This document shows positions 1-20,000 of a DNA stretch of 20,000 nucleotides, piece after piece. Source of the stretch: an uncultured virus (IMG/VR IMGVR_UViG_3300023054_000005). Lineage: Duplodnaviria > Heunggongvirae > Uroviricota > Caudoviricetes. The first letter of the stretch is position 1, and each line of letters begins with the position of its first letter. A program made the position numbers and the translations under genes. The stretch is from the IMG/VR virus record IMGVR_UViG_3300023054_000005; one strand, written 5' to 3'. The notes beneath the pieces were generated by a model, which saw only the letters and a program-made list of their open reading frames with translations, was not told where the DNA came from and did not search any database.

Positions 1-165
1 TCTGAACCCCAAGAATTATTTTTTAAAAAAATGATTAAACAAGGAGGTACTTTTAATGTAAATAAAGTTCAATATAAGGTAAGTATAGAACGAAGAGATG
101 ACTTAGACTCCAATGGAAACAAACCCATTAATTTACCCCTCTCCCCAGGAGAAAGATCATTTTAA
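1..165 (+). CDS. 3' end of hypothetical protein (5'-truncated by window)
   Basis: Open frame 1 from the window start (SEPQELFFKKMIKQGG...SPGERSF) to TAA at 163-165. Confidence 0.6.
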   Translation, partial: SEPQELFFKKMIKQGGTFNVNKVQYKVSIERRDDLDSNGNKPINLPLSPGERSF

Positions 166-211
166 ATTAAAGTTTATGTTAGTAGAAATACCAAATGAAA
201 AGAAATAAGTT

Positions 212-1162
212 ATGAAACATTTAGAAGATACACCTTGGTTTATCTGTGATAGTGATGATGAAAATTATTGCGCTTACATGGACACAGACTCAGTATACAT
301 TAATGCTGAACCCCTATTAAACTTTTTATACCCCAATTTTGAAGGTTTAGAAGATAGTAAAAAAGATGATTTATTAGAGGGGGTAGCATTAGAATATCAA
401 GACATAATCACACACCAATATAACACTTTAGCTAAAGAATGTTTTAACGTACCTAATGGTGTAGTTAATAAACATAGATTAGAGATGAAAACAGAAGCTG
501 TTATCCGATCTGCATACTTTAGGGCAACTCGTCGTTATGCCCAATGGATTACTAAAAAGGAAGGTATAGCTAAGGAAGAATTAGAAATTAAGGGGTTGGA
601 ATTTATGAAAGCTAATTTCCCACCTATTTTAGGAGAATTTTTTAATGATATACTACACCAAGTACTTAAAGGTGGTGAAAAAATTGATATTCTAGATCAG
701 ATTAAAGTTTTTAAAAAACAAATTTTAGACGGTACAATCCCACTAGCAAAATTGGGAAACCCTACCTCAGTCAAAAAGCTAGAAAAATATTCAGGAAATA
801 CCCCCAGATCCGGTGAGATTTTCACGGAAATAAAAAAACGTGCACCAGCACCCGTTAGAGCAGCAATTCGCTATAATGATTTATTAAGACTGTGGCAGTT
901 GGATAGAACTTATAATTTAGTTACTATGTCTGATAAAGTTAAATGGATTTACTTAAAAGATAACCCATATAAAATAGAGGCATTAGCATTTTTTGATTAT
1001 GAAATCCCTGATAAAATCCAAAACTTTCTAACCCTTTATGCTAATAGACAAAGAGTCTTTGAAACTATCTTACTTAACAAATTAGAAGGATTCTTTTCAG
1101 ACCTTTCATGGGAACTTAACTTAAATCCTCACCTAAATGTGTTAAAATCCTTTGAGATATAA
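212..1162 (+). CDS. Family B DNA polymerase, C-terminal half (palm motif C plus thumb); split polymerase subunit
   Basis: YMDTDSVY at residues 22-29 matches PolB motif C (YGDTDS), followed by RRYA (KKRYA-like) and KGLE. No exonuclease, motif A or motif B in this ORF. Confidence 0.85.
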   Translation: MKHLEDTPWFICDSDDENYCAYMDTDSVYINAEPLLNFLYPNFEGLEDSKKDDLLEGVALEYQDIITHQYNTLAKECFNVPNGVVNKHRLEMKTEAVIRSAYFRATRRYAQWITKKEGIAKEELEIKGLEFMKANFPPILGEFFNDILHQVLKGGEKIDILDQIKVFKKQILDGTIPLAKLGNPTSVKKLEKYSGNTPRSGEIFTEIKKRAPAPVRAAIRYNDLLRLWQLDRTYNLVTMSDKVKWIYLKDNPYKIEALAFFDYEIPDKIQNFLTLYANRQRVFETILLNKLEGFFSDLSWELNLNPHLNVLKSFEI

Positions 1163-1179
1163 AATATCTTTTGTATATT
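1151..1179 (+). promoter_or_regulatory. Putative promoter TTTG-N19-TATATT
   Basis: tttg 1151-1154 and tatatt from 1174, just upstream of ORF 1202; resembles the Bacteroidota -33/-7 architecture. Confidence 0.5.
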
Positions 1180-1201
1180 CACTAATATAAAAAACAATAA
1201 A

Positions 1202-1927
1202 ATGATTAATAAAGTAAAGTTAACATCTCTAATTTCTAAGTATTATTTAAATGGGTTGAATAATCAAGCAAAATGGAGAATTAAAAATAATCAACTTACA
1301 ATATATGCAGGGGAATCAGGTAAAGTGTGTAAAGTAGTATTGAAAGATTTCCCATTAGGGGATGGTGAATTAGGGATATTTGATACCGGGAAATTGTCAA
1401 AACTAATGTCTATTACAAGTGGGGATTTAATGTTAGGGGTGGAAAAACTTAAATCTATATTTACAAAATTATATATTAAAGATTCTCATTTCGATTTAAC
1501 ATATTCTTTAGCTGATGTTTTAATTTTAGGGAAAAATATATGGTATGACGAACCCCAAGATTACAATTTTAAGTTAAAACTTAACAGTGAAGACATTGAC
1601 CATTTAATTAAAGCAAAAAATGCTTTAGGGGAAGTTGAAAACATGCTAATCAGAACCACTACTGATTTAGATAAAAACCCAATATGTGAATTCATATTTG
1701 GAGATAATACAGGGTTTTCAAATAAAATTACATACCAAATTGGTGGTGGAGATATAAAGGATTTAGAATTAGAAATCCCTTACAATTCTAGTATATTTAA
1801 AGATATACTCGCTGCTAACAAAGACCAAGAAACCTGTATCTTAACACTTTCTTCAAAATCTACCTTAAAATTAGATTTCAAATCTCCAGATATAGAAAGT
1901 GAATATTTTCTAGCTAGAAATGAATAA
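1202..1927 (+). CDS. Probable DNA sliding clamp / processivity factor (gp45/PCNA-like)
   Basis: 241 aa with a beta-rich pattern, directly after PolB and near clamp loader genes. Call rests mainly on size and context. Confidence 0.55.
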   Translation: MINKVKLTSLISKYYLNGLNNQAKWRIKNNQLTIYAGESGKVCKVVLKDFPLGDGELGIFDTGKLSKLMSITSGDLMLGVEKLKSIFTKLYIKDSHFDLTYSLADVLILGKNIWYDEPQDYNFKLKLNSEDIDHLIKAKNALGEVENMLIRTTTDLDKNPICEFIFGDNTGFSNKITYQIGGGDIKDLELEIPYNSSIFKDILAANKDQETCILTLSSKSTLKLDFKSPDIESEYFLARNE

Positions 1928-1942
1928 CTTCACCAAAATAGC

Positions 1943-1971
1943 GTGTCTTAGCACATTATTTTTCGTATATT
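1943..1971 (+). promoter_or_regulatory. Putative promoter GTG-N20-TATATT (TTTCGTATATT)
   Basis: Intergenic tttcgtatatt at 1961-1971; same motif recurs at 4628, 6425, 14382, 15085 and 15672. Confidence 0.55.
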
Positions 1972-1993
1972 GACATCTAAATAAACAAGTCAT

Positions 1994-2317
1994 ATGTCTG
2001 AAGTTAAACAAAGAAAATCAATCCAAACTATTACTGATCCTCTATTAGAACCCTTTTTTATAACAAAGGATGAATATAGTTACACAGTAAAACAAAATGT
2101 AACATCTGATTCTTCTCATTTTAGGAGCAAAGGAAAAACAAAAACTTATGAAAAATCTTTATATTATTTCACAAATTTAGATCAAGCTTTAGTAAAAATT
2201 TCAAATTTGAAAGCGGATATAGAAGATGTAAGTTCATTAGAAGAGTATATAAACAATTATATAACAATAAGTAATAACATTAAAAAATACACAGATGGCA
2301 TTAGAAGCATTGTTTGA
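1994..2317 (+). CDS. Hypothetical protein
   Basis: 107 aa ORF after a promoter motif, overlapping the groES start. Confidence 0.75.
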   Translation: MSEVKQRKSIQTITDPLLEPFFITKDEYSYTVKQNVTSDSSHFRSKGKTKTYEKSLYYFTNLDQALVKISNLKADIEDVSSLEEYINNYITISNNIKKYTDGIRSIV

Positions 2318-2588
2318 TGCAGTTATAGTTAAACCTATAGAAGCAGAAGAAACCACGTATGGTGGAATTATTGTACCTGACTTAGGTAAAGAAAAAAATG
2401 AAACAGGAGAAGTAATCGCTGTAGGTCCAGGGAGATATACAATTTCAGGTAAACTTCTACCTACACAATTAAAAACAGGTGACATAGTAGTATTACCTAC
2501 CATGGGGTTTACTAAATTACCATACAATGGTGAGGAATATTATGTAGGTCCTGAGAATAGTGTCTTAGCAAAAATAAACTCTAATTAG
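2295..2588 (+). CDS. groES: Co-chaperonin GroES (Cpn10)
   Basis: 97 aa; EEETTYGGIIVP-like mobile loop (AEETTYGGIIVPD), GEVIAVGPG, LKTGDIV; adjacent to groEL. Confidence 0.95.
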   Translation: MALEALFDAVIVKPIEAEETTYGGIIVPDLGKEKNETGEVIAVGPGRYTISGKLLPTQLKTGDIVVLPTMGFTKLPYNGEEYYVGPENSVLAKINSN

Positions 2589-2590
2589 TC

Positions 2591-2627
2591 AAGAAAATCA
2601 AATTTTTGTAAGAAAATCAAATCTTTG
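2591..2627 (+). repeat. Tandem near-duplication, period 19 nt (aagaaaatcaaatYtttg)
   Basis: aagaaaatcaaatttttg at 2591-2608 and aagaaaatcaaatctttg at 2610-2627. Confidence 0.75.
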
Positions 2628-2758
2628 CATATTTAGAATCAAATCCTATAAAAGAATGGGATTCTGCTAAAGATATAAATCTAGCATTTCCCGGAAACAT
2701 ATACGATGTTTTATATTCAAACGGAAAACGACATGGTTATAAATGGAAATATAAATAA
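2612..2758 (+). pseudogene. NUMOD1-like DNA-binding module remnant (homing endonuclease relic)
   Basis: Start-less frame ENQIFAYLESNPIKEWDSAKDINLAFPGNIYDVLYSNGKRHGYKWKYK*; IKEW.SAK and GYKWKY are NUMOD1-type signatures. Confidence 0.6.
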
Positions 2759-2777
2759 TAAATTTACAAAATAAAAA

Positions 2778-4400
<1,623 letters not shown>

Positions 4401-4422
4401 AATTTTAAACTAGATTATAACA

Positions 4423-4590
4423 ATGAATAAGCAGGAAATTTTTGAACAGATTACAGAATTATTTAACATTTTTGTAGAAAAACATAATAAAACTACAAAA
4501 AAATCACAACAAGAAGCTAGAAAAAGTCTAGGTAATATAAAAAACCTAGTAACCGAATACCGAAAGGCATCCGTGGCTGAAAGCAAATAA
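4423..4590 (+). CDS. Small helical protein, histone H1-like Hc1 family (Bacteroidota type); not in ORF track
   Basis: 55 aa MNKQEIFEQ...EARKSLGNIKNLVTEYRKASVAESK; the ARK...L..EYRKAS pattern resembles Hc1-like proteins; followed by a terminator. Confidence 0.6.
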   Translation: MNKQEIFEQITELFNIFVEKHNKTTKKSQQEARKSLGNIKNLVTEYRKASVAESK

Positions 4591-4595
4591 AATAT

Positions 4596-4630
4596 ATGGG
4601 GAAGTTTTTATGGCTTCCCCATTATTTTTT
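4596..4630 (+). terminator. Rho-independent terminator
   Basis: atggggaag...cttccccat stem followed by a T tract; overlaps the next promoter motif. Confidence 0.75.
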
Positions 4631-4638
4631 CGTATATT
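4611..4638 (+). promoter_or_regulatory. Putative promoter (TTTCGTATATT)
   Basis: tttcgtatatt at 4628-4638 immediately before ORF 4645. Confidence 0.5.
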
Positions 4639-4644
4639 ATATCT

Positions 4645-4911
4645 ATGGAAATAAAAATAGACAAAATCAAAATAGAATTAATAGCTATAAGACAAGCCCC
4701 CGGTGATAGATATCGCTTAGTATCTGACGGTCCTGAAGGTAAAATCTATACATCTTTAACCAATACCTTAGAGGCTTATATTGTAAAAACTAAGTTTGTT
4801 GGGGATTTTAAATTATCCCCACTTAAAGGAGAATTATATACTATTGCAACATCAGAAAAAGAAATAGAACCTAAACCAATTAAAAAATATTCAATTTATG
4901 GGGAGTTTTGA
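4645..4911 (+). CDS. Hypothetical protein
   Basis: 88 aa ORF overlapping the start of the clamp loader gene. Confidence 0.7.
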
Positions 4912-5818
4912 TAGAGAACAAACTTTGCTTAATGAACGTTATAGACCTAATACTTTAGAAAACTTTGTAGGTAATGCTACCTTAAAATCTTCAATTGATA
5001 GACAGTTAAAGAATAATGACATACAAAACTATCTATTTTATGCCGGGGCGGGTACAGGTAAAACAACCCTAGCTAAAATTATAGTAAACAATCTTGATTG
5101 CGAATCCCTATACATAAATGCCTCAGATGAAAGAGGTATTGAAACTATTAGGGATAAAGTATCAGGGTTTGCTTCAATGGCATCATTTAAACCTCTTAAA
5201 GTGGTTATTTTGGATGAAGCGGATTATTTAACAATAAATGCACAAGCATCTTTAAGGAATGTGATTGAAACCTTTTCACGTAGTACTAGATTTATTTTAA
5301 CTTGCAATTATATTGAACGTATTATTGATCCAATCCAATCTAGATGTCAAACTTTTAAAGTAGAACCCCCAACTAAAAAAGAAGTTGCGGTTCATATAGC
5401 AGGAATATGTGATAAAGAGAAAATAAGCTATGACTTAATAGATATAGCTAAAATCGTAAATAAAACATATCCTGATATTAGGAAGATGATAAATACCATA
5501 CAATCTAGTTCTATAGATGGAGTATTAATATTGGATGATGATTTAATTATTTCTTCAAGTTATATATACGATGTTTTAACGGAATTGGCAAAACCAAAAC
5601 CACAATTTAAAGTTATAAGACAAATTATTGCCGATTCTAATATTAATGATTATGAAGAATTATTTAAATCACTATATGAAAGGTCTGAAGAATATTTACC
5701 AAATAGAGGGGGTACTGTTGCTATGTTAATAAACGACCACCAATATAAAGCAAATTTCCGTATAGATAAAGAAATAAATGCCCTGTCCTTAATCCAAAAT
5801 TTAATAAACAACAAATAA
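4898..5818 (+). CDS. Clamp loader AAA+ ATPase (RFC small subunit / T4 gp44-like)
   Basis: ERYRP, Walker [18 protein letters not shown], Walker B ILDEAD, SRC motif (IQSRC). Confidence 0.93.
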
Positions 5819-5819
5819 T

Positions 5820-6068
5820 ATGCAAAACCCACAATCGGCACAAATGCCACCAATTGATTTGAAAAACACTACCGAAGTTAAAAACTCTGATGGAGGGAGT
5901 GTATTTGTACAAGGAGTAATTTTACGTAAAGTATCCAAATTTATTACCGGAACAGATGAGGATGCTCTTCTTCCTATCCCTGTGTTTTTTGATCCTGTAA
6001 CAAAAAAAATCTTAAAAGACTCGGTCCCAAAAGATTTAAGAGAGGAACTTAAAGAAGAGTTGTGTTAG
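5820..6068 (+). CDS. Hypothetical protein
   Basis: 82 aa, tightly packed between the clamp loader genes. Confidence 0.75.
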   Translation: MQNPQSAQMPPIDLKNTTEVKNSDGGSVFVQGVILRKVSKFITGTDEDALLPIPVFFDPVTKKILKDSVPKDLREELKEELC

Positions 6069-6069
6069 A

Positions 6070-6483
6070 ATGAAAACTGTATTTGATTGGCTAAAACAAA
6101 TTAATACTACCAAATCTCCCACTGATTCATTTTCAGAATCAGATTGGGAGACTTGGAATAGTTATATGGTTCATAGATTTCTAAGTCAGAATGAAGATTT
6201 TTTAGAATTGGTGAACGAGGTACAAGTTATACCTCCCCAAAACAAAAAAGAAATATACTCAGTATATGTCGAATTTATTCCTAAAAATAATAAATGGAGT
6301 AAATACATTAAATCTAAAGTTAAAGAAAGAAATAATGAATTATTAATACACTTAAAGGACCATTTTAAACTATCTATAAGAGAAGTAAAAGAATATTTAT
6401 ATTTTTTGGATAATGAACATATTGTTCGTATATTAACAAATAGAGGATTAGATAATAAAGAAATTAAAAAAATTATAAAATGA
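6070..6483 (+). CDS. Probable clamp loader small subunit (T4 gp62-like)
   Basis: FDWLKQI...WNSYMVHRFLS...VNEVQ...KW.KY pattern, 137 aa, near the gp44-like gene. Confidence 0.7.
   Translation: MKTVFDWLKQINTTKSPTDSFSESDWETWNSYMVHRFLSQNEDFLELVNEVQVIPPQNKKEIYSVYVEFIPKNNKWSKYIKSKVKERNNELLIHLKDHFKLSIREVKEYLYFLDNEHIVRILTNRGLDNKEIKKIIK
6405..6434 (+). promoter_or_regulatory. Putative internal promoter TTTG-N20-TATATT
   Basis: tttg 6405-6408 and ttcgtatatt 6425-6434, about 45 nt upstream of ORF 6480. Confidence 0.45.
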
Positions 6484-6707
6484 ACCCATTATTATACAAA
6501 ATGTTATTAACTTCTGCAGAAGCAGATAGAGCAAAAGCCATGCTATCCTTTGATTTATTAGGAAATAAGGCAGCAGGAATTGGTGATCATTCAACCGAAG
6601 ATTTTTATAAAAATGCTGAAGAGACACTTAGGATGTTGATTGATGCTGATGAGAGAATAGAAAAACTAAAAATTCAATTTTTAAAATTTACACAAATAAA
6701 TGGGTAG
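6480..6707 (+). CDS. Hypothetical coiled-coil protein (GIGDH motif)
   Basis: 75 aa, overlaps both neighbours. Confidence 0.7.
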   Translation: MNPLLYKMLLTSAEADRAKAMLSFDLLGNKAAGIGDHSTEDFYKNAEETLRMLIDADERIEKLKIQFLKFTQING

Positions 6708-7164
6708 CGCTGTAACAAAACATTTCGAGAATGTGGAAAATAAATTACCTCATAACCAATTCCCCATAGGGAAAAAATATTGGGAAAATCTTACTCACCC
6801 TACAAATATGAGAGGTGAAGTACCCCAAAATGCAGTACAAATATTTGAAAACGAATACGGGGCACTATCCAATGAGTTTAAACAAATACAACATGAACAA
6901 TACGAGTTATTTGCTAGAAAACACTTAGATTATGGACTTAATAATATTGCTTTGGGCGGAGATATCGTTAATAATAGCAATGACAAGAAGTTTTCACTAA
7001 CTGGGTTGTGTATTAGATTAACGGATAAAATATCACGTTTAAAAAATTTATTAGTTAATGGAAAAAGTTTTGTTGAGGGTGAAGGGATGGAAGATACATT
7101 TATAGATATAGCAAATTATGGAATAATAGGTTTGTTAGTTGGTAGAGATAAATGGCGTAAATAA
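6700..7164 (+). CDS. DUF1599 / nucleotide-modification-associated (Nmad1-like) protein
   Basis: KHLDYG, IRLTDKISRLKNL and EDTFIDIANYGII motifs. Confidence 0.7.
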   Translation: MGSAVTKHFENVENKLPHNQFPIGKKYWENLTHPTNMRGEVPQNAVQIFENEYGALSNEFKQIQHEQYELFARKHLDYGLNNIALGGDIVNNSNDKKFSLTGLCIRLTDKISRLKNLLVNGKSFVEGEGMEDTFIDIANYGIIGLLVGRDKWRK

Positions 7165-7169
7165 TTTGA

Positions 7170-8141
7170 ATGAAAAAGATCCCAAAAATAGTAAAAGAAA
7201 TAAGAAATAATCCACCCTCACTGGTGAATTATGCTTACCAAAAGAATGTATCCCATTCTCAGATGTCAATTTTTAGGAATTGCCCCCACAGATGGAAACT
7301 TCAGTATAAAGAAAGAATTAAACGATTCACATCTTCAATACATACTGTTTTTGGGACCTCTATACATGAAGTAATGCAAAATTATCTAAATGTAGCGTAC
7401 GAAACATCATTTGCCGCCGCAGATAGGGAAATTGATATGGAAGACACTTTCCAAAAAACCTTTATAGAAGAATACCAAAAACAATATAAATCAAATAAAA
7501 ACGAACACTTCTCATCAGCAATTGAAATGAGGGAGTTTTTTGAAGATGGGGTAGGTATTCTAAATTGGTTTAAGAAAAAACGTAGTTCTTATTTCACAAA
7601 AAAAGGTACTTATTTAGTGGGTTGTGAACTCCCATTAGTAATAGCACCAAATAAGGGATATAATAACGTACTATACACCGGATACTTAGATATTGTGTTA
7701 TACCATGAACCTACAAACACCTTTAAAATAATTGACATTAAAACAAGCACTAGGGGGTGGAGGGATCAAGATAAAAAAAATGAAGATAAACAATATCAAT
7801 TACTTTTATATAAGCAATTTTTCTCTGAACAATACAATATCCCGTTAGAAAACATAGAAATAGAATTTTTTATAGTTAAACGTAAAGTATTGGATTGGGA
7901 TGATGAGAAATTAATGTCACCACACCAATCATACAGAGTTCAAATTTTTGTTCCCCCTAGTGGTAAAATTAAATTAAATAAAGCTAAAAATGCTATAAAC
8001 CATTTCATAACCACCTGTTTTAATTCAACTGGGGAAATTAAAAACATAGACTACCCTAAAAACGCCAGCAAATGGAATTGTGGTTTCTGTCCATTTAAAT
8101 TAGATAAGGAGAATTGTGGTGAAGGGATATGTTTTGAATAA
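7170..8141 (+). CDS. PD-(D/E)XK nuclease, Cas4/RecB-like, with probable Fe-S cysteines
   Basis: N-terminal CP, GYLD, IIDIKT, QLLLY and C-terminal CGFCPF...C. Confidence 0.85.
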   Translation: MKKIPKIVKEIRNNPPSLVNYAYQKNVSHSQMSIFRNCPHRWKLQYKERIKRFTSSIHTVFGTSIHEVMQNYLNVAYETSFAAADREIDMEDTFQKTFIEEYQKQYKSNKNEHFSSAIEMREFFEDGVGILNWFKKKRSSYFTKKGTYLVGCELPLVIAPNKGYNNVLYTGYLDIVLYHEPTNTFKIIDIKTSTRGWRDQDKKNEDKQYQLLLYKQFFSEQYNIPLENIEIEFFIVKRKVLDWDDEKLMSPHQSYRVQIFVPPSGKIKLNKAKNAINHFITTCFNSTGEIKNIDYPKNASKWNCGFCPFKLDKENCGEGICFE

Positions 8142-8189
8142 TTTATATATATTTATATTAAACAATACAAACATACAAATATACAAACT

Positions 8190-8369
8190 ATGAGTAATCA
8201 AAAATTAACAAGTGTAAAAATAGATGGGAATCTATGGGAAGAATTTAAAATTGAGTGTATCAAAAGGAAATTCTCATTTCAAAAACTATCTGAACGTGCT
8301 ATTGAACTTTATATGAAAGATGAGGAATTTAGGAGAAAAATAACAAACCATAATTTGGCCTCGGAATAG
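8190..8369 (+). CDS. Ribbon-helix-helix-like DNA-binding protein; not in ORF track
   Basis: 59 aa MSNQKLTSVKIDGNLWEEFKIECIKRKFSFQKLSERAIELYM...; beta strand TSVKID followed by two helices. Confidence 0.65.
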   Translation: MSNQKLTSVKIDGNLWEEFKIECIKRKFSFQKLSERAIELYMKDEEFRRKITNHNLASE

Positions 8370-8383
8370 AAATTTATTATATT
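8354..8383 (+). promoter_or_regulatory. Putative promoter TTTG-N20-TATATT
   Basis: tttg 8354-8357 and tatatt 8378-8383, upstream of the glycosyltransferase cluster. Confidence 0.45.
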
Positions 8384-8399
8384 AATAAAAAGTTATTAT

Positions 8400-9839
8400 A
8401 TGAATAAAAGTTTTAAACATCTTCCACAAAAAGAAAGGAAAAAAATACTCCTCTTATGTGATGACCTTAGAGTACATTCTGGTGTTGCAACTATTGCCAA
8501 AGAAATTGTAACTCATACATCACACCACTTTAATTGGGTGCAAATGGCAGGAGCCATTAATCATCCTGAAAAAGGGAAAAAATTAGACTTAAGTCAAAGT
8601 ACTAATACTTTAATGGAGATTGATGATTCTTCTCTATTTTTATACCCACAAGATGGATATGGCAACCCCGATACATTACGACAAATAATAGCATCAGAAA
8701 AACCTGATGCCATCATGTTAATTACAGATCCTAGATATTTTACTTGGATTTTCAATATGGAACATGAAATACGTCGTAAAATTCCTATTACCTATCTAAA
8801 CATTTGGGACGATTATCCTGCTCCAATGTACAACCAACCTTACTATGAGGCTTGTGATTTATTAATGGGAATATCAAAACAAACTGTAAACATTAATAAA
8901 ATTGTTTTAGGTGATAAGGGTAAAAATAAAATTTTTAAATACATACCCCATGGTCTAAATGAGGATGTATACAAACCTGTATCTAAAACAGACCAGGGTT
9001 TTGTTCAATTTAAAAAGATATTATTTGGTGGGTTTGATCCCAAATTTGTACTGTTTTTCAACTCAAGAAATATTAGAAGAAAACAAATCCCGGATGCAAT
9101 GTTAGCCTTTAGACATTTTTTAGATAGTTTACCTAAGGAAGAGGCTTTAAAATGTAGAATGGTACTACATACTGAATTGACATCAGACCACGGGACAGAT
9201 TTAGAAGTGGTTAAAGAATATTTTTTTGATGAAGAATATGAAGATACAATTGTATTTTCTACTCAAAAATACCACCAAACACAACTAAATTATTTATATA
9301 ATATAGCAGACGTACAGATATTACTTACTTCTAATGAGGGTTGGGGTTTAACTTTAACTGAAGCTATGTTATCTGGAACCCCCATAATAGCTAATGTTAC
9401 AGGAGGTATGCAAGATCAAATGAGATTTGTAGATTCAAACGGGGAATGGTTTACCCCTTCACCTGAAATCCCATCTAACCATAGAGGAACTTATAAAGAA
9501 CATGGAGAATGGGCATTTCCCGTTTACCCAACATCTAGATCTATCCAAGGTTCATCTCAAACACCTTATATTTTTGACGATAGATGTGAATGGGAAGACG
9601 CTTCTAAACAAATTAAAGCAATATATGATTTAGATCCTGAAGAACGTAAAGCAAGAGGATTAAAAGGCAGAGAATGGGCTTTAAGTGAAGAAGCAGGTTT
9701 TAATTCTAAGCATCAGGCTAATAGAGTTATGGGGGCGTTTGATGAATTATTTTCAACATGGGAACCCAGAGAAAAATATGAAATAATAAATGCCAACGAT
9801 TATAAAGGTAAATTTTTAAAACATAATATAATATACTAA
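8400..9839 (+). CDS. Glycosyltransferase, GT-B fold (GT4-like)
   Basis: SGVAT, IPHG, RNIRRK and NEGWGLTLTEAMLSGTPII (EX7E motif). Confidence 0.9.
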   Translation: MNKSFKHLPQKERKKILLLCDDLRVHSGVATIAKEIVTHTSHHFNWVQMAGAINHPEKGKKLDLSQSTNTLMEIDDSSLFLYPQDGYGNPDTLRQIIASEKPDAIMLITDPRYFTWIFNMEHEIRRKIPITYLNIWDDYPAPMYNQPYYEACDLLMGISKQTVNINKIVLGDKGKNKIFKYIPHGLNEDVYKPVSKTDQGFVQFKKILFGGFDPKFVLFFNSRNIRRKQIPDAMLAFRHFLDSLPKEEALKCRMVLHTELTSDHGTDLEVVKEYFFDEEYEDTIVFSTQKYHQTQLNYLYNIADVQILLTSNEGWGLTLTEAMLSGTPIIANVTGGMQDQMRFVDSNGEWFTPSPEIPSNHRGTYKEHGEWAFPVYPTSRSIQGSSQTPYIFDDRCEWEDASKQIKAIYDLDPEERKARGLKGREWALSEEAGFNSKHQANRVMGAFDELFSTWEPREKYEIINANDYKGKFLKHNIIY

Positions 9840-11110
9840 TGAGTAAACCAACATTTGTAATTTCCTCACCGATGGATACCTATAGTGGGTATGGTGCCCG
9901 ATCACGAGACATAATAAAAGCCATTATAGAAACAGATAAATATGATGTTAAATTAATGGCTCAAAGGTGGGGTTCTACTTCTTGGGGGTTTTGTGATGAC
10001 CATAAAGAATGGCAATTTTTACTTCAACACTTACTCCCTGAAAATCAATTGGTGTCACAACCCGAAATTTGGATGCAAATCACAATTCCAAATGAATTCC
10101 AACCTATAGGAAAATATAATATAGGTTGCACCGCAGGTATAGAAGCTACCATATGTAAGCATGAGTGGATAGAAGGGATGAATAAAATGGATATGAATTT
10201 GGTATCTTCTAATTTTTCTAAAAAGATATTACAAGAGGTATCGTATGCTAAAAAAGACCAAAAATCAAACCGAACATTAGGAGAAATCAAATTAAATAAA
10301 CATGTTGAAGTAGTATTTGAAGGTGCAAATCTAGACATCTATAAAACTTTAAAACCTACAGAAGTCACTAATATCAATTTAGATACAATCCCTGAAAAGT
10401 TTTGTTATTTGTTTGTAGGACATTGGATGCAAGGTAGTTTTGGGCATGATAGAAAAAATGTTTCGGTATTAGTAAAATCCTTTTATGAAACATTTAAAAA
10501 TAAAAAAAACACCCCCGCTTTAATATTAAAAACTTCTGTAGGAGTTGCTTCTTATATAAGCCGAGATGAAATTTTAAAACGTATAAAACAAATAAGAAAA
10601 ACGGTTAAATCCCATACTTTACCTAATATCTATGTTTTGAATGGGGAGTTTAATGACAGTGAAATGAATGAATTATATAACCACCCTAAGGTAAAATCTA
10701 TGGTAAGTTTTACTAAAGGTGAAGGATTTGGACGACCACTATTAGAATTCGGGTTATCAAACAAACCTATAATAGCCTCAGCATTTTCAGGTCAATTAGA
10801 TTTTTTACATCCAAGTTTTACATATTTAATTCCTGGAGTTTTGGAGAATGTCCATGATAGCGCCGCTAATGATTGGTTAATTAAAAAAGCAAAATGGTTT
10901 AAACCTGACAGTGGTCATATTGGTACATCGTTAAAGGATGTTTTTAATAATTACCAAAAATACAAAACTATGGGAATGCGTCAAGGGTCCCACGTACGTA
11001 ATAATTTTAGTTACGAGAAAATGAAAGAATTAGTTGAGAGTATTTTTGATAAAAATATTCCTGAATTTCCAAAACAAGTAGAATTAATATTACCCAAATT
11101 AAAAAAATAA
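9839..11110 (+). CDS. Glycosyltransferase, GT-B fold (GT4-like)
   Basis: SGYG, FLFVG-like YLFVG, DRKN and GEGFGRPLLEFGLSNKPII (EX7E motif). Confidence 0.9.
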   Translation: MSKPTFVISSPMDTYSGYGARSRDIIKAIIETDKYDVKLMAQRWGSTSWGFCDDHKEWQFLLQHLLPENQLVSQPEIWMQITIPNEFQPIGKYNIGCTAGIEATICKHEWIEGMNKMDMNLVSSNFSKKILQEVSYAKKDQKSNRTLGEIKLNKHVEVVFEGANLDIYKTLKPTEVTNINLDTIPEKFCYLFVGHWMQGSFGHDRKNVSVLVKSFYETFKNKKNTPALILKTSVGVASYISRDEILKRIKQIRKTVKSHTLPNIYVLNGEFNDSEMNELYNHPKVKSMVSFTKGEGFGRPLLEFGLSNKPIIASAFSGQLDFLHPSFTYLIPGVLENVHDSAANDWLIKKAKWFKPDSGHIGTSLKDVFNNYQKYKTMGMRQGSHVRNNFSYEKMKELVESIFDKNIPEFPKQVELILPKLKK

Positions 11111-11116
11111 AATAAT

Positions 11117-11560
11117 ATGAATTTTGACGAATTAAAAGAGTGCTCAAGATGCAGTTCCGATGCATGTTATACTCAAGAAGTAACTAAAGACATTACTTTA
11201 GAGATGTGTTATGGGTGTGGTTTTATTTCTAATTCTTTAATGAAACAAGGAAGTGAATTTTTTAAAGAACAGATGGAAGTTTTACCTGAACTTTATAAAG
11301 CATTGCTTGATGAAGAAGAAGAAACAGGTAAGGTTTGGATGCCTTCTACTATTAATGTAGAAGATAAAGGTATAATATTTGCAGATGGAACCGGAAGAGA
11401 TAATTGGATGTGGGGTGCTGCTAAGGCAATTCTAGTATCGGAGGAGGAGAAAGATAAATACAAAGGTAAAAAATATAGAGCAGATATGTCTACAATAAGA
11501 CATTTCGAAGAACGTGATTTCATAGAAGCACTTTCATATATCCGGGTAATACCAGAATAA
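11117..11560 (+). CDS. Hypothetical protein with N-terminal Zn-ribbon
   Basis: CSRC...CYGCG. Confidence 0.7.
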   Translation: MNFDELKECSRCSSDACYTQEVTKDITLEMCYGCGFISNSLMKQGSEFFKEQMEVLPELYKALLDEEEETGKVWMPSTINVEDKGIIFADGTGRDNWMWGAAKAILVSEEEKDKYKGKKYRADMSTIRHFEERDFIEALSYIRVIPE

Positions 11561-11565
11561 ATAAT

Positions 11566-12207
11566 ATGAAAATAAGTTATGCAATACTTACACATAATGA
11601 AGGAAAATATATCGAAAAACTCCTTCCCTTTCTTATAAAAAATAAAAGGAAACAAGATGAAATTGTGGTGGTAGACGATTTTTCTGAAGAAGAATTAACT
11701 GTGGAATTACTCCTAAAATATAAAAATGAAATCCATTTAAATTATAGAAAATTTGATGGGGACCATACCCAGAAAAATTATCTTAATAGTGAATGTAGTG
11801 GGGATTATATTTTTCAATTAGATGCGGATGAAATAGTAAGCAAGGAATTTATAGAATTCCTCCCTCAACTATTAACTACCAACCCAGATATTGAATTGTT
11901 TTACTGTCCTAGAATAAATACCGTCTCAGATTTAACCTCAGAGTATATAACTAAATGGGGTTGGAATATAAACGAAAGGGGGTGGGTAAACTTCCCAGAT
12001 TATCAGATGAGGTTATATAAAAACCTCTCAAACATTAAATGGGAAGGATTACTCCATAGTAGAATTGTAGGATTTAAATCATATTCAACCCTCCCAAAGG
12101 AAGAATTGTATTGTATATTACACCTTAAGGATTTAAACCGTCAAATTCAACAAAATGATTTATATGACAGAATTGAATCTAAAGGTAGGCAAAAATACAA
12201 AGTATAA
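11566..12207 (+). CDS. Glycosyltransferase family 2 (GT-A fold)
   Basis: ISYAILTHNE, EIVVVDDFS and DYIFQLDADE (DXD motif). Confidence 0.9.
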   Translation: MKISYAILTHNEGKYIEKLLPFLIKNKRKQDEIVVVDDFSEEELTVELLLKYKNEIHLNYRKFDGDHTQKNYLNSECSGDYIFQLDADEIVSKEFIEFLPQLLTTNPDIELFYCPRINTVSDLTSEYITKWGWNINERGWVNFPDYQMRLYKNLSNIKWEGLLHSRIVGFKSYSTLPKEELYCILHLKDLNRQIQQNDLYDRIESKGRQKYKV

Positions 12208-12231
12208 CAATAAATTAATAACAATAAACAA

Positions 12232-12414
12232 ATGACTTTATTAGATCAATATAATTTAAAAAATTACAATACTGATAAGAATACCCTTCATAGCTATATT
12301 GAAAATGCCTATATCTTAAAGGAAGAAGTCTCCAAAAATTTTGATTCTGAGATAATAGATTTAAGAGGGATTAAAGGGAGATATGATGATATAATGTTAT
12401 GGGTAAAAAAATAA
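12232..12414 (+). pseudogene. Internally deleted SAM-dependent methyltransferase relic
   Basis: N-terminal TDKNTLHSYIE..Y and C-terminal IDLRGIKGRYDDIM resemble the two ends of a ~200 aa methyltransferase family; the SAM-binding core is absent. Confidence 0.55.
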
Positions 12415-12418
12415 AAAC

Positions 12419-13351
12419 ATGGTAATAGGAATTTTATGTAATAAGGATATAAATGAGGCAGTTTATAGAATTACATTTTCAAGTATAGTAAAAGCAAGTT
12501 CCCAATTAGATTTTGAATGTGTATTTGTAGAAGATTTAACATCGTACCCGGATGTTATATTTTCCAATGGGGGGTTTGATCCTACTTCTCTAGAACTAAA
12601 TTCCTTTCTAACCGATTGTAAATCTAAAGGGGTTAAAATCATCACAATTTTTAATGATGTATACCCTGGGGGAGATCTTTTACTACAAAATTGGTCTAAA
12701 ATTGCAGATTGTATTTTGTGTCCTACTCTAATGCATAAGTTATTTATAGAATCTGTAATAGACACCCCCGTTGAAGTTTTAAATGACTCTATTGATTATG
12801 CCTTAATTTCATCCCATACCCCCTTACAGAAAAATAATACTCCCCAAATATGTTGGTTTGGTTATCCTGAATCTTATTATAAAAGCATACAGAGATATGA
12901 ACATATTATAAAAACATATGTTGATAAGGGGTTGATGTCATTCACTTTAATTACAGACCCCAAACTAAACACTAACTTCCCAATCATCCCTTTTAATTCC
13001 TCTACATTTATGGGGGATATTAAAAAATTTGATGGGTGTATTTTGTCCCATTCTCCTTTAGATTATAATATCAACACCTTTATTAAATCCCCCAATAAAT
13101 TAACATTAGCTATTACCCTAGGAATTCCTTGTATAGCTAGTAATACCCCCTCATATAGGGATATTTTAAATACTGTGGATCTATCCGATTATTTATTTTC
13201 TAATATAAATTCCTTTAATAAATCCTTAGATTTGCTAATCAATACTGATAAAGAAAAATATTTATCCCAAAGCCAGCAATATGTTTTAAATACCTACAAC
13301 TATTTAACAATAGCAAAACATTTTATTAATATTGTAAAAAAACTAACCTAA
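12419..13351 (+). CDS. Putative glycosyltransferase (GT-B-like)
   Basis: ICWFG and KSPNKLTLAITLGIPCIAS...SY, typical of a GT-B C-terminal domain; lies in a GT cluster. Confidence 0.7.
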   Translation: MVIGILCNKDINEAVYRITFSSIVKASSQLDFECVFVEDLTSYPDVIFSNGGFDPTSLELNSFLTDCKSKGVKIITIFNDVYPGGDLLLQNWSKIADCILCPTLMHKLFIESVIDTPVEVLNDSIDYALISSHTPLQKNNTPQICWFGYPESYYKSIQRYEHIIKTYVDKGLMSFTLITDPKLNTNFPIIPFNSSTFMGDIKKFDGCILSHSPLDYNINTFIKSPNKLTLAITLGIPCIASNTPSYRDILNTVDLSDYLFSNINSFNKSLDLLINTDKEKYLSQSQQYVLNTYNYLTIAKHFINIVKKLT

Positions 13352-13393
13352 AAAAACCTATTTTTTATATTTATTAAAAACTCTAAAACAAAT

Positions 13394-13636
13394 ATGAAAC
13401 AAATAAAATGTATAAAATGTAAAGGAGATATGCCCGAACTTAGATTAACTAAATATGGGTATAACTTTTGTGTAAATTGTTCAACTGTAAATACTAAACG
13501 TGGAGTTTCTATAATGAAGGGGTCAGGTGAAGATACATGGGTTGAAACAGAAATAATGGAAGAAGAAACATACCAAACCCACTTTAACCCCGAAGGGAGA
13601 TATGAAATTACATTTGGGATTGAAGAGGAAGAATAA
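13394..13636 (+). CDS. TraR/DksA-like C4 zinc finger protein
   Basis: CIKCKGDMPELRLTKYGYNFCVNC matches CxxC...P..RL...CxxC. Confidence 0.6.
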   Translation: MKQIKCIKCKGDMPELRLTKYGYNFCVNCSTVNTKRGVSIMKGSGEDTWVETEIMEEETYQTHFNPEGRYEITFGIEEEE

Positions 13637-13638
13637 AT

Positions 13639-14280
13639 ATGCCACAACCCAAACCTTTAAGTAAGACTCAAATTTTAGCAGCAATGGCTAAAACAAAATC
13701 TAATATGGCTAGCGCCCGCTACCTTCATGTTTCATATCAACATTATAAAAGACATGCTAAAAATTATGAAGCTACTAAGGAGGGTTATGAAAATCTATTT
13801 GACCAACATAAAAACCAAAGTGGAAAAGGCATACCTAAGTTTTTAAATAATGGTAAGAAAGATCCTGCGTTATTAGATATAATAGAAGGTAAGATATCTC
13901 CTTCACATTTTAATCCCTCTAAAATCAAATATCGTTTAATTGAAGAAGGATATCTGGAAGAAGAATGTTCAATATGCAAATTCAGTGAACGTAGAGTATT
14001 AGATTATAGAGTTCCACTTTTATTACACTTTAAAGATAAAAACGGGAATAACTATAACCAGAATAATATTGAATTACTATGTTATAACCATTACTTTTTA
14101 TATGTTGGGGATGTTTTTAACGCTATTGATGAAAAACAAATAGAATCCCACACACCTTTAAATAATACTACAGACGCTGTTAATTTTGAAATGGATGAAT
14201 ATCACTTACAACGTTTAAAGGAATTAGGATTGGGGGATGATGACGAAGATAGTACTAACCAATATATTAGTCGAATGTAA
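13639..14280 (+). CDS. HNH-like protein with N-terminal HTH-like region
   Basis: CSIC...LLLHFKDKNGNNYNQNNIELLCYNH resembles a degenerate HNH motif; SMASARYL-like helix (SNMASARYLHVSY) near the N-terminus. Confidence 0.6.
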   Translation: MPQPKPLSKTQILAAMAKTKSNMASARYLHVSYQHYKRHAKNYEATKEGYENLFDQHKNQSGKGIPKFLNNGKKDPALLDIIEGKISPSHFNPSKIKYRLIEEGYLEEECSICKFSERRVLDYRVPLLLHFKDKNGNNYNQNNIELLCYNHYFLYVGDVFNAIDEKQIESHTPLNNTTDAVNFEMDEYHLQRLKELGLGDDDEDSTNQYISRM

Positions 14281-14435
14281 TGAAGAATAAAAACCACAAT
14301 AAAATAATTAAAGACTACGATAAACAAAAATCCAAAACTTTAAAAAAACTTGCCAGTAAATTGTTGGATATCCAGGATAAATTTCATATATTACGGGGTA
14401 AGAAAATTAATGATAATTTTTTAAAAAATTTTTAA
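14280..14435 (+). CDS. Small basic hypothetical protein; not in ORF track
   Basis: 51 aa MKNKNHNK...FLKNF; TAATG coupling to the upstream gene and ends 1 nt before the next gene. Confidence 0.6.
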   Translation: MKNKNHNKIIKDYDKQKSKTLKKLASKLLDIQDKFHILRGKKINDNFLKNF

Positions 14436-14436
14436 T

Positions 14437-14745
14437 ATGAAATTTAAACATAAGTGGAAGATTGAAACTGAAAAGGAAATGGAAATGTTATTTATGGAAA
14501 ATGATAAAAACCTCCATAATTTAATTGTGGATGAGGTTTTATTGCATTATAGAAATAGGAAAAAAACTATCCCTATATTATCCATTCATACTAAGGATTC
14601 GAAGATGAATTTTGATATATGTGTTGACCCCCAAGATATACCTGAGACATTAATGCAAAATCTAAAGATAATGGAGAACTACGAGGATTATGAAAGATGT
14701 ACTAAAATTCAAAATATTATCACCATCTTTAAAAATAAAGGGTAG
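14437..14745 (+). CDS. Hypothetical protein with C-terminal UvrB/UvrC-like motif
   Basis: NLKIMENYEDYERCTKI; TTG-N20-TATATT motif upstream at 14364-14392. Confidence 0.65.
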   Translation: MKFKHKWKIETEKEMEMLFMENDKNLHNLIVDEVLLHYRNRKKTIPILSIHTKDSKMNFDICVDPQDIPETLMQNLKIMENYEDYERCTKIQNIITIFKNKG

Positions 14746-14782
14746 AGATTGGTTTTAACCCATATTTATTACAAAAAAAAAT

Positions 14783-14917
14783 ATGGCAAAAACTATTGTA
14801 AATACTGTTACACCTAAGGGTAGTGTTAAAAGAAAAGGAGTTCATTCAAAAAGCAAAACTTCAAAAACAAAAAAAAGTAAAAATTATGAAAAAGGCTATA
14901 ATGGTCAAGGAAGATAA
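14783..14917 (+). CDS. Small Lys-rich protein ending GQGR; not in ORF track
   Basis: 44 aa MAKTIVNTVTPKGSVKRKGVHSKSKTSKTKKSKNYEKGYNGQGR with an A-rich leader and ATATTTAT upstream. Confidence 0.65.
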   Translation: MAKTIVNTVTPKGSVKRKGVHSKSKTSKTKKSKNYEKGYNGQGR

Positions 14918-15053
14918 AGAAGAAAGGGTTATTCAAAGTCTCTTAAAACAGATGAATGATAGTGATCTTATTTACCTTCATAAACACAACAAACTAGGTG
15001 TGTTTTGTTACGCCCTATCTCTTGATTTGCATTTCTTAAACCCCATATTCTAA
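14886..15053 (+). CDS. Hypothetical protein (start probably ATG 14886 or 14901)
   Basis: 3' part of track ORF 14823..15053; ends within a terminator hairpin. Confidence 0.45.
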   Translation: MKKAIMVKEDKEERVIQSLLKQMNDSDLIYLHKHNKLGVFCYALSLDLHFLNPIF

Positions 15054-15072
15054 AGATATGGGGTTATTTTTT
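15039..15072 (+). terminator. Rho-independent terminator
   Basis: aaccccatat-tctaaag-atatggggtt followed by a T tract. Confidence 0.8.
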
Positions 15073-15084
15073 ACATGGGATGTG

Positions 15085-15131
15085 TTTCATATATTCCTGT
15101 ACATTAATCAACTAAAACTGTATATGTTATG
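15085..15131 (+). promoter_or_regulatory. Promoter/leader module, copy 1
   Basis: tttcatatattcc...ttaatcaactaaaac...gttATG; similar to 15672-15718 with identical spacing. Confidence 0.55.
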
Positions 15132-15641
15132 AGTAAAATGTCAACTTTAATGGTTCCTCTTTTAAATGAAATTCTAATTAAAGAAATAGGGGAATCAAAT
15201 ATTCCACCCTTAGATTGGAAACAGGTAAGCCCTACTAAGTATGGATTTACAGTAAATATTGGGGGATTTAATGAGAGAGTTGTAGTAGAATTTGATAATT
15301 TTGATCCGGATTTAATATCAAAACAATTCTATTTACCAAGGTATCTTCAAGACTTGGATAAAACTTACAATGTGGGTTATGATGTAAGTGGAGATGAGGT
15401 CCAATTTGCTCAAAGTGATATAAAAACTTTATTAACTATTTTATCAACTGTAATCTCCGTTATAAAAGATTTTATATTATCTGAGGATCCTAATGTACTT
15501 TATATAGAAGCTACAGAAAAACAAGGAGAAAAAATTCAAAAATCTAATTTATATAAAGCATACATTCTCCATCAACTGAAAACAATACCTGGATATCAGA
15601 CTATATCAAGAAGAAAAGGAGAATTAATTTTTAAAAAATAA
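15129..15641 (+). CDS. Hypothetical protein
   Basis: 170 aa ORF following the leader module. Confidence 0.75.
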   Translation: MSKMSTLMVPLLNEILIKEIGESNIPPLDWKQVSPTKYGFTVNIGGFNERVVVEFDNFDPDLISKQFYLPRYLQDLDKTYNVGYDVSGDEVQFAQSDIKTLLTILSTVISVIKDFILSEDPNVLYIEATEKQGEKIQKSNLYKAYILHQLKTIPGYQTISRRKGELIFKK

Positions 15642-15653
15642 ATAATGAAAGGC

Positions 15654-15718
15654 TTGTATATGTAAATTTTACTTCGTATATTCCGGCATGTTAATCAATT
15701 AAAACAATAAAGGTTATG
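15654..15718 (+). promoter_or_regulatory. Promoter/leader module, copy 2 (TTG-N20-TATATT)
   Basis: ttg 15654-15656, then cttcgtatattcc...ttaatcaattaaaac...gttATG. Confidence 0.6.
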
Positions 15719-15832
15719 TTATTAAATCAACAAGAAATTTTAGAATACTGGTTTGGAATTGGAATGAACCTAGGTCTCACTGAGGCTCAGGCAATTAAAT
15801 ATTCAGAAATTCAACTTCAAGATTACAAATAA
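15716..15832 (+). CDS. Small hypothetical protein; not in ORF track
   Basis: 38 aa MLLNQQEILEYWFGIG...QDYK, TAATG-coupled to ORF 15832. Confidence 0.6.
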   Translation: MLLNQQEILEYWFGIGMNLGLTEAQAIKYSEIQLQDYK

Positions 15833-16269
15833 TGGCACTTTGGGAAATTAGTACTCTAAATAAGCATAGAAATTTTAGAACTCGTATAGTACACTCTGAA
15901 GGAAGTTTAAGTGTAAGTGATGGATTTGGTCCGGTACATTATGTCAAAAGATTTACATATAAACATATTAATGGTTTCAATCCTCCAATGTTAACCAACA
16001 TAGGTGGCAAGCATTATTTAATGCCAGGTTGGGTTGAAGTTCACCCAAAAACCAACTTAAAGGATATCATATGGGATAAACCTAAACCAAAAGCAAAATT
16101 TAAAATTGAAGTAATAACCCATAGATTTATTTCATCTAAAGGGGATAAAGAATATCTAACTAAGGAATCAACTCAATTAGATGGTTCAATTAAATATAGT
16201 TGTAACTGCTTTGGAGCTATTAGAGCAAAAGATGGACGCTGTACCCACATTAAAAGTATTGAAAAATAA
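15832..16269 (+). CDS. SWIM zinc finger protein
   Basis: C-terminal YSCNCFG...GRCTHI (CxC...CxH). Confidence 0.75.
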   Translation: MALWEISTLNKHRNFRTRIVHSEGSLSVSDGFGPVHYVKRFTYKHINGFNPPMLTNIGGKHYLMPGWVEVHPKTNLKDIIWDKPKPKAKFKIEVITHRFISSKGDKEYLTKESTQLDGSIKYSCNCFGAIRAKDGRCTHIKSIEK

Positions 16270-16303
16270 TATACAATTAATTTAAATATAAAAAAAAGAA
16301 TAA

Positions 16304-16723
16304 ATGAAGAACTTACTTTGGTTAGACGATATTAGAAACCCTTTTATAAATGAAGAAGGTAAAGTACCAACAGATGCGGATGGTGGAGATTATAATATAA
16401 ATTGGGTTTTGAATTATGAACAGTTTGTAAAATGGATTGGAATATTTGGGTTACCTGATGCTATTTCTTTCGACCACGATTTAGCGGATGAGCATTATAC
16501 ACCTGAATATTTTTGGGAAGATTATGATGAAAGTAAAAAATTTCAAGAATGGCGTGGTGAGAGTTACAAGGAAAAAACAGGAATGGATTGTGCCCAATGG
16601 TTAGTAGATTATTGCATGGACAACCAGAAAAAATTACCCAGGATATTTATACACTCCGCAAACCCCGTTGGTGCAGATAATATAAAAGGGTTGCTGGATA
16701 ACTTTATTAAATATTGTAGTTAA
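16304..16723 (+). CDS. Cyclic-phosphate-processing receiver-like domain protein
   Basis: LWLDDIRNP, ISFDHDL, TGMDCAQWL and IHSANPVG motifs. Confidence 0.75.
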   Translation: MKNLLWLDDIRNPFINEEGKVPTDADGGDYNINWVLNYEQFVKWIGIFGLPDAISFDHDLADEHYTPEYFWEDYDESKKFQEWRGESYKEKTGMDCAQWLVDYCMDNQKKLPRIFIHSANPVGADNIKGLLDNFIKYCS

Positions 16724-16740
16724 AGTACCTTTTAAGGAAT

Positions 16741-16874
16741 ATATAAAAAACGTAAACGATGATTTATAAAATAAAATATAAATTTAGATTATACTTATTA
16801 GAACGTAAATTAATAATAACTAAACAACGGAAAGCGATAAGTAGTTTATTTTCTTTGTGCGTTGTTGTGAAATT
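16741..16874. repeat. Degenerate attC-like element A
   Basis: Right arm gtttattttctttgtgc-gtt-GTTgtgaaatt; weak left arm atataaaaaacgtaaac with no AAC core. Confidence 0.4.
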
Positions 16875-16878
16875 TTAA
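16759..16878 (+). CDS. Micro-ORF reading through element A right arm
   Basis: 39 aa MIYKIK...SLFSLCVVVKF. Confidence 0.35.
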   Translation: MIYKIKYKFRLYLLERKLIITKQRKAISSLFSLCVVVKF

Positions 16879-16882
16879 ACAG

Positions 16883-17026
16883 ATGAAAGGATTTACAGGA
16901 TTTAAATGGTGGGAGCAAGAAAACCCAGCTTATAGGAAAGCTTGCAGAAGACAAGCCTCTAAAGAATTAATAGAATTAAAAGGACAATACGATTACTTTA
17001 TTAAAAAAACAGTAAGTAAGGTTTAA
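16883..17026 (+). CDS. Micro-ORF
   Basis: 47 aa MKGFTGFKWWEQENPAYRKAC...; stop abuts element B. Confidence 0.55.
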   Translation: MKGFTGFKWWEQENPAYRKACRRQASKELIELKGQYDYFIKKTVSKV

Positions 17027-17147
17027 TTTTTTACAAAGCATTGTGTATGCCTAGTAGCGTATAAATAGAAACAAATATTAATTAATAAATAAAACTTATA
17101 AAAATGACTAAAGAAACAAGAACTTTTATTTGGGGAATGACGCTACT
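17025..17147. repeat. Degenerate attC-like element B
   Basis: Left arm aattttttacAAAgcattgtgtatgcctagtagcgt (AAC changed to AAA); only acgctact (17140-17147) of the right arm remains complementary. Confidence 0.5.
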
Positions 17148-17292
17148 TCTTGTATGCGGAATAGGATTAGCATTACATATTGTTGATTTTATAAACGGAA
17201 CATTTGAATATGGATGGAATTGGTTATTATTTGCAGGGTGTGCGTTTGGCAGCATACAAGGAGGTGTTAAAATAACACAGACCACCGATTAA
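17104..17292 (+). CDS. Small two-TM membrane protein
   Basis: 62 aa with two hydrophobic stretches. Confidence 0.7.
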   Translation: MTKETRTFIWGMTLLLVCGIGLALHIVDFINGTFEYGWNWLLFAGCAFGSIQGGVKITQTTD

Positions 17293-17427
17293 TTGCATAT
17301 AACTTATGCGTGTATAGTTTGTTAACTATGTGATTAATAAAAGTACACTATAAAAATAGATTTGGTAGATTGATGTTAATTTAGTAAATTTGTTAATAAA
17401 TTATACACGCTGTTGGTTGCAGTTATT
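17291..17427. repeat. attC-like element C
   Basis: AAC 17301; gcgtgtatagtttgttaac pairs with gttaataaattatacacgc (17/19, both mismatches G.T); GTT 17412. Confidence 0.85.
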
Positions 17428-17472
17428 TTATAAAACCCCATTAATTTTATTTAAAATTAAAATACATAATAT

Positions 17473-17601
17473 ATGAACACAAACGGAGATAAGTTTTTTA
17501 TTTTAACCAACCCTATATTTTGGGTGTATTTTTTAATTATGACCATCTACTACTTAATAGATATGCTAAATATTTTTGATAAAAAACAAAACCAGAACTA
17601 A
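17473..17601 (+). CDS. Micro-ORF, single TM
   Basis: 42 aa MNTNGDKFFILTNPIFWVYFLIMTIYYLIDML..., TAATG-coupled to ORF 17601. Confidence 0.55.
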   Translation: MNTNGDKFFILTNPIFWVYFLIMTIYYLIDMLNIFDKKQNQN

Positions 17602-17822
17602 TGATAAAATGTGATAAAGGATGGCATAGTGGTGAATGCTGTTGTAATTGTAAAAACCAAATTGAGTTATTTAAACATCCTTGGAATAAGATAAACCAAG
17701 GAGCTTCTAATGAAGCTACTAATATGTTTGCTTGTATAGTGGAACACGATTGTAATAAAACAAATAAAGGAGTTATATTTGAAAATAAACATGGTCTTTG
17801 TGAAATGCATTGCGGTAAATAA
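17601..17822 (+). CDS. Cys-rich small protein
   Basis: 73 aa with CCCNC...C...C...CEMHC. Confidence 0.65.
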   Translation: MIKCDKGWHSGECCCNCKNQIELFKHPWNKINQGASNEATNMFACIVEHDCNKTNKGVIFENKHGLCEMHCGK

Positions 17823-17879
17823 AATGAATAAAAAAATTAAAATTAAAAGCTATTTTAAATAAGTATATATTAAAAAAAA

Positions 17880-18089
17880 ATGATAAATAATCTAGTAGTA
17901 AAACACAATAATGATAATGAAAATTTTAGAATTTTTGTTAATCACGGTAGTTATACTTATTCAGCAGAATATAATTTAATTGATTTATTTGATAATAAAA
18001 AATACATATTTAATTGTCAATCCATAAAAGAATTGTCTGACAAAGAAATAAAAGAAAGAATAATTAGTTATCATTTAGACACGATATAG
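17880..18089 (+). CDS. Hypothetical protein
   Basis: 69 aa with A-rich leader, followed by a terminator. Confidence 0.55.
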   Translation: MINNLVVKHNNDNENFRIFVNHGSYTYSAEYNLIDLFDNKKYIFNCQSIKELSDKEIKERIISYHLDTI

Positions 18090-18112
18090 GCCGTAATATA
18101 TGTGGCCTTTTT
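18088..18112 (+). terminator. Rho-independent terminator
   Basis: aggccgta-atata-tgtggcct followed by tttt. Confidence 0.6.
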
Positions 18113-18114
18113 AC

Positions 18115-18263
18115 AATAATGACTGCCAACGTATTTGTGTATAAAATGTACGAGTAAAAATAAATAGAATTTAATATTAATAATTAAAATAAGTAAAGAT
18201 GAAAAAAGTAAATTTAAACAGAATTAGTAAGTATTTTTTATACACGTTGTTGGTTGTAGTCTT
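18115..18263. repeat. attC-like element D
   Basis: AAC 18128; gtgtataaaatgtac / gtattttttatacac (13/15); GTT 18249. Confidence 0.85.
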
Positions 18264-18498
18264 ATTTACGGGATGTGCCGATGTCTCTAATATAGAAGCG
18301 TGTACCACAGTTGCTCCTTATGGATTTTGGGGAGGACTTTGGCACGGAATGATTGCACCATTTGCATGGATAGGTAGTTTGTTTAGTAGCGATATAGCAA
18401 TATATGCTGTAAATAATAACGGAGGTTGGTATGACTTCGGATTTATATTAGGTATAGGCGCGTTAAGCAGTAGCTCTACAAGTGCAGCAAAAAGATAG
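18199..18498 (+). CDS. Putative lipoprotein / membrane protein
   Basis: Signal peptide with lipobox FTG-C; GFWGGLWHG...NNGGWYDFGF. Confidence 0.8.
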   Translation: MKKVNLNRISKYFLYTLLVVVLFTGCADVSNIEACTTVAPYGFWGGLWHGMIAPFAWIGSLFSSDIAIYAVNNNGGWYDFGFILGIGALSSSSTSAAKR

Positions 18499-18503
18499 TA
18501 AAT

Positions 18504-18651
18504 AATATTACTTACAACGTACCCTTTTATTGCATTTTGCGTAAATTAATAATTAGTAAATAAATATAACATAAATGATAGAATATAAACAATTTAGTAA
18601 AAAAGTAAATAAAAAGCAATTTGTTATAAAAGATGTTGGCATTTGTTTTTT
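18504..18651. repeat. attC-like element E
   Basis: AAC 18516; cttttattgcattttgc / gcaatttgttataaaag (13/17); GTT 18635. Confidence 0.75.
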
Positions 18652-18721
18652 TGATACTAAATTTACTTTTTTACTATTAATAGGCTTTTTATTATTAATA
18701 ATAATCTTTAATTATCTATAA
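18575..18721 (+). CDS. Micro-ORF with C-terminal TM
   Basis: 48 aa MIEYKQ...QFVIKDVGICFF...LLLIGFLLLIIIFNYL. Confidence 0.55.
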   Translation: MIEYKQFSKKVNKKQFVIKDVGICFFDTKFTFLLLIGFLLLIIIFNYL

Positions 18722-18723
18722 AT

Positions 18724-18883
18724 AAAAAATAACTACCAACGAATTGTATAAGGTACGTTGCGACCTTGAATTAAGCAACAAAACTAATTAATAGATAAAA
18801 AATGAGTTTGATTAGTAGGTTGTTTAGTAAAAAGAAAGTAAAGAAAAAATGCTTTATATACGGTGTTGTTGAATCGTTTTATT
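18724..18883. repeat. attC-like element F
   Basis: AAC 18738; tgtataaggta / tgctttatata (paired with G.T wobbles); GTT 18865. Confidence 0.7.
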
Positions 18884-18969
18884 GTTATGACCACAAGAAC
18901 CCACATTATGAAAGCACTTGCCAAAGACAATGCGAGGCTTGTAATTTAATGGATGGAACTAAACAATAA
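18802..18969 (+). CDS. Micro-ORF, Cys-rich
   Basis: 55 aa MSLISRLF...CFIYGVVESFYC...CQRQCEAC.... Confidence 0.6.
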   Translation: MSLISRLFSKKKVKKKCFIYGVVESFYCYDHKNPHYESTCQRQCEACNLMDGTKQ

Positions 18970-19112
18970 TATGGTTTACAACGCATTGTATAAGAAATGT
19001 TGCGTTTAATTATAGTGAAATTAATAAATAAAATCATAAATTATGTTTAAAGAATTAGATTATAAAAATGGAGAAAGTAGCAATTTTTTTTATACGTTGT
19101 TATTTGAAGTGC
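18965..19112. repeat. attC-like element G
   Basis: AAC 18980; gtataagaaatgttgc / gcaattttttttatac (13/16); GTT 19099. Confidence 0.8.
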
Positions 19113-19282
19113 GTGATAAGTACAGACAATTATTTATAAGCATTGACGCTGAAGAAGCACAAAAGAGAGGTTTTAGATTTGTAACAAACATTTACGGCGA
19201 TAGAATAAACCAATTAAATTGCAGAAGCCTATGGATAGACCATAAAAACCGAACGTGGCGAGTAGAGCAATTAAACATTTAG
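19043..19282 (+). CDS. Hypothetical protein
   Basis: 79 aa; starts inside element G. Confidence 0.7.
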   Translation: MFKELDYKNGESSNFFYTLLFEVRDKYRQLFISIDAEEAQKRGFRFVTNIYGDRINQLNCRSLWIDHKNRTWRVEQLNI

Positions 19283-19426
19283 CATTGCATATAACGTATT
19301 TGTGTATGTAGCGTTGCGAGTAGATAAACAATAATTTTTAATAAGTAATAAACTAAATAAAATGGATAAAAGTAAAGACCTAGAAACAGAACAGCAATGT
19401 GATATACACGTTGTTAGCATTAGTAT
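19282..19426. repeat. attC-like element H
   Basis: AAC 19293; gtgtatgtagcgttgc / gcaatgtgatatacac (12/16 plus 3 G.T); GTT 19413. Confidence 0.85.
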
Positions 19427-19562
19427 GGCTGATAAAGCACAAATGATAAATGCATTAATTAACACAATGGATATATGTAAAAACAAACTTGGGGGTTATC
19501 ATAGCATTAGGGATGGCGCACGTGAAAAACTGGAAGGATTAATTAAATCAATTGATATTTAA
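19362..19562 (+). CDS. Hypothetical protein
   Basis: 66 aa; starts inside element H. Confidence 0.7.
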   Translation: MDKSKDLETEQQCDIHVVSISMADKAQMINALINTMDICKNKLGGYHSIRDGAREKLEGLIKSIDI

Positions 19563-19834
19563 TATTACTGCTAACGGTTTATGTATGGGTAGTTTTTGCC
19601 CGATTTAATTAAAATAAAATAAATTATGAAAGAGATAGAACAATTATTTGGAGGTGCAAATGCTGAAGAGCAAAACATATTACTGCACATAATAAAAGAG
19701 CGAGGTTATGAGTTTTTTGAGAAAACACCTAAAACAACTATGACTATTCGTTTGCTTGAAGATTTGCACGAACTTGGTTATAAGATAGTGAAGCAAGGGC
19801 AATAATTACCTATACACGTTGTTGTGGTGTCGTT
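19562..19834. repeat. attC-like element I (enlarged loop)
   Basis: AAC 19573; gtatgggtagtttttgccc / gggcaataattacctatac (16/19); GTT 19821. Confidence 0.8.
19626..19805 (+). CDS. Hypothetical protein lying within element I; not in ORF track
   Basis: 59 aa MKEIEQLFGGANAEEQ...LHELGYKIVKQGQ. Confidence 0.7.
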   Translation: MKEIEQLFGGANAEEQNILLHIIKERGYEFFEKTPKTTMTIRLLEDLHELGYKIVKQGQ

Positions 19835-19836
19835 TT

Positions 19837-19980
19837 AATGCACTACAACTTATGCGTATAAACATTGTTACGGATAAATAAACTAAAACTTAATTATGAG
19901 ACCAGTAGATTTTAAAGATGAATTTTATTCTAGAAACCCATTAAGCAGTAATAATGATTTATACGTTGTTGTTACAAGTG
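19837..19980. repeat. attC-like element J
   Basis: AAC 19847; cgtataaacattgttac / gtaataatgatttatacg (one G.T, one bulged A); GTT 19968. Confidence 0.8.
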
Positions 19981-20000
19981 ATTTTTTGCAAACAGACCAA
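19896..20000 (+). CDS. Micro-ORF, 3'-truncated by window
   Basis: MRPVDFKDEFYSRNPLSSNNDLYVVVTSDFLQTDQ... open to the window end. Confidence 0.55.
   Translation, partial: MRPVDFKDEFYSRNPLSSNNDLYVVVTSDFLQTDQ

Follow-up and report, generated by a model that had tools for sequence, protein, structure and literature searches.

The distal part of the 20,000-nt window, which belongs to the 138,667-bp record IMGVR_UViG_3300023054_000005 of an uncultured virus, carries a row of small genes interspersed with long imperfect inverted repeats bounded by AAC and GTT (Table 1). The carrier is a large T4-like phage of flavobacteria, whose integrase-less genome codes for T4-type functions, UvsX-like and gp32-like ones among them. 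Searched mechanically for AAC-spacer-stem...stem-spacer-GTT, the sequence yielded elements C to J again, in exact agreement with the coordinates and spans given in a first-pass annotation of this DNA, and the AAC-to-AAC steps from C to J (827, 388, 222, 242, 313, 280 and 274) fit the units of 222-388 nt, with one of 827 nt, described there. The preceding stop codons, which had been placed no more than about 6 nt from the left arm, are in fact 9-18 nt upstream of AAC for C, E, F, G, H, I, L and M, still within the extended outer stem, and 39 and 54 nt upstream of it for D and K, respectively. The array extends 1.4 kb past the end of the window, with elements K, L and M and one more AAC core, at 21409, and comprises at least 11 intact sites in addition to two decayed ones (A and B).

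Table 1. Elements and cassette ORFs of the array (lengths of elements are AAC-to-GTT spans)
Feature	Position	Strand	Description
A	16818..16866	+	decayed short hairpin; right-arm core kept
Five small ORFans	16883-17026, 17104-17292, 17473-17601, 17601-17822, 17880-18089	+	
B	17030..17165	+	decayed; AAC and GTT cores gone, innermost stem retained; ATG at 17104 inside
C	17301..17414	+	114 nt; 19-bp inner stem; structured loop without ORF start
D	18128..18251	+	124 nt; loop holds leader and ATG (18199) of lipoprotein-like ORF
Cassette ORF, 99 aa	18199..18498	+	lipobox signal peptide; phrog_30702 (function unknown)
E	18516..18637	+	122 nt; second arm type, as in L; ATG at 18575 inside
Further ORFan cassette ORFs	18575-18721, 18802-18969, 19362-19562, 19626-19805	+	
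F	18738..18867	+	130 nt; ATG at 18802 inside
G	18980..19101	+	122 nt; ATG at 19043 inside
Cassette ORF, 79 aa	19043..19282	+	83% nt identity to Nekkels_1 gp08
H	19293..19415	+	123 nt; ATG at 19362 inside
I	19573..19823	+	251 nt; entire 59-aa ORF 19626-19805 inside
Inside-out hairpin	19811..19860	+	right arm of I, apex, left arm of J
J	19847..19970	+	124 nt; ATG at 19896 inside
ORFan cassette ORF	19896 onward	+	ends at 20015, past window end
K	20069-20194		beyond window
L	20503-20697		beyond window; 195 nt; same arm type as E; whole 40-aa ORF inside
M	20941-21065		beyond window

Element A is almost identical to the inner hairpin of M, and a 39-codon mini-ORF (16759-16878) passes through it, with its stop 2 nt before the ATG at 16883; the fold of A alone is not significant (-11.8 kcal/mol, z -0.15), and the covariance-model match over it (16722-16878) has an E value of only 8.6. 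B is matched by the model at 17023-17196 (E 0.0024), retains the long-range stem in its MFE fold, and over 17012-17119 is 90% identical to an intact element of viral locus L032. The structured element C (-42.4 kcal/mol, z -6.2) is followed by an ORF that begins 59 nt past its GTT. The inside-out hairpin at the border of I and J (-19.2 kcal/mol, z -3.84, 0/200 shuffles), which shows compensatory changes relative to loci L046, L116 and L042, is an empty junction with a cassette on either side.

In D, E, F, G, H and J the next ORF starts within the loop of the element, and I and L each enclose a complete ORF. The AU-rich loop, about 77 nt long, takes in the leader and the ORF from its ATG to codon 14-21, and the right arm, beginning 40-63 nt past the ATG, is coding sequence; it spans approximately codons 14-18 of the lipoprotein-like ORF of D, and in I the innermost right stem consists of the final codons of the ORF. 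Because the phage array is reversed relative to its genes, the folding strand is the coding strand and each AAC-to-AAC unit is one complete gene, with its stop codon at the base of the following site. The five ORFans of 16883..18089, which are followed by a terminator-like hairpin (18090-18113), had no match in Pfam or PHROG. The ORF of D is 73% identical at the nucleotide level to phi17:2/phi4:1, and its N-terminus is colinear with phi17:2 gp185. The ORF of G has its homologue in Nekkels_1, a 53-kb Cellulophaga phage that is nevertheless unrelated, and its alignment with phrog_35589 begins only at residue 31, past the right arm.

The description of the elements as structure-conserved, AAC/GTT-bounded imperfect palindromes was borne out. 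A 14-mer of the right arm has 11 matches with at most 3 mismatches, against 2.19 expected (0/200 shuffles attain 11), and the long-range AAC/GTT stem appeared in 9/9 unconstrained RNA folds. Mean pairing energies are -22.1 kcal/mol for cognate arms, -14.7 for non-cognate arms and -8.0 for random segment pairs. The arms covary: in an alignment of nine elements 91.0% of cells pair versus 79.7% in shuffles, and 10 of the 20 pairs have changes on both sides, neither value being reached in 500 shuffles. Each site has an outer stem in which YAAC pairs with GTTR, with a conserved G.T adjoining; an unpaired, asymmetric spacer (5' side 4-6 nt, 3' side 0-3 nt); an inner stem that covaries, with a third stem in some sites; and a loop that varies from 8 to about 200 nt. 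Family members fall into size classes of about 50, 90, 123 and 190-250 nt. One strand folds better than the other in all 11 elements of the array (sum of -242.9 vs -153.0 kcal/mol, the difference for random pairs being 0.07 +/- 3.6 kcal/mol), and the seed alignment contains 30 G.U cells against three A.C/C.A cells. The same strand was the more stable in 26/27 elements from 11 other viral records and in 27/29 bacterial elements, although the asymmetry of elements found with R1, a covariance model whose seeds are all from phage, is partly an ascertainment effect, since R1 carries the G.U pattern of its seeds.

When the nine-element covariance model was run on the whole record, all matches at E < 0.05 lay on the gene strand of a single 4.1-kb stretch, and these were the nine seeds, B (E 0.002) and L (E 0.02). 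Outside this genome the family is present in at least 11 other viral contigs, in Polaribacter phage P12002L and in Flavobacteriales chromosomes. R1 matched 16 places in 80 viral loci, 22 places in five other viral records, several Bacteroidota MAG contigs, and five places in P12002L besides the compact site P12002L_attC1, a second compact copy being recognized there by eye. Beyond a few pairwise matches the element-bearing phages have no ORFs in common, and 18 phage ORFs compared with 521 kb of bacterial loci gave no homologues.

On the chromosomes the site arrays lie directly downstream of a tyrosine recombinase related to Xer and IntI. Genome G007 has two arrays (5 and 5-7 sites), each ending at a recombinase gene or pseudogene, and one of them, flanked by housekeeping genes, carries ParDE, HxlR, ABM and Rce1-like cassettes. 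Of the 301 genomes of the order that were sampled, 129 have homologues of the G007 recombinase. Among 20 sampled recombinase loci, nine had at least one R1 match (E <= 0.05) and 11 had none; 19 of the 20 matches at these loci lay on the strand opposite to the recombinase and downstream of it. In six bacterial arrays 35/43 ORFs run antisense to the folding strand, the arrangement also found in integrons, whereas five phage arrays have every one of their 33 ORFs on the folding strand.

Related phages differ unit by unit, with homology ending at the AAC/GTT cores: 16 of the 31 distinct ends of homology fall no farther than 2 nt from a YAAC/GTTR edge, versus 16.9% expected. Cassette M matches locus L150 at 99.4% over 475 nt, from AAC to AAC. 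Element L occurs with 95-99% identity over 197-216 nt in at least five different flank contexts, and no target-site duplication was seen at five of its contexts. Contigs from other runs break at 18980, 19849/50 and 20502/20698; at G the match of contigs from two runs begins exactly at 18980, at J that of the run X18 contig ends right after AAC, Nekkels_1 homology ends within the AAC of H, and similarity to L037 is limited to 19291-19415 (H). The arms of I also frame unalignable ORFs of 43 aa in L046 and 40 aa in L116, and L149 and L150 have a common 32-aa C-terminus and different N-termini, joined at the right arm. These alignments show that whole AAC-to-AAC gene units, whole AAC-to-GTT elements and in-frame N-terminal modules have been exchanged between phages. 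The same breakpoints are expected from homologous recombination between the conserved arms of 15-21 nt, since alignments necessarily end where generic conservation ends.

The first-pass annotation had taken the array for attC-like cassettes shuffled by an IntI-like tyrosine recombinase. The cassette array stands, and in Flavobacteriales chromosomes sites of its family do lie beside a tyrosine recombinase in a constant geometry; the attC and IntI assignments do not hold, and the action of a recombinase on phage DNA can at present only be surmised. Neither tyrosine nor serine recombinases were detected in this record (estimated 85% complete) or in two complete element-bearing phages, no PF00589, PF00239 or PF01797 domain being found in the phage. 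With 180.7 bits on TIGR02249, in two stretches, the bacterial partner enzyme stays below the cut-off of 265, and the solved proteins most closely related to it are XerA proteins; its identification as IntI was therefore rejected.

A classical integron cassette array (CALIN), with attC sites recombined by a true IntI, is most improbable. The sites do reproduce attC architecture, being imperfect palindromes between AAC and GTT with an unpaired spacer and a terminal structure that varies, and, in the study of attC sites and CALINs in phages outlined by Qi et al. 2023 (PMC9892861), the likeness extends to conservation of structure, one better-folding strand and rows of sites between small genes of phages without an integrase; HattCI called P12002L_attC1, a compact member of the present family, an attC, within a P12002L CALIN of two predicted sites. 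However, none of the 11 elements fits the 7-nt attC core consensus on either arm, the bacterial enzyme is Xer/XerA-like, and the genes are reversed, the folding ("bottom") strand being the coding one, with ORFs that start in the loop of their own site and read through its right arm. Furthermore, according to section 3.4 and Table S3 of that paper, IntI1 recombined five of six phage sites, the exception being P12002L_attC1, the only member of this family tested in print.

A reading that we regard as possible, albeit rather unlikely, is that the elements are RNA-level gene-boundary stems (terminator, processing or insulator hairpins) of a T4-like hyperplastic region, which follow every stop codon and flank the translation start of the next gene, module exchange being a by-product of phage homologous recombination at the arms and the chromosomal likeness reflecting shared ancestry only. 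It accommodates the invariable coincidence of folding strand and mRNA strand in the phages, stop codons just before AAC in 8/10 cases, start codons in AU-rich loops, the T4-type functions of an integrase-less genome, and the T-runs that follow the right arm in 18/38 elements (14% of control windows) and 6/7 bacterial copies, which fit a terminator-like role. It also has a published precedent in the PeSLs of T4-type phages which, as presented by Arbiol et al. 2010 (PMC2839356) and Comeau et al. 2014 (PMC4122927), are likewise stem-loops bounding small ORFans in a plastic region, with indels and replacements ending at the motifs and with shuffling and mini-circles but no dedicated recombinase, and were compared with integrons by those authors themselves. 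PeSLs are, however, described there as compact, wholly intergenic units of terminator plus sigma-70 promoter, whereas the present stem is long-range and strand-asymmetric, surrounds a start codon and N-terminal codons, acts as an in-frame joint within genes, and is one of a family linked to a tyrosine recombinase within the phylum of the hosts. Matches to sigma-70-type promoters are not enriched (31 vs 33.3 in shuffles), nor is a suspected late-promoter-like box on the gene strand (29 vs 36), and the sites had no match in Rfam. In bacteria the same strand folds better although it is antisense to most ORFs, and mRNA structure therefore cannot be the selected target there; the side and strand of the sites relative to the recombinase are constant, and unrelated phages have sites but no protein in common. 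Selfish MITE/REP-type hairpin repeats, dispersed by some single-strand transposase or through cuts of a structure-specific nuclease at the hairpin base, with small ORFs or gene starts as passengers, would explain the discrete AAC-GTT unit L in its unrelated flanks, the size classes, and the copies in unrelated phages and bacterial chromosomes. This is quite unlikely, given that loops are not conserved between copies of one arm type, that L lacks target-site duplications, that a Y1 transposase was absent from the five records searched, and that the bacterial copies form ordered, one-sided arrays beside a tyrosine recombinase instead of being scattered.

We favor, with a probability of about 0.6, the view that the phage array is an integrase-less, reverse-oriented representative of a Bacteroidota integron-like (rAID-1-like) system, its elements being single-strand-folding recombination sites of a family that separates chromosomal Flavobacteriales cassettes downstream of an Xer/IntI-related recombinase. 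In the gut Bacteroidales rAID-1, as outlined by Ross et al. (bioRxiv 10.1101/471110), low-GC genes of a single direction follow a Xer-like tyrosine recombinase at the 5' end, with repetitive intergenic sequences "reminiscent of integrons" between them. The Flavobacteriales loci have the same geometry and, by their layout, are an integron-like system with rAID-1 architecture. rAID-1 was defined there in Bacteroidales chromosomes, with immunity genes, whereas the present array resides in a lytic-type phage, lacks a recombinase and has reversed genes that are only ORFans.

It is reasonable to suppose that a recombinase, assumed to be supplied by the host, would excise, insert and swap cassettes during infection, acting on the folded strand as the phage DNA replicates. 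The phage's own T4-type homologous recombination possibly contributes at the 20-nt arms. If crossover is confined to the folding strand's 5' core, as it is in attC sites, the many breakpoints at GTT cores need a second route. Since the sites are transcribed in sense, they must fold in mRNA as well, where they probably also punctuate or insulate expression.

The window corresponds to the minus strand of a single-contig virus record of 138,667 bp (completeness 85% by CheckV estimate), from which it differs by single bases at positions 10886, 11543 and 18657. By gene content (Pfam, 129 ORFs of at least 90 aa) the phage is a distant T4-like myovirus with 128 of its 130 long ORFs on a single strand, and for single genes the closest named relatives are Cellulophaga phages. 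A row of ORFan genes extends 1.4 kb past the end of the window, and between these genes lie imperfect palindromes bounded by AAC and GTT, named here elements A to M, of which A and B are decayed and K, L and M fall beyond the window. A mechanical scan reproduced exactly the coordinates and spans that the first-pass annotation had given for C-J and added K, L and M, and the 14-mer of the right arm was found to occur 11 times at up to three mismatches, versus 2.19 occurrences expected.

Features of the array and of the phage genome, with related loci; numbers followed by "w" continue the numbering of the window past its end
Feature	Coordinates	Strand	Remarks
ORFan gene row	16.8-21.4 kb w		genes of 40-105 aa, elements between
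ORF upstream of the array	16304-16723		139 aa, cREC_REC (cyclic-phosphate processing receiver) domain; directly upstream of the array
Mini-ORF of A	16759-16878
Mini-ORF of K	20141-20233 w
Mini-ORF of M	21019-21078 w
Terminator-like hairpin	18090-18113		GC-rich with T-run, between ORF 17880-18089 and element D; the only classical-looking terminator of the array
Gene G	19043-19282		79-aa protein; phrog_35589 (60-position profile) aligns only from residue 31, so other family members seem to lack the N-terminal part encoded by loop and right arm
ORF-free stretch	23200-23750 w (L003 about 250-800)	minus	about 500 nt downstream of the small-gene region, short direct repeats, G-rich runs; may be a regulatory or origin region
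Kinase-like ORF	L015:7722-8519	minus	266 aa, Zeta_toxin/AAA_33 domain (E 1.5e-18); adjoins a DUF932 ORF
Element of phage phi17:2	L001 7463-7660		gp189 region
Structural and packaging genes, T4-like			Pfam: gp20-type portal, gp21-type prohead protease, T4-type terminase, gp25
Replication genes			Pfam: clamp loader, gp32-like, UvsX/RecA-like, family-B polymerase
Other genes			Pfam: GroEL/ES, GIY-YIG and HNH endonucleases, 7-deazaguanine gene set
7-deazaguanine DNA-modification set	L018, L019		FolE, QueD, QueE-like, QueC, DUF1599
Further genes	L018, L019		GroEL/GroES; ribonucleotide reductase split by an intein; two more homing-endonuclease-like ORFs

All nine elements that were folded without constraint contain the long-range stem, and cognate arms pair with a mean of -22.1 kcal/mol, against -14.7 for non-cognate arms and -8.0 for random segment pairs. 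The RNAalifold consensus has 20 pairs, with compensatory changes in 10, and is built in layers: around AAC/GTT lies an outer stem, next comes an unpaired spacer with unequal sides (4-6 nt against 0-3 nt), then an inner stem and a third one. The loop ranges from 8 to about 200 nt. A pair count found 91.0% of the cells paired versus 79.7% in shuffled alignments, and the observed covariation was matched by none of 500 shuffles, which upholds the view of the first-pass annotation that the sites are imperfect palindromes conserved in structure, with covariation between the arms. R1, a covariance model built from nine of the phage's own elements only, gave 11 matches at E < 0.05 in the phage genome, all of them on the gene strand within one 4.1-kb stretch, and nothing else convincing in the whole genome outside it; Rfam yielded only 4 matches (E 1.8-9.9), all far below gathering scores. 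In 11 of 11 elements the arms pair better on the gene strand, which is thus the folding strand, than on its complement (sum of -242.9 versus -153.0 kcal/mol), whereas random segment pairs have no strand bias (0.07 +/- 3.6). The seed alignment holds 30 G.U cells versus 3 A.C cells, and G.U pairs are conserved at several positions, including the pair adjoining AAC/GTT.

The placement of the ORFs relative to the elements had been missed at first pass. The ATG of the next gene lies within the loop of D, E, F, G, H and J, 49-71 nt past AAC, and in these six the right arm is coding, spanning roughly codons 14-21 of the ORF; I and L each hold a whole small ORF inside the loop, and C has no ORF start. 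Given that the right arm is translated in all three frames across the array, it constitutes a nucleotide signal and not a peptide motif. The mini-ORFs of K, M and A (19-39 codons) start in the loop, cross the right arm and stop 2-15 nt short of the real gene's ATG, an arrangement that looks like translational coupling or like remnants of out-of-frame joints.

Members of the same family were detected by R1 in 10 of the 80 viral loci sharing the 14-mer (16 matches), and arrays in five other viral records (7, 5, 5, 3 and 2 matches), which include complete genomes of 65.6 kb and 34.6 kb. Three forms recur, namely compact hairpins of ~50 nt, whose apex is often an identical 10-mer, and expanded forms of ~123 nt and ~190-250 nt, about half of which enclose an ATG. 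All 33 ORFs of five phage arrays lie on the folding strand. Cellulophaga phage phi17:2 carries a 195-nt member that has a ~24-bp stem with two G.U pairs and encloses an ATG and ~45 codons; R1 misses it because of its long loop, and counts based on R1 therefore underestimate the family. A blastn search of a compact element against named phages gave no match. The element-bearing phages have almost no proteins in common, and all-against-all blastp detected no ORF common to at least three of the six element-bearing viral records. The cREC_REC gene is present in nine other viral contigs at 68-87% amino acid identity and in otherwise unrelated contexts, several of them with compact family elements in front of the gene and half-elements behind. 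Apart from one identical contig (L004), the relatives reached through this gene proved not to be syntenic and have only that gene in common.

Cassette-wise differences between related phages with breakpoints at the cores, as anticipated by the first-pass annotation, are borne out by shared units and by the ends of homology. Gene G matches gp08 of Nekkels_1, an unrelated phage, at 83% identity, and this homology stops within the AAC of H, while the similarity of H to contig L037 is limited to 19291-19415. The arms of I are 82-93% identical in contigs L046 and L116, and the ORFs framed by the I-type arms in the phage and in these two contigs (59, 43 and 40 aa) are not alignable, sharing only the last few codons, as these make up the innermost stem. 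At least five flank contexts carry element L (195 nt including a 40-aa ORF) at 95-99% identity over 197-216 nt, and the flanks diverge exactly at AAC and GTT(G); a search for its empty site with the flank from contig L147 returned only that same contig. The M unit, from AAC to the next AAC (475 nt with one complete gene), is 99.4% identical in contig L150, and the proteins of L149 and L150 agree in their 32 C-terminal residues but carry unlike N-terminal portions of 70 and 45 aa, the joint being at the right arm. Over nine sequences, 16 of the 31 distinct homology ends, which are not all independent, fall within 2 nt of a YAAC or GTTR edge versus 16.9% expected (binomial p about 1e-5), and exchange junctions were found at both cores, AAC and GTT. 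Matches to contigs from other metagenome runs are cut off at 18980, 19849/50, 19841 and 20502/20698. Among the sequencing runs listed as carrying the stretch there was none of RNA. Contigs of four metagenome runs, at low depth, contained no strand-changing joint and no piece covering the whole stretch, so that they are silent on both expression and inversion.

A pattern scan across 185,579 species genomes yielded 11 loci, of which six lie in Bacteroidota MAGs; R1 confirmed five of these six and gave no match at the Paenibacillus, Syntrophaceae and Ruminococcaceae loci. Within 4.6 kb between housekeeping genes, a Lishizhenia MAG (G007) carries five sites, with cassettes that comprise a ParDE pair, two HxlR genes, two ABM genes and an Rce1-like gene, and the array ends at a 295-aa tyrosine recombinase. 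A second array of the same MAG, with 5-7 sites, ends at a pseudogene copy of the recombinase, and in another bacterial genome (G006) one site directly adjoins a recombinase homologue. The G007 enzyme scores 180.7 bits on TIGR02249, in two stretches and below the cut-off of 265, and passes NF040815 (XerA / integron-integrase type; 235 bits versus 220); its closest solved relatives are XerA proteins, with IntI4 behind. Homologues occur in 129 of 301 sampled Flavobacteriales genomes, often at contig ends. Twenty recombinase loci were examined, picked for having flanks and spanning 41-62% identity, and R1 matches at E <= 0.05 were present in nine and absent from eleven; 19 of the 20 matches lie downstream of the recombinase on the opposite strand, and one, in L209, on its wrong side. 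Of the 43 ORFs in six bacterial arrays, 35 run antisense to the folding strand; in 27 of 29 bacterial sites this strand is the more stable one, a bias that carries the ascertainment by R1. When 18 phage ORFs were compared by tblastn with 521 kb from 41 bacterial loci, none gave a match. The tyrosine recombinase proposed at first pass thus has a counterpart beside the sites in Flavobacteriales chromosomes, with an enzyme below the integron-integrase cut-off. In the phage a search across the contig for an IntI-like recombinase found none, PF00589 having no match in the 138.7-kb record, nor was there one in the complete phage records G003 and G004.

The main rival to recombination holds that the stems act only as RNA, in the manner of the promoter-early stem-loops (PeSLs) of T4-type phages. 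T-runs after the right arm in 18 of 38 elements versus 14% of control windows (12/31 phage copies and 6/7 bacterial copies) and stop codons at the stem foot agree with it and suggest a second, regulatory role of the sites; some bacterial copies (among L172-L176 and L179) also have an A-run ahead of the stem, like bidirectional terminators. Being transcribed in sense in the phage, the sites must fold in mRNA as well. PeSLs, however, combine a compact terminator with a strong sigma-70-type early promoter and are wholly intergenic, whereas only 5/11 of the phage's own elements are followed by a T-run, six have the next ATG within them and two contain whole ORFs, and the bacterial folding strand runs antisense to the genes, contrary to what a purely RNA role would require. 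Matches to sigma-70-type promoters were not enriched (31 versus 33.3 in shuffles) in a scan that is not suited to Bacteroidota. A variant with a late-type promoter in the loop was dropped as the main account, given that the suspected box was not enriched (29 versus 36, counted genome-wide on the gene strand); neither PHROGs (59 of the 129 ORFs, at E <= 1e-8) nor Pfam (all 129) revealed a late sigma factor.

Among DNA-level readings, inversion of the segments (an inverton) was considered and set aside as unlikely: no serine or tyrosine recombinase was found in the phage record, and the G.T asymmetry speaks against a repeat that is purely double-stranded. Kinship with IS200/IS605 or REP/RAYT elements would bring the end hairpins together with a Y1 (HUH) transposase, and the phage differs in having no such transposase, its domain being absent from the 129 ORFs of at least 90 aa and PF01797 giving no match in genome records G000, G001, G003, G004 and G005. 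Homologous recombination at the arms may be an alternative source of the core junctions. Because folding is selected on the non-mRNA strand in bacteria and the family keeps a fixed place beside a tyrosine recombinase, a site for recombination of single-stranded DNA is the best account of the family.

Like integron sites, the phage elements are structurally conserved imperfect palindromes between AAC and GTT that contain an unpaired spacer and vary in their terminal structure. In an attC the other arm takes the complement form of the core consensus. None of the 11 left and none of the 11 right cores of the phage fits GTTRRRY, the consensus as printed in Qi et al. (PMC9892861), or its complement, and only the trinucleotides AAC and GTT are kept. 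Moreover, the phage ORFs lie on the folding strand and start inside the site, whereas integron ORFs are antisense and precede their attC; the bacterial arrays are integron-like in this respect, with mostly antisense ORFs, each before its site. Phage CALINs, clusters of attC without an integrase, have so far been taken as stray integron pieces. Qi et al. (PMC9892861) report one in the virulent Polaribacter phage P12002L, made up of two predicted attC sites; of the six phage sites they tried with IntI1, only P12002L_attC1, which HattCI called attC, did not recombine. According to the primer table of the same paper, P12002L_attC1 is a compact member of the present family with the same apex 10-mer, and R1 finds five further members in P12002L, all on the gene strand. 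A classical integron with IntI, a tyrosine recombinase marked by a specific insertion, is therefore contradicted by the cores, the absence of IntI, the reversed orientation and the negative IntI1 test. Integrons are held to be all but missing from Bacteroidota, and the passage on this phylum in the IntegronFinder 2.0 paper (PMC9024848) gives only In0 elements as known earlier and one complete integron, in Salinibacter.

The Flavobacteriales platforms (G007 twice, G006 and 9 of the 20 loci), with their Xer-like recombinase, co-directional genes and repeated intergenic sites, resemble rAID-1, the Xer-recombinase-associated cassette arrays of gut Bacteroidales, from which the phage differs in having sites without a recombinase. 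The likeness is one of architecture, the criterion stated in the preprint of Ross et al. (bioRxiv 10.1101/471110) being a recombinase >44% identical to that of B. fragilis rAID-1. The site architecture is that of attC and the geometry of the chromosomal platforms is that of rAID-1. The phage array, though no classical integron, functions as an integron or CALIN does and belongs with the Xer-associated cassette arrays of Bacteroidota. The phage version is systematically inverted, its recombination site serving at once as leader, start and N-terminal coding sequence. The family, the reversed phage form and in-frame swapping were not found described in the literature on Cellulophaga and flavobacterial phages and on integrons of Flavobacteria.

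The crossover of the attC bottom strand lies in the 5' core. If it likewise lay in the 5' core of the folding strand, the phage cassette would run from AA/C to AA/C (the slash marking the crossover) and would consist of one whole gene with its leader, which would explain the ATG "inside" the site and is exactly the unit in common with L150. Breakpoints at the GTT core, including the in-frame joints, would call for events on the opposite strand or for homologous recombination at the arms, and we infer that a host enzyme would act on the phage DNA. Our tentative reading, with a probability of roughly 0.3, is that flavobacterial phages of marine and salt-lake habitats run a reverse-oriented version of the integron-like system of their host phylum, in which each cassette is a gene complete in itself with its translation start built into the recombination hairpin, a host Xer-like recombinase acting on replicating single-stranded phage DNA moves cassettes between unrelated phages, and events at the second core swap N-terminal modules in frame. 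Were this true, it would amount to site-directed exon-shuffling of small phage proteins.

The phage array ties into a widespread Flavobacteriales system, with recombinase homologues in 129/301 sampled genomes, and Polaribacter phage P12002L with its host offers a cultured pair for testing. If the recombinase acts on the sites, they would provide a concrete mechanism for ORFan turnover and for the mosaicism of phage "hyperplastic" regions, a route of gene flow between unrelated phages with a common host group, and a natural case of in-frame module swapping at a structured site.

What the first reader, a model, noticed from the sequence alone, without database searches (positions are those of the whole stretch)
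18128..20000. Genes start inside the putative recombination site and are translated through its right arm
Seen: ATGs at 18199, 18575, 18802, 19043, 19362, 19626 and 19896 lie 47-69 nt after the AAC, inside the A-rich loop. In six cases the ORF reads through the right arm, giving recurrent peptides in two frames: FLYTLLVV and FFYTLLFE in one, and CDIHVVSI, CFIYGVVE, FVIKDVGI and DLYVVVTS in the other. Established: classical cassettes have the ORF entirely upstream of attC. Inference: the site is inverted relative to the gene. With crossover at the left AA|C, each unit (loop with translation start, right arm, ORF body) would move as an intact gene. With crossover at the right G|TT, shuffling would swap N-termini and switch genes on or off by frame. 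Either reading is unusual dual coding.
Basis: partly seen in the sequence, partly recalled or inferred. Interest (0 to 1): 0.85.

Follow-up and report, generated by a model that had tools for sequence, protein, structure and literature searches.

The report
Phage gene cassettes with inverted integron-like sites
A large marine-type phage carries a row of small genes, each starting inside a folded recombination site that its bacterial hosts use, in the opposite orientation, to stack gene cassettes, so one short DNA stretch serves both as part of the site and as coding sequence.

Summary
All seven ATGs lie 47-69 nt after the AAC. Six ORFs read through the right arm and give the quoted peptides.

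The site is a real structured repeat: 12 copies, nine of them in the window. Inner stems covary within a site. The bases after GTT covary with the bases before the next site's AAC. Both tests gave 0 of 20000 permutations. This is the integron-cassette signature.

The same site family fills Flavobacteriaceae chromosomes. Its right-arm motif was found in 237 of 401 genomes. There it separates cassettes in arrays headed by a Xer/IntI-like tyrosine recombinase, an architecture like rAID-1. Host genes lie antisense to the AAC..GTT orientation in 49 of 53 segments. Phage genes lie sense in 17 of 19.

One cassette recurs in three other phage contexts with homology running from AAC to the next AAC. 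There the leader travels with the gene body. Another comparison and metagenome variants also show exchange at the right arm.

No recombinase was found in the phage contig, and no classical IntI in 401 host-family genomes. The acting enzyme is therefore inferred, not shown. I rate this a new variant of a known kind.

The parts
16847..16875 (+). Right arm of a degenerate, hybrid first unit (core GTT at 16864). The gene ATG at 16883 follows the arm. The left partner around 16722 reads AAA instead of AAC.
   Evidence: PWM 18.7 bits
17294..17420 (+). Unit A: AAC at 17301, GTT at 17412, 9-bp inner stem (GCGTGTATA / TATACACGC). No ORF reads through the arm. The next gene starts at 17473.
   Evidence: (MFE closes left and right arms, z -6.8)
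18121..18258 (+). Unit B: AAC at 18128, A-rich loop with ATG at 18199, GTT at 18249.
18199..18498 (+). 99-aa lipoprotein gene. The right arm encodes the hydrophobic core of its signal peptide, just before the LFTGC lipobox.
   Evidence: phrog_30702, E 9e-39, residues 5-97. Homologues with the same N-terminus appear in phi17:2 and L024, in 53 viral loci, and in 200 confirmed bacterial stretches, of which 80 loci were kept.
18509..18645 (+). Unit c: AAC at 18516, ATG at 18575, GTT at 18635. It has a variant inner stem, CTTTTAT / ATAAAAG.
18575..18721 (+). 48-aa ORF that starts in the loop. It has no internal Met.
   Evidence: no family hit
18731..18875 (+). Unit C: AAC at 18738, ATG at 18802, GTT at 18865.
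18802..18969 (+). 55-aa Cys-rich ORF that starts in the loop.
18973..19110 (+). Unit D: AAC at 18980, ATG at 19043, GTT at 19099.
18980..19295 (+). One whole cassette, from AAC to the next AAC, carrying the 79-aa gene at 19043-19282. It is found in three other phage contexts.
   Evidence: (alignment A1). The ORF has no internal Met. phrog_35589 matches only residues 31-77.
19286..19424 (+). Unit E: AAC at 19293, ATG at 19362, GTT at 19413. In L022 this leader module is fused in frame to a different gene body.
   Evidence: (alignment A3)
19362..19562 (+). 66-aa ORF that starts in the loop. An in-frame Met at codon 22 lies just after the arm, so a downstream start cannot be excluded here.
19566..19830 (+). 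Unit F: AAC at 19573, GTT at 19821. The whole 59-aa ORF (19626-19805) lies inside the loop.
19821..19849 (+). Empty gene body: a hairpin formed by the right-arm outer flank and the next left-arm outer flank around the filler CGTTTTAATG.
   Evidence: the same filler occurs in L010, L012, L019 and L021
19840..20000 (+). Unit G: AAC at 19847, ATG at 19896, GTT at 19968. Its 39-aa ORF runs to 20015, beyond the window end.

Best explanation
The repeat is an attC-like, single-strand-foldable recombination site. Its order is Y-AAC-(G), a 4-6 nt gap, the inner stem, a GTTGCG box, an A-rich loop, an AGCAAT box, the complementary inner stem, a 1-3 nt gap, then (T)-GTT-R. AAC to GTT usually spans 111-127 nt.

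It belongs to the repeat family that separates gene cassettes in chromosomal arrays of Flavobacteriaceae. Each array examined had a co-oriented Xer/IntI-like tyrosine recombinase upstream of it, the architecture described as rAID-1 in Bacteroidales. In the bacteria the genes lie on the other strand, with the site behind the gene as in integrons. In this T4-like phage, and in other Flavobacteriaceae phages, the site is turned round. A cassette runs from one AAC to the next AAC and begins with the site.

The A-rich terminal loop holds the translation start, and the ribosome reads through the right arm. The arm then codes either for residues 13-25 of the protein (six units in the window) or for a short leader ORF that stops 1-4 nt before the main start codon (two units beyond the window).

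Shown here:
- the fold and its covariation
- the partner switch at AAC/GTT
- homology with the host arrays
- the reversed gene orientation
- one cassette in several phage contexts with borders at the AAC
- coding constraint on the arm in at least two genes
- better folding of the AAC..GTT strand in both host and phage

Inferred:
- A host array recombinase cuts the folded AAC..GTT strand at the left AAC and moves whole cassettes between phage genomes.
- The loop is the working translation initiation region.
- Exchange at the right arm, which swaps leaders, happens either through the complementary strand or by homologous recombination within the conserved arm.
For: Structure
- The MFE fold closes the left and right arms in 11 of 11 units.
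- Five compact sites from 4 contigs give a consensus of 18 pairs, 5 of them compensatory.

Covariation
- Inner stems pair with the site's own partner: sum 216 against 126 +/- 12 in permutations, 0 of 20000 reached it, and the own partner scores best in 9 of 11 rows.
- The 12 nt after GTT pair with the 12 nt before the next AAC: 97 against 57.6 +/- 5.8, 0 of 20000, best in 10 of 12 rows. The site's own left arm scores at chance, 49.

Host family
- The motif GCAAT-N6-TRYACGNTGTTR occurs in 237 of 401 Flavobacteriaceae genomes, with 3 hits for the reversed control.
- Host and phage sites align colinearly with 34 invariant columns.
- In the host array, right-arm outer flanks match the next left arm perfectly in 5 of 5 consecutive pairs.
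- A tyrosine recombinase (PF00589 + PF13495) lies upstream of the motif arrays in 7 of 7 genomes examined: directly at the array's 5' end in L184 and L185, and 1.4-20 kb from the listed motif hits in the other five.

Orientation
- Host genes are antisense in 49 of 53 segments; phage genes are sense in 17 of 19.

Folding strand
- The AAC..GTT strand is the more stable in 28 of 30 host sites (control 9 of 30) and in 10 of 11 phage sites (control 36 of 59).

Mobility
- Cassette D has AAC-to-AAC homology in L019/L020 and L021 with unrelated flanks, a compensatory GTTA..TAAC to GTTG..CAAC change, and synonymous changes in the arm codons.
- Among the loose ends listed for metagenome contigs, 7 of 19 distinct places lie within 3 nt of a core, against about 0.5 expected.

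Coding
- The lipoprotein signal peptide spans the arm.
- Four of the six fused ORFs (48, 79, 39 and 99 aa) have no internal Met, and the 55-aa ORF has one only near its C-terminus.
Against: - No tyrosine recombinase or Y1 transposase was found in the phage contig, which is 85% complete: six-frame PF00589 and PF01797 searches and a Pfam scan of 129 ORFs.
- The phage's host is unknown, so I could not check that it carries such an array.
- Some break points do not fit a single left crossover. In L022 the body is swapped after the GTT. Contigs diverge after the GTT of two right arms. One deletion joint lies in the A-rich loops with 5-nt microhomology.
- In Nekkels_1 the 5' border of homology lies in the loop, not at the AAC.
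- The extra unpaired bases sit on the arm that carries the inferred crossover. As I recall, this is the opposite of classical attC bottom strands.
- The ORF-through-arm excess over shuffled loops is modest (49 of 2000).
- No recombination or translation has been observed directly.
Confidence: 0.68

Rival explanations
1. It is a PeSL-like regulatory cassette of a T4-type phage. In this reading the element is mainly an expression signal: promoter or terminator, translation start, and an mRNA stem. Shuffling comes from the phage's own homologous recombination between the conserved arms and A-rich loops, and no site-specific recombinase acts on the phage DNA.
For: - The phage is T4-like: Portal_T4, gp32, a UvsX-like RecA and SegE-type endonucleases, with no integrase.
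- The array sits among small unknown genes, as PeSLs do (PMC2839356, passages read; PMC4122927, abstract read).
- One metagenome contig joins loop c to loop D at a 5-nt microhomology.
- The folding strand is the mRNA strand in the phage and has many G.T pairs, 43 of 278.
- Leader ORFs that end at the main start codon suggest translational coupling.
- Apparent break points at the cores would also arise from crossovers anywhere inside a conserved arm.
Against: - The same site stands antisense to the genes in host arrays, so there it cannot act as an mRNA element. It still folds better on the AAC..GTT strand, in 28 of 30 sites.
- It is tied to a tyrosine recombinase in 7 of 7 host genomes examined.
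- Homologous recombination does not explain why the flank after GTT is complementary to the flank before the next AAC.
- The conserved core at the cassette D borders is too short for homology-driven exchange.
- No consistent promoter motif was seen by eye, and no formal promoter scan was run.
Confidence: 0.15
2. The left and right arms are double-stranded Xer/dif-like sites in alternating inverted orientation, as in the pdif modules of Acinetobacter plasmids (recalled from memory). Loops and gene bodies would then be equivalent modules exchanged at either core.
For: - The associated recombinases score about as well on Xer models as on the integron model, and the nearest solved structures are XerC-like and XerA.
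- Break points occur at both left and right cores.
- The same filler, CGTTTTAATG, occupies both empty loops and empty bodies.
Against: - The left and right arms are not inverted copies of one site. The left has AAC-G and a 4-6 nt gap; the right has T-GTT and a 1-3 nt gap, in every unit.
- The inner arms vary freely in sequence but keep their pairing. This fits recognition of a fold, not of half-sites.
- All cassette genes keep one orientation, although inverted sites should invert segments.
Confidence: 0.1
3. The ORFs are not translated from the loop. Real starts would lie after the GTT, or the small ORFs are not genes, and the apparent dual coding reflects only that the arm lacks stop codons.
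For: - The arm is open in all three frames.
- Shuffled loops already give a read-through ORF in 4.5 of 11 units.
- Unit E has an in-frame Met just after the arm.
- In five of 12 units the main gene does start after the arm.
- Three of the six fused ORFs matched no PHROGs family and were not searched further.
Against: - The lipoprotein needs the upstream start for its signal peptide, and homologues share that N-terminus.
- The 79-aa ORF has no other Met. Its leader is kept in four other loci (L018-L021, three distinct contexts), with synonymous changes inside the arm.
- In L022 the E leader is the only start for a 74-aa ORF.
Confidence: 0.07

Closest known systems
rAID-1, recombinase-associated acquired interbacterial defence clusters of Bacteroidales (Ross et al. 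2019; preprint 10.1101/471110, passages read; PMC12247911, passages read)
   Same: A XerD-family tyrosine recombinase sits at the 5' end. It is followed by co-oriented short genes of low GC content with repeated intergenic motifs 'reminiscent of integrons'. The Flavobacteriaceae arrays found here have this architecture.
   Different: - rAID-1 is described only for Bacteroidales chromosomes, and those papers give no fold or crossover point for the repeat.
- Here the site is in a lytic-type T4-like phage without the recombinase, and it is inverted relative to the genes.
- Identity of the Flavobacteriaceae recombinases to the B. fragilis one was not tested.
- Immunity-gene content of the phage cassettes was not seen.
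Integron attC sites and cassette arrays; CALINs in phage genomes (Qi et al. 2023, PMC9892861: abstract, section 3.4, passages and Supplementary Data Sheet 1 rows read)
   Same: - AAC/GTT cores, an imperfect inverted repeat with an unpaired spacer and a variable loop, and a size mostly within the attC range.
- The flank after GTT belongs to the next cassette.
- One strand folds better than the other.
- The array lacks an integrase.
- Polaribacter phage P12002L, one of that paper's CALIN phages, holds sites of this family in the same region.
   Different: - No IntI was found: 0 of 401 host-family genomes over the TIGR02249 cut-off.
- The genes are on the folding strand and start inside the site.
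- The extra unpaired bases are on the crossover arm.
- The paper's P12002L_attC1, which by its primer sequence looks like a compact member of this family, was the one of six sites that gave no verified IntI1 recombinants.
PeSLs, promoter-early stem-loop cassettes of T4-type phages (PMC2839356, passages read; PMC4122927, abstract read)
   Same: Short conserved elements flank small unknown genes in the plastic regions of T4-like genomes. They carry the expression signals of the next gene, mark the borders of insertions and deletions, and can exchange in the AT-rich part in front of the ATG.
   Different: - A PeSL is a local stem-loop plus a sigma-70-type promoter and acts by homologous recombination.
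- Here the stem spans the translation start, shows cassette-type partner switching, and is shared with host arrays that have a dedicated recombinase.
Short ORFs in attI that drive translation of cassettes lacking their own start region (ORF-11 of class 1 integrons; recalled, not looked up)
   Same: A short ORF inside a recombination site is translated, and it hands ribosomes to the cassette gene behind it.
   Different: Here the start lies in every attC-like site rather than in attI, and in most units it is fused to the gene.

Membership tests
Classical integron attC site | Inverse core ..AAC at the 5' end and core GTT.. at the 3' end | tested here: met
   GTT is present in 12 of 12 right arms and AAC in 12 of 13 left arms, with one AAA. 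The flanks fit RYYY/RRRY only in part.
Classical integron attC site | Imperfect inverted repeat with an unpaired central spacer and a variable terminal structure, folding as a hairpin | tested here: met
   The MFE fold closes the arms in 11 of 11 units. Inner-stem covariation: 0 of 20000 permutations reached the observed score. Compact sites gave 18 pairs, 5 compensatory.
Classical integron attC site | Bases after GTT belong to the next cassette and pair with that cassette's own inverse core | tested here: met
   Next-site complementarity scored 97 against 57.6 +/- 5.8, 0 of 20000. The site's own left arm scored at chance. Host arrays matched perfectly in 5 of 5 pairs.
Classical integron attC site | ORF lies upstream of the site, on the strand opposite the folding strand | tested here: not met
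   Phage genes are sense to the folding strand in 17 of 19 segments and start inside the site. Host arrays do meet this feature, in 49 of 53 segments.
Classical integron attC site | Partner integron integrase (IntI) | tested here: not met
   There is no PF00589 match in the phage contig. TIGR02249 was over its cut-off in 0 of 401 Flavobacteriaceae genomes. The array recombinases score 173-200 bits against a cut-off of 265.
Classical integron attC site | Detected by IntegronFinder or HattCI, and recombined by IntI | not testable with these tools
   Neither program is available here. Published assays on P12002L sites gave one positive and one negative result (PMC9892861, section 3.4).
rAID-1-like recombinase-associated array | XerD-like tyrosine recombinase at the 5' end, co-oriented with the array | tested here: not met
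   The phage has none. The host arrays that use the same site have one upstream in 7 of 7 genomes examined: adjacent in L184 and L185, and 1.4-20 kb from the listed motif hits in the other five. The phage array is therefore a recombinase-less relative.
rAID-1-like recombinase-associated array | Two or more co-oriented short genes with a repeated intergenic motif | tested here: met
   12 sites lie on one strand between small genes.
rAID-1-like recombinase-associated array | Recombinase more than 44% identical to the B. fragilis rAID-1 recombinase; cassettes encode immunity proteins | not tested
   No reference sequence was at hand. The host cassettes hit NADase_transloc, DUF4240 and DUF2695. 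Only two of the phage array's cassette ORFs matched a PHROGs family, both of unknown function.
PeSL of T4-type phages | Local stem-loop terminator next to a sigma-70-type early promoter | tested here: not met
   The stem is long-range, enclosing 60-240 nt that include the start codon. No promoter consensus was seen by eye, and no promoter scan was run.
PeSL of T4-type phages | Flanks small unknown genes in the plastic regions of a T4-like genome and marks indel borders | tested here: met
   The genome is T4-like. Relatives and metagenome variants differ at the sites.

The most novel reading that the evidence does not exclude
Flavobacteriaceae phages run their own cassette system on the host's array recombinase, and both ends of the site act as exchange points. 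On this reading the site's loop module (start region plus 13-25 leader codons, or a whole mini-gene) and the gene bodies are shuffled independently. New bodies are switched on or off by reading frame, and cassettes pass between unrelated phage families and perhaps to and from host arrays. One DNA strand would then serve as recombination hairpin, mRNA 5' structure and coding sequence at once.
Probability: 0.3. Interest if true: 0.9.

Novelty: new variant of a known kind. Interest (0 to 1): 0.78.

Why it matters
Three consequences would follow if this holds.

1. It links two things so far described apart: integron-like 'CALIN' sites noticed in a few phages, and the recombinase-associated cassette arrays of Bacteroidota. 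It suggests these arrays extend to more than half of the sampled Flavobacteriaceae.

2. It gives the repeat of those arrays a concrete fold, a folding strand and a likely crossover point. All three can be tested directly with cultivable phage-host pairs such as Cellulophaga phage Nekkels_1 and Polaribacter phage P12002L.

3. It shows a compact solution to a general problem of cassette systems, namely how a promoter-less, start-less insert gets expressed. Here the recombination site itself carries the translation start, and its arm is read as protein. This is a clear case of overlapping structural and coding constraints, and a route by which lytic phages could trade small genes.

Tried and rejected
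- nhmmer profiles of the arms failed: the first run gave no output, and the second showed an option clash. I replaced them with a PWM scan.
- A generic AAC..GTT stem finder gave 230 and 270 hits on the two strands of the genome. It was too unspecific and I dropped it.
- The search of earlier findings returned nothing for this genome.
- No RNA run holds the stretch, so expression could not be examined.
- Most metagenome joints have sides of only 22 nt on a repeated arm, so I did not use them.
- A Bacteroidetes-type promoter (TAnnTTTG, recalled) and a T4 late-promoter-like TATAAATA were looked for by eye in the left arms. Neither was found consistently.
- A resemblance of one left arm to the E. 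coli dif site (recalled) did not hold in register.
- Y1 transposase (PF01797) and classical IntI were searched for and not found.
- The lipoprotein gene is not usually linked to the site elsewhere. The 12-mer occurs in 3 of 80 bacterial loci and in 5 viral loci holding that gene.
- I did not search IMG/VR with arm patterns, because a 14-mer was expected to give hundreds of chance hits.
Full report
**What is in the window.** The window is the minus strand of positions 63273-83272 of a 138,667-bp viral contig that is 85% complete. PHROGs and Pfam scans show a T4-like myovirus: T4-type portal and terminase, gp32, a RecA/UvsX-like protein, DnaB-like helicase, primase, clamp loader, split family-B polymerase, GroEL/GroES, ribonucleotide reductase with inteins, and several GIY-YIG and HNH endonucleases. 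Of 155 ORFs called, 152 lie on one strand. The nearest cultured relatives of single genes are Cellulophaga phages.

The right-arm motif TAYACGNTGTTG, with up to one mismatch, occurs 9 times in the window against 0.37 expected, and 0 of 200 shuffles reached 9. Seven of these lie at 17404-19971 on the + strand. The five exact copies in the whole genome all lie in this array. It holds 12 right arms from 16856 to 21055 in window-frame coordinates. Each scores 15.7-22.3 bits on a PWM, and the best score elsewhere on that strand is 14.9.

Six of the ORFs read through the right arm and give exactly the peptides quoted. The seventh ORF (19626-19805) lies wholly inside a 248-nt site. Over the 11 complete units, 8 have an ORF that starts in the loop and passes the GTT. 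Shuffled loops give 4.5 +/- 1.5, and 49 of 2000 shuffles reach 8.

**The site is a fold with a cassette signature.** With RNA parameters, the minimum-energy fold of the gene-sense strand closes the left arm on the right arm in 11 of 11 units. It has three helices:
- AAC:GTT with the outer flanks
- an inner stem, set off by a 4-6 nt gap on the left and a 1-3 nt gap on the right
- a GTTGC(G) box pairing with an AGCAAT box

The A-rich loop of about 55-70 nt holds the ATG.

The inner stems come in several mutually exclusive versions (GTGTATA/TATACAC, CGTACAA/TTGTACG, CTTTTA/TAAAAG), and each pairs with its own partner. The local-alignment score sum is 216, against 126 +/- 12 for permuted partners (0 of 20000), and the own partner is best in 9 of 11 rows. 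The previous right arm scores at chance.

The 12 bases after GTT are complementary to the 12 bases before the AAC of the next site, not of the site's own left arm. The score is 97 against 57.6 +/- 5.8 (0 of 20000), the next site is the row maximum in 10 of 12 rows, and the own left arm scores 49. This switch of partner at an invariant triplet is the hallmark of integron cassettes. It fits a crossover at either core.

**Relatives.** Contigs that share the flanking 139-aa gene at 68-87% identity carry their own sites with other cores and inner stems. These include:
- compact gene-less hairpins of about 50-100 nt
- sites whose next gene starts after the right arm
- sites with an ATG in the loop
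- sites that enclose a whole small ORF

Five compact sites from four contigs give a consensus fold of 18 pairs, 5 of them with compensatory changes.

**Where the borders lie.** The 79-aa gene at 19043-19282 was found in four further loci. In L019/L020 and L021, homology with the window begins at the AAC of the left arm and ends at the AAC(G) of the next left arm. The flanks on both sides are unrelated. In Nekkels_1 (L018), homology starts 24 nt before the ATG and ends at the next AAC. Loop, start codon, leader, right arm and body therefore travel together.

Between the window and L019, the base pair next to the core changed on both sides (GTTA..TAAC to GTTG..CAAC). Two changes inside the arm are synonymous, ACG to ACA and TTA to TTG.

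Other comparisons point the other way.
- In L022 the left arm, loop, ATG, leader and right arm of unit E are 80% identical to the window up to GTTAGCA. After that point an unrelated body follows in frame.
- In the same contig the right arm of unit D is the C-terminal end of a 75-aa ORF that sits in the loop.

Contigs of four salt-lake metagenome runs laid on the array are broken up. Of the 19 distinct loose-end places listed (47 more rows were not shown), 7 lie within 3 nt of a core, against about 0.5 expected. These are the AAC of units B, D, G and I (the last at two places) and the GTT of units A and I. One joint links the A-rich loops of units c and D at a 5-nt microhomology. So exchange occurs at the left core, at the right core and, at least once, in the loop. 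Break points at the edge of a conserved arm could also come from homologous recombination inside the arm.

**The turn: the site belongs to the hosts.** The phage contig has no tyrosine recombinase and no Y1 transposase. A 23-nt pattern covering the AGCAAT box and the right arm was then searched in 401 sampled Flavobacteriaceae genomes. It was found in 237 of them, with up to about 60 copies each and 3 hits in all for the reversed control. The copies often stand in rows 600-1000 bp apart on one strand.

Five such rows were fetched. The host site is about 130 nt and aligns colinearly with the phage sites. The invariant stretches are AACG, TTGT.TA, GT.GCG, AGCAAT and TATACACG.TGTT, 34 invariant columns among 8 sequences. 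In the one host array whose sites were printed (L184), the outer flank of each right arm is perfectly complementary to the outer flank of the next left arm in 5 of 5 consecutive pairs, and two inner-stem versions covary.

In two rows a 368-aa and a 394-aa tyrosine recombinase (PF00589 with PF13495) stand at the 5' end, between housekeeping genes and the cassettes. In five further genomes a homologue lies upstream of a row, 1.4 to about 20 kb from the listed motif hits. One of these copies carries an in-frame stop. That makes 7 of 7 genomes examined.

These recombinases score 173-200 bits on the integron-integrase model, below its cut-off of 265, and about as well on Xer models. The nearest solved structures are XerC-like, XerA and IntI4. 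No genome of the 401 has a match over the integron-integrase cut-off.

This architecture is the one described for rAID-1 in Bacteroidales: a XerD-family recombinase, co-oriented short low-GC genes, and repeated intergenic sequences 'reminiscent of integrons' (10.1101/471110 and PMC12247911, passages read).

**Orientation.** In the host rows the longest ORF between two sites lies antisense to the AAC..GTT orientation in 49 of 53 segments. Its start codon follows the site closely, as in integrons. In the phage arrays (this phage, L009, L010, L012, L022 and P12002L) it lies sense in 17 of 19 segments.

The AAC..GTT strand folds more stably than its complement in 28 of 30 host sites (gene-interior controls: 9 of 30) and in 10 of 11 phage sites (controls: 36 of 59). 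A G facing a T next to the core is conserved. The fold is thus kept on one DNA strand whichever way the genes run. This argues for a single-stranded DNA substrate, like the attC bottom strand. It argues against an element that works only in mRNA. By the integron analogy, the crossover on that strand is at the 5' AAC, which agrees with the borders of cassette D.

**Are the genes real, and do they start in the loop?**
- The 99-aa ORF is a lipoprotein of a family widespread in Bacteroidota. The right arm encodes the hydrophobic core of its signal peptide, and homologues without the site have the same N-terminus.
- The 79-aa ORF has no other Met, and its leader is conserved in all four further loci.
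- Of the other four fused ORFs, two have no internal Met and one has a Met only near its end. Unit E has an in-frame Met just after the arm.
- Beyond the window, two units carry 29-aa and 19-aa leader ORFs. These start in the loop, read through the arm and stop 1-4 nt before the main ATG. P12002L has a 32-aa one.

The loop therefore looks like a portable translation start, used by fusion or by coupling. That it works as one is inferred, not shown.

**Literature.** Qi et al. 2023 reported clusters of attC sites without an integrase in 17 phages, among them the virulent Polaribacter phage P12002L (PMC9892861). A phage site from the window finds that phage, and only that phage, in the phage collection: 68% identity over 128 nt, E 0.1. 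Its methyltransferase region holds several sites of this family in the gene-sense orientation.

From the primers in that paper's supplement, their attC1 looks like a compact member of the family with the CGTTTTAATG loop. It was the one of six sites that gave no verified IntI1 recombinants. Their attC2, which did recombine, overlaps a left arm but was called on the other strand.

PeSLs of T4-type phages are the closest phage analogue in role. My searches found no paper that connects phage sites with the Bacteroidota arrays, or that reports genes starting inside such a site. This holds only for the library searched.

**Verdict.**
- The system is not a classical integron but a Xer/IntI-like cassette system of Bacteroidota.
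- The phage lacks the enzyme, so activity must come from the host or is historical.
- Exchange is seen at both ends of the site.

What remains inferred is the acting enzyme, the strand and point of cleavage, and translation from the loop.

Noticed in passing
window 15086-15131, 15673-15718, and 21478-21525 in window-frame coordinates (beyond the window end): A 46-nt direct repeat ends in the ATG of three genes outside or at the edge of the array. It looks like a phage promoter plus start region of another kind.
   Followed up: no
window 19831-19840; L010 9636, 10653, 10688; L012 9365; L019 2172; L021 2717: The 10-nt filler CGTTTTAATG recurs as the loop both of empty gene bodies and of compact gene-less sites in five different phage contigs. 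It also appears in a published P12002L primer. It may be the ground state of an empty slot.
   Followed up: partly
L022 1540-1705: A 165-nt cassette body has no ORF and is GC-richer than its surroundings. It is possibly a small structured RNA carried as a cassette.
   Followed up: no
G000 genome, loci L080 and L081: The phage encodes QueC, GTP cyclohydrolase I, a PTPS/QueD-like protein and a radical-SAM protein. This gene set suggests 7-deazaguanine modification of its DNA. Two glycosyltransferases lie in the window at 8400-11110.
   Followed up: no
window 10886, 11543, 18657: The window differs from the genome record laid in the script box at three single bases.
   Followed up: no
Flavobacteriaceae genomes G315, G129, G211, G118, G068: Some genomes hold 45-62 copies of the right-arm pattern, which implies very large cassette arrays or several arrays per genome. 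In G253 the recombinase copy beside one array has an in-frame stop.
   Followed up: partly
window 13639-14280 and G000 loci L077, L080, L081: The genome carries many homing-type endonucleases (HNH, SegE-like GIY-YIG, T5orf172), inteins in ribonucleotide reductase, and a Hint domain in the terminase. The family-B DNA polymerase is split.
   Followed up: no
window 16696-17080: One metagenome contig (run X17, depth 45) skips 385 nt, from inside the 3' end of the conserved 139-aa gene to just before the ATG at 17104. This removes the degenerate first unit and its 47-aa gene.
   Followed up: no

What the first reader, a model, noticed from the sequence alone, without database searches (positions are those of the whole stretch)
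18635..19849. Outer flanks pair across each ORF, the footprint expected of circular cassette insertion
Seen: sequence from the GTT of element n is complementary to sequence ending at the AAC of element n+1. E/F gttggcatttgtttttt vs aaaaaataactaccaac (14/17); G/H gttatttgaagtgc vs gcattgcatataac (11/14); H/I gttagcattagtat vs atattactgctaac (12/14); F/G and I/J pair with one bulge; A/B gttgtgaaatt vs aattttttacaaa. C/D and D/E are weaker. Left arms are also mosaic at AAC: C and H share the outer ttgcatat, D and H share the inner gtatttgtgtat, and C and J share the inner ttatgcgt. Established: in integron arrays the R'' box matches the core at the start of its own cassette because both derive from one attC of the circle. 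Inference: these units were inserted by site-specific recombination at the core.
Basis: partly seen in the sequence, partly recalled or inferred. Interest (0 to 1): 0.75.

Follow-up and report, generated by a model that had tools for sequence, protein, structure and literature searches.

The report
Hairpin-jointed gene cassettes in a phage
A large T4-like phage of salt-lake Flavobacteria carries a row of about a dozen tiny genes joined at short AAC/GTT points whose flanks pair just as expected if each unit had once been a folded circle, much like bacterial integron cassettes but with no integrase in sight.

Summary
Sequence after each GTT pairs with sequence ending at the next AAC far better than random pairings do: 0 of 100,000 permutations reach the observed sum, and 9 of 13 cognate pairs rank first of 15. 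The array runs from window 16826 to about 21409, 1.4 kb past the window end.

New here:
- The inner arms of each AAC…GTT element also pair cognate-specifically (0 of 100,000).
- Joining each unit into a circle gives one continuous helix, more stable than the integrated state in 12 of 12 units.
- Mismatches are G·T, not A·C (35:2, against 112:50 in non-cognate controls), so the coding strand folds.
- Variant contigs from the same lakes break off at the cores (7 of 20 places; 3.3% expected).
- The same arms occur in over 150 other Bacteroidota phage sequences, including Polaribacter phage P12002L, where two were published as attC sites (CALIN).

This phage record (85% complete) has no recombinase. 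Four of 10 related records encode a small Xer-type one.

Best reading (about 0.5): integron-like cassettes recombined as folded single strands. Main rival (about 0.3): PeSL-like regulatory hairpins shuffled by general recombination.

This scan had already noted the same system on other DNA.

The parts
16826..16866 (+). Element A: compact AAC...GTT element of 41 nt. Its twin, element N, lies past the window end at about 21025-21069.
17035..17060 (+). Element B: degenerate left arm (AAA in place of AAC) with no clear right arm. It is the one unit that fails the pairing test.
17301..17414 (+). Element C: AAC, inner arm X', loop, inner arm X, GTT. The X'/X stem has 16 of 18 Watson-Crick pairs plus 2 G.T. 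The loop holds a -33 TTTG, a 20-nt spacer and a -7 box at 17361-17392; the box consensus is recalled, not from a call.
17412..18130 (+). Body C: three small ORFs (17473-17601, 17601-17822, 17880-18089) and a terminator-like G+C hairpin with a T run (about 18090-18115). It is bracketed by complementary flanks Y and Y'.
18128..18251 (+). Element D: its loop holds the ATG (18199) of a lipoprotein-like ORF (18199-18498). The right arm encodes part of the signal peptide.
18516..18637 (+). Element E: same subtype as element L, which lies past the window end. Its loop holds the ATG at 18575.
18635..18740 (+). Body E with flanks Y (18635-18651) and Y' (18724-18740), 14/17 complementary. It carries the rest of a 48-aa membrane-like ORF (18575-18721).
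18738..18870 (+). Element F: its loop holds the ATG at 18802.
18980..19101 (+). Element G: the X'/X stem spans 16 positions. Window 19018-19293 (loop, right arm and body G) is 83.8% identical to Cellulophaga phage Nekkels_1 2631-2905, and the match ends at the next AAC.
19293..19415 (+). Element H: a widespread module. Its 20-nt right arm occurs exactly in 25 viral contigs, fused in frame to about 19 unrelated bodies.
19573..19823 (+). Element I: here a whole ORF (19626-19805) sits between the inner arms.
19821..19849 (+). Compact 'empty body' hairpin: GTT, 6-nt stem, 11-nt loop, 6-nt stem, AAC. It belongs to a family with at least 111 unique copies in viral contigs and compensatory stem changes.
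19847..19970 (+). Element J. The array goes on past the window end with elements K to O, up to about window coordinate 21409.

Best explanation
The region is a cassette array built from two kinds of hairpin-bounded modules that alternate and meet at conserved triplets.
- 'Elements' run AAC, X', loop, X, GTT. The loop usually carries an AT-rich promoter-like leader, a start codon and about 15 codons.
- 'Bodies' run GTT, Y, rest of the ORF, Y', AAC.

X' pairs only with its own X, and Y only with its own Y'. In the integrated array the two helices on either side of a core are unrelated. In an excised AAC-to-AAC circle they stack into one imperfect rod of 30-40 bp, with the paired AAC/GTT in the middle and a 5-6-nt bulge after AAC. 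That is the layout of an integron attC site seen on its folding strand.

I infer that units are gained, lost and swapped by recombination of the folded coding strand at these cores. The likely enzyme is a small Xer-type tyrosine recombinase that some relatives encode and this phage lacks, so it would be supplied in trans, lost, or sit in the missing 15% of the record.

Shown: the anatomy, both covariations, the strand bias, break points at the cores, and the spread of the family. Inferred: the circular intermediate, the enzyme and the point of strand exchange.
For: (1) Outer flanks: cognate pairing reached by 0 of 100,000 permutations. Replicated in 14 of 20 independent units from other contigs.

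(2) Inner arms: same-element X'/X score 23.1 against 13.9 for other pairings, 0 of 100,000 permutations. X(n) with X'(n+1) scores 12.25, no better than chance. Stems span 16-18 positions.

(3) The circular form is more stable than the integrated form in 12 of 12 units.

(4) Strand bias: in the window's cognate arms G.T outnumbers A.C 35:2, against 112:50 in non-cognate alignments (Fisher p=0.0008). A further 12:0 is seen in 13 units elsewhere.

(5) Break points:
- L009 and L061 are 99.65% and 100% identical on either side of a roughly 1.26-kb indel of two units. Both ends of the indel lie at ...TACAAC.
- L061 is 99% identical to the window from AAC of element L onward and unrelated before it.
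- 7 of 20 listed loose ends of metagenome contigs lie within 2 nt of a core, where 3.3% is expected (p=2e-6; 5 at AAC, 2 at GTT).

(6) One unit is shared with an unrelated 53-kb phage, Nekkels_1.

(7) Both module types also exist 'empty', closed by the same 11-nt loop:
- GTT...AAC form: 97 of 111 unique viral copies are fully paired, with 35 distinct stems.
- AAC...GTT form: at least 18 copies.

(8) P12002L carries the same array. Its published attC1 is an AAC-X'-loop-X-GTT element. IntI1 recombined one strand of attC2 only, and that strand is the phage's coding strand.

(9) In 6 of 6 loci of a Xer-type recombinase (256-271 aa), the gene starts within about 70 nt after an AAC core. One of these records has a T4-type portal.
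Against: - No recombinase is present. Six-frame searches of the 138,667-bp record for Phage_integrase, Resolvase and Y1_Tnp families found nothing at E<=1, and a search with the relatives' recombinase found nothing at E<=10. Pfam scans of 94+54 ORFs show only homing-type nucleases (GIY-YIG, HNH), a PD-(D/E)XK nuclease and a UvsX-like recombinase.
- Six of 10 related records lack a tyrosine recombinase, including three rated 100% complete and one 95%.
- The recombinase's upstream motif resembles a second promoter-like repeat that is common in this genome, so its position next to a core may be generic.
- Break points occur at GTT as well as AAC. Crossovers inside the conserved elements, plus selection for intact helices, would give the same picture.
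- ORFs read through GTT in two frames, so exchange there would often break the frame.
- A 29-nt 'empty body' with a conserved loop is odd for a cassette.
- The published attC1 was not verified as recombined by IntI1.
- The hairpins are co-oriented with the downstream gene (91 against 8) and sit just after stop codons, which also fits an RNA role.
Confidence: 0.5

Rival explanations
1. PeSL-like mobile regulatory cassettes. The arms are regulatory stem-loops (insulators, terminators or processing stems) that act in read-through transcripts of the coding strand. The roughly 110-nt conserved elements are simply the homology at which the T4-type recombination machinery swaps modules. No dedicated recombinase and no site-specific cut are involved. 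Only recombinants that keep both arms of each helix survive, so break points appear at the cores.
For: - The phage is T4-like, with T4-type portal, gp32-like, RecA/UvsX-like and clamp-loader proteins.
- The array is a run of small ORFans: 0 of 11 hit Pfam and 2 of 14 hit PHROGs of unknown function.
- PeSLs are stem-loop plus early promoter plus start codon. They flank indels in T4-type hyperplastic regions and form mini-circles (Comeau 2014, parts 1-2 of 3 read; Arbiol 2010, passages).
- The hairpins point the same way as the downstream gene (91 against 8) and follow stop codons.
- A G.T bias fits G.U pairs in RNA.
- No recombinase is present here.
Against: - The two helices abut exactly at shared triplets and become continuous only in a circle. 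An RNA role does not require that.
- X' lies upstream of the promoter-like boxes of element C, and the terminator-like hairpin of body C comes before Y'. A transcript from that promoter would therefore carry neither partner.
- The X'/X stems enclose promoters and start codons.
- The junction of L061 with the window has only about 2-6 nt of shared sequence on the diverged side.
- Described PeSL stems are local hairpins, not split around ORFs.
Confidence: 0.3
2. Payload insertion at hairpin tips. The primary units are the compact hairpins closed by the 11-nt loop. Promoters and ORF bodies were inserted at the tip of the hairpin, for example after tip cleavage of an extruded palindrome and repair. 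This leaves the two half-stems as inverted repeats around the insert.
For: - Both polarities of module exist empty with the same loop.
- Filled units often keep the two loop halves next to the stems. Compare L142 (filled) with L138 (empty), which share the same stem.
- Arms of filled units are more decayed than those of empty ones.
Against: - Most filled units in the window keep no trace of the loop halves.
- The model does not explain break points at the cores.
- It does not explain the persistent strand-specific G.T bias.
- It does not explain in-frame read-through from leader to body in all 21 H-type units.
Confidence: 0.1
3. Each body is a miniature transposon (MITE-like) with terminal inverted repeats, or the array is an invertible shufflon.
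For: Every body is bounded by inverted repeats of 10-20 nt that start GTT and end AAC.
Against: - The repeats differ from body to body, so no single transposase-binding end is shared.
- There is no transposase.
- There are no target-site duplications.
- 139 of 141 called ORFs lie on one strand, so there is no sign of inversion.
- The G.T bias points to single-strand pairing, not duplex recognition.
Confidence: 0.04
4. Chance complementarity in AT-rich DNA around a repeated promoter motif.
For: The region is 31% G+C, and the repeat finder lists 234 inverted pairs in 6 kb.
Against: - Permutation tests give 0 of 100,000, twice.
- The pairing is replicated in other contigs.
- Compact hairpins were found without asking for pairing: 97 of 111 are fully paired, where about 0.3% is expected per random pair of 6-mers. 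Chance hits in bacterial genomes show 0-4 pairs.
Confidence: 0.01

Closest known systems
Integron gene cassettes and attC sites, and CALINs (attC clusters without an integrase), including the CALIN reported in the virulent Polaribacter phage P12002L (Qi et al. 2023, PMC9892861; passages and supplementary primer table read)
   Same: - Imperfect hairpin sites have paired AAC and GTT cores, inner and outer paired boxes, and an unpaired spacer.
- The outer box matches the start of its own cassette.
- One strand folds.
- The cassettes are small ORFs of unknown function.
- P12002L carries the same arms, and its published attC1 is one of these elements.
   Different: - There is no IntI. The recombinase in relatives is Xer-type and scores below the integron-integrase cut-off (101.7 against 265 bits).
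- Outer pairing is 10-20 nt, not 4.
- Sites span 38-251 nt and usually hold a start codon and leader.
- Genes lie on the folding strand.
- Break points are seen at both AAC and GTT.
- Both module types can be empty, closed by one conserved 11-nt loop.
PeSLs (promoter-early stem-loops) of T4-type phages (Arbiol et al. 2010, PMC2839356; Comeau et al. 2014, PMC4122927)
   Same: - The setting is a T4-like phage with a hyperplastic region of small ORFans.
- A repeated composite element with stem, promoter-like leader and start codon stands before each gene.
- Indels between close relatives are bounded by the elements.
   Different: - PeSL stems are local hairpins upstream of a sigma70-like promoter. 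Here the stems are split around the leader and around the ORF body.
- The stems here are cognate-specific and meet at fixed triplets.
- Exchange in PeSLs was mapped within the promoter/Shine-Dalgarno region, not at a core.
Xer-mediated integration of folded single-stranded phage DNA (CTX-type phages).
   Same: A Xer-type tyrosine recombinase acts on a hairpin folded from one DNA strand.
   Different: That system integrates a whole filamentous phage genome at the host dif site. It does not build arrays of cassettes inside a lytic phage genome.

Membership tests
Integron (IntI plus attC cassette array) | An integron-type tyrosine recombinase gene next to the array | tested here: not met
   No Phage_integrase match at E<=1 in six frames of the 138,667-bp record, which is 85% complete. 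No match to the relatives' recombinase. That recombinase scores 101.7 bits against the integron-integrase model (cut-off 265) and is closest to Xer models.
Integron (IntI plus attC cassette array) | Sites are imperfect hairpins with paired AAC...GTT cores plus inner and outer paired boxes | tested here: met
   Inner arms are cognate-specific and span 16-18 positions. Outer arms are cognate-specific. A 5-6-nt unpaired spacer follows AAC.
Integron (IntI plus attC cassette array) | The outer box of a cassette's site is complementary to the start of that same cassette (the split-site footprint) | tested here: met
   The circular form is more stable in 12 of 12 units, and flanks in the integrated state score at background level.
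Integron (IntI plus attC cassette array) | Short non-coding sites downstream of promoterless ORFs, which lie on the strand opposite the folding strand (features recalled) | tested here: not met
   Elements span 38-251 nt and hold ATGs and leaders; one holds promoter-like boxes. The G.T bias places folding on the coding strand.
Integron (IntI plus attC cassette array) | Strand exchange at a single fixed point, G|TT | tested here: inconclusive
   Break points lie at AAC (5) and at GTT (2) among 20 listed loose ends. The indel has both ends at AAC. Element H is fused to many bodies at GTT.
CALIN (attC cluster lacking an integrase, as called by IntegronFinder or HattCI) | Two or more sites passing the attC models, with no intI nearby | not testable with these tools
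   No attC model was at hand. An Rfam scan of 14000-20000 at E<=10 gave 5 weak, unrelated matches. Two relatives of these sites in P12002L were called attC by those programs.
PeSL (T4-type promoter-early stem-loop) | Lies in a hyperplastic region of small non-essential ORFs of a T4-type phage | tested here: met
PeSL (T4-type promoter-early stem-loop) | A local stem-loop directly upstream of a host-type early promoter, ribosome site and ATG | tested here: inconclusive
   One compact hairpin (19821-19849) precedes a leader and an ATG. All other stems are split around leaders or ORFs. The host-type -7 box is not enriched (36 found, 35.6 expected), though element C has one good pair of boxes (consensus recalled).
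PeSL (T4-type promoter-early stem-loop) | Indels between close relatives are bounded by the elements | tested here: met
   L009 against L061
PeSL (T4-type promoter-early stem-loop) | Mini-circles are formed during infection | not testable with these tools
   Only assembled contigs of DNA runs were available.

The most novel reading that the evidence does not exclude
Bacteroidota phages have their own cassette-exchange system, separate from integrons. A small Xer-type recombinase, acting in cis or from a co-infecting phage, recombines the folded coding strand at AAC/GTT joints. Two module types can be swapped independently: a promoter/start/leader module and an ORF-body module. New small proteins would thus be assembled as in-frame leader-body fusions and traded between unrelated phage families.
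Probability: 0.3. Interest if true: 0.85.

Novelty: new variant of a known kind. Interest (0 to 1): 0.66.

Why it matters
Hypervariable early regions of lytic phages are where host-takeover and anti-defence genes turn over, and how they are shuffled is poorly understood.

Here the joints have an explicit anatomy: two cognate helices meeting at a 3-nt core, folding on one strand. That anatomy predicts a circular intermediate and a candidate enzyme. It occurs in over 150 sequences, including an isolated phage with a cultured marine host (P12002L), so it can be tested at the bench.

If recombinase-driven, it would be a second integron-like system with a different enzyme and opposite gene polarity, and a route for gene flow between unrelated phages. 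If not, it extends the PeSL idea to Bacteroidota phages and adds an unexplained class of ORF-enclosing stems.

Tried and rejected
- **Rfam:** a scan of 14000-20000 at E<=10 gave only 5 weak, unrelated matches.
- **Literature:**
  - A search for the loop string found only primers.
  - Two keyword searches found nothing on this architecture.
  - The CALIN search found Qi et al..
- **RNA:** no RNA holder was listed for the region, so expression could not be examined.
- **Joints in metagenome contigs:** three 'skips' and one 'goes back' were listed. The three skip joints had short sides (22-37 nt) and unknown letters between, and I read them as mosaic relatives, not as excisions; the fourth lies outside the array. 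None was used as evidence.
- **Synteny:** the gene upstream of the array (16304-16723) found 10 related loci. One is identical (a fragment of the same phage). In the other nine, homology stops by the gene's end, so no orthologous array could be compared.
- **Extended compact hairpin:** the idea that the compact hairpin extends into X and the next X' was rejected. Cognate 13.0 against non-cognate 12.9 in 156 copies; 12.25 against 13.9 in the window.
- **Host-type -7 promoter box:** not enriched in the window.
- **Capsid-targeting leader:** considered for the shared leader peptide, as in T4 internal proteins. Dropped because the same DNA arm is read in two frames.
- **CRISPR-repeat mimicry:** considered for the GTTG...CAAC hairpins, from memory only. 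Not tested.
- **A second exact right arm (I-type):** found only 4 loci.
Full report
**What the window is.** The window is the minus strand of C1:63273-83272 of a single 138,667-bp virus record, 31% G+C, rated 85% complete.
- 139 of 141 called ORFs lie on the window's + strand.
- Pfam hits make it a T4-like myovirus: T4-type portal, prohead protease, T4-type terminase, gp32-like, RecA/UvsX-like, clamp loader, family-B polymerase, sheath, a SegE-type GIY-YIG nuclease and an HNH nuclease.
- The nearest named DNA matches are Cellulophaga and Flavobacterium phages.
- The runs that hold the region are salt-lake metagenomes.

**The observation.** Reading 14000-20000 and the 6 kb beyond the window shows 15 left arms (AAC followed by an arm X') and 13 right arms (an arm X followed by GTT). 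They span window coordinates 16826 to about 21409.
- The right-arm motif is confined to this stretch of the genome.
None of 100,000 random assignments reaches the observed sum, and 9 of 13 cognate partners rank first of 15.
- B/C fails; element B is degenerate.
- Flanks of one and the same element, which face each other in the integrated state, are at background.

**What else is there.** The inner arms are also cognate-specific.
- X'(n) with X(n) scores 23.1 against 13.9, reached by 0 of 100,000 permutations. X(n) with the next element's X' scores 12.25, no better than chance.
- These stems span 16-18 positions and start 5-6 nt after AAC but 0-2 nt before GTT.
- So the array is a chain of segments bounded by inverted repeats. 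'Elements' (AAC...GTT) alternate with 'bodies' (GTT...AAC) and meet at the triplets.
- The loop of an element usually holds an AT-rich leader, an ATG and about 15 codons, and the ORF then runs through X, GTT and Y into the body (elements D, E, F, G, H, J). In A, C, K, L and N the ORF starts after Y. In I the whole ORF lies inside the element, and the body is a 29-nt hairpin (19821-19849).
- The right arm is translated in two frames in different genes, so it is conserved as nucleic acid, not as peptide.
- Element C's loop has a -33/-7 pair of boxes (17361-17392; consensus recalled). Body C ends with a terminator-like hairpin that lies before Y'.
- Joined as a circle, [Y'+AAC+X'] and [X+GTT+Y] of one unit form a continuous duplex. 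It averages -17.1 kcal/mol, against -13.1 integrated and -13.5 with foreign flanks, and is lower in 12 of 12 units.

**Which strand pairs.**
- In the window's cognate arms, mismatches are G.T 35 times and A.C twice. The inner arms alone give 18:0, with the G always in X'.
- Non-cognate best alignments give 112:50, so composition explains a 2.2-fold bias but not 17-fold (Fisher p=0.0008).
- Thirteen units from other contigs add 12:0.
- Pairing is therefore kept on the coding strand as a single strand, whether RNA or DNA.

**The family elsewhere.**
- The exact 20-nt right arm of element H occurs in 25 viral contigs.
  - In all 21 distinct units, an ATG 45-168 nt upstream is in frame with it, and the leader is fused to about 19 unrelated bodies.
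  - In 15 of the 21, the stop codon lies 4-18 nt before the end of the pairing partner's AAC. In 5 of those, the stop is formed by a T plus the AA of the core.
  - The free 6-mers are fully paired in 97 of 111, with 35 different stems.
- The same pattern in bacterial and archaeal genomes gave 123 matches.
  - 53 are fully paired and share the same upstream flank, many of them in Bacteroidota genomes and MAGs.
  - 67 have 0-4 pairs, as chance predicts.
- The hairpins point the same way as the downstream gene (91 against 8 of 105; upstream 70 against 30) and usually follow a stop codon by 14-27 nt or contain it.
- The opposite module type also exists empty, closed by the same loop (at least 18 copies).
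- No Rfam family matches.

**Evidence for exchange.**
- Window 19018-19293 (leader, right arm and body G) is 83.8% identical to Cellulophaga phage Nekkels_1, an unrelated 53-kb phage. The match ends at the next AAC.
- Element H alone (19291-19415) is shared with L024 and L114 while the flanks differ.
- L061 is 99% identical to the window from the AAC of element L onward and unrelated before it.
- L009 and L061 are 99.65% (1,145 nt) and 100% (512 nt) identical on the two sides of a roughly 1.26-kb indel. The indel holds two units, one with a DPPY-motif methyltransferase-like ORF, and both of its ends lie at ...TACAAC.
- Contigs of four salt-lake runs were laid on the array. Of 20 distinct listed places where a contig runs on unlike the reference, 7 lie within 2 nt of a core (5 AAC, 2 GTT), where 3.3% is expected (p=2e-6). 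Thirty more loose ends were not shown by the tool.

**Enzyme.**
- This record has no tyrosine recombinase, serine recombinase or Y1 transposase, and no remnant of the relatives' recombinase.
- First lead: a recombinase in relatives.
  - Of 10 related records that carry the hairpins, 4 encode a tyrosine recombinase and 6 do not. Three of the six are rated 100% complete and one 95%.
  - One of the four has a T4-type portal.
  - The protein (264 aa in L412) has Phage_integrase and SAM_4 domains. It is closest to Xer models and below every curated cut-off, including that of the integron integrase.
  - In 6 of 6 loci of this protein, the gene starts within about 70 nt after an AAC core: a compact hairpin in two, an inverted-repeat body in one.
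  - 6 of the 111 unique viral hairpin loci are followed within 300 nt by its N-terminus.
  - The motif after these cores resembles a second promoter-like repeat that is common in this genome, so the adjacency may be generic.
- Second lead: Qi et al. 2023 (passages and primer table read).
  - They report a CALIN with two predicted attC sites in the virulent Polaribacter phage P12002L.
  - That genome carries the same array.
  - attC1 is an AAC-X'-loop-X-GTT element on the coding strand.
  - attC2 is the reverse reading of a Y'-AAC-X' joint.
  - IntI1 recombined only the 'bottom' strand of attC2, which is the phage's coding strand. attC1 was not verified.

**Reading.** The double covariation, the abutting helices that become continuous only in a circle, the strand bias and the break points fit an integron-like mechanism acting on the folded coding strand, and I hold this at about 0.5.
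- The main rival (about 0.3) is a PeSL-like arrangement. The arms would serve in transcripts, and the T4-type recombination machinery would swap modules within the conserved elements, with selection keeping helices intact.
- That rival explains the missing recombinase and the co-orientation with genes.
- It does not explain why the helices meet at shared triplets. Nor does it explain why, in unit C, one partner of each helix would lie outside the predicted transcript.
- Insertion at hairpin tips (about 0.1) may account for how modules were first filled.
- Transposon, shufflon and chance readings are poorly supported.

**Novelty.** attC-like sites in a virulent Flavobacteriia phage are in print, and PeSLs are in print. 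My searches did not find the following described:
- the long outer pairing across each ORF;
- the cognate inner stems that enclose start codons;
- the coding-strand polarity;
- the two exchangeable module types with a common cap loop;
- the spread across more than 150 sequences;
- the link to a Xer-type enzyme.

Supplements of other papers were not examined.

Noticed in passing
window 15086-15131 and 15673-15718; further copies in L002 (about window 21480-21523, 23730-23775, 24400-24445, 24930-24975, 25560-25605): A second, highly conserved upstream repeat (roughly TTCGTATATTC, about 10 nt, AATTAATTAAAACAATAAAGGTT, then ATG) stands directly before many genes outside the array. It is probably another promoter class with a fixed leader. 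A similar motif follows the AAC core in front of the Xer-type recombinase genes of relatives.
   Followed up: partly
Otherwise the two are identical.
   Followed up: no
window 2295-2588 and 2778-4400: The phage encodes its own GroES-like (Cpn10) and GroEL-like (Cpn60) chaperonin pair.
   Followed up: no
G000 C1 about 86,000-89,400 and 101,900-102,800 (loci L006, L007): Genes of the 7-deazaguanine/queuosine precursor pathway are present (GTP cyclohydrolase I, PTPS, QueC). A DUF1599 'nucleotide modification' protein lies in the window (6700-7164), and two glycosyltransferases lie at 8400-9839 and 11566-12207. Together these suggest a modified phage DNA.
   Followed up: no
L007 7664-10893 (G000 C1 about 108,700-111,900): The large-subunit ribonucleotide reductase gene appears split into two ORFs with intein-splicing domain matches. 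This points to an intein, or an intein with an inserted gene.
   Followed up: no
window 16304-16723: The gene just upstream of the array encodes a cREC_REC (cyclic-phosphate processing receiver) domain protein. It is conserved at 68-87% identity in nine related loci, and homology stops by its stop codon.
   Followed up: partly
L135 1800-1890 and L412 1130-1230 (the same 48.5-kb record): The leader and the first roughly 30 nt of the Xer-type recombinase gene recur 7 kb downstream, directly after the AAC of another cassette and followed by an unrelated gene. This looks like a remnant or a second joint.
   Followed up: no
L412 1977-2636; P12002L gp51: A NinG/Rap-type junction-specific endonuclease gene directly follows the recombinase in one relative. 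One is also annotated in P12002L.
   Followed up: no
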